The position numbers and the translations under genes are program-made. DNA of 32,000 nt, from positions 30,001 through 62,000 of the forward strand of contig NZ_QEFP02000004.1 in the NCBI RefSeq assembly GCF_003086415.1, read 5' to 3'. Below are positions 1 through 32,000 of this stretch, piece after piece. How positions within the stretch are numbered: the stretch's first letter is position 1; the number at the start of each line of letters is the position of its first letter. Source of the DNA: Candidatus Nanobsidianus stetteri. Its GTDB lineage: Archaea > Nanobdellota > Nanobdellia > Nanobdellales > Nanobdellaceae. The notes beneath the pieces are model-generated. The model was not told the origin of the DNA, did not search any database, and saw nothing but the letters and a program-made list of their open reading frames with translations.

Positions 1-81
1 TATTATTTCCAACAAATTTGGCGTTTTGTAATCAAAGTTAACCATTATTAATTTTTAAATTAAATACTTATATATATTTCT

Positions 82-555
82 ATGAAAAGTTTAGATAAAA
101 AATCAAGAAAAAATTTAATTGAGATATTAAAAAACAATTATAAAATAGAATGTGAAAAATTAAAAAACGAAAACATTTTTTTAGATGAAGAAAATAATAT
201 TTACATATATAATAATATTCCAATAGCATTTATAAAAGATAATAAAATATATCCAACAATATTTTTGATAAATGAATGTGAAACAAATATGAATTATATT
301 AAAGTAAATATTGGAGCAAAAGAAAAAATATTAAATGGTGCAGATGTATTTAGACCCGGAATAATTGAATTTTCGGATTTTAAAAAAGATGAAATAATAT
401 TAATAATATCTGAAGATAATAAATTATTGGCAATTGGAAGAGCATTATATGATAGTAATGATGCTATAAAGATGGAGAAAGGGAAAATAATAGAAAATAT
501 ACATTATTATGGGGATAAAATAACAAAATATTATTTAAATAAAATTAAAAATTGA
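82..555 (+). CDS. PUA-domain RNA-binding protein
   Basis: 157-aa ORF. The C-terminal half has the PUA signature region 'KILNGADVFRPGIIEF...LLAIGRALYDS...KGKIIENIHYYGD'. A TTTAAA box lies about 28 nt upstream of the ATG. Confidence 0.6.
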   Translation: MKSLDKKSRKNLIEILKNNYKIECEKLKNENIFLDEENNIYIYNNIPIAFIKDNKIYPTIFLINECETNMNYIKVNIGAKEKILNGADVFRPGIIEFSDFKKDEIILIISEDNKLLAIGRALYDSNDAIKMEKGKIIENIHYYGDKITKYYLNKIKN

Positions 556-1680
556 TTTCTGCTTTAATAAATTGCTATATTTTTTCAATTTATATACAGA
601 AACATTATATTTATTCATAAATTTATTATTTAAATATGATATTAGTTCATTATAATTATTGAATTTTTCTACTAAATTATTTAGCATATACTTTGTCCCT
701 TCTCTAACAACCCAAACACCCAAAGGAACTTTATATTCTCTTGTTACAAATCTAAATACAACCAAATTTCCAACCATTTTATAATTTCTCATAAATTCTG
801 CAAAAGATAATTTTAGAGCACTATAACCCCCAGATTCATCATCTCTACCAATTATACTATATTTAGAGTTTAAATTATATATAGAACCTGGTATTAATGT
901 TTCTATTAATTCACAATTTCCATTACCTGGAAAAAATACTCCATAAAAATCATTTCCATATAAAGAATAATAGAATAAATAATATTTATCATTAATTTTA
1001 GAATAATCTTTTATTTCTTCCTTTATTTTTCTCTCTAAGATTTCATGAACTGCAGTTATTGCCCACTTACTAGGAACCAATTTTCTATTTATCTTATATC
1101 CAAAAAATCCCATTGAAAACAATCTTGATAAATAATAATCGGACATTCCAGATTTATATAAATAGTATATGGAATCTTCAGCCTTCATTTCTTCTACTTT
1201 ATATATTTCTTTTGGTATTTTTGGATTTTCATTTATTTTTATTTTATCTATTATTCCAGAATATCCATATAAACCAATTATCTTAGAAATTCTCATATTT
1301 TCACTTATTTTATTAAAATATATTTCCAAATTTATTGATTTAACTGATAACATCGAATCTAAAACTTCATTATATAATTTATCATTTTTTCTTGGTAAAT
1401 TTGCATCTACAACTTTCTTTGCATTTATTAAACTTATTCTACTCTTTATAATTTCTTCAACATCTATATTATTCTTTGCCCAATATATTGGATTATCATA
1501 TAATTCTATTTTTTCATTATAAGATGTCAATATACCTAAAGATAGTTTTGGATAATTGATTGGACTAATTAAATTTGATGGAGGAGTATAACCATTTATA
1601 TCCTTTTTTAATATTATAGATTTTCCATATAATTTCTTGTATTTTTCTGCAAGTTTTTTTGCATTTATAACATCTATCAT
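535..1680 (-). CDS. Nre-family (DUF650/DUF651) archaeal DNA-repair-associated protein
   Basis: 381 aa. Motifs recalled from the Nre_N/Nre_C families are present: 'GYTPPSNLISPINYPKLSLGIL', 'VPSKWAITAV', 'YKVPLGVWVVREG'. The assignment rests on motif memory, not a search. Confidence 0.55.
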   Translation of the reverse strand: MIDVINAKKLAEKYKKLYGKSIILKKDINGYTPPSNLISPINYPKLSLGILTSYNEKIELYDNPIYWAKNNIDVEEIIKSRISLINAKKVVDANLPRKNDKLYNEVLDSMLSVKSINLEIYFNKISENMRISKIIGLYGYSGIIDKIKINENPKIPKEIYKVEEMKAEDSIYYLYKSGMSDYYLSRLFSMGFFGYKINRKLVPSKWAITAVHEILERKIKEEIKDYSKINDKYYLFYYSLYGNDFYGVFFPGNGNCELIETLIPGSIYNLNSKYSIIGRDDESGGYSALKLSFAEFMRNYKMVGNLVVFRFVTREYKVPLGVWVVREGTKYMLNNLVEKFNNYNELISYLNNKFMNKYNVSVYKLKKYSNLLKQKSIFNFI

Positions 1681-1711
1681 TAGATTTTTATTTATTTTTT
1701 AAATTATAAGT

Positions 1712-2392
1712 TTGATGGATATAATAAATATACCAACAAAATATAAATTGAAAGAAATTAAAAATTTGGATGAATTGAAAAAATATTTACCAAAAAAATT
1801 TGCCCTTGTATCTTTAACACAATATTCTGAATATGCTAAAAAAATATATGAAATATTAAAGAATGATTATGAAATAATATTAAAAGAGGGATTATATGGG
1901 ATAAATGTTTTGGGATGTTATTCAGAACCTGCAAATATAAATGATATAGATACGGTATTATTAATTGGAAATGGAAAATTTCATGCAGAAAATATTATAA
2001 GAAAATTAAAGAAAAAGGTAATTGTTTATGACCCTATATATGGAGAAATAAAAGTTTATGAACCAGATTATAATTTCGATAAAATTATAGAATTTTTATT
2101 AAATAAAATAAAAAATTCAAAGAATATTGGAATAATATTATCTATAAAACCTGGACAATATTATTATTTAGAAACATTAAAGGTTAAAGATAAATTGGAA
2201 AAATCTGGAAAAAATGTGTACTTATTTATTGGAGATACAATTGATACTTTACAATTATTGAATTTCCCATATATAGATTTCTGGATTTTTTCTGCATGTC
2301 CAAGAATGATTGATGATATAATAGATAATAGTATAAATGGCATAACAATTGATATTTTAATTAAAAATTTAGACAAAGTAGTTAATATTTAA
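1712..2392 (+). CDS. dph2: Diphthamide synthase Dph2-like protein with domains 2-3 only (N-terminal domain absent)
   Basis: 226 aa (TTG at 1712, ATG at 1715). It aligns by eye to the C-terminal two thirds of archaeal Dph2, with 'VLGCY' and 'SACPRM' cysteine motifs and 'IGNGKFH'. Archaeal Dph2 is usually about 330-340 aa. Confidence 0.6.
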   Translation: MMDIINIPTKYKLKEIKNLDELKKYLPKKFALVSLTQYSEYAKKIYEILKNDYEIILKEGLYGINVLGCYSEPANINDIDTVLLIGNGKFHAENIIRKLKKKVIVYDPIYGEIKVYEPDYNFDKIIEFLLNKIKNSKNIGIILSIKPGQYYYLETLKVKDKLEKSGKNVYLFIGDTIDTLQLLNFPYIDFWIFSACPRMIDDIIDNSINGITIDILIKNLDKVVNI

Positions 2393-4378
2393 TATTCCCT
2401 GTATGAATATATATAATCCTATTGAAGATAATGTAGAGAATATAAAGAATATTGTTATATTCATTATATAATATTTGTATAAATAGTAATAGAATCCCAA
2501 TTTATCTCCACTATTTTCTATACTATTAATTGCATATATAATTACAAAAGCTATTGCCAAATTAAATATTCCAATTATAATTATCATTGTAGCTGGGGAA
2601 GTAAGAGAATTTAAGTTAAATATATTAAATATAACGTTTGGTAATGAATTTATATATTGAGAAAAATTAGAATTAGATGAAGCTAAATTGGATATTTGAC
2701 TAAATTGAAAAGATAATTTATATAAAATTTCTATAATCATTACACTGACTGCACCCACTATTCCTAAAATAATTGGAGCTAAAATTCTTAATAAAGATTT
2801 TAATTGAGATAAATCTTCTGCTACAAGATCTTTAATTCTCTCTTTTACTTTTGACATTAATAAAAAATATTTTGCAATTATACTGGTTATAACAGCAGCT
2901 TCTGAAGGAGATTGACCGCTGGCTTCATATAATAATTCCATTGTAGCTCTCAATTGAGATGATGGAATTTTGGATAGAGCTCCGTATCTCATATCAAATA
3001 TTGAATCATAAAACGATAAACCCGCCCTTAAATTTTGATATACTTTTGATATAAAATCTCCAATTGGACTACCTTTATATTTAGGGTAAACATATATCAT
3101 AGCCTTTTCAACTGGATAACCTTCATTTAATGCTGAACTTAAAGATAATAAAAATGGTGGTAAATCTGTCGCTATTTTTTCTAAATTTTTATATAAATCT
3201 TTATAATGTGAATAATAAATAAAAGCAATTAATGAAACAGATAAACCCATCAAAAATACTAAAAATTCTGATAATAATATTCCTGAAACATCAAATTTAT
3301 ACAAATATTGAAATATTACAAAAAAGATTATGAAAAATAATAATATACTTACTGAAAGTCCACTTGCTATTGATATTAATTTATTTGTTAGATCTTCTCT
3401 CTTTAAATAATAAAATAGATATATATCATCATTTGAAAAAACATTAACAATTTTTGAGGAAATTGAATAGTTAATTGAATAAAATGCTAAAACGGGTATT
3501 AAAATATCAAATAATATAAATAAAACAAGAGGACTAAATATATTTTCTAAGAATATTGATGCAAGGGGAAATACTGTTAATAGCATAACTGGTAAAGTTA
3601 TACCCAACATAGATACAAGATTTATTGTAGATCTTATTTCTCTAGAAAATTCATATAGTTCATTTACCAATTCTTCTAAAGCCTCTTCTATAGATTTATC
3701 TATCTGGAAATTTCTTCTATCCTTATCTGGATCATATAAAGCACTTAATATAAGCATAATACCGGTATAAAAGAATTTTGCATTTTTTTCCCAAGATCTT
3801 GAATACTCTATTAAAGCTTCCGATGCAGAAACATATTTTCTATTATATATATCTCTTAACAATCTTAACAAATCTAATTTTAATGGTAAGTTAATATTTT
3901 TTGCAGCAAATAGCATAGCTTGTTCTACATTTGGATTTTGTCTTAATTTAATAGCTAACAATAATAATAAACTTACTAATTGAGATTTCTTCTTCGTATT
4001 TAAATTATTGTATAAAATAATGTAATAATAATCTACCAATATATATGATAATAAACCAAGAGAAGTAAATAATAAGAAGTATAAGGGAGATATTATTAGT
4101 GTTGAAATTATTCCTATAAAGATAAACAATAGTAGAAAAAATATTGCTGTCGAATCTATTTGATCAATATTTACATCTAAAAATAATTCTTTATTTATTT
4201 TTTCAAAATTTCTTTTTTTATTATTATTTGATTTAATTTTTATTATATTTCCAAATGTTTTAACAATTTTTTCATAATATTTTAATTTATTACCAAAATA
4301 AAAATATTTATATAATTTTAATTTGCCTTCTAAATTCTGAGTATCTAATCTATTTAACTCAACTTCTGATATATCCAT
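2369..4378 (-). CDS. FlaJ/TadC-like polytopic membrane protein (type IV pilus/archaellum platform, T2SS-F-like)
   Basis: 669 aa with many hydrophobic segments alternating with soluble helical domains. It overlaps the upstream secretion-ATPase gene by 25 nt, which suggests an operon and translational coupling. Confidence 0.5.
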   Translation of the reverse strand: MDISEVELNRLDTQNLEGKLKLYKYFYFGNKLKYYEKIVKTFGNIIKIKSNNNKKRNFEKINKELFLDVNIDQIDSTAIFFLLLFIFIGIISTLIISPLYFLLFTSLGLLSYILVDYYYIILYNNLNTKKKSQLVSLLLLLAIKLRQNPNVEQAMLFAAKNINLPLKLDLLRLLRDIYNRKYVSASEALIEYSRSWEKNAKFFYTGIMLILSALYDPDKDRRNFQIDKSIEEALEELVNELYEFSREIRSTINLVSMLGITLPVMLLTVFPLASIFLENIFSPLVLFILFDILIPVLAFYSINYSISSKIVNVFSNDDIYLFYYLKREDLTNKLISIASGLSVSILLFFIIFFVIFQYLYKFDVSGILLSEFLVFLMGLSVSLIAFIYYSHYKDLYKNLEKIATDLPPFLLSLSSALNEGYPVEKAMIYVYPKYKGSPIGDFISKVYQNLRAGLSFYDSIFDMRYGALSKIPSSQLRATMELLYEASGQSPSEAAVITSIIAKYFLLMSKVKERIKDLVAEDLSQLKSLLRILAPIILGIVGAVSVMIIEILYKLSFQFSQISNLASSNSNFSQYINSLPNVIFNIFNLNSLTSPATMIIIIGIFNLAIAFVIIYAINSIENSGDKLGFYYYLYKYYIMNITIFFIFSTLSSIGLYIFIQGILNINYFV

Positions 4379-6597
4379 TTCTTCATATTATCTAATATAT
4401 ATTCTTTTACAATTTCATTATATTCTTTAATACTTTTGTCTACATATTGATAAAACACTTCATTATATGCAGAAACAAAATCTGCTTCTAAAATATCTTT
4501 CCTATTTTTTTCTCTTGCTATATCTACTAATATCTTTTTTGACAAACCTATTGTTTCTATCATATTCCATATCCTTTCCCAAGATTTTGACAAATATCTT
4601 ATTCTAGATGCAACAGCCTTTAATATATCAGAATCTCCATTTATTAATTCTAATGTTGGTTCTAAATTATCCTTTTCTGCATCATAAACCATTAAATCAA
4701 CAAAACCTTTTTCTCTTAATGGATCCTGATCCCATAATTTTCTTACTTCAGTTATCCTTAATACCCTTCTATATCTTTTTAAACCCGAAGGTTCTTTAAT
4801 TGGATTTACAATTACTATTATATCTGTAGCTTTAAATGATGTTTTTGGAACTCCCAAATCATTTACAACTCTATCATATACTCCGTAAGGACTTTCTGCA
4901 TGTAAAGTACCCATTACTGCATTCGCTACAGCACCAACTCTCATAGCTTCATACAATGTTAAAGCTTCCTTTGATCTAACTTCTCCAACAATTATAGCAC
5001 TATCTCCCATTCTTAAAGATACTCTCAAACCTTCCTCAGCAGATAATTCTGCAGATTTTAGTGAAAATGGGCTCCTAACTTTCATAGGAACTATATTATA
5101 TCCTATTGATCTGAAAAATTCTGTAGGTATTTCTAAAGTGTCCTCTACAGTTACTATCCTAACTTTTTTAGGTATTTCTAACATTAAAGCTGTTAATAAT
5201 GATGTTTTACCACTTCCCCTTGTACCAGCAATTAAAATTGTCCTTCCATTTGCAACTAAAAAAGATAATAAACCTGCAGCCTGATAATTTAGCATTTTAT
5301 TATCTATAAATAAAGGTAAGGTCCATGGTTTACTTCTATGTCTTCTAATTATATATGATAATCCAAAGGGAGATAATGGTGGAGATAATGCTGCAACTCT
5401 TAATAATATATTATTTCCAATTACTAAATCTGTATCTAAAACAGGATTTGCTTCATCAAAGGGTCTTCCAGATATTAATCTCAATTTTGTGGCCCATGAT
5501 TCTACTTCCCTCCTAGTTGGAGTTACATTTGTAACACACATTTCATATTTGGAATGCTGTAAATATATTGGAGTTATACCCGCTGGTGGGTTTATAAATA
5601 AATCCTCTAAATTTTCATCCAAAACTATCTTTTCTATTATTCCAAAACCAATTGTATATCTAATTATTATACTTTTAATTAATTCCAACCTACTTTTATC
5701 TATATTTATATTATATATAGACATTAATTTCGCTAATATATTATTTAGTATATTATTATATATTTCTCTTAATCTTTCTACATCTAGATAATCTTCCTTT
5801 CTAGGTTCATATTCTTGTAAAATTTCTATTGCCTTATGGGATAAAAATGTTTCTTCAGAGAATATTTTATATTCTTCTGGAAATATATAATATCTAAAAA
5901 CTGTTTCTTCAGGATTTTTTAATATAAAAACTTCTGTATTTTTATCCAATCTATAAGAATCTACAATATTATAACTTTCTGAAATTTTATTTATATATTT
6001 TGTATCTATAAATTTTGGTTTTATATCTCCCAATAATATTCTTCTATATATTTCCCTATTTCCAATTTGATATCCAATTAGAAATGGTTTAATATATTTA
6101 TATATTGGTAATGATTCAAATTTTATTAAAAAATTATCTATTAATGATATTAAATTTGATATTTGATTTTCTAAATCCTTATTATTTTTTAATATTGACA
6201 TCAATTTTCTTTTCATTCTTCTTATAAATATATATGTACCGATTGGATCTTTCAAATATTCCTTATCCAAATAATCTATTATAGTTTTTATTTCTGAATA
6301 TAATGGATTTCCAGTCAATAAATACCTATAATATTCTGATATATTATTTTTAATAGAAAGATATACATCAAGAAAACTATTTAATACTTTTATACTATCT
6401 TCATAATATTCTATATTTTCATCTTGCTCAATTATTATAGTATTTACAAATGGATCTATAGACAATATATTTAATATATATTCCATTATATTTGGATCAT
6501 CTTCAATTGTAGCAATATTATTATAATTTTTAGCATTTACATATAATACTCTTTCTTTTCCATTCATTTTAATTTCATATTGTAAATTATTTAGCAT
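4354..6597 (-). CDS. Type II/IV secretion-family ATPase (FlaI/VirB11/PilB-like) with a long N-terminal extension
   Basis: 747 aa. Walker A 'GTRGSGKTS', Walker B/Asp-box region 'DSAIIVGEVRSKEA' and His-box 'GTLHAESP' are present. About 450 aa precede Walker A. Confidence 0.85.
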   Translation of the reverse strand: MLNNLQYEIKMNGKERVLYVNAKNYNNIATIEDDPNIMEYILNILSIDPFVNTIIIEQDENIEYYEDSIKVLNSFLDVYLSIKNNISEYYRYLLTGNPLYSEIKTIIDYLDKEYLKDPIGTYIFIRRMKRKLMSILKNNKDLENQISNLISLIDNFLIKFESLPIYKYIKPFLIGYQIGNREIYRRILLGDIKPKFIDTKYINKISESYNIVDSYRLDKNTEVFILKNPEETVFRYYIFPEEYKIFSEETFLSHKAIEILQEYEPRKEDYLDVERLREIYNNILNNILAKLMSIYNINIDKSRLELIKSIIIRYTIGFGIIEKIVLDENLEDLFINPPAGITPIYLQHSKYEMCVTNVTPTRREVESWATKLRLISGRPFDEANPVLDTDLVIGNNILLRVAALSPPLSPFGLSYIIRRHRSKPWTLPLFIDNKMLNYQAAGLLSFLVANGRTILIAGTRGSGKTSLLTALMLEIPKKVRIVTVEDTLEIPTEFFRSIGYNIVPMKVRSPFSLKSAELSAEEGLRVSLRMGDSAIIVGEVRSKEALTLYEAMRVGAVANAVMGTLHAESPYGVYDRVVNDLGVPKTSFKATDIIVIVNPIKEPSGLKRYRRVLRITEVRKLWDQDPLREKGFVDLMVYDAEKDNLEPTLELINGDSDILKAVASRIRYLSKSWERIWNMIETIGLSKKILVDIAREKNRKDILEADFVSAYNEVFYQYVDKSIKEYNEIVKEYILDNMKKWIYQKLS

Positions 6598-6635
6598 ATA
6601 AAGATTAATATATATTAAAATATAATAGTTTTACT

Positions 6636-6998
6636 ATGAATGATCCAGAGACACTTAGAAGATTAAAATATTTAGAAGAGAAAATTTCAATATTCAATAA
6701 TATATTACAAACTATGGATGTAACTACTAGAACTTCTTTAGATGATTTTAAATTAGAGATAGAAAATATTAAGAAAGAAATAAATGATATAAAACAAGAA
6801 ATAAATGATATAGAAATAAAAATAAAAGCAATAATGGATCAGTTATCAAATTTTGCTACTACAGATCAATTAAAAATTATAAATTCCATTCTAGATTATA
6901 TAAATCCATTTGATTTTGTTACTAAGAAAGAACTGGATAAATTAATAAAAGAAAAAATTATGGAATACTTTGGTAACTTATACAATCAGAAAAGTTAA
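6636..6998 (+). CDS. Small coiled-coil protein, function unknown
   Basis: 120 aa, heptad-rich ('EIENIKKEINDIKQEINDIEIKIKAI'). No motif I recognise. Confidence 0.45.
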   Translation: MNDPETLRRLKYLEEKISIFNNILQTMDVTTRTSLDDFKLEIENIKKEINDIKQEINDIEIKIKAIMDQLSNFATTDQLKIINSILDYINPFDFVTKKELDKLIKEKIMEYFGNLYNQKS

Positions 6999-7030
6999 AT
7001 TTATAATATTCAATATTTTTATTAAGAATT

Positions 7031-7732
7031 ATGAGAAGCTTACTTGGTCTATTTAGTAAGAAAGGTAATAAAGATCACGATAATCAACAGAATTTAGACA
7101 ACCTATTTCAGGACTTTAATAATTTAATACCACAAAATAATGAGTTATTCAATCAATTTCAGCAAAGTAATAATATTAATCCCATATCAAATAATTATCA
7201 GAATTTTTCTTTTGGTCAAACAAATCAGCAAATACCATTACAACAAAATACTCCAGGTCAATTTAATCAGCCATGGAATTTACCTCCACAACCAACTTCG
7301 AGTCCAAATCAATTTATACCATCCCAACAACAAATTCAAAGCCAACCAGAATTTGGACCAGGTGGTTTTGCTATAGATGATAGACTCGAACAATATATAA
7401 ACAATACAATAAATGAAATATTAAGAGATAAATTGAATGAATTACATGATGAATTATCACAAATAAAAATATGGAAAGAGAAAGTAGAATATCTTATTAA
7501 TAAAATGCAAGAACAAATTGATAAATTAGACAATAGAATAACTGAAATAAATAATCTAGCAACTAAGAAATTAGAAGAATATGATAAGGGAATGCAAGAG
7601 GCAACAACAGAAATACAAGCATTACACAGATTGATAAGAACAATGATACCCGCCATATCTGAATCTACAAAAGAATTAAAAGAAACAGTAGAAGAATTAA
7701 AATCTTTAAGAGATTCAATTAAAAAACCTTAA
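7031..7732 (+). CDS. Q/N/P-rich low-complexity N-domain plus C-terminal coiled-coil protein, function unknown
   Basis: 233 aa. The N-terminus reads 'LLGLFSKKGNK', followed by about 100 aa dominated by Q, N and P, then a long heptad region. It appears to be a paralogue of the ORF at 15694..16083. Confidence 0.55.
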   Translation: MRSLLGLFSKKGNKDHDNQQNLDNLFQDFNNLIPQNNELFNQFQQSNNINPISNNYQNFSFGQTNQQIPLQQNTPGQFNQPWNLPPQPTSSPNQFIPSQQQIQSQPEFGPGGFAIDDRLEQYINNTINEILRDKLNELHDELSQIKIWKEKVEYLINKMQEQIDKLDNRITEINNLATKKLEEYDKGMQEATTEIQALHRLIRTMIPAISESTKELKETVEELKSLRDSIKKP

Positions 7733-7760
7733 ATTTTTTAATCCTTTTTAATAAATTTTA

Positions 7761-8159
7761 TTGATGGATAAGAAGGAAACCATAATAGTTGGAATAATAC
7801 TATTAATATTATTAGCATTAGGATTCATAATTGCTCCATTATTATATCCAATAAATAATAACCAGAATTTAAATCAGAATCAATTATATCAAATATCTCA
7901 GATTGCACAATATTGTCAAGCTCTATGTATATATGCAAAGTACAATTTATCTATAAATAACTTAAGCAATACTTGTCTAGTATCGGAAAATTCAATATTA
8001 TATCAATCTTGGATTTCTTATCCGAATGCATATAATTGGGGTTGTGAAGTATCAGATAATAATTTGAATTTATGCAATAATAGTAATTATATAGTATTGG
8101 ATGATAATTGTTCAATAATTAATATATATTATCAAAATAAACAATTAAATATAACATGA
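7761..8159 (+). CDS. Small N-terminally anchored, Cys- and N-X-S/T-rich protein (probably extracellular)
   Basis: 132 aa. It has one N-terminal hydrophobic helix ('IIVGIILLILLALGFIIAPLL'), 7 Cys, and several N-X-S/T sequons (NLS, NLS, NNS, NCS). TTG at 7761, ATG at 7764. Confidence 0.45.
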   Translation: MMDKKETIIVGIILLILLALGFIIAPLLYPINNNQNLNQNQLYQISQIAQYCQALCIYAKYNLSINNLSNTCLVSENSILYQSWISYPNAYNWGCEVSDNNLNLCNNSNYIVLDDNCSIINIYYQNKQLNIT

Positions 8160-8881
8160 AGTATATAGATTCTCATTGTCATCTATATAAATTTAACGAA
8201 ATAGAAACTAAAAGAATATTAAAAAATAAAGATATAATAATATTATCAGTATCTGAAGATTTAGAGTCCTCATTAAAGAATTTGGTTTTATCTCAATTAA
8301 ACGAAAATGTAATACCTGCAATAGGAATTCATCCATGGAATATAGACAAAGTAAATGAAAATACATTTAAAATAATAGAAGATATAATAAAGGATAATAA
8401 AATAAAAATACTTGGAGAAATTGGATTGGATAAAAAATTTAAGCCAGAAACATTTGAAAAACAGAAAGAAATTTTTGAAAAATTCCTAAATTTAGCAAAA
8501 GAATATGATTTAAATTTAAATCTTCATACTCCAAATGCTTCAAATGAAGTATACGATCTTTTAATAAAGTATGACATTAAAAAGGCATATTTTCATTGGT
8601 ATAGCGGGGATGAAAAATTATTGGAAGAGATAATCGATAAAGGATATTTTATAGGAATAAATGTTGCAACAATAGTAAATGAAAAATATAGAAAATATAT
8701 AGAAATTACAAATATGAAAAATATAATAACAGAATCTGATGGTCCATACAATTATAAAGGTATTATACTTCATCCAGATATGTTAAAAGATCTTTATAAA
8801 TTAATTTCAGATATAAGAAAAATAAATCTAGAAGAATTATCAAATATTATACAAAACAATTTTGCCAGGTTTATATATTAA
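8156..8881 (+). CDS. TatD-family metal-dependent hydrolase/DNase
   Basis: 241 aa. Motifs 'DSHCHL', 'GEIGLD', 'HWYSG' and 'ESDGPY' are present. It overlaps the upstream ORF by 4 nt. Confidence 0.8.
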   Translation: MKYIDSHCHLYKFNEIETKRILKNKDIIILSVSEDLESSLKNLVLSQLNENVIPAIGIHPWNIDKVNENTFKIIEDIIKDNKIKILGEIGLDKKFKPETFEKQKEIFEKFLNLAKEYDLNLNLHTPNASNEVYDLLIKYDIKKAYFHWYSGDEKLLEEIIDKGYFIGINVATIVNEKYRKYIEITNMKNIITESDGPYNYKGIILHPDMLKDLYKLISDIRKINLEELSNIIQNNFARFIY

Positions 8882-8993
8882 CATTTTGTTAACGTCATTT
8901 AACATGAAGTTAATATTTATAAATTTTAAGATAGATATTCATTAACGTTATATTAAATATGATTAACATGGTGTTAATCAATAATGCTTATAA

Positions 8994-9533
8994 ATGTCAA
9001 AAAACCTTATAGGTATTATGAGCTACTTGCTCAATGAAAACTATTTAAAAATATTAGAATATATAGCGGATAAAAAGGAATTTACAGAAAAAGAAATAAA
9101 GAAACAATTAAAGATAAAGGAAGAAGAAATTAGGAAACTATTATATATATTAGAAGAAAATAATATAGTATATCCAATAAGCATAATAAATAATAATGGA
9201 AAATTTGATTTTAGATGGGGAAATAGAATACAAGATAAAGAAAAATTATTTAGCTTATTGATTAATAAAGAGATTGATAGAATTAATGAAGAAATTAAAA
9301 ATACACCAAAAACATTATATTATTGTAATGAATGTGGAAGTGCATATACCTTCGATGAAGCATATGAAAATGATTTTATATGTAAAGAATGTGGATCATT
9401 ATTAACTGAAAAGGAAAATTTCAGAATAATAGAATTGGAAAATATAATACATAATTTACAGATATTATTAGATAAATATTCTTCAAAGGTTACAAAGAAA
9501 GGAAAAGCATCAAGAGCAAAGGGTAAAAAATAA
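8994..9533 (+). CDS. tfe: Transcription factor E alpha subunit (TFE)
   Basis: 179 aa. An N-terminal winged-helix-like region is followed by the zinc ribbon 'YYCNECGSAYTFDEAYENDFICKECGSLLT', closely matching the TFE-alpha pattern. Confidence 0.85.
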   Translation: MSKNLIGIMSYLLNENYLKILEYIADKKEFTEKEIKKQLKIKEEEIRKLLYILEENNIVYPISIINNNGKFDFRWGNRIQDKEKLFSLLINKEIDRINEEIKNTPKTLYYCNECGSAYTFDEAYENDFICKECGSLLTEKENFRIIELENIIHNLQILLDKYSSKVTKKGKASRAKGKK

Positions 9534-9563
9534 TTTTTTATTTTTTATTTAAATTTATATTTA

Positions 9564-10715
9564 ATGATATTTAAGGTTAAGATATATGATTTAACCGAAA
9601 TATTTAAGGAAACAAAATCAAAACTAGTTAAAACGAATATAGATAATGGAGCAAGAGTATATGGAATAAAACTTGATAAAATGAAGGGAATGATTGGATT
9701 TGAAATATCACCAAATAGAAGAATAGGAACTGAACTTTCTGATATTGCAAAAAAATTTGGGTTAAAAGGAATATTACATTCTGATGAGTTACCAAACTAT
9801 GGAATATCTGAAGAGGAAGTTAAAAATGTTAAAAGAATGTTAAACTGCTCAGATGAAGATGCTTTCATATTATTAATATCAAAAGATTATGAAGTAGCAA
9901 AGAAAGTTTTTAGTTTAATAATAAATAGAATAAACGAATCAATTAAAAGAGTACCAAGGGATACTAGACAAGCAAATGAAGATGGAACAACATCTTTTTT
10001 AAGACCTCAACCAGGTTCTGAAAGAATGTATCCAGAAACAGATCATCCTTATATATATATTAACAAGGATATTATTGAAGATAATGAATATAATATAATA
10101 AGATATAATATAAATTATGGAGATATTAAAGAAACATTTGATATATATTATTTAAAAAAATTTGATAGAGATTTATATATTAAATTGTTAAATGAAGGTA
10201 AAACAATGTTAAATACTATTGATCCAGAATTTATTAAACAAATGTTAAAATCTTTTGGATATAATGAAAAACAAATTGAAAATATAATATGGAGTGAATA
10301 TATATATGATATAATAAAAATATCTTTTGATATAGATCCAAATACTGTATATTATTTATTTTTTCAAATGATTGGAGATACTGAAAATTTATTTAAAGAA
10401 AAAATAGAAAAATTTGATTTAGATTTTATATATAAAATAAAAGATTATTTAAAAGATAAAAAAATTGTAAAAAATGCAATTCCAATAATATATTATCATT
10501 ATATTAAATATAATAAGGATATTGAAGATATAATAAGAGAAAATAATTTATATAAAAGAAATAGAGAAGAATTAAGGAAGGAAATTGAAGAATATATAAA
10601 ATCTTTAAATAACAATGATAAAAAGGTTATTTTTTCAAATGTATTTAGTAAATTTAAATACGTAGCAGATAGTGAAGATATAAAAAGAGTATTAGAAGAA
10701 ATATTAAACATATAA
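9564..10715 (+). CDS. gatE: Glu-tRNA(Gln) amidotransferase subunit E, C-terminal portion only (insertion domain to tail)
   Basis: 383 aa. It contains 'GARVYG', 'GILHSDELPNYGISEEEV' and 'TRQANEDGTTSFLRPQPGSERMYPETD'. These match the middle of GatE (full length is about 620 aa). The N-terminal roughly 240 aa are not encoded here. Confidence 0.75.
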   Translation: MIFKVKIYDLTEIFKETKSKLVKTNIDNGARVYGIKLDKMKGMIGFEISPNRRIGTELSDIAKKFGLKGILHSDELPNYGISEEEVKNVKRMLNCSDEDAFILLISKDYEVAKKVFSLIINRINESIKRVPRDTRQANEDGTTSFLRPQPGSERMYPETDHPYIYINKDIIEDNEYNIIRYNINYGDIKETFDIYYLKKFDRDLYIKLLNEGKTMLNTIDPEFIKQMLKSFGYNEKQIENIIWSEYIYDIIKISFDIDPNTVYYLFFQMIGDTENLFKEKIEKFDLDFIYKIKDYLKDKKIVKNAIPIIYYHYIKYNKDIEDIIRENNLYKRNREELRKEIEEYIKSLNNNDKKVIFSNVFSKFKYVADSEDIKRVLEEILNI

Positions 10716-10737
10716 AATTTTTATATATTAAATTTTT

Positions 10738-11145
10738 ATGGAGGAATGCATATTTTGTAAGATAATAAATAAAGAAATACCTTCATATATATTATATGAA
10801 GATGAATACTCTATAGCATTTTTAGATATAAATCCAATAAATAAAGGACATACATTATTTGTACCAAAAAAGCATTTTGAGAGAATATCAAATATTGATA
10901 ATGAATATATTAAAAATTTCTATGAGAGTTTTACAAAGTTCTTAAAATTATTTGAGGAAAAAATATCGAAGGACTATAATATAATAGTAAATAATGGAAA
11001 AAAGGCTGGACAAGCGGTATTTCATGCACATATACATATAATACCACAATATAATGAAAATGGATATAAAAATATATTTAATTGGAATACTCATAAATTA
11101 TCAAAAGAAGAAGCTGAAGAAATAATAAAAAAATTTAATTCTTAG
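10738..11145 (+). CDS. HIT-family (histidine triad) nucleotide hydrolase
   Basis: 135 aa. 'CIFCKII', 'NKGHTLFVPKKH' and the histidine triad 'HAHIHIIP' are present. Confidence 0.85.
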   Translation: MEECIFCKIINKEIPSYILYEDEYSIAFLDINPINKGHTLFVPKKHFERISNIDNEYIKNFYESFTKFLKLFEEKISKDYNIIVNNGKKAGQAVFHAHIHIIPQYNENGYKNIFNWNTHKLSKEEAEEIIKKFNS

Positions 11146-11834
11146 ACTTCTTTATATTCAATAATTCCGTCATTTACTATTTTAAATTTTACAGATATTC
11201 CCTCTGGCAAATATCTATGCTTTCTTAATATTGCTTCTCTAATTCCATTATCTAAAATTCTCAATTCAACCAAACATTTTGACCAATATTTTATTAAATC
11301 ACCTCCAACGATTCCGATTGTATCCCTATTATCAAACAATGAATATACCTGATTTATAACTAGAACTGGTATATTATATTTCCTAGAAATTTCTGAAAAT
11401 ATTTGTAATTGCTTTGCAAGTTCTATATTTACTTCATTTACATTACTATCACCCCTCTCCAATCTATATAGCATTGATATAGAATCTACAACAATTAATC
11501 CAATATCATTAGAATTCTTTTTTACATAATCATATGTTAAATATATTGCCTTTTTTTGTTCAGAAAAATTTACAGGCTTATATAATAATATATTTTTCAT
11601 TACATTCTCAAAATCCTCTTTTGCAATTTGTTTTAATCTTTCAAGAGAAAAACCACCTTCAGTATCTATATATATTACCTTTTTTCCCAATCTAGAAACA
11701 TTATAAGAAGTTATTATTGCAATATTTGTTTTTCCAGATGCGGAAGGACCATAAAATGATGTAATAATATCTGTTTCGATTCCTCCATCTAATAATTTAT
11801 CTATAGGATATATTCCAGTAGAAATTTTACTCAT
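11142..11834 (-). CDS. radB: DNA repair/recombination protein RadB
   Basis: 230 aa with Walker A 'GPSASGKTN' and a RecA-fold core. Its size and the lack of an N-terminal HhH domain fit RadB rather than RadA. Confidence 0.8.
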   Translation of the reverse strand: MSKISTGIYPIDKLLDGGIETDIITSFYGPSASGKTNIAIITSYNVSRLGKKVIYIDTEGGFSLERLKQIAKEDFENVMKNILLYKPVNFSEQKKAIYLTYDYVKKNSNDIGLIVVDSISMLYRLERGDSNVNEVNIELAKQLQIFSEISRKYNIPVLVINQVYSLFDNRDTIGIVGGDLIKYWSKCLVELRILDNGIREAILRKHRYLPEGISVKFKIVNDGIIEYKEV

Positions 11835-11868
11835 ATAAAAATTTTTTTATTATTTTTTAAAAATATAA

Positions 11869-13149
11869 CTAATACTTAATTTCAATTTCTTTTTCCCCTA
11901 TCTTAATATATAAATACTTAACTTTTTTCCTAATACTATTTTTATAATTATTTATTATAAATTCTAATGCTTTATATATATCATTTATTTTTCTCTTTGT
12001 AACTGCATATATTTTTCCATTTCTAATTATTAGTTCTTCATTCTTATGTTTCTCATAAAATCTATTATAATTTTTTTCTTCCCATAACAATGGACCCTCT
12101 CTTATTTCATATTCTGGTAATTTATCCGGATAATATAATATATAACCATATAAATAATTTTCATCGAAAAAATAATAATAATTGAAAATTTTGAATCCAA
12201 TATTATTTATCCACTTTTTAATATTATTAAACAATGATAAAGCTTTACTATTTTTTATATCTTTATTGTTTGAATCTCCTTCAATTTTTAAATATATCGT
12301 ATTTACATTATATTTTTCAGCCAATCTTTTTATTTCATCATAATTCATATATATTTTATTAAAGAAGAATTTTTCTTTATCCTCTGATAATAAAAATATC
12401 CTAGAATAATATATAAATTCTGAAAATTTTTGTAAAGAAACTGAAGCCGCAACATTTCTATATTTATCAGTTGGATCAATTATTATTATTGGAGATTTTA
12501 TTTTATCTTTAGATAAATTTTTCTTTATTTCATCATAGTTTTTATAATATTTTTCTAAATCTATTATTACTTTTGGTCTCCAATTAGATACATTTTTTAT
12601 TGTATTTTCAAAAGATCCATAATTTATTAATATTAGTTCTAGTGCATATCCAGAAAATCCTCTAACATAAGATTCAGCCCCATAAACGTTTATATTTTTT
12701 GTAAATAATTTTAGTAATCTAACTTCATCCTTCATTTTTTCATCTAATTTGCTTATTACATATTTAACATGAAATGGAGAAAGATCTGTAGTATTTTTAG
12801 CTTCCTTTATATCATTTATCTTTAATATTGGGACTAATTCGAATATTAAACCTTTATAACTTACTTTAAAATAATCCCTAGAACCCCTTATCCTTATATA
12901 ATCTAAATTCTCTTTCTTTAATACATTTTCAACAATATTAGATATATTTTTATCATCTTTAAATAATAAGAAAGTATCCACATCAAAATCATTTTTTATC
13001 CATGTATCCTTTGCAAAAGATCCTCCCAAAAATGGTTCTAAATTATTTGATCTTAATATATCAAAAAATTCATTTATTATATTATATACTTTCTTTTTTT
13101 CTTCTTCAGATGGTTTTATTTTAGATAATATTTTATTATAATCTATCAT
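11869..13149 (-). CDS. cca: CCA-adding enzyme (archaeal class I tRNA nucleotidyltransferase)
   Basis: 426 aa with the nucleotidyltransferase motif 'GGSFAKDTWIKNDFDVDTFLLF'. It overlaps the aRF1 gene by 4 nt. Confidence 0.8.
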   Translation of the reverse strand: MIDYNKILSKIKPSEEEKKKVYNIINEFFDILRSNNLEPFLGGSFAKDTWIKNDFDVDTFLLFKDDKNISNIVENVLKKENLDYIRIRGSRDYFKVSYKGLIFELVPILKINDIKEAKNTTDLSPFHVKYVISKLDEKMKDEVRLLKLFTKNINVYGAESYVRGFSGYALELILINYGSFENTIKNVSNWRPKVIIDLEKYYKNYDEIKKNLSKDKIKSPIIIIDPTDKYRNVAASVSLQKFSEFIYYSRIFLLSEDKEKFFFNKIYMNYDEIKRLAEKYNVNTIYLKIEGDSNNKDIKNSKALSLFNNIKKWINNIGFKIFNYYYFFDENYLYGYILYYPDKLPEYEIREGPLLWEEKNYNRFYEKHKNEELIIRNGKIYAVTKRKINDIYKALEFIINNYKNSIRKKVKYLYIKIGEKEIEIKY

Positions 13150-14228
13150 ATTTTAAATCTTAATATTGCACCTATTTTAAAGTTTGAAAATTGTTCCCCT
13201 TCAGGATGATTTTTTGATATTATTTCAACTTTTGCATTTGTTTGTTTCATTAAATCCATTAATTCCTTAATTTTATCTTTATAATCTTCGGATATTAATA
13301 TTGTATCTACTGCACCAATTTCTAATGCTCTTTTTACATCATCAAATCCATAAACCACCAAACCAGTACCTTTTCCAAGATGTTCAAAAAATAATTTTAC
13401 TAATTCTATTTCTCTTACATATTCTGTTTTTTCTAATATATCTTTTGCTCTTTCCAATAATTCTTTTAATCCATATTCATTCGAATATGCTGTATCATAT
13501 ACACCCAAAATTTTTTGTTTAAGATGATATGGTAAATAATCTCCATTAACAAATTGTTCTTTAAGCAATCCAGGTCCTCCTACTAAAATACCAACCAATT
13601 TATCTAAATCTTTTTCAAAATAGTTTCTAACTTCATCTGCTAAATATTTTAACCATAAATGAACATCTTGTTCTATTAATCTTTGAAACCTTACAGAAGA
13701 TTGTCCTCCTGCCCTTATTTTACCAGGAACCCATGATTGTTTATTTTCTAATATTATTAGTTGATTACCTTTTAATACTCCTATAGAAGCTTCTCCCCTA
13801 TCTAAAACAATCAATCCATATATTTGTTTTGGTAATATTAGTTCTTTTAACGGATCTAATAAAAACCTAGAATCACATCTATATAATCTAATATTTAATT
13901 TGTCTGGAGGTTCTATTGCCCATAACCTTATATCAACATCTCCAGGTTTGTTTGAAATATTTCCACAGAATACTACTAAACCGTTATCGGGAAGTTTTTT
14001 TAATCCTTTTAGATAATTTATAATTTTTGCCAATGCATCCATTACATGCTGCCTAGTATTTTTATCTTTAATGTTTTGTGCAGTTGAATATTCATAACTT
14101 AAATGGTCTAAAACCTTTGTTAAATCATATCCAGCTGGTATATAGTATGAAATTAGTTCTGTAGCTCTACCATTATATTTACTTAATTCTTCTATTAACA
14201 TTTGTAATTCAAGTTCTTCAACATCCAT
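13146..14228 (-). CDS. prf1: Peptide chain release factor aRF1
   Basis: 360 aa. It has the GGQ motif ('RAGGQSSVRFQRL'), a NIKS-type motif present as 'NIKD', and a C-terminal 'IGAILRF'. Confidence 0.9.
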   Translation of the reverse strand: MDVEELELQMLIEELSKYNGRATELISYYIPAGYDLTKVLDHLSYEYSTAQNIKDKNTRQHVMDALAKIINYLKGLKKLPDNGLVVFCGNISNKPGDVDIRLWAIEPPDKLNIRLYRCDSRFLLDPLKELILPKQIYGLIVLDRGEASIGVLKGNQLIILENKQSWVPGKIRAGGQSSVRFQRLIEQDVHLWLKYLADEVRNYFEKDLDKLVGILVGGPGLLKEQFVNGDYLPYHLKQKILGVYDTAYSNEYGLKELLERAKDILEKTEYVREIELVKLFFEHLGKGTGLVVYGFDDVKRALEIGAVDTILISEDYKDKIKELMDLMKQTNAKVEIISKNHPEGEQFSNFKIGAILRFKI

Positions 14229-14252
14229 TATATAGAAAATTATGAATAATTT

Positions 14253-14945
14253 TTAAATACCAATGTACTCTCTTATATATTTCATATCATAATTTAAGTT
14301 CAATTTCTTTGATATATTTAATATATTATTTAAATCTCTATTGAGAAATTCTTCAGAATATGGAGAATCAATTGGTATTGATTGAGATACATCTATTATA
14401 TATGGAACATTATTAAATATAATTATATTATATTCTGAAAAATCCCCATGAATTAATTTGGCTTTATTATATATTTTTTTATATTGATCTAATATATCGA
14501 AAAATAATCCTTCCTTATTTTCAATTGAATTATAACTATCATGCAATAATAATGGCCCATTTTCATAACCTATATATTCCATTACCAATATATTTCCCTT
14601 ATATAGGTATGGAATGGGGACTCTTACCAAATTTTTATACATTTTTCTTAAATTCATATATTCTTTTTTTACCCATGTATATATTATCCCAATCTTTGTC
14701 CTTGGAAATTTATATATTCTAGGATCTGCTTTTAAATAATTTACTTGTTCTTTATAGCTTATTGACATTATTTTATATATCTTTATTGCAAATTTTCCAG
14801 ACCTTACAACAATTGCCTCTTTACCTTCAGATATTAATGTTAAATCATCCTCAATATAATGATCTTTATACAATTTATCTAAATAGTATAGTGTATTTTT
14901 ATCAAATACCTTTCCATATACTTTCCATATTTCCCTATATTTCAT
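14253..14945 (-). CDS. RIO-type serine/threonine protein kinase (no N-terminal wHTH)
   Basis: 230 aa with 'GKEAIVV', 'IHGDFSEYNII' and 'IIDVSQS'. Confidence 0.8.
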   Translation of the reverse strand: MKYREIWKVYGKVFDKNTLYYLDKLYKDHYIEDDLTLISEGKEAIVVRSGKFAIKIYKIMSISYKEQVNYLKADPRIYKFPRTKIGIIYTWVKKEYMNLRKMYKNLVRVPIPYLYKGNILVMEYIGYENGPLLLHDSYNSIENKEGLFFDILDQYKKIYNKAKLIHGDFSEYNIIIFNNVPYIIDVSQSIPIDSPYSEEFLNRDLNNILNISKKLNLNYDMKYIREYIGI

Positions 14946-15694
14946 ATTAATATATCTATAAGACTATTTCTTAAACCTGGTAGAAATCCCAAATAAAATA
15001 ACATTAAATATATTACATTTCCTAGATCATCCTTTAAATAATATTTTGTATAAAGGGCAATAAATAATGTTAAAGATAATTTTAATCCATAAAATAATAA
15101 AGGATTATTATATTGAAAGATAATGATATTTAATAACTGATGTTCAGATTGTAAATTAAAATAATATATTGAGATAATTGAAAAAATAATCTCATATATT
15201 TCTCCAAATATTGATAAATAAAATAATTTTTCCTTATATGATAAATAAATTAAAATAGAAAATAATAAAATGAATATTAAAAATGGTAATAAATTTATTG
15301 GTCTTCCAAAAATAAAAAGGGGAATTTCCAATATTAAAATTGCCAATAATATATATAAGTAATATTTTCTATATTTGTATAAAAATAGAACTGGTAAAAA
15401 AGATATTAAAATCCATAGTTCTAATAGAGGTGTAAATAATAAATATGTTTTTATTGTATAACCGAGATCAATATTTACTCTTGGAATAATAAATATTAAA
15501 GTTAAGATAATTAGATCTAATAAAAAATATCTATCAATAATTACTTTTTTATTTTTTACAAATAGATAATAAAAGAGAATAAAACCTATAACAAATAATA
15601 ATCCATATAAAAATGTATTATATATATTATATTGATATTGATATCCTATTACTGGATATATAAAATATTGATAAAAAATTTGATATAAATTCAT
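14942..15694 (-). CDS. Polytopic membrane protein, function unknown (possibly DUF63-like)
   Basis: 250 aa and almost entirely hydrophobic helices. It overlaps both neighbours (4 nt and 1 nt). The family guess is weak. Confidence 0.45.
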   Translation of the reverse strand: MNLYQIFYQYFIYPVIGYQYQYNIYNTFLYGLLFVIGFILFYYLFVKNKKVIIDRYFLLDLIILTLIFIIPRVNIDLGYTIKTYLLFTPLLELWILISFLPVLFLYKYRKYYLYILLAILILEIPLFIFGRPINLLPFLIFILLFSILIYLSYKEKLFYLSIFGEIYEIIFSIISIYYFNLQSEHQLLNIIIFQYNNPLLFYGLKLSLTLFIALYTKYYLKDDLGNVIYLMLFYLGFLPGLRNSLIDILI

Positions 15695-16083
15695 TAACGC
15701 CTATAATATTGAAAATATTGGAGTAAATTATTTAATAGAGCAATTATATTATCTAACTTTGTTGCAATTGTATCTAACTTTGTACTTAGCATTTGTATTG
15801 CATTATAATCAAAATTTTGATATTGATTATTATATCCATAATTTTGTGGAAAGTTTGGTAAATATGCTTGAGGATTTAATTGTCCTGGGAATTGATTTTG
15901 TTGGAATACATTTTGATTTTGAACTGGTGGTGGAGGTGGTAATAATGGTTCATTTGGATATGGACCTGGAGGATAATTTCCTGGTCCTCCTGGTGGATAA
16001 TTCATAAAATCTTCTTGCTGGTTTATATCATAATTTTCATTATCCTTTTTTCCAAAAAGATTCTTTATAAAATCCAATGCCAT
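15694..16083 (-). CDS. Q/N/P-rich low-complexity protein with a C-terminal helix, paralogue of 7031..7732
   Basis: 129 aa. It has an N-terminal 'IKNLFGKKDN', then 'NYPPGGPGNYPPGPYPNEPLLPPPPPVQNQNVFQQNQF...', then the helical 'LSTKLDTIATKLDNIIALLNNLL'. Confidence 0.5.
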   Translation of the reverse strand: MALDFIKNLFGKKDNENYDINQQEDFMNYPPGGPGNYPPGPYPNEPLLPPPPPVQNQNVFQQNQFPGQLNPQAYLPNFPQNYGYNNQYQNFDYNAIQMLSTKLDTIATKLDNIIALLNNLLQYFQYYRR

Positions 16084-16114
16084 ATAATATTATAAAATTT
16101 CTTAATATATAAAA

Positions 16115-16786
16115 TTATTCTTCCTCCTCTTCCAAACCCTTTTCCATAAATTCTTCATAAGATATGGGTAATTCTCCCCTTTTAGATAATAATCCCCTAT
16201 TTCTTAAATATTCCCTAGCAATAATATAATATAATAAAGCTAAAGATTTTGCTCCTCTATTATTTGCAGGTATAGCAATATCTATATAACTTAAAGAATT
16301 GTTTGTATCAACAAAGGCAATTGTTATTTTTCCAGTTCTATATGCATCCAATAATGCATTTCTATCAAGTATAGGATCTGTTATTATAACAACATCAACA
16401 TCCTTAAATATATCTAAAGCAGGATTTGTTAATAATCCTGGAGGATATCTCTTTGGATAAACATTTATTCCAGTATACTTATTTAACATTTGAAGTGGTT
16501 TTCTTGCAGTTTCTCTTCTTCCAACTGCTAATATTTGATATGGCTCATATTTAGATAATAACTTTGTTGTTAATCTCAATCTTTCATCCAATTTTATTAC
16601 ATCTATAATTGCCAATCCGTCAGATCTTATTCTAGCAATAAACTTTTTTGTTTGTTTATTCTTTATTTTTGTACCTATATGAACCCCTGCCTTTATATAT
16701 TCTTCTAAACTAACCAACCAAATATTTTCTTGCGCCATTTTATATTGCTTTCTTTCTTCCAGTCCTTCTTGAGCCATATTTACCAT
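16115..16786 (-). CDS. rps2: 30S ribosomal protein uS2
   Basis: 'AGVHIGT' and the uS2 core are present. The longest ORF overlaps the uL2 gene. The ATG at 16738 ('MAQENIWLV...') lies just after the uL2 stop and is the more likely start. Confidence 0.9.
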   Translation of the reverse strand: MVNMAQEGLEERKQYKMAQENIWLVSLEEYIKAGVHIGTKIKNKQTKKFIARIRSDGLAIIDVIKLDERLRLTTKLLSKYEPYQILAVGRRETARKPLQMLNKYTGINVYPKRYPPGLLTNPALDIFKDVDVVIITDPILDRNALLDAYRTGKITIAFVDTNNSLSYIDIAIPANNRGAKSLALLYYIIAREYLRNRGLLSKRGELPISYEEFMEKGLEEEEE

Positions 16787-17471
16787 ACTTTATTGGATAT
16801 CCATGTTTAGGTAATGGAGTCATTCCACCCTTATTTCTCTTATGCTTACCTCCCAATGGATGGTCTGCAACATTTCTTGCAGTTGGTTTACTAATTGGCC
16901 ATTTTCTATGATGGGCTTTTTTAAAGTAATATTTATTTCCAGCTTTAACAAATGGTTTATCTGTTCTTCCACCTCCGGCAACTGTTCCCAATATTGCTCT
17001 AGAATATAAATTGACCATCTTTGTTTTTCCAGATGGTAATTTTAATATTGCATATTTGTCTGTTTTTTGAACTAATATACATGATGTACCAGATGTTCTT
17101 GCAATCTTTCCACCATCACCAGGAGAAATTTCTACCATACAAACACTTGATCCATCCGGAATAACCTTTAATGGTAAAATATTTCCATTTTCTACTGGAG
17201 CATTTACACCTGCATAAATTTCTTTTCCAACATATAAACCTTCAACAGCAGGAACTAAAATTTCTTCCCCAGTTTCAAATTTTATCTTAGCAATTGGAGC
17301 ATAATGAACCTTATCCTTTATTATATCTACAACAACACCTTTTACCTTATCTTTCATTTCTTTTTCATCTAAAGGTCTAAAGGAAAATTTTCCTATTGAA
17401 TAAAAATCTGGGACCTTATATATATTCTTTCCTTTACCTAACCTCTGCTGTAATATTGTATTTCCACCCAT
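16740..17471 (-). CDS. rpl2: 50S ribosomal protein uL2
   Basis: 243 aa with 'GGRTDKPFVKAG' and 'ADHPLGG'. Confidence 0.95.
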   Translation of the reverse strand: MGGNTILQQRLGKGKNIYKVPDFYSIGKFSFRPLDEKEMKDKVKGVVVDIIKDKVHYAPIAKIKFETGEEILVPAVEGLYVGKEIYAGVNAPVENGNILPLKVIPDGSSVCMVEISPGDGGKIARTSGTSCILVQKTDKYAILKLPSGKTKMVNLYSRAILGTVAGGGRTDKPFVKAGNKYYFKKAHHRKWPISKPTARNVADHPLGGKHKRNKGGMTPLPKHGYPIKYGKYGSRRTGRKKAI

Positions 17472-17472
17472 T

Positions 17473-17733
17473 TTATATTAATCCTAATTTAGATAATATA
17501 TCTTGGGCCTTATATTCCTTTTCTAATATAACATATGCCTTTTTTCTTCCTTTATAATCTATCAATGTATTTACTTTTTTTACTTTAACATTAAATAGTT
17601 TTTCAACAGCCTCTTTTATATCTTTCTTCGTAGATAATCTATTTACAATAAAAATAACCTTATTATATTTATCAAGTAAATACATATCTTTTTCTGTTAA
17701 TTCAGCATAAAGTATAACATCTTTTATATCCAT
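17473..17733 (-). CDS. rpl23: 50S ribosomal protein uL23
   Basis: 86 aa with 'VIFIVNRLSTKKDIKEAVEKLFNVKVKKVNTL'. It sits between uL4 and uL2 as in the conserved cluster. Confidence 0.85.
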   Translation of the reverse strand: MDIKDVILYAELTEKDMYLLDKYNKVIFIVNRLSTKKDIKEAVEKLFNVKVKKVNTLIDYKGRKKAYVILEKEYKAQDILSKLGLI

Positions 17734-17742
17734 CTTATAATT

Positions 17743-18570
17743 TCATATGTATAAATTTCTTAAATCTTCTATTGCCTTTTCACTCCATATAATGAATCTA
17801 CCTAATTTACCACCAGGAGCCAATTTTTCTATATTTAATTGATCTACTTTTGAAAACTCCACACCATCAATAGAAACCTTTGGTAATTGAGAATCAGAGG
17901 ATAATACAAATAAAATTCCTCTATATTTTTTTATTCTTCTATTTCTCATTTTTCCTTTTCCAGCTCTTTGTTTTTTATTTTCTTTTACATATTCAATAAA
18001 GTTTATTATCTTTAATTTATTAAATAAATTCCTATATTCTTTTGCTTTCTTTAATTCTTCTAGATTGGATATAACAATTGGTAGACCAAAAGTATTAATT
18101 GCTTCATTTAAATAAATAAAAGATTTTGTATATCTATTTTTTATATAATCTAAATTTGAAGATGCAGAAATTGCAGATAATATTGCTAATCTTTTTTCTT
18201 TTTTATTTATTTTTCTATGCCAATCTTTTTCTGGTTTTGGTGGATGTGCTCTTCTTCCCTTTACAGAACCTGGTATTACTCTAGCTATCCATATAAAATT
18301 ACCAGCAATTTTTGCAAATATTGATCTAGGAACCCTCGATATACCCCTTTTATATGAAGATCTATATGTATATCTCCTCTTTGATGTCCATGCGGAAGCT
18401 TCCATACCTGCATATTTATATGAACCATATGGTACTCTATGGCTTAACATATATGCTCTAAATACTTTATATACTATATCCTCTCTTATTTCATATTTAA
18501 AGTGTTCAGGTAACTCTATTTCTTTTATTTTATTACCTTCCTTATCATAAACAGGTATCATATTTTCCAT
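17743..18570 (-). CDS. rpl4: 50S ribosomal protein uL4
   Basis: 275 aa with 'GRRAHPPKPEKDW' and 'KQRAGKGKMRNRR'. Confidence 0.85.
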   Translation of the reverse strand: MENMIPVYDKEGNKIKEIELPEHFKYEIREDIVYKVFRAYMLSHRVPYGSYKYAGMEASAWTSKRRYTYRSSYKRGISRVPRSIFAKIAGNFIWIARVIPGSVKGRRAHPPKPEKDWHRKINKKEKRLAILSAISASSNLDYIKNRYTKSFIYLNEAINTFGLPIVISNLEELKKAKEYRNLFNKLKIINFIEYVKENKKQRAGKGKMRNRRIKKYRGILFVLSSDSQLPKVSIDGVEFSKVDQLNIEKLAPGGKLGRFIIWSEKAIEDLRNLYI

Positions 18571-18633
18571 GGCTATATTTTATATATAAAACATATTTAA
18601 ATCTTTATAATAACTCACATTAACTATTAAGAT

Positions 18634-20283
18634 ATGTATGAACTTATTAATGATATTATAAAAAAGAGCCTTAGAAAGATTACCATAATATTTAGTATAA
18701 TAATTGCATTAATAATTATAATAGGAAAATATTTACCAGTATTAAAAATATATTATCCAATTTTATATTTGTCTGCTGTTGTTTTTTCATTAGAAGTTAT
18801 ATTTCTAGAATATTATAAAACAAAAAAATCATTGGATAAATCTTTACTATATTATATAGCATATTTGTATTCTCTTTCATTTTCTACAAGCAATATTAAA
18901 AGATTATTAGAAATTGCAATTGAAGAAAAAGCAGAATTTAAAGATATAAATTATTATATGTCAAAGATACTTTTTTTAACAAAAAAATATAATTATACAA
19001 TCCCAGAAGCTATAAGATATGTATTACCATATATTCCAAATAGTAATTTCAAAAGTTTTTTAGAAAGATTTGCAACTTCAATTGATATAGGTGAAGAAAT
19101 ATCAGAATTTTTATATAAAGAATATGAGACACAATTGGCAATATATGAAGCAAATTATGAAAAAGGTTTAGAAAATATAAGATTATTAGATGAATTTATA
19201 ATATCTTTATTATCATCTTTAGGATTTGCATTTTCTATAATATTATTTATTCCATTCTTAATAGGTGCAAATATAATATTTTTACTGGCGGATTTCTTTA
19301 TAATATTCATTGTAATTAATTTACTTATATATTATGTATCAAAATATTATATCCCAGATGATGGATTATGGTCTCATTCAAAAGAAAAACCAAAAGAATA
19401 TATTACAATAAGATATTTATTTTACCTTCTATCTTTTTTATCCTATATATTATTTTTAGCATTATTTTTAGTATTAAAATTACAATTATTAGAGGCCTTT
19501 GCAATAGCAGTTACACCATTAGCATATGTAAGTTATAGGATGATATTATTAGAAAGAGCATTAAAAATAAAAGAAAATCATTTCCCAGCATTCTTTAGTA
19601 GTATAATAGAATATTCTGAAATATTTGGAAGTAATCAAACAAAAATATTGGATAATGTTATTATACATGATTTTGGTTTATTAAATGAAGATATTAATAG
19701 ATTAAGGAAAAGGATAAATATAACAAAAAATTATTCCGAATCCTGGAGATATTTTATAGTTGAATTGGGTAGTTCTATCGCAGAAAAAATAATAAAGGTA
19801 TTTGAAAAAGTTTTATCATATAATGGAGATACAAAGAAGGCAGGAGATATGTTATATAATATATTAATAAAGATAATTGAACTTAGGTCTAGAAAATCTC
19901 AATTTATATCAAATTTAAGGGGTATTATATATGGAACATATATAGCATTTATAGCAATTTTATTTATAATTGCTCAAATATTATATTTATTAAACCAGAT
20001 GTTTCAGGGTATATCTACAGCACTCGGTACTGCAGTAGCTCAGATAGGTATAAATATATATACATTTTCAATACCTCTATATATATTGCAAGATTATATA
20101 TTTGTAATATCTATTATTGAAGCTTTTATCTTAGCTGGAACATTAAAAAATATAGATGGGGGATCTAAACTTGGAATGTTCTTAGATGCGACAGTTATGA
20201 TATGGTTAAGTGCACTATTAAATATTGGGGTATATTATTTATTTACATATGTATTCTCTGGTCTATCTTTAGTAAAAATATAA
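18634..20283 (+). CDS. FlaJ/ArlJ-like archaellum or type IV pilus platform membrane protein
   Basis: 549 aa. Two soluble helical T2SS-F-like segments ('FLERFATSIDIGEEISEFL', 'WRYFIVELGSSIAEKI') are each followed by TM clusters. The size fits FlaJ. Confidence 0.6.
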   Translation: MYELINDIIKKSLRKITIIFSIIIALIIIIGKYLPVLKIYYPILYLSAVVFSLEVIFLEYYKTKKSLDKSLLYYIAYLYSLSFSTSNIKRLLEIAIEEKAEFKDINYYMSKILFLTKKYNYTIPEAIRYVLPYIPNSNFKSFLERFATSIDIGEEISEFLYKEYETQLAIYEANYEKGLENIRLLDEFIISLLSSLGFAFSIILFIPFLIGANIIFLLADFFIIFIVINLLIYYVSKYYIPDDGLWSHSKEKPKEYITIRYLFYLLSFLSYILFLALFLVLKLQLLEAFAIAVTPLAYVSYRMILLERALKIKENHFPAFFSSIIEYSEIFGSNQTKILDNVIIHDFGLLNEDINRLRKRINITKNYSESWRYFIVELGSSIAEKIIKVFEKVLSYNGDTKKAGDMLYNILIKIIELRSRKSQFISNLRGIIYGTYIAFIAILFIIAQILYLLNQMFQGISTALGTAVAQIGINIYTFSIPLYILQDYIFVISIIEAFILAGTLKNIDGGSKLGMFLDATVMIWLSALLNIGVYYLFTYVFSGLSLVKI

Positions 20284-20723
20284 TTTATTTTTCTTTCCTT
20301 TGGTATAAAATCTTTCAATATATTATTTTTAACATAAACACTACATAAAATATCATTATTATCTTTTGCTATATAAAAACCATTTTCATAATTTTTTTCC
20401 AATTTTATATTTTCATTATATTTATAAAAAAGATTTTCCTTTTTTATTTCAATATTTTTATTAGAATTTATTCCAAAAATTTGTGCACCTTCTATACTAA
20501 ATCTGTATATATTATTTTTCTCTATTTTAATTACATATAAACCATATTTTTTTATATATTTTTCATCTAAAAAATCTGGAAAATTTTTATTAAACATATA
20601 TATTTTATCTTTATTAATAAAAAATCTATATTTCTTTATTATTGATTTATCTATATTTGTATTATAATATTCTTCTATTTTCTTAAATATTTCTTCTATA
20701 TTCTTTTTATTTAATTCTTTCAT
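20235..20723 (-). CDS. Small pre-PUA/PUA-like RNA-binding protein (Nip7-like?)
   Basis: 162 aa. The pattern 'GLYVIKIEKNN..FSIEGAQIF...ILCSVYVKNNILKDFIPKERK' resembles Nip7/RsmF C-terminal PUA-like modules. It overlaps rfcL by 4 nt (same operon). The call is weak. Confidence 0.35.
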   Translation of the reverse strand: MKELNKKNIEEIFKKIEEYYNTNIDKSIIKKYRFFINKDKIYMFNKNFPDFLDEKYIKKYGLYVIKIEKNNIYRFSIEGAQIFGINSNKNIEIKKENLFYKYNENIKLEKNYENGFYIAKDNNDILCSVYVKNNILKDFIPKERKINYIFTKDRPENTYVNK

Positions 20724-21946
20724 AATTTTTCTATAGCACTCTTTATATATGATATTTCATTTTCATTAAATCCTAATATTTTTGCATATTCTTTTCCTAC
20801 TTTTTCATTTTCTTTCATTAAAACAATTAATGTATTTATATATACTTCTCTAATTCTCTTTTTTGATGTATGAACCTTCTTTTGTAAATTTTTTGATAAT
20901 TCTTCAATTTTTTCTCTTATTTCTTTATTTTGTGATAATTTTTTTACATATTGTGGCATTCTATATTTTGTAAATTTATTATATCTTTTTTCTTTTGCCA
21001 ATGCAACACCAGCATACATTAATGTTGTAAAATATTTTAATAGATCCCAATATTGTCTTCTATAAATTCTTCCATAAAATACAACTGCCAAAGATAACCA
21101 ATTATAAGCTTCATATATTTCTTTTATATTTTCATATTCATTTGATATATTCTCTTCAACCCATGCTTTAATTTCTTCAGGGTCCATATCTACATCTGCA
21201 AATGGTAATGTAGCACCCATTATTGTATTTGCCTTAAACATCTGACCCAATGCTCTAAATATTGTAATTTCTCTTTCTCTATAACCTAAAACTTCTAAAT
21301 CTTTCAATGTAATATGGTTAGTCATTGTTGCCAATGCTTGTAGATCATTTATTGCACTTCTTAAATCTCCAGAAGATCTTTCTACAAGTGCAGATAATGC
21401 ATTTTCATCAATTGTTATCTTTTCATTTGCACAAATTCTCTTTAATTGTCTTATTATATCGGCATTTGATAATTTTTTGAATTCAACCATATCACATGAA
21501 TCTCTTAATTTCTTAAATTTTGGATCCCATGGATCATTTGCAGTCAATATTATTGGCCACCTTGATTCTTCTATTATTTTTACCAATGCCCCAACTCCTC
21601 CTCTATCTTGAAATCCTGCTAATCCATCTACTTCATCAACCAAAATTATCCTTCCTTTTTTGAAAAATGGTTTTCCCTTTATTGCTTCTCCCAATTTCTC
21701 ATGTATAACCCTTGCATTTCTATTATCTGAAGCATTTAATTCTACAACTTCATAATTTAAATCATTTGCAATTGCATATATTGATGATGTTTTTCCAACA
21801 CCTGGAGGTCCATATATTAATAATGCCTTTTTACTTACATTTGGATATTTTTCAATAAAGGATTTTATTTTTCCAATAGCCTCTGATTGATTAATTATTT
21901 CATTAATATGTTTTGGTGCATATTTTTTTATCCATGGCTCAACCAT
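20720..21946 (-). CDS. rfcL: Replication factor C large subunit
   Basis: 408 aa with 'WIKKYAPK', Walker A 'GPPGVGKTS', 'ELNASDNR' and Walker B 'ILVDEVDGL'. Confidence 0.85.
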   Translation of the reverse strand: MVEPWIKKYAPKHINEIINQSEAIGKIKSFIEKYPNVSKKALLIYGPPGVGKTSSIYAIANDLNYEVVELNASDNRNARVIHEKLGEAIKGKPFFKKGRIILVDEVDGLAGFQDRGGVGALVKIIEESRWPIILTANDPWDPKFKKLRDSCDMVEFKKLSNADIIRQLKRICANEKITIDENALSALVERSSGDLRSAINDLQALATMTNHITLKDLEVLGYREREITIFRALGQMFKANTIMGATLPFADVDMDPEEIKAWVEENISNEYENIKEIYEAYNWLSLAVVFYGRIYRRQYWDLLKYFTTLMYAGVALAKEKRYNKFTKYRMPQYVKKLSQNKEIREKIEELSKNLQKKVHTSKKRIREVYINTLIVLMKENEKVGKEYAKILGFNENEISYIKSAIEKL

Positions 21947-22007
21947 TATTTATATTTTTATATCAAAATATATAGATTAATATTAGGTTATCTAATAGTT
22001 ACTATTT

Positions 22008-22060
22008 GATGATAGATAGTAACGATAGATTTAAAAATTTTTTCCAACAATAATTATAGT
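22008..22060 (+). promoter_or_regulatory. Conserved array promoter, copy A: GATAGAT-N6-GATAGAT direct repeat abutting a TTTAAAAA (TATA) box
   Basis: GATAGAT lies at 22011-22017 and 22024-22030, and TTTAAAAA at 22030-22037, 31 nt before the ATG at 22061. Positions 22010-22042 are identical to 22796-22828 (33 nt). Confidence 0.6.
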
Positions 22061-22591
22061 ATGGTAGATGAAGATCTATCAGAATTAGAAAAAATGTTAA
22101 AAAGAGCCCAAATAGATAAAGAATATAGAAGGGATAATAAAGATTATTTAGAAGAAACAAAAAAGTTATATGATGAAATATTAAAAAGAGCTCCACAAGC
22201 AGAAACAACATTAGAACTACTATTAAAAAGAATAAATAGCTGTGACCTATGCGATAAAGGAGAAGAATCTGGTGTATTTAAAGCTAGTATAATGAGTGCT
22301 TTTAGAGAATATGTTGAAGAAATAGATCCTACAAAACCGGATTATAAACAGAAAGTAAATAATTTAGAGTATAGTATGTTACATTTATCAACTAAATTGG
22401 TATTTACTGCAACATATATAACCTTCTTAGAAGAATTGCAAAATAATCTACGTAAATATGATTCATTAGAAGAAGCATATAGGTGGACATCTGAATACAT
22501 TAAATCAGCTATAGGATATCTACTTGAAGATCCTATAGGACACAGAAAAAGATTTGAAGAGTATATGCAAGTTGACAAATTATTAAGGTAG
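22061..22591 (+). CDS. Array paralogue 1: helical protein of unknown function
   Basis: 176 aa starting 'MVDEDL', with no TM or signal sequence. It carries the C-terminal family motif 'IGYLLEDPIGHRKRFEEYMQV'. Confidence 0.65.
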   Translation: MVDEDLSELEKMLKRAQIDKEYRRDNKDYLEETKKLYDEILKRAPQAETTLELLLKRINSCDLCDKGEESGVFKASIMSAFREYVEEIDPTKPDYKQKVNNLEYSMLHLSTKLVFTATYITFLEELQNNLRKYDSLEEAYRWTSEYIKSAIGYLLEDPIGHRKRFEEYMQVDKLLR

Positions 22592-22637
22592 ATTATTATA
22601 TAAAAAATAGAGAGTTCTTACATAAAAATATAAAATC

Positions 22638-22643
22638 TTTTTT
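22638..22643 (+). terminator. Oligo-T tract (archaeal intrinsic terminator candidate) in the conserved motif ATCTTTTTTATTTAAT
   Basis: A T6 run lies 47 nt after the stop of paralogue 1. The same motif follows paralogues 2 and 5. Confidence 0.4.
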
Positions 22644-22656
22644 ATTTAATTTTTAT

Positions 22657-22698
22657 TTAATGACTAAATAAAGATAAAAGTCTACTTAATATAACACT
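22657..22698 (-). pseudogene. Relic copy of the last ~13 codons plus stop of the 139-aa membrane-protein gene
   Basis: The reverse complement reads '...VILSRLLSLFSH*', against the real C-terminus 'GILSGLFSLFSH*' at 26872..26910. No upstream ORF is attached. Confidence 0.65.
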
Positions 22699-22793
22699 CT
22701 TTTTGTTGTATATTTTTATCCAGCTTAATCATTATTTAATATTTCTAATTAGAATATTAAAATATGTAGGATATATCTGCATAACTTCTATCT

Positions 22794-22845
22794 AGTGATA
22801 GATAGTAACGATAGATTTAAAAATTTTTCTAACAATATTTTTAGT
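22794..22845 (+). promoter_or_regulatory. Conserved array promoter, copy B
   Basis: GATAGAT lies at 22797-22803 and 22810-22816, and TTTAAAAA at 22816-22823, 30 nt before the ATG at 22846. Confidence 0.6.
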
Positions 22846-24042
22846 ATGGTAGATACCTCCTCATATCAAAAACAATCTAAAACATCGGAAGAATTAGTAA
22901 CGAAAAAACTCAATAAAGCTATAGCAGCATATACTTCTTATCTATTTACAAAGAGTAACGTACTGGAGAGAGTATCAGAAAAAGAAATACGCGCATTAAG
23001 ACCATTAGAAAGAATAATAAAAAAGTTAGATGAATTTGGTGAATGTAAAAGTTTTTTAACCAATGATCCAGAAACTCTCCAAAAGTGTATAGATGAATAT
23101 GAATTTAAGGATGGCTTACTTAGAGGTATTTCTGCATATCACATATGGGAACGTACACCAGAACAAATTGAAGAATTTACAAAAGGTTTAGAAGCATTGT
23201 CAAGAGGAGGAAAACGAGCAATAAAAGATTTATATCAACGATTCCAGCAATATAAAATTACTTCAGTACCTCAGGAAGATTTAGATCCCAGATTATTTGC
23301 AATAATACCCGAAATTAGTGCTATTGAATCTCTTATACTTCGATATTTAGAGAATCCCAGAGATTATAGAGAACGAGTTAGTAAATATTTAGGAAAAAAA
23401 CCATTAGAAGCAAGAATAGAAAAAGGAAAAGAAGTAGAATCATATGATGAATTAAGGAGGGCCATAAAGGGATACACCCTTTACTTATCTTACAAAGAAT
23501 TTGCACTTAAGGTAGTATCAGAACATATACCAGAAGCTTTACCATCGTTAGTAAAATTAATAGAAAACTTAGAAGAATGGAGAAAGTACAGAATTTTTTC
23601 ATATATCGATAAAAAATATCTCAAAGAGTATGCAGATAAATATTACGTTATGGCTCACATCCTTTCAATTATTCCAGAATGGTGGTTATCAAAGCATGAG
23701 CATACACTAGAGGAAATTAAAAGATTTACAGAAGGTTTGGAATTTTTAGCAAGAAAAGGCAAAGAAATAGCAAATGGTCTATATAAACTTTATAAAGAAG
23801 CATATAGATTGGCATTAGAAGATATATCAAAAGGTAAGCAAACTATATATCCATATGAGCTAGAAAATGTACGCTCAATTGCGGCTGGAAGGATAAGATA
23901 TCTTCTAGAAAAGTATTTTAGGAATCCTGAAGAGTATGAAGATCAACTTATGAAATATGCAGGATTGAAGCCATTAGACTGGTTTGATAGAGCAATATGT
24001 AACTTATATGGCGGCTGTAAAACAGAAAATCAAAGTACATAA
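22846..24042 (+). CDS. Array paralogue 2: two tandem family modules fused in one protein
   Basis: 398 aa from ATG 22846 ('MVDTSS', the same first codons as paralogue 1). The ORF-track GTG start at 22795 merely translates the conserved promoter. The internal repeat is about aa 15-190 vs 200-385, for example 'FTKGLEALSRGGKRAIKDLYQRF' / 'FTEGLEFLARKGKEIANGLYKLY' and 'RYLENPRDYRERVSKYLGKKPLE' / 'KYFRNPEEYEDQLMKYAGLKPLD'. Confidence 0.7.
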   Translation: MVDTSSYQKQSKTSEELVTKKLNKAIAAYTSYLFTKSNVLERVSEKEIRALRPLERIIKKLDEFGECKSFLTNDPETLQKCIDEYEFKDGLLRGISAYHIWERTPEQIEEFTKGLEALSRGGKRAIKDLYQRFQQYKITSVPQEDLDPRLFAIIPEISAIESLILRYLENPRDYRERVSKYLGKKPLEARIEKGKEVESYDELRRAIKGYTLYLSYKEFALKVVSEHIPEALPSLVKLIENLEEWRKYRIFSYIDKKYLKEYADKYYVMAHILSIIPEWWLSKHEHTLEEIKRFTEGLEFLARKGKEIANGLYKLYKEAYRLALEDISKGKQTIYPYELENVRSIAAGRIRYLLEKYFRNPEEYEDQLMKYAGLKPLDWFDRAICNLYGGCKTENQST

Positions 24043-24060
24043 GACTTTTTGATAAGATCA

Positions 24061-24066
24061 TTTTTT
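24061..24066 (+). terminator. Oligo-T terminator candidate after paralogue 2
   Basis: A T6 run in 'atcattttttatttaat', 19 nt after the stop. Confidence 0.4.
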
Positions 24067-24197
24067 ATTTAATCTTTTATTTAATGACTAAATAAGAAGA
24101 AAAATTTTCTTGATATACTAAACTTTTGCTATATATTTTTATCCATAATTCAACTCTAGATATTAAAATTATGGGATATATTGTATAACTTCTATCT

Positions 24198-24248
24198 GGT
24201 AATAGATAAAAACAATAAGTTTAAAATTCTTCCAATATAATATATATT
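24198..24248 (+). promoter_or_regulatory. Conserved array promoter, copy C (diverged repeat, TTTAAAAT box)
   Basis: 'aATAGATaaaaacAATAAGTttaaaat'. The box at 24220-24227 lies 29 nt before the ATG at 24249. Confidence 0.5.
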
Positions 24249-24887
24249 ATGGTTAAAACACTAGATGAAAAAATAGAAGAAGCTAAACGAAAAATAATAA
24301 CAACAGAATCCAAATATGAGGATTATGCAACAGCAATAAGACATGCATATGAACAGATAAGAGAAGTAGATCAAGAAAGTATTCCATTATTGTGGAATTT
24401 AATAAAAACTATGGAAAAATTTTCAACCTTTGACATAGAACTTAAAGAGTTCATATTATCCAATATACGTAAAGTGGCATCTTATGTTGAATTATATCCA
24501 TATTTCAAAGAAAGAATTATTCAAAACTTAAGAAGAGGTATAGAAATCTTAACAAATGAGGAAGGACTTCTTAAGATGAATGAATTATATTCCCTTATAT
24601 TAGATGGAAAAATACCTTTACAAAATTTTGACAAATATTTAAAAGAAGTACATGATTGGGCCTATAGAAATAACCTAAAATGGGATCAAGAAACTAAAAT
24701 AAAGTATGCACGGCAAAAAGGAGCATATGAGTACATTGGAGTTATTATAAAAGGTTTATTAATGGATCCAACTAAGTATGAACCATTATATAAACAACTT
24801 ATAGAAACATATGATTTAGAAAAATTTGTTGAACATTTACAAAAAGAATATGAAAAGTTAATCCCAAAAAAAGATGTAACTTTTTAA
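24249..24887 (+). CDS. Array paralogue 3: helical protein of unknown function
   Basis: 212 aa with family motifs 'LRRGIEILTNEEGLLKMNELYSL' and 'IIKGLLMDPTKYEPLYKQLIETYDL'. Confidence 0.65.
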   Translation: MVKTLDEKIEEAKRKIITTESKYEDYATAIRHAYEQIREVDQESIPLLWNLIKTMEKFSTFDIELKEFILSNIRKVASYVELYPYFKERIIQNLRRGIEILTNEEGLLKMNELYSLILDGKIPLQNFDKYLKEVHDWAYRNNLKWDQETKIKYARQKGAYEYIGVIIKGLLMDPTKYEPLYKQLIETYDLEKFVEHLQKEYEKLIPKKDVTF

Positions 24888-24975
24888 GATATAATCATAG
24901 CATATTTTTAATAAAACTTTTCTAATTTTTTAGTGATTAAATAAAGAGAAAAATTTCCTTAATATACTAAACTTT

Positions 24976-25006
24976 TTGTTATATCTTTTATCCATGGCTC
25001 AACCAT
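24976..25006 (-). pseudogene. Relic copy of the rfcL start codon and first ~7 codons
   Basis: The reverse complement reads ATG GTT GAG CCA TGG ATA AAA (MVEPWIK, identical to rfcL codons 1-7). It then diverges and stops after 15 codons ('MVEPWIKDITKSLVY*'). Confidence 0.7.
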
Positions 25007-25067
25007 TATTTAATATTTCTAATTAGAATATTAAAGTATGTATAATGAATTTAATATAATTATTGCC

Positions 25068-25119
25068 TAATAGTAGATAATAACGATAAACTTAAAAAAT
25101 TTTTAATAATTAATTAGTT
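25068..25119 (+). promoter_or_regulatory. Conserved array promoter, copy D
   Basis: 'tagTAGATaataacGATAAACttaaaaaa'. The box at 25091-25099 lies 29 nt before the ATG at 25120. Confidence 0.5.
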
Positions 25120-25860
25120 ATGGCGGACAGACCCTCTGATAAGAAACTTCTCGCCGAACTGTTTGCTAATGTATATCATAACATAGTCTCTGCCGAACGA
25201 CATCAATGTAAATCATCTTTAGAGGATACACTAGCCGAATTAAATCGACAAATAGTATATATCGAAGTTGAAGTATTTGAAAATATGGGTGCTGAAATGT
25301 TCTATAAAGTGAATAAAAAACTTCGACCATCATTAGATAAATTAATGCGAACTATAAGAGAATGGATAAAATACGGAAAATCTTTAGAACCATCAATACC
25401 GATTATTAATAGATTATATTATACAAATATATGGAATATTATAGATAAATGCTATTTTGCAACCAGTATATTAAGACCTATTAATCAATACTTAGAAGCG
25501 GTAAGTTTCGAATCTAACAAATCGAATTTTGAAAAGAAATTTGATAATTTAAATAAAGTTATAGGTTATTTATTATCTCTAGAGATACTTAATGCTTTGT
25601 ATGCAAGATTTTATAATAACGCTAAAGAAGTACTTGATAAATTAGATGAACCAATTGGAAATGATAAATTTGAAGATAGACCAATTAGCTATTCAGCAGG
25701 ACTTAAGGATGTTATTGATGAAATTAGGCTTAGTTTTCAGGAAGCATCTAATGATATTGAAGGTATCATAAAGTATCTATTAAAAAATCCTGAAGAAAAT
25801 ATAAAACAAGTTAACAAAATTATAGGAATTAGTGAAGATTATAGAAATAATAAAAAATAG
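25120..25860 (+). CDS. Array paralogue 4: helical protein of unknown function
   Basis: 246 aa with the C-terminal family motif 'IIKYLLKNPEENIKQVNKIIGI'. The 5' end is unusually GC-rich for this window (26 G+C in 25121-25180). Confidence 0.65.
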   Translation: MADRPSDKKLLAELFANVYHNIVSAERHQCKSSLEDTLAELNRQIVYIEVEVFENMGAEMFYKVNKKLRPSLDKLMRTIREWIKYGKSLEPSIPIINRLYYTNIWNIIDKCYFATSILRPINQYLEAVSFESNKSNFEKKFDNLNKVIGYLLSLEILNALYARFYNNAKEVLDKLDEPIGNDKFEDRPISYSAGLKDVIDEIRLSFQEASNDIEGIIKYLLKNPEENIKQVNKIIGISEDYRNNKK

Positions 25861-26061
25861 TTTGATATGTATAAAACTGAAAGAATTCTAGCATCTTTAG
25901 AGGCTTACCATTACTAAAAGATATGCGTATTTTTTATCCTTAGTTTAGTCATTATTTTTATTTTAGAATATTAAAGTTACATTGAATATATTAAAATAGT
26001 TACTATTTGATGCTAAATAAAAACAATAAATTTAAAAATTTTTCTAACAATATTCTTTAGT
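25861..26061. repeat. Composite array spacer R4 (most diverged)
   Basis: The rfcL relic 'ttttatccttagtttagtcattattttta' lies at 25932-25960. The promoter block 'aatagttactatttgatg' (25995-26012) matches copy A (21995-22012). Confidence 0.7.
26009..26061 (+). promoter_or_regulatory. Conserved array promoter, copy E
   Basis: 'tgCTAAATaaaaacAATAAATttaaaaatttttctaacaatatt'. TTTAAAAA at 26031-26038 lies 31 nt before the ATG at 26062. The tail 'tttttctaacaatatt' is shared with copy B. Confidence 0.55.
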
Positions 26062-26823
26062 ATGTCAAAGACCTCCAACAATTTAAATCCAGAAGCCTAT
26101 TTTCAGATATTTAAATTATTAAGTACATTTAGTACAAGGATGTATGAGGAAGAGTTAGGAAAAGAGTTTGTAAAAGAATTTGGAGAAAAATTAATAGAAT
26201 ATGCAAAAAATTCATATGAAGAGTATCAAAAAGAGTTACAACAAGCTCATAACAAACTACCTCAAACATATAGAGAGATGCTAGATGTATTACTAAAAAA
26301 GATAGATGACTCAGTTCCATGTAAAGAAGAAAATTGTCTAAATTCATATGAATGGTCGGATATTTATCAATATATATATAAAAATCACTTTAAGGCCAAT
26401 GTAATAAGAATTATTAACAAACATCTCGAAGGATTGGATTCTGCACTACCAAATTATAATAAAGAAATTAAAAATATAAGAGATGTTTTAATAACCCTCT
26501 CAGAGACGGAGGTAAATAAAACATTGTTTGCAGCTTATATGTTAACAGAATACAATGCCTTAATCGATATCCTAAGCAATCCAGCAAACTCATCAATTAA
26601 TGATAAAATATTTAAACAGATAAAAAATTTAAAGGCATCTAATGATGTTCAAAACTATATTAATGCTATCCAAAACTATATTGAGAAACAAATGGAATGG
26701 ATTGACTTATCATATAAAAAGGCATCTGAATATATTGAAGATACTATAGAAGAGCTTTTCCACAATAATGCAGAAGGATTTGTCGTAAAAATGTTAAGTG
26801 CATTATTTAAATATATTGCTTAA
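26062..26823 (+). CDS. Array paralogue 5: helical protein of unknown function
   Basis: 253 aa and the most diverged member. Its C-terminus 'IEDTIEELFHNNAEGFVVKMLSAL' occupies the position of the family motif. It has the same promoter and 3' cassette as the others. Confidence 0.6.
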   Translation: MSKTSNNLNPEAYFQIFKLLSTFSTRMYEEELGKEFVKEFGEKLIEYAKNSYEEYQKELQQAHNKLPQTYREMLDVLLKKIDDSVPCKEENCLNSYEWSDIYQYIYKNHFKANVIRIINKHLEGLDSALPNYNKEIKNIRDVLITLSETEVNKTLFAAYMLTEYNALIDILSNPANSSINDKIFKQIKNLKASNDVQNYINAIQNYIEKQMEWIDLSYKKASEYIEDTIEELFHNNAEGFVVKMLSALFKYIA

Positions 26824-26863
26824 ATATAATAGAAATAGTTTATAAGATAAATTGGTATAAATC

Positions 26864-26869
26864 TTTTTT
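26864..26869 (+). terminator. Oligo-T terminator candidate after paralogue 5 (convergent with the 139-aa gene)
   Basis: A T6 run in 'aatcttttttatttaat', the same motif as after paralogue 1. Confidence 0.4.
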
Positions 26870-26871
26870 AT

Positions 26872-27291
26872 TTAATGACTAAATAAAGAGAAAAGTCCAC
26901 TTAATATACCACCTTTACTTTCAACTATTTGGCATGGTAAAATTGCCTCATATTGATTACCATTCACAGTATAATATACTCTTACATATGCATTTAATAT
27001 AATAATATTATTATTTACACTGCATGCATTCATAGATCCATAATTTATATTTCCTAAATTGCATGTTGAATTTTCATAGAAATTATATACTGTTACATTT
27101 TCCAAATTTTGTTTTGCAGTAATTATAACAAGGGATGTTCCATTTGCGTATTGACAACTATATGTAAAATATTCCAAATATGGAGGTAAATAAGATGTTA
27201 CATAATAAATATATATTGCATATAGAACAACCAATATAAAAGCTGCTACACCAACCCAGATTACAAATTTTGGTATCTTTGATATATCCAT
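26872..27291 (-). CDS. Small N-terminally anchored, sequon-rich protein (probably extracellular), function unknown
   Basis: 139 aa with one N-terminal TM helix ('FVIWVGVAAFILVVLYAIYIYYV'), 5 Cys, and the sequons NGT, NVT and NST. Its 3' end is the source of relics found in the array spacers. Confidence 0.5.
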   Translation of the reverse strand: MDISKIPKFVIWVGVAAFILVVLYAIYIYYVTSYLPPYLEYFTYSCQYANGTSLVIITAKQNLENVTVYNFYENSTCNLGNINYGSMNACSVNNNIIILNAYVRVYYTVNGNQYEAILPCQIVESKGGILSGLFSLFSH

Positions 27292-27295
27292 AAAA

Positions 27296-27610
27296 TTAAT
27301 TTTGATCTACATATATATAAACATAGATATATTTGTTCCCCCTGTCTTCGATCTTCATATTTTTTATAATCTCTTCATATTTTTTACTATCTATATCAAA
27401 TAGATCTGGATATTTATTTAATATATAATCCATTATCAATCTTTTTATCATAATATCCTCATTCTTATGCACATTTTCAGAATTATACTCATCTAAAATC
27501 CCTTCTATTATATATTTTGGAATCTTAAATTCATATTCAATATTATACGGCATGTAAGATTTTACTATTTTCCAAAATATAAATGATTGCTTTATATTCT
27601 TGAATTTCAA
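27296..27610 (-). CDS. Hypothetical protein
   Basis: 104-aa ORF packed tightly between neighbours, with no motif I recognise. An internal start at 'MPYNIEYEF' is possible. Confidence 0.4.
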   Translation of the reverse strand: MKFKNIKQSFIFWKIVKSYMPYNIEYEFKIPKYIIEGILDEYNSENVHKNEDIMIKRLIMDYILNKYPDLFDIDSKKYEEIIKNMKIEDRGNKYIYVYIYVDQN

Positions 27611-27626
27611 AAATGATTATCAAAAA

Positions 27627-28595
27627 TTATTTTCTACTTTGTAAACCTCTAAGTCCTATATATGCTAGCAAAGCACCTAATTGTATTATTGGATCTGAAC
27701 CCTCTAATAATCTATATTCTATCTCTCCAGCATAATATATTATATCTAATTTTTCTTTTTCTGGTATATTCATTGAATAAACTTCCTTAGATAAATATTT
27801 AATTATATCTTCTCCAGCAAGACCATATTTTATCATTAAATCAATTAATTTTTCTCTAGCCTCAACAAATTTTCCTTCATATGCCAATTTTAATACTTCT
27901 TGTAATTCCTGTGGTTTTGCTACAGAGGCAACTTCATATATTAATTCTGGAGTTATATCTTTAGAATATAAAGCCGCAGCTTGTAACATATTTATTGATT
28001 TTCTCATATCACCTTCTGAAATATAATATATTGCTTCTAATGCATCATCGGTTATATTTAAATTTTCTTTTTCAGCTATTGACCTTAATAAATCGAATAC
28101 ATCCTTTTTATCTAATTGTTTAAATCTAAATATAACAGTTCTAGATTGAATTGGTTCTATAATCTTTGATGAATAATTACATGCCAATATAAATCTTGTT
28201 ATTGAAGAATATTCTTCCATTATTCTTCTCAAAGCTTGTTGTGCGTCTCTTGTCATTGCATCTGCTTCATCCAAAAATACAATTTTAAATGGAAAATCTC
28301 CAATTGGTTTTGTTCTTGCAAATTCCTTTACCTTTTCTCTTATTACATCAATCCCTCTATCATCTGAAGCATTTAATTGTAATACATTTTGTTCCCATTT
28401 ATCCCCATACAATTCTCTTGCTAATGCTAATGCAGCAGTTGTTTTTCCAACACCCGCAGGTCCTGCAAATAATAAATGAGGCATATTTTTATTTTCTACA
28501 AATGCCTTCAATCTTTTTACTATTTCATCTTGTCCTTTTATATCATCCAATCTTTTTGGTCTATATTTTTCAGTCCATATTTCATTCTCTGGCAT
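27627..28595 (-). CDS. rfcS: Replication factor C small subunit
   Basis: 322 aa with '[13 protein letters not shown]', Walker A 'GPAGVGKTT', '[10 protein letters not shown]', Walker B 'FLDEADAMT' and 'QSRTVIFRF'. Confidence 0.95.
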
Positions 28596-28635
28596 AAATT
28601 AATAATTTAAATTAAAACTTAAATATAATGTTATT

Positions 28636-29295
28636 ATGGACTTCGAATATGTAAAACATAATGATCTAATAATATATTATAAGATTTATGATCTTGAATG
28701 TTATCCTCCAAAAGAAGATTCCTTTTTATTAAATGATCATATAAAAGAATTTGCTAGAGGTAAAAAAGTATTAGATATTGGATGTGGTTCTGGAATCCAA
28801 GGTTTAGAAGCATATAAATATACAAAAGATGTATCTTTTTCAGATATATCTGAAGAATGTTTAAAATTATCTAAAATAAACTTTTATATAAATTATATAG
28901 ATAAAAATTCTGATCTAGATTATCTATATAAAAATATAGATAAAATAAATTTACCAGTAAAATTTTATCTATCCGATTTATTTAATAATATAAATGAAAA
29001 ATTCGATCTAATATTATTTAATCCCCCATATTTACCAGAAGTAAGTTATGAAGGAATAAAGGTCAAAAGATGGGTTTCTGGAGGAAAATTTGGATATGAA
29101 ACAATAGATAGATTTTTATATCAAAGCATAACTAAATTAAATAATTTTGGAGAAATATTAATAATAATGTCTTCAATAACAAATCCCCAATATATATTAA
29201 ATAAATATTCAAAATTTTATAATTATAGAATAATAGATAACATACATTTTTTCTTTGAAGATATATATTTAATATATTTAAAGAAAAAGTTTTAA
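28636..29295 (+). CDS. HemK/Mtq2-like N5-glutamine (release factor) methyltransferase
   Basis: 219 aa with 'YPPKEDSFLL', the SAM motif 'VLDIGCGSGIQG' and the catalytic 'FNPPYLP'. Confidence 0.65.
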   Translation: MDFEYVKHNDLIIYYKIYDLECYPPKEDSFLLNDHIKEFARGKKVLDIGCGSGIQGLEAYKYTKDVSFSDISEECLKLSKINFYINYIDKNSDLDYLYKNIDKINLPVKFYLSDLFNNINEKFDLILFNPPYLPEVSYEGIKVKRWVSGGKFGYETIDRFLYQSITKLNNFGEILIIMSSITNPQYILNKYSKFYNYRIIDNIHFFFEDIYLIYLKKKF

Positions 29296-29297
29296 TT

Positions 29298-30059
29298 ATG
29301 ATAGTTGATGACCATGCCCATTTATTTTTATATAATAATGTAGATGAAAAAATAAGGGAAAATATTGAAAGAAATGTAAAATATATAATTGAAAATTCTA
29401 TAGATATTGAAAGTATAAATAAAGTAATTGAAGAATCTAAAAAGTATGATATAATATATTATGCTTTGGGATTATATCCTGAGGAAATTGAAAAAATGAA
29501 TGATAATGATATAGAAAAAATATTTGAATTTATTGAAGAAAATAAGGATAGAAAATTTTTAGCAATTGGAGAAGTTGGATTGGATTTTTCTAATATAAAT
29601 GAAGATAAAATTAGAAAACAAAAAATATATTTTGAAAAATTTTTAGAATTGGCTGATAGATTAAAAAAACCAGTAATAATTCATGCTAGAAAAGCTGAAA
29701 AGGAAGTATTAGATATATTAACAAGTTATAATAATAAAAAAGTATTACATACATTTTGGAAACCTTCTTTAGTAGATAAAGCAATTGAAATAAATTGTTA
29801 TTTATCAATACCGGCAATTGTTTATAGAGATCCTGGATTTCAAAAAATTGTAAAAGATGTACCATTAGAATTTATTTTAACCGAAACAGATTCCCCATAT
29901 TTGGATCCGATAGAAAAAGGTAAAGCAGTAAATAATTCATGGAAAATAATGTATTCCTTAGAAAAGATATCTGAAATAAAAGATATAGATAAGAAAGAGT
30001 TAGAAGAAATAATATTTAATAACTTTGTTAAAGTATATAATATAAATAATGATGAATAA
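29298..30059 (+). CDS. TatD-family metal-dependent hydrolase/DNase (second copy)
   Basis: 253 aa with 'DDHAHL', 'GEVGLDF', 'IIHARKA' and 'ETDSPYL'. Confidence 0.8.
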   Translation: MIVDDHAHLFLYNNVDEKIRENIERNVKYIIENSIDIESINKVIEESKKYDIIYYALGLYPEEIEKMNDNDIEKIFEFIEENKDRKFLAIGEVGLDFSNINEDKIRKQKIYFEKFLELADRLKKPVIIHARKAEKEVLDILTSYNNKKVLHTFWKPSLVDKAIEINCYLSIPAIVYRDPGFQKIVKDVPLEFILTETDSPYLDPIEKGKAVNNSWKIMYSLEKISEIKDIDKKELEEIIFNNFVKVYNINNDE

Positions 30060-30096
30060 ATATAGGCTGAAAAATGATGTAGAACCCGGAAACTGA
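30049..30096 (+). ncRNA. C/D-box sRNA candidate (2'-O-methylation guide)
   Basis: The layout is: C box AUGAUGA 30049-30055, 11-nt guide, D' CUGA 30067-30070, AAA loop, C' AUGAUGU 30074-30080, 12-nt guide AGAACCCGGAAA 30081-30092, D box CUGA 30093-30096. It overlaps the TatD stop codon (30057-30059). Confidence 0.6.
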
Positions 30097-30100
30097 TAAA

Positions 30101-30850
30101 ATGAAGATTATATCATGGAATGTTAATGGATTAAAATCAATAATTCAAAAAGGTTTAATTGATTTTATTAAAAAATATAATGCAGATTTTTATCTATTTC
30201 AAGAAATAAAAACAAAAGAAATACCATTAACTTTCCAATTTCTTGGATATAATGTATATTCATTTCCTGCAGAGAAAAAGGGATATAGTGGGGTACTAAC
30301 ATTATCAAAAATAAAACCAAATAATATAAAATATGGAATTGGAATTGAGAAATTTGATATTGAAGGGAGGGTTATAACAATGGAATATGATAAATTTTAT
30401 TTAATAAATGTATATTTTCCAAATGCTGGAGTTGGAACACTAAAAAGATTGGATTTTAAATTGGAATTTGATAAAGAATTTGAAAAATATGTATTATCTT
30501 TAAATAAACCATGTATAATTTGTGGGGATTTTAATGTAGCACATAAAGATATTGATATATATGATCCAATAAATTTGAAGGGCTATGCAGGATTTACAGA
30601 TGACGAAAGACGATGGTTTGATCATTTTTTATCTTTAGGATTTATTGATACATTTAGATATATAAAAGGAAATATAATAAAATATAGCTGGTTTTCATAT
30701 TCAATTATTGCAAGAAAGAAAAATGAAGGATGGAGACTTGATTATTGTGTAGTAAGTAAAGAATTAAAAGATAAAATAGTTAATGCAGATATTTTAGATA
30801 ATATATATGGATCAGATCACGTTCCAGTATTATTAGAAATAAATATATAA
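30101..30850 (+). CDS. xth: Exodeoxyribonuclease III / AP endonuclease (Xth family)
   Basis: 249 aa with 'SWNVNGLKS', 'LFQEIK', 'CGDFNVAHKDIDIYDP' and 'GSDHVPV'. Confidence 0.9.
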   Translation: MKIISWNVNGLKSIIQKGLIDFIKKYNADFYLFQEIKTKEIPLTFQFLGYNVYSFPAEKKGYSGVLTLSKIKPNNIKYGIGIEKFDIEGRVITMEYDKFYLINVYFPNAGVGTLKRLDFKLEFDKEFEKYVLSLNKPCIICGDFNVAHKDIDIYDPINLKGYAGFTDDERRWFDHFLSLGFIDTFRYIKGNIIKYSWFSYSIIARKKNEGWRLDYCVVSKELKDKIVNADILDNIYGSDHVPVLLEINI

Positions 30851-30873
30851 AAAATAAAAAACATTTTTTATTT

Positions 30874-32000
30874 ATGGGTATAACTTTGTTACCTGAAAAA
30901 CCAAAAATTGAGATAAAGAGTGAAGAATTAAGAAAAATAATAAAATACGATAACGATGGTCTACCAATATTTCCATCATTTATTAATGGAGAATGGTATT
31001 ATGGAAATGGAGAATATATAACTATTAATACACCAATAGATTTATCACCTGTTGCAAAAGTTCCAAAAGTTCAATATGAAATTGTAGAGAGAGAAATTGA
31101 TAGATTATATAATGAAAGATTTAATGCGAGAAATTATTCAGGATATTTAAGGGTTGAAAAATTATTAAAAACTGCAGAATTATTAGAAAAATATTCGGAA
31201 GACTTTGCAAATTTATTAATTATAAATGCCGGAAAAACAAGAAAACAAGCTTTGGGAGAAATAGAATCTACAATTAATAGAATAAGAAATATTGAAATTG
31301 ATTATAGAAAAATTGCTGGAGAGTATTTACCAGGTGAATTTGGTAAAGATTATTTAGAATCCGAAGGAATTATAAAAAGAGAACCTTTAGGATTAGTTTT
31401 AGCAATAGCTCCATTTAACTATCCATTATTTGACTCTGTAAATAAAATAATATTTTCACTATTACCTGGAAATGTATTAATTATTAAACCTCCATCTTTA
31501 GATCCATTACCAGTAATATTATATATTAGGTTATTAGAATTGTCAGGTTTTCCAATGAAATATATATCATTAATAACAGTACCTGGAAAAGATATGAATA
31601 AAATAACACCAAATAAAAAGATATCTTCAATAATATTTACTGGATCCACAGAAACTGGAGAAGAAATAATAAAGAATTCTGGAATTAAACAATATTTAAT
31701 GGAATTGGGTGGAGGAGCTCCTGCATTTGTATTAAATGATGTTGATATAAATGATACAGCAAAAAGGGTTGCATCTGGTATTACATCATATTCTGGACAA
31801 AGATGTGATTCTATAAAAATAATATTTGTAGAAAAAGAAATATATGATAAATTTAAAGAAAAATTAATAGAAGAAATTTCAAAGGTAAAAATAGGAGATC
31901 CTAGAGATGATAATACAACATTTGGACCGATTGCAGATCCTAAGACTGTAGATGAATTTGTATATTCTATAGAAGATGCAAAACAAAAGGGAGGAAGAAT
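30874..32000 (+). CDS. Aldehyde dehydrogenase family protein, GAPN-like (non-phosphorylating glyceraldehyde-3-phosphate dehydrogenase?), 3'-truncated by the window edge
   Basis: Translated by hand from ATG 30874, because the frame stays open to the window end and is not in the ORF track. It contains 'APFNYPL', 'FTGSTETG', 'MELGGGAP' and the catalytic 'GQRCDS'. The ALDH family call is firm; the GAPN subtype is a guess. Confidence 0.8.
   Translation, partial: MGITLLPEKPKIEIKSEELRKIIKYDNDGLPIFPSFINGEWYYGNGEYITINTPIDLSPVAKVPKVQYEIVEREIDRLYNERFNARNYSGYLRVEKLLKTAELLEKYSEDFANLLIINAGKTRKQALGEIESTINRIRNIEIDYRKIAGEYLPGEFGKDYLESEGIIKREPLGLVLAIAPFNYPLFDSVNKIIFSLLPGNVLIIKPPSLDPLPVILYIRLLELSGFPMKYISLITVPGKDMNKITPNKKISSIIFTGSTETGEEIIKNSGIKQYLMELGGGAPAFVLNDVDINDTAKRVASGITSYSGQRCDSIKIIFVEKEIYDKFKEKLIEEISKVKIGDPRDDNTTFGPIADPKTVDEFVYSIEDAKQKGGR

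Follow-up and report, generated by a model that had tools for sequence, protein, structure and literature searches.

Results

Organization of the array and its flanks

The window analyzed here is a stretch of 32,000 nucleotides from Candidatus Nanobsidianus stetteri, within which positions 21947-26871 carry five genes on the same (+) strand that together comprise six modules of one superfamily (Table 1). Coordinates confirmed the five consecutive open reading frames (ORFs) of 176, 398, 212, 246 and 253 aa reported in the initial annotation. The site of the array is fixed, between two DNA-replication genes, with RFC-L as the left flank and g139 as the right, and the neighbors of the array are RFC subunits, a NIP7-like gene, FlaJ and a small TM protein. 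The locus is without description in three nanoarchaeal genome papers. Flank identity in the closest strains is 97-98% (98% on the left, where it stops at ~22069, just past spacer S0, and 97.7% on the right, where it restarts at 26871), and the arrays differ. The longest ORF of P2 extends to a GTG at 22795, a position within the promoter block, and in its product a disordered linker at aa 177-198 connects two modules that cover about aa 1-186 and aa 187-398.

Table 1. Features of the cassette array and its conserved flanks, in window coordinates
Feature	Position	Strand	Description
RFC large subunit (RFC-L), left conserved flank	20720-21946	-	100% aa identity in L001 and L002; Nps_02350 of N. 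acidilobi
Spacer S0, divergent promoter region	21947-22060	.	RFC-L promoter leftwards, block D1 rightwards
Promoter block D1 copy 1	21985-22056	+	Inverted repeat GTTACTAT-N10-ATAGTAAC and TATA box TTTAAAAA; ATG ~30 nt downstream
Cassette P1	22061-22591	+	Family C, 176 aa
Spacer S1	22592-22845	.	Oligo-T terminator, g139-like, RFC-L-like, D1 copy 2, in that order
S1 g139 3'-end-like element	22653-22716
S1 RFC-L 5'/promoter-like element	22723-22768		Includes palindrome TTCTAATTAGAA at 22743-22754
S1 D1 copy 2	22771-22842
Cassette P2	22846-24042	+	Family B, 398 aa counted from ATG
Spacer S2	24043-24248	.	Terminator; g139-like 24077-24140; degraded RFC-L-like 24131-24154; D1 copy 3 24175-24246
Cassette P3	24249-24887	+	Family A, 212 aa; AlphaFold: 9 helices, pLDDT 92
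Spacer S3	24888-25119	.	g139-like 24926-24989; RFC-L-like 24986-25031; palindrome 25017-25028; D1 copy 4 25046-25117
Cassette P4	25120-25860	+	Family C, 246 aa
Spacer S4	25861-26061	.	Different 3' tail; RFC-L-like 25932-25977; D1 copy 5 25986-26057
Cassette P5	26062-26823	+	Family C, 253 aa
Spacer S5	26824-26871	.	3' tail with oligo-T run; abuts g139 stop codon
g139, right conserved flank	26872-27291	-	Single-TM protein, arCOG05419

Junction spacers and promoter blocks

Three spacer repeats noted in the initial annotation were reproduced base by base, with 33/33 nt identical between 22010-22042 and 22796-22828, 38/39 nt between 22730-22768 and 25004-25042, and 27/27 nt between 21926-21952 and 24986-25012, the last being the match of the RFC-L-like element in S3, which retains an intact ATGGTTGAGCCATGGATAAAA on the - strand, to the true RFC-L start. 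The conserved blocks derive from the two flanking genes: the RFC-L-like element is a copy of the first ~7 codons and promoter of RFC-L, and the g139-like element a copy of the last ~15-20 codons of g139. In most internal spacers a g139 3' fragment precedes an RFC-L 5' fragment, and the end points are consistent: 38/45 g139-like elements start at the stop codon of g139, and 17/23 RFC-L-like elements start at window position 21925. Unlike most spacers, S4 has no g139-like 3' element. Most spacers go back to a single ancestral junction, the scar of a tandem duplication.

The promoter block occurs in 150 unique copies with its TATA box 29-31 nt before the ATG, a spacing that therefore predicts a leaderless mRNA. 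Its 28-mer core does not occur outside the array, the expectation from shuffles being 0, and its inverted repeat is a candidate operator. Fuzzy matching across arrays gave 111 promoter blocks vs. 119 intact ORFs; all five window units carry promoter, ATG and stop, and an oligo-T run follows the cassette stop. Each cassette is its own transcription unit with a leaderless promoter, and the earlier description of a tandem array of diverged paralogues with promoters of their own holds. In addition, the RFC-L-like elements supply putative antisense promoter copies in the spacers, and a perfect 12-bp palindrome is present in two junctions. Rfam returned no match for the array or its spacers, and none of the 25 longest inverted-repeat pairs is a local hairpin inside a spacer.

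The spacers had also been described as better conserved than the genes. This is true among paralogous units, where spacers are 67-86% identical vs. 65-70% in shuffled controls and coding sequences (CDSs) show no nucleotide similarity above control, but not when orthologous units are compared across strains, as junctions (90-96% identity) and CDSs (92-94%) are then conserved about equally. Semi-global pairwise identity is a poor measure in DNA of 16-25% GC, where shuffled controls reach 61-74%, and we relied on block structure. Between units, nucleotide homology is confined to the ~200-nt junctions.

Cassette proteins

The absence of TM segments, signal peptides and recognizable domains was upheld: none of the five cassette proteins has a TM segment by Kyte-Doolittle(19) (maximum 0.57-1.48 vs. 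2.68 for the single-TM neighbor g139), the published N. acidilobi gene table gives neither TMD nor signal peptide for the orthologous genes, and nothing in Pfam matched the five proteins. Their early description as helical and rich in E, K, L and R likewise agrees with an E+K+L+R content of 32-43% of residues and with two confident AlphaFold models, both all-helical (pLDDT 92 for P3 and 81).

The superfamily splits into families A, B and C, with both modules of P2 in family B. By BLASTP, the two P2 modules share 32% identity (E 7e-19) and P4 and P5 share 27% (E 6e-10), the remaining pairs being weak. Profile-profile comparison linked A with B at 98-99.5%, B with C at 93-98.8% and A with C at 58-97.8%, values that vary with alignment depth, and the colinear alignments cover both of the short motifs through which the genes had been recognized as related. 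The A-B comparison was repeated with database alignments, as an ORF start inside the promoter block (MIDxNDKFKNF...) had inflated the hhalign score. A site test in family A identified 14 significantly conserved sites, and motifs are common to all families. The proximity of RFC prompted the idea of a PIP-box; this PCNA-binding reading of the conserved C-terminal LxxFxxxL helix finds no support, as the canonical Q and spacing are missing.

Across related genomes and metagenomes, 153 cassette ORFs sort into families A, B and C. All HMM matches (161/161) lie within the RFC-L/g139 gap on the + strand, with no superfamily member away from this site, and only 53 cluster representatives match among 1.84 billion proteins, every one from Nanopusillus or a hot spring where the source is known. 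On the strength of these searches, the superfamily is restricted to Nanopusillaceae. The proteins hit no housekeeping family. PDB sequence profiles gave no significant match (best immunity-protein match, E 0.18), and Foldseek found nothing significant for both AlphaFold models against the PDB or for the P3 model against viral structures. The sole P1 match in PADLOC was to coiled-coil-type LmuB (E 8e-4), the other four proteins had no meaningful match (for P5, DrmB only, at E 0.9), and PHROG families gave no significant match to the cassette proteins.

Variation between strains and populations

Copy number and order, which the initial annotation had singled out for comparison in relatives, proved variable. 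The 61 complete arrays compared, from related genomes and metagenomes, hold 0-5 intact cassettes each in 29 family orders (architectures), some of which could be chimeric, as metagenome assemblers can mis-join at repeated junctions; three different architectures are already evident from the closed PacBio genome, the PCR-checked SAG assembly and the window. An assembly artefact was rejected as the source of the locus, which many independent metagenomes contain, as do the closed genome and the SAG assembly. A single metagenome can harbor as many as 7-8 haplotypes, and between strains whose flanks are nearly identical the cassettes vary in number, family order and alleles. The set of five genes in the window is not repeated in related genomes. 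Order can even be inverted, with A then B in L023 and B then A in the window, and the mapping of Nps_02355/02360 to Nst1_466/464 gives the same inversion.

The same site is occupied in all genomes with cassettes. The gap from RFC-L to g139 extends up to 4925 bp (the window) and is a bare junction in L010, a distant relative in which the two genes are adjacent (36 bp between BLAST-matched gene ends, 17 bp by extrapolation). Cassettes are absent from L006 as well as L010, pseudogenised in L027, L047 and L058, and split in L001 (c5/c6); the zero-cassette strains and pseudogenised cassettes show that the cassettes are dispensable.

Blocks of similarity break in junctions or at cassette ATGs, with ends at ATG+2..+10, and junction halves travel with adjacent cassettes. 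Recombination at the conserved spacers, as initially proposed, is strongly supported by the number of architectures and by the similarity blocks that end at cassette ATGs, although recombination intermediates were not seen. Gene conversion homogenizing the spacers within an array, also proposed, was rejected, since the best match of a junction is almost never within its own array.

Evolutionary rate, ORF maintenance and expression

Cassette dN/dS lies mostly at about 0.5-1.0, with pairwise values of 0.36-1.29, as opposed to 0.0-0.2 for the flanking genes (RFC-L, 0.00-0.18; g139, 0.04-0.24), and non-synonymous evolution of the cassette proteins is 5-10 times faster than that of neighboring genes, in line with the faster coding divergence first noted. 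Diversifying selection at the level of sites was not found: for family A the tree-wide dN/dS was 0.92, and only 5 of 212 sites had dN>dS at p<0.05, no more than chance in an underpowered, parsimony-based (SLAC-like) test. A dN/dS near 1 also fits relaxed constraint. Neutral simulation gave an ORF survival of P<=0.006 at 10% divergence, and the cassette ORFs are kept open by selection. In the published N. acidilobi proteome one of two cassettes was detected, Nps_02355 having spectral rank 55 of 656, and RadA is abundant in the same proteome.

Discussion

Taken together, we read positions 21947-26871 as a recombination-shuffled tandem cassette array of variable copy number, which encodes a soluble, all-helical, Nanopusillaceae-specific superfamily with a putative inhibitor or binding role, and place the probability of this reading at roughly 0.7; its architectural and recombinational part is very likely. 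Same-strand homologues, a fused junction repeat and polymorphic content between conserved flanks mark the locus as a paralogue array formed by tandem duplication. In the Nanopusillus/Nanobsidianus clade a gene sits between g139 and RFC-L, and the segment that was duplicated in tandem reaches ~7 codons into RFC-L at one end and ~15-20 codons into g139 at the other, which is why most internal spacers carry a fused junction of g139 3' fragment, RFC-L 5' fragment with promoter, and cassette promoter. Homologous recombination at the junctions would then generate variation, probably by RadA-dependent unequal crossing-over and allele exchange between strains.

As a locus for interaction with host or virus, the array is a strong candidate. 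Its products may be binding proteins or inhibitors without enzymatic activity, tracking a host or virus factor that itself varies, and frequency-dependent selection would keep the repertoire variable; we put forward such an arms-race role as a tentative proposal. By analogy, and with still less assurance, the array could supply strain-specific cytoplasmic effectors or inhibitors aimed at variable factors of the host (Acidilobus/Sulfolobales) or of viruses, such as inhibitors of host defense delivered via cell-cell contact, in the manner of anti-CRISPRs or an immunity array, with the shared palindromic operator co-regulating the cassettes and composition helping to set host range. A host-facing role would need an export or transfer route, because there is no signal peptide or TM segment.

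The fast evolution of the cassettes could instead reflect nearly neutral churn, in which junction repeats favor unequal crossing-over among dispensable, sequence-tolerant helical proteins with a generic (structural or chaperone-like) role, subject to drift and no arms race. The tree-wide dN/dS of 0.92 with no excess of dN>dS sites, pairwise omega up to ~1, zero-copy strains, pseudogenised cassettes and the lack of a recognizable functional domain all accord with drift, but the ORFs are open far beyond neutral expectation, significantly conserved sites and motifs common to the families persist, the AlphaFold models are confident and based on co-evolution, and one member is abundantly expressed. 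In addition, single populations contain many divergent alleles and architectures side by side, a state that drift alone does not readily maintain in a streamlined 0.6-Mb genome, and we consider this explanation rather unlikely. That genome has been described as poor in lineage-specific expansions (PMC3655853), and the published Nst1 assembly is without CRISPR-Cas, unusual for a hyperthermophile (PMC3655853). The latter, together with fast protein evolution and with presence/absence and copy-number polymorphism resembling that of defense islands, might suggest a dedicated, novel-type antiviral defense (or anti-defense/immunity) island standing in for CRISPR-Cas. We find this improbable: the proteins are small all-helical bundles that lack nuclease, ATPase and sensor domains, partner genes are absent, and the coiled-coil-type match is the only one in PADLOC or PHROG.

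Site-specific capture, in which circular cassettes of an integron or tandemly integrated element insert at an att site (the g139/RFC-L junction) and duplicate the junction each time, would account for units bounded by copies of the same junction, for sharp boundaries at the ATG, for the palindrome in two junctions and for occupation of the same site in all genomes. It is nevertheless highly improbable, as no integrase or recombinase Pfam was found among the called genes, on the L001 contig or within +/-8 kb of the L090 cassette, breakpoints are spread over the junction and not at one core site, junction copies are 67-86% identical and not exact att repeats, no family member was found away from the site, and the cassettes all belong to one superfamily and have their own promoters, unlike captured foreign cassettes. 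A mobile element or provirus was likewise rejected, with neither integrase nor viral hallmark genes present. As for a diversity-generating retroelement, neighbors on the L001 contig and at L090 include no RT Pfam family, and a repeat search gave no TR/VR-like pair inside the CDSs.

The recombination-shuffled array has counterparts in several known systems. The lpl and ssl clusters of Staphylococcus aureus nuSa-alpha are tandem paralogue clusters, or additive flexible genomic islands, expanded by unequal crossing-over; as here, same-orientation paralogues of strain-variable number and order occupy one chromosomal site between conserved core genes, with conserved intergenic repeats as recombination substrates and fast protein evolution. 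The present array differs in lying in the 0.6-Mb genome of an archaeal ectosymbiont, in encoding cytoplasmic proteins with no lipobox or signal peptide and no significant match in the fold libraries searched, and in a junction repeat made of fragments of both flanking genes (one essential) plus a promoter. Integron arrays similarly present linear single-gene cassettes of variable number and order at a fixed site with a repeated element between them, whereas our cassettes are mutually homologous, have their own TATA/operator block, and lack attC-type hairpin sites and an adjacent IntI-type integrase (L001 contig; +/-8 kb of the L090 cassette). Polymorphic-toxin immunity clusters and the recombinase-associated AID systems of Bacteroidales are arrays of orphan immunity genes, which resemble this locus in their tandem small cytoplasmic binding proteins, conserved intergenic sequences and strain-variable repertoires thought to be kept by antagonistic interactions; here, by contrast, there is no toxin gene, recombinase or known Imm/SUKH-type family, and all members belong to one lineage-specific superfamily. 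Borrelia vls and Neisseria pilS, which encode surface proteins and combine one expression site with promoterless silent cassettes, share with the array diverged homologous cassettes and diversity by recombination, but every cassette here has a promoter and start codon, and the proteins are not surface proteins.

The Nanoarchaeota live as obligate ectosymbionts and have minimal genomes. Within a genome that has been called poor in lineage-specific expansions (PMC3655853), this locus stands out as an exception, and it offers a natural example of how tandem duplication and recombination at promoter-bearing junctions build a cassette system without a dedicated recombinase. It is one site, easy to amplify by PCR and flanked by highly conserved RFC genes, and serves as a ready marker for strain typing. 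Its cassettes form a short list of candidates for interaction determinants that can be tested in N. acidilobi-Acidilobus co-culture. The locus thereby bears on the questions of host range and of how these organisms cope with viruses without CRISPR.

Organization of the array

Examination of the array located five forward-strand genes, P1-P5, between the gene for the RFC large subunit (RFC-L) and a 139-aa single-TM gene (g139), in a window with a GC content of ~23%. The window belongs to a Nanoarchaeota genome of the Nanopusillus/Nanobsidianus group, as two of the array proteins have 100% identical counterparts among the NCBI proteins of "Candidatus Nanobsidianus stetteri", encoded on a 95,961-bp contig. 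The initial annotation's observation of the array as a whole was confirmed: its three exact-repeat claims for the spacers were all verified, the proteins it described as rich in E, K, L and R contain these residues at 32-43%, and, as it stated, no TM segment was found (0/5). Pfam searches likewise returned matches for none of the five.

Window coordinates of the array genes, their neighbors and spacer elements (spacers S0-S5 in array order)
Feature	Position	Strand	Remark
549-aa polytopic membrane protein	18634-20283	+	~1.7 kb from array; 3' end overlaps convergent NIP7-like gene by 49 nt
NIP7/PUA-like	20235-20723	-
RFC-L	20720-21946	-	left of array
P1	22061-22591	+
RFC-L core promoter and start codon copy, S1	22723-22768	-	faces preceding cassette
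Palindrome TTCTAATTAGAA, S1	22743-22754
P2	22846-24042	+
P3	24249-24887	+
RFC-L core promoter and start codon copy, S3	24986-25012	-	faces preceding cassette
Palindrome TTCTAATTAGAA, S3	25017-25028
P4	25120-25860	+
RFC-L core promoter and start codon copy, S4	25932-25977	-	faces preceding cassette
P5	26062-26823	+
g139	26872-27291	-	right of array
g104	27296-27610	-
RFC-S	27627-28595	-

An orphan protein superfamily

BLASTP clearly related P2a to P2b, the two modules fused in P2 (32% identity, E 7e-19), and P4 to P5 (27% identity, E 6e-10), with no clear relationship for any other pair of array proteins. Clustering of 153 cassette ORFs gathered from 89 related loci resulted in three families, A (P3-like), B (P2-like; single- or two-module proteins) and C (P1/P4/P5-like), which profile-profile comparison joined through colinear alignments. 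Families B and C matched at 98.8% with metagenome alignments and 93% (E 3e-7) with database-only alignments, and A and C at 97.8% and 58% (E 1e-4), respectively; for A and B the values were 99.5%, inflated in part by a common N-terminal peptide and promoter-derived ORF extensions, and 98% (E 3e-13). The motifs common to the families are PSL..LI..hE.W, I.NL..Gh..L, ..LY.. and a C-terminal I..hIk.LL.NP..Y, among which are both motifs through which the initial annotation had related the genes. A rare fourth group, D, likewise matches the superfamily profile.

An exhaustive HMM search found 53 superfamily members among 1.84 billion cluster representatives, the named sources being Nanopusillus or hot-spring metagenomes and the annotations "hypothetical proteins". 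The AlphaFold models are all-helical and confident: P3 has nine helices (pLDDT 92, pTM 0.87), and in P2 a disordered linker connects two helical modules (pLDDT 81, pTM 0.81). Foldseek gave no significant match, either for both models against the PDB or for P3 against viral structures, and PDB sequence profiles, PADLOC and PHROGs gave no meaningful match for the array proteins. The superfamily is an orphan.

Additionally, family B has an invariant cysteine pair (P2 C67 and C81, window ~23044-23088), and in P1 ("CDLC") and P5 ("CKEENC") the corresponding loop behind helix 2 carries a CxxC or Cx4C motif that is missing from family A; judged from sequence, these cysteines could bind a metal or form a disulfide in the cytoplasm of a hyperthermophile. 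A terminal amphipathic motif, LxxFxxxL/I, is conserved at the C-termini of A (P3 aa 188-197, with L190, F193 and L197 invariant in the family) and B (P2 aa 375-385) and is lacking in C. The RFC/PCNA neighborhood prompted a tentative reading of this motif as a PIP-like peptide, but it does not match the canonical PIP box.

Spacers and the duplication scar

The spacers carry the scar of a tandem duplication. The origin of their conserved blocks can be identified. On the + strand, a typical internal spacer starts with a 3' tail that is particular to the cassette and contains an oligo-T run. The final ~15-20 codons of g139 follow in copy, starting exactly at the g139 stop codon in 38 of the 45 cases in which the element could be detected. 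The third part copies the initial ~7 codons of RFC-L together with the promoter region upstream of them and starts at the equivalent of window position 21925 in 17 of 23 cases. The fourth is a 72-nt promoter block, in which an inverted repeat (GTTACTAT-N10-ATAGTAAC or CTATC-N4-GATAG) precedes TTTAAAAA. In S3 the RFC-L-like element still has ATGGTTGAGCCATGGATAAAA intact on the - strand. The fusion of the end of g139 to the start of RFC-L is the mark of a tandem duplication with end points just inside both flanking genes.

In a more distant Nanopusillaceae genome (L010; RFC-L 76% identical) g139 adjoins RFC-L with no cassette, 36 bp separating the matched ends of the two genes (L010 11190-11290). 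RFC-S-g104-g139-RFC-L-NIP7-like was probably an ancestral operon; the - strand gene series and the contiguity in L010 indicate that the array split this apparent replication-factor operon, leaving RFC-L dependent on a promoter of its own in S0, whether already present or newly gained. That promoter is taken to be strong because RFC-L is among the most abundant N. acidilobi proteins, and its copies in S1, S3 and S4 could drive antisense transcription across cassette 3' ends. The S3 copy gives a short ORF, MVEPWIKDITKSLVY*. The perfect 12-bp palindrome in S1 and S3 (0.06 expected by chance) lies within the RFC-L-promoter-like element. The same element precedes the genuine RFC-L gene in L007, and a one-mismatch form (TTATAATTAGAA) does so in the N. 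acidilobi locus (L005); the palindrome is a candidate site for a regulator of RFC-L.

The cassettes are autonomous, promoter-bearing units. The distance from TATA start to cassette ATG was 29-31 nt in 127 of 150 unique promoter-block copies, a spacing also seen in 10 of 28 other window genes, which implies leaderless cassette mRNAs. The N. acidilobi family-A cassette adjoining g139 (Nps_02360; loci L005 12010-12190 and L006) has a different promoter, AAATTTGAAAAATTTCTTAATATATTAATTAATTATAATG, and the g139-3' copy upstream of it is longer and lacks an RFC-L fragment. The junctions are therefore of more than one type. Spacers exceed genes in conservation, as proposed, when paralogous units are compared, but not when the units are orthologous. 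Either the junctions are under constraint for their promoter and terminator functions, or crossing-over at the population level keeps them alike.

Strain variation at a fixed site

Cassettes are gained, lost, reordered and replaced by other alleles between strains at one fixed site. The flanks of two contigs that encode a 100% identical RFC-L match the window at 97-98% identity as far as 22069 and again from 26871; the contigs carry A-C-B-A-C-C and A-B, and the window C-B-A-C-C. Among 61 complete arrays, the RFC-L to g139 gap ranged over 17-4925 bp, with 29 different family orders and 0 (n=5), 1 (22), 2 (17), 3 (8), 4 (6) or 5 (3) intact cassettes; the window's is the largest complete array observed. 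Up to 7-8 haplotypes occurred in one metagenome. The array of cultured N. acidilobi is B-A and that of the Nst1 single-cell genome A-C-B; a published ortholog table pairs Nps_02355 with Nst1_466 and Nps_02360 with Nst1_464, an inverted order. All 161 profile hits in ~700 kb of sequence fall in the RFC-L/g139 gap on the array strand, and divergent members, looked up independently, lie at the same site.

Similarity blocks between arrays start at a g139-like or RFC-L-like element and end +2 to +10 nt from the next cassette's ATG. The left 100 nt of a junction matches the upstream cassette family in 50 of 65 junctions (21 expected) and the right 100 nt the downstream family in 44 of 65 (23 expected). 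Promoter, CDS and 3' tail thus form the unit of exchange, and the crossovers are scattered along the junction. Junctions almost never find their best match within their own array, and thus there is no sign of the within-array homogenization by gene conversion that had been proposed. Some A and B members have an N-terminal peptide, M(V/I)DTSSYQNQSKTLEE (e.g., window 22846-22893; P0080, P0123, P0031), that is missing from others of the same families, a patchiness which, on sequence grounds, suggests that crossovers a short way into the CDS produced mosaic 5' ends. Repeats can lead short-read assemblers to wrong joins, and some architectures may be chimeric; against this, junction copies are inexact (67-86% identical), the closed PacBio genome, the PCR-checked SAG assembly and the window differ mutually, and short arrays probably make up too large a share of the complete ones, since long arrays tend to break in assembly.

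Evolutionary rate and ORF maintenance

The proteins evolve fast while their ORFs are maintained. Nei-Gojobori dN/dS between the window and other loci was 0.36-1.29 for cassettes (mostly 0.5-1.0), 0.00-0.18 for RFC-L and 0.04-0.24 for g139, with cassette dS of the same order as that of the flanks. For family A the tree-wide dN/dS was 0.92 (parsimony count, 47 sequences), with 14 sites significantly conserved. Diversifying selection, as initially suggested, was not demonstrated, dN exceeding dS (p<0.05) at 5 of 212 family-A sites, no more than chance.

In neutral simulations at the array's base composition, the probability that an ORF survived was <=0.006 when divergence was 10% and <0.0005 when it was 20%. 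There were 119 ORFs of >=150 aa vs. 111 promoter blocks, and broken cassettes were few: an internally deleted remnant (L006 11224-11444), cassettes with in-frame stops (L027, L047; gap ~778 bp) and frameshifts in L058 and in the split cassette c5/c6 of L001 (5996-6854). A 74-aa fragment of a P5-like gene was also seen (L011 11871-12095). One member is expressed: in the N. acidilobi co-culture proteome, where RadA and RFC-L are abundant, the family-B cassette Nps_02355 ranks 55 by spectra among 656 proteins, and Nps_02360, of family A, is missing from the detected set (PMC4935971, Supplementary Data 1 and 2). Given the ORF survival odds, the ORF and promoter counts, the few broken copies and the proteome detection, the cassette genes are not junk.

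Discussion

We infer that the variation would arise from homologous recombination at junctions, both by unequal crossing-over inside lineages and by exchange among them, and that the cassette proteins may be non-enzymatic binders whose diversity a variable interaction partner maintains. The main competing account is that the proteins are dispensable and in near-neutral churn, which the family-A ratio and chance-level site counts favor and the upkeep of the ORFs opposes. Integron-like capture, a silent-cassette system, a DGR and known defense systems each fail a defining feature; no integrase was recorded among the called genes, either across the L001 contig or up to 8 kb from the L090 cassette. 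The initial interpretation is supported in part: the architecture and the role of recombination stand, diversifying selection is unproven and within-array gene conversion is unsupported.

The locus is not described in three relevant genome and population papers. Nst1 was reported to be without CRISPR-Cas and poor in lineage-specific expansions (Podar 2013, PMC3655853), and in Nanoarchaeota the density of non-synonymous SNPs is elevated in hypothetical proteins and FlaJ/TadC homologues (Jarett 2018, PMC6142677); cassettes this divergent would probably escape the read mapping of the latter study. FlaJ is also among the genes neighboring the array. The locus is a flexible tandem paralogue island, an already known type, and is unusual in its host genome, its orphan protein superfamily and its legible duplication scar.

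Follow-up and report, generated by a model that had tools for sequence, protein, structure and literature searches.

Duplication-junction scars in the spacers of a strain-variable gene array within the replication factor C operon of Candidatus Nanobsidianus stetteri

Genes of the array and its flanks

The DNA analysed here (the window) is a stretch of 32,000 nucleotides from contig NZ_QEFP02000004.1 of Candidatus Nanobsidianus stetteri, in which an array of five plus-strand genes, referred to as cassettes, lies between the minus-strand genes rfcL and g139. The setting is the reduced 0.6-Mb genome of an obligate archaeal symbiont, among the smallest cellular genomes known, and the Nanoarchaeota are models of extreme genome reduction and of symbiosis between archaea. 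The proximal flank of the array, rfcL (20720-21946, minus strand), encodes the 408-aa large subunit of replication factor C (RFC), with Pfam AAA, RFC lid and RFC1_C domains, and is 92-100% identical across the Nanopusillus and Nanobsidianus loci. The distal flank, g139 (26872-27291, minus strand), encodes a predicted membrane protein of 139 aa (arCOG05419 in N. acidilobi), and the genes g104 (27296-27610) and rfcS (27627-28595), also on the minus strand, represent the upstream part of an rfcS-g104-g139-rfcL-nip7 operon. The array interrupts this ancestral operon, which is contiguous in the outgroup locus L010. There, the site is empty, with the end of g139 at 9965, the start of rfcL at 10001 and the rest of the operon equal. 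The ancestral state was rfcS-g104-g139-rfcL-nip7, with g139 and rfcL ~30-35 nt apart.

Cassette 1 (22061-22591, 176 aa, type D) is 72% identical to the cassette of locus L007. Cassette 2 (22846-24042, 398 aa, type A) consists of two modules fused in frame and has an internal periodicity of 549 nt, and L005_c1 and L002_c2 are its single-module relatives. Cassette 3 (24249-24887, 212 aa, type C) is 81-82% identical to a cassette of L002. Cassette 4 (25120-25860, 246 aa, type K) is predicted to form a bundle of long helices (AlphaFold2 pLDDT 81, pTM 0.80), and no structural relative of this model was found at E ≤ 0.001. Cassette 5 (26062-26823, 253 aa, type E) is 59% identical to a pseudogene copy in L011, and is followed by a T-rich tail (26824-26871).

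Between rfcL and cassette 1 lies a divergent promoter region of 114 nt (S0, 21947-22060), which includes a TATA-like CTATATAT ~25 nt upstream of the rfcL ATG, and the sequence of which recurs in every spacer of the array. A promoter motif, TAGATARWAACRATARRYTTAAAA, has five matches in the window (0.03 expected), one per cassette and none elsewhere, at 22013-22036 (plus strand) for cassette 1 and at 22799-22822, 24203-24226, 25074-25097 and 26014-26037 for the other four. All five copies have a start codon together with this predicted promoter. As a TATA box of the TTTAAAAA type lies ahead of every cassette, beginning ~30 nt from the ATG, transcription of the cassettes as leaderless mRNAs is suggested. 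A hydrophobic N-terminus is not visible in any of the cassette translations. A scan for sigma-70 promoters and intrinsic terminators, which is uninformative for an archaeon, gave counts at the level of shuffles, and no Rfam match to a known ncRNA was obtained anywhere in the window.

Relics of the flanking genes in the spacers

The sequence-only reading had described each of the four spacers as a decayed copy of the g139 3' end joined to a copy of the rfcL start. This two-part structure holds for three of the four, because S4 includes the rfcL relic and has no detectable g139 relic. In S1 to S3, a 40-41-nt copy of the g139 3' end is followed, after a 3-nt gap, by a decayed copy of the initial ~37 nt of rfcL and then by the rfcL-upstream/promoter region. 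The relic coordinates, taken from local alignment, are 22657-22697 (g139 end, 38/41) and 22701-22738 (rfcL start) in S1 (22592-22845), 24081-24120 (32/40) and 24124-24166 in S2 (24043-24248), and 24930-24969 (33/40) and 24973-25012 in S3 (24888-25119), each pair preceding the promoter. S4 (25861-26061) consists of an rfcL-start relic at 25924-25957 (27/35) and the promoter only, and the best score for a g139 relic in it (26.5) was equalled or exceeded by 43 of 200 shuffles.

The source segments, as defined by the junction and local alignments, are the last 41 nt of g139 including the stop codon (26872-26912) and, for the spacers assigned to class I below, the first 37 nt of rfcL (21910-21946, minus strand). 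The breakpoints therefore lie 37 nt inside rfcL (21910) and, counting the stop codon, 41 nt inside g139 (26912), and these positions replace the earlier estimates of 20-30 nt and ~45-60 nt, respectively.

Exactly two copies of the 27-mer TTTTATCCATGGCTCAACCATTATTTA are present in the window, one at the real rfcL start (21926-21952) and one in S3 (24986-25012), whereas none was expected from 100 shuffles, which confirms the reported 27/27 identity. The S3 relic that contains it (24973-25012) has 37 matches over 42 query bases. Similarly, a 43-mer from the g139 3' end recurs at 22653-22695 with three mismatches, again with none expected from shuffles. The real g139 end translates as GGILSGLFSLFSH and the S1 relic as SVILSRLLSLFSH, each running into a stop codon, in agreement with the earlier translation. 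Relic alignment scores were 39.5-71.5, as compared with a maximum of 34-36.5 in 226 other AT-rich 230-nt segments of the window, and 200 shuffles gave no score as high as that of any relic. Chance similarity in AT-rich DNA is ruled out by these scores and shuffles, and the formal alignment placed the relics well above background, as the sequence-only reading had anticipated. The spacers are real junction scars of tandem segmental duplication, built from the ends of both flanking genes.

Chimeric spacers could also be created by collapsed or mis-joined repeats during assembly, and the array is indeed repetitive, with many metagenome contigs ending within it. However, the closed PacBio/MiSeq genome of N. 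acidilobi (CP010514, locus L005) has the same architecture, as do the draft genome of Nst1 (L003), MAGs and dozens of independent contigs from metagenomes that reach from one flank to the other, and the likelihood of an artefact is negligible.

A further question is whether selection, rather than recombination, preserves the similarity, with the relics acting as an antisense promoter, insulator or terminator for the neighbouring cassettes. A TATA-like TTTTAATA brought along by the rfcL relic precedes its ATG by ~25-30 nt, the g139 relic is best preserved in a T/A-rich TTAATGACTAAATAAAGAGAAAA beside the T-tracts that end the cassettes, and the core cassette promoter is uniformly conserved. The relic ORF, on the other hand, is not conserved, having a frameshift in S1, a lost ATG in some strains and differing peptide tails. 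The 15-codon mini-ORF of S3 (24959-25006, minus strand), which encodes MVEPWIKDITKSLVY up to a stop codon, was confirmed by translation, and was rejected as a functional gene since its reading frame is not kept across spacers or strains. A terminator hairpin involving the tail of the cassette and the g139 relic was also rejected, as these segments fold no better than shuffles (z -0.9 to +1.5), and the inverted repeats in the spacers are weak and AT-only. Many spacers lack one or both relics while their cassettes are still intact, and the SNPs shared by real and relic copies, together with mosaic alleles, point to exchange. Preservation by selection for a regulatory role is thus unlikely. A function of the relics is compatible with the explanation preferred below and not exclusive of it.

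Array variation between strains and origin of the junctions

Among 60 distinct bracketed natural arrays, the gap between the flanks ranges from 35 nt to 4.9 kb and holds 0 to ~6 cassettes of ~14 types. More than 50 different cassette neighbour pairs occur, with both C-A and A-C orders represented, and the order is D-A-C-K-E in this window and B-E-K-D-C in L014. The single-copy arrangement that the earlier reading expected in relatives is found in 20 of the 60 haplotypes, in addition to the empty site of L010. Locus L006 was considered as an ancestral promoter-only state, but its 222-nt gap is the remnant of a deleted F-type cassette (F promoter, ATG and a few decayed codons). Several haplotypes are present within single hot-spring metagenomes, and dozens in all. 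Order and content are permuted even between strains with 100% identical RfcL and flanks ~98% identical in DNA; in a comparison of this window with L001, flank identity is 97.7-98.2%, homology ends at 26871 and 22069, and the arrays differ. The locus is a copy-number-variable, fast-evolving array of lineage-specific proteins inside the replication factor C operon, and differs from strain to strain.

The order of the parts in the scar (distal flank end, proximal flank start, promoter) is opposite to that of the empty site in L010, and hence corresponds to the reciprocal junction that a head-to-tail duplication would leave if its breakpoints lay within rfcL and g139. The class-I junctions, compared as 14 distinct junction sequences from 13 arrays including this window, all have common breakpoints together with private mutations, and share derived changes (GTTGTATATTTTTATCC versus GGTGCATATTTTTTTATCC in the real sequence). 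This indicates that the breakpoints were made once and then propagated by homologous exchange. As judged by these sequences, the class-I scar probably arose from one illegitimate duplication and was spread by homologous unequal crossing-over. Growth of the array by tandem duplication, as proposed earlier, is supported in essence by the reciprocal scar order, the single-cassette and empty loci and the copy-number polymorphism, but the breakpoints were not re-made at each duplication. At least two further junction classes were distinguished, one with a g139 relic of at least 59 nt and no rfcL relic, upstream of F-type cassettes, and the other without coding relics, after E-type cassettes. Classes II and III, as well as S4, need extra events, either independent breakpoints or later deletions.

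The spacers are mosaic, in that their first 45 nt track the type of the upstream cassette (0.76 versus 0.59 identity) and the core promoter is uniform, and spacer variants tend to accompany particular cassette types; the S4-type variant, for example, is also seen in L001 and L003, behind the related H-type cassettes. Over 64 nt, the real end and the relic of L018 do not differ, and they have a mosaic allele in common. In L060 and L064, the real and the relic copies have exchanged the two states of a C/T SNP, and the relics of L020 and L021 carry the g139 allele of another strain. These patterns support gene conversion or recombination between relics and real ends, which the sequence-only reading had offered as its alternative. 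Its other proposal, that the decay levels of the relics order the duplications by age, did not hold, as the permuted order, the type-linked spacer variants and the exchange with real ends mean that relic decay gives no duplication dates here.

The same evidence bears on a history in which one lineage repeatedly duplicated the unit and the copies diverged in place, so that a relic would be more decayed the older its duplication. Tandem duplication would indeed leave a reciprocal junction such as these scars, and the relics do differ in decay, S3 being near-perfect and S4 the most decayed. However, such a history would not produce permuted order and content behind near-identical flanks, polymorphisms common to real and relic copies, or a decayed S4-type spacer that is itself conserved behind related cassettes elsewhere. 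Furthermore, the relics are 80-100% identical to the real ends, yet most paralogue pairs are undetectable by BLASTP, with only P4-P5 and P1-P5 matching among the five. Simple in-situ duplication with neutral relic decay cannot explain paralogues that have diverged so much further than the spacers. This history, quite improbable overall, is already contradicted as a complete account.

Variable number and order of cassettes at one site, with a conserved repeat holding target-gene ends between them, would also be seen if the cassettes were mobile through site-specific recombination, integron-like or by tandem integration, and the flank fragments were copies of an attachment site. There is a superficial likeness to serial integration that restores a gene end. 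However, no integrase, transposase or recombinase domain is encoded by the called genes within ~6 kb on each side, which have ribosomal-protein, RFC, methyltransferase, TatD, Exo_endo_phos or Aldedh domains, or none. The relic order (g139 end, rfcL start) is reversed relative to the empty site, without a shared core sequence, and a conserved inverted-repeat site was not found in the spacers. Each cassette has its own predicted promoter, and the family was found in no other genomic context, nor, in the case of cassette 3, in the viral contigs of IMG/VR. Site-specific mobility is therefore very improbable. Integron arrays resemble the locus in that a fixed chromosomal site holds a variable number of ORFs that look unrelated, share one orientation and alternate with a recurring element, but here an integrase and an attC-like folded site are absent, the ORFs belong to one protein family, each with its own predicted promoter, and what recurs is a duplication scar derived from the flanking genes. 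Unlike a diversity-generating retroelement, the locus has no reverse-transcriptase domain in its neighbourhood, and the cassettes differ along the whole protein rather than in one repeat.

As a whole, the observations are probably explained by duplication-junction scars that are now a repeated sequence shared across a recombining cassette array. In the history envisaged, one promoter-bearing gene for a helical protein without known relatives would have entered the gap separating g139 from rfcL, oriented against both. One illegitimate head-to-tail duplication would then have fused the terminal 41 nt of g139 with rfcL at a position 37 nt into that gene, with 3 nt between the halves of the founding junction, at a short T-rich stretch. 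Every later unit would then carry the ~200-nt spacer now observed, made up of cassette tail, g139 relic, rfcL relic, rfcL promoter and cassette promoter. The spacers have ~90 nt in common with the true flank at g139 and ~150 nt in common with that at rfcL. The presumed mechanism behind the pattern seen is that these repeats undergo unequal homologous crossing-over and gene conversion, both inside a strain and among strains that occur together. Such exchange would expand, contract, fuse, reorder and swap cassettes, and would also keep the relics close to the real gene ends. The coding relics, at 37-41 nt, are short for homologous recombination, and the adjoining promoter and tail sequence may serve most of the exchange. 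We infer shuffling by recombination from the comparison of haplotypes, many of which are metagenome contigs.

As in other tandem-duplication families, the units are head-to-tail and in one orientation, a novel distal-to-proximal junction is propagated in later units, and copy-number polymorphism, fusions, pseudogenes and concerted evolution of the repeated non-coding parts are seen. The locus differs from such families in that the spacer is conserved and the coding sequence diverged, the order is permuted at the population level, the scars hold the start of the essential rfcL together with the end of a gene for a membrane protein, and the exchange appears to feed back on the real gene ends (L018). 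The duplication scar is a textbook signature, which is unusually clean here and probably traceable to a single founding event, and the exchange between relics and real ends suggests that duplication scars can feed back on essential genes.

The cassette protein family and its possible role

The five plus-strand ORFs belong to one family, as judged by BLAST via relatives, shared motifs and hhalign, which relates the C/B groups to the K/H groups at E = 1.2e-5. All 179 HMM matches in the examined loci lie in the gap or at its edge, the genomic contexts of P0038 and P0013 are the same locus, and searches of 5.8 billion proteins and of 1.84 billion representatives yielded 39 and 66 clusters of the family, respectively. 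The family is all-helical, has no known relatives and is confined to this locus in the databases searched, and no significant match was obtained in Pfam, PHROGs, PADLOC, PDB or BFVD. A viral origin was considered and rejected, as cassette 3 has no relative in IMG/VR. The locus is not mentioned in Jarett 2018 or in the main text of Wurch 2016, and a full-text literature search returned nothing on a variable array in Nanopusillus or Nanobsidianus. It appears to be undescribed in the searchable literature, the duplication mechanism itself being classical.

Values of dN/dS are ~0.4-1.3 in the cassettes, as compared with 0.11 in rfcL, 0.08 in rfcS and 0.20 in g139, by the NG86 method, which is crude in a genome of 24% GC and for which dS saturates in the more diverged types A and B. 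An intact ORF (≥150 aa) follows 97 of the 110 promoter-motif sites (88%), whereas <0.5% would be expected intact at 10% neutral divergence. Taken together, a dN/dS near 1 and intact ORFs point to diversifying selection on functional cassette proteins; weak constraint would likewise be compatible with such a ratio when 12% of the copies are broken. Proteomics of N. acidilobi detected one of its two cassettes (PMC4935971), and Nps_02355, the cassette adjoining rfcL, has an abundance of 0.44 and ranks 55th of 656 proteins, with rfcL at rank 75 and RadA abundant in the same proteome (PMC4935971). At least one cassette protein is accordingly abundant in cells of the cultivated strain.

Hypervariable multigene families that evolve under diversifying selection in symbionts and pathogens, such as the paralogous families of Borrelia and the variable-lipoprotein arrays of Mycoplasma, are likewise lineage-restricted tandem sets of helical proteins, with presence/absence and order variation among co-occurring strains, and with dN/dS near or above 1 in intact ORFs. 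In contrast to these, a signal peptide or lipobox is not evident in the cassette translations, there is a promoter motif per copy rather than a silent-cassette/expression-site layout, and no phase-variation repeats were seen. Structural matches to proteins of this kind were not significant (Foldseek E > 0.1, TM-score < 0.4).

The best guess is that the cassette proteins have a strain-specific role in host, virus or self/non-self interaction. A locus inside the essential RFC operon of a tiny genome that is an apparent hot spot of gene turnover, resists streamlining and varies among co-occurring strains is an obvious candidate for functions in host range or conflict, and is a potential marker for strain tracking. 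As a broader and decidedly tentative reading, the array could be a population-level specificity repertoire of an obligate archaeal ectosymbiont, reshuffled by recombination via the duplication scars. The cassettes would then encode abundant, fast-diversifying helical proteins, such as effectors passed to the Acidilobus/Sulfolobales host, anti-defence proteins or self/non-self factors, and the copied rfcL promoters might add antisense control. If this reading is true, the locus would be an archaeal counterpart of the variable gene arrays found in bacterial and eukaryotic parasites.

Chimeric spacers between rfcL and g139

The window (GC ~24%) carries on its minus strand rfcS (27627-28595), a 104-aa gene (g104, 27296-27610), a 139-aa gene (g139, 26872-27291), rfcL (20720-21946) and, downstream of rfcL and overlapping it by 4 nt (20720-20723), a NIP7/PUA-like gene. 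A 549-aa multi-pass membrane protein, the N. acidilobi counterpart of which is annotated 'Archaeal flagella assembly protein J', is encoded next on the opposite strand (18634-20283), with ribosomal-protein genes farther on. The g139 product has a hydrophobic helix at the N-terminus, several N-x-S/T sequons and a hydrophobic tail at the C-terminus, and is listed in N. acidilobi as arCOG05419 with one TM segment. No database match was found for g104; both genes are positioned between rfcS and rfcL in the outgroup too. Between g139 and rfcL lie five plus-strand ORFs, hereafter cassettes: P1 (22061-22591), P2 (22846-24042), P3 (24249-24887), P4 (25120-25860) and P5 (26062-26823). For P2, the ATG was chosen for agreement with the other cassettes; ORF calling alone reaches a GTG at 22795.

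MAFFT alignment and a repeat finder recovered three repeat families from the spacers, namely copies (relics) of the g139 3' end (D2) and of the rfcL start (D3/D4), and a ~70-nt promoter-proximal block (D1). An exact 27-mer and a 43-mer with ≤3 mismatches each occur twice in the window, with none expected by chance. In local alignments, the relics scored 39.5-71.5. No shuffle reached these values, and the remaining 230-nt windows of the AT-rich 32 kb, 226 in all, peaked at 34-36.5. The sequence-only reading, which had described the spacers as chimeras of the two flanking genes, was therefore correct, as were its translations and its 15-codon mini-ORF. Its statement that each spacer has two parts holds for S1 (22592-22845), S2 (24043-24248) and S3 (24888-25119). 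In S4 (25861-26061), only the rfcL relic (25924-25957) is distinguishable from chance, and the g139 relic is not.

When 14 distinct junction sequences from 13 arrays were aligned with the real genes, the consensus was ...CTTAATATACCAC, 3 nt, TTTTGTTGTATATTTTTATCCATGGYTCAACCAT.... The joint is located in a short T-rich stretch. All aligned junctions share differences from the real rfcL (GTTGTA for GGTGCA, T5 for T7) and thus descend from one junction, which would have arisen by a single illegitimate duplication and been inherited by later copies. The analysis supports the core of the earlier proposal, a tandem duplication broken inside each flanking gene, and corrects the breakpoints to 37 nt into rfcL (21910) and, counting the stop codon, 41 nt into g139 (26912).

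The common junction, class I, consists of g139 relic, rfcL relic and promoter, and includes S1-S3. In class II, upstream of F-type cassettes, e.g. in N. acidilobi (L005), the g139 relic covers at least 59 nt of the gene, and a different promoter comes immediately after it, without an rfcL relic. In class III, after E-type cassettes, only the core promoter and the tail as far as the stop of g139 are shared. A spacer of the S4 type, with an rfcL relic only, was seen again behind related H-type cassettes in L001 and L003 (Nst1). As this spacer recurs and the junction classes track cassette types, spacer variants tend to go with types. The first 45 nt after the stop codon track the type of the upstream cassette (identity 0.76 vs 0.59), and the core promoter, which makes up the last 45 nt, is conserved throughout.

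Empty site and polymorphism of cassette number and order

RfcL of the window shares 92-98% identity with its counterparts in Candidatus Nanobsidianus stetteri Nst1, Candidatus Nanopusillus acidilobi 7A and several Nanopusillus MAGs. In a Nanopusillaceae MAG (L010) with an RfcL 76% identical to that of the window, rfcS-g104-g139-rfcL-nip7 are contiguous, the g139-rfcL gap is only ~30-35 nt and there is no cassette. The L010 g139 also ends in a hydrophobic tail (...GLLSWILR, translated from its sequence), and hence the segment copied into the spacers seems to be an original part of g139.

A further 77 loci came from a metagenome scan with RfcL, and 60 distinct arrays are bracketed by both flanks. 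Their smallest gap is 35 nt, an empty site, and their largest array is that of the window. One-cassette gaps of ~0.7-1.0 kb occur in 20 of the 60 loci, with larger gap classes around 1.3-1.8, 2.3-2.7, 3.2-3.6 and 4.2-4.9 kb. The 222-nt gap of L006 was rejected as an empty site; it holds a deleted F-type cassette, reduced to its promoter, its ATG and a few still identifiable codons interspersed with stops (ATGAAATAGTATTTGATAATATTAGAGAAAGC).

Clustering at 45% identity gave ~14 cassette types, of which A, B, C, D, E, G, L and N are found in single-cassette loci. The order is permuted (D-A-C-K-E in the window, B-E-K-D-C in L014, C-B-D-E in L075, C-A in L002, A-C in L026), with more than 50 different neighbour pairs. 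L001 (B-H-A-C-G) and L002 differ in their arrays yet have 100% identical RfcL, and the flanking DNA of the window and L001 is 97.7-98.2% identical, with homology ending at 26871 and 22069. Single metagenomes hold several haplotypes (B-H-A-C-G, A-B-B-A and two single-B forms in Ga0081534; C-E-B-C, A-D, H-C-A-G, C-B, D and C-E-E-A in Ga0081473), so the variation exists within populations and not only between springs. An assembly artefact is excluded, as the array is present in the N. acidilobi genome, which is closed, and in numerous independent contigs.

An integron-like or integrative-element mechanism could be considered for such an array. This is unlikely, given that no recombinase lies nearby, no structured site was found, the relics stand in the order opposite to that of the empty site, every cassette has a promoter of its own and the cassette family is found in no other context.

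Promoters, evolution and expression of the cassettes

The motif TAGATARWAACRATARRYTTAAAA precedes each cassette (five matches in the window, one per cassette, with 0.03 expected), and a TATA-like TTTAAAAA begins ~30 nt before the cassette ATG, a spacing which suggests that the cassette mRNAs are leaderless. S1 contains a perfect 7-bp inverted repeat, CTATCTA-N4-TAGATAG (22788-22805), overlapping the promoter motif. The repeat sits just upstream of the cassette TATA box, with weaker copies before the other cassettes, and may be the operator of a dimeric regulator that all cassettes share. The relics themselves could be kept by selection as regulatory elements, in parallel with recombination, but their ORF shows no conservation and relics are missing beside many intact cassettes.

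BLASTP within the window linked only P4-P5 (6e-10) and P1-P5 (6e-5), but all cassette types connect once relatives are added. They share the colinear motifs LPxLxxLI, GLExL, LYxxY and I..LLxxP, and profile-profile comparison joined the C/B and K/H groups with high probability (E = 1.2e-5). P2 consists of two family modules fused in frame and contains an internal repeat spaced at 549 nt. In other strains, each half has a single-module counterpart present as a separate cassette (L005_c1, L002_c2), two A-type cassettes adjoin in L036, and fused forms of 396-434 aa occur in many strains.

No match to the family was found in Pfam, PHROGs or PADLOC, and searches of 5.8 billion proteins and of 1.84 billion representatives gave 39 and 66 clusters of it, respectively. 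All 179 HMM matches in the fetched loci lie within the rfcL-g139 gap or at its edge, as do both database matches examined for context. The P4 protein, 100% identical to a database 'Candidatus Nanobsidianus stetteri' protein, is predicted by AlphaFold2, with good confidence in both local structure and overall fold, to form a bundle of long helices, with no significant structural neighbours in PDB or BFVD.

Pairwise comparisons between cassettes of one type gave dN/dS values of 0.4-1.3 (A 1.24, B 1.05, C 1.06, D 0.91, E 0.84, F 0.71, G 0.46, H 0.39), vs 0.11 for rfcL, 0.08 for rfcS and 0.20 for g139 on the same contigs. Despite this, an ORF of at least 150 aa follows 97 of 110 promoter-motif sites; in simulations, fewer than 0.5% of neutral descendants were still open at 10% divergence. 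Function is thus maintained in proteins whose sequences evolve rapidly. Truncated or frameshifted ORFs follow the other 13 of 110 sites (~12%), and cassettes of this kind occur in L007, L011, L047, L020, L027, L058, L078, L034 and L001. The sole cassette of L047 is broken into fragments, and in the second cassette of L002 the original ATG is now ACG, with a start farther downstream.

In the published N. acidilobi proteome, the cassette adjoining rfcL, Nps_02355, has an abundance of 0.44, which places it 55th among 656 encoded proteins and ahead of RfcL, and the second, Nps_02360, was not detected (PMC4935971 Supplementary Data 1). The orthologue table there equates them with Nst1_466 and Nst1_464, respectively, in an order reversed relative to Nst1.

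Exchange between relics and real gene ends

In L018, the relic matches the real g139 end without a difference for 64 nt (891-956 and 1651-1714 of the array, corresponding to window 26868-26935), and both are mosaics of 'real-type' and 'relic-type' variants found separately in sister haplotypes. As translated, these bases turn the g139 C-terminal residues ...ESKGG... into ...ESGSS..., and it seems that a duplication scar can replace a real gene end. In L060 and L064, the real and relic positions have exchanged the two forms of a GGCTC/GGTTC polymorphism at the rfcL start, and in L020 and L021 the g139 C-terminal allele in the relics is not the strain's own but that of other strains. Two alleles of S0, the region between rfcL and the first cassette (21947-22060), occur in the population, ...TATTTATATTTTTATATCAAAATATATAG... 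(first) and ...TATTTAATATTTCTAATTAGAATATTAAAAT... (second). The window's own S0 is the first, and the rfcL-upstream sequence attached to its S1 and S3 relics is the second, matching the S0 of L002, L004 and L007.

The near-perfect S3 relic is therefore due to recombination or gene conversion, which had been offered as an alternative, and not to youth. Since real ends and relics exchange sequence, the proposed use of relic decay as an age order of the duplications was not supported.

The array may have been founded by insertion of one opposite-strand gene into the operon, whereupon rfcL would have had to gain its own promoter in S0. One illegitimate tandem duplication would have followed. From then on, spacers and flanks would have undergone unequal crossing-over and gene conversion by way of RadA, both inside single strains and across strains that co-occur; RadA belongs to the abundant N. 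acidilobi proteins (PMC4935971 supplement). The variety of cassettes would be due to diversifying selection.

No description of the locus was found in the literature searched. The mechanism is classical, and the locus, placed within the RFC operon of a nanoarchaeal symbiont, is a hypervariable and expressed array of cassettes from a family without known relatives.
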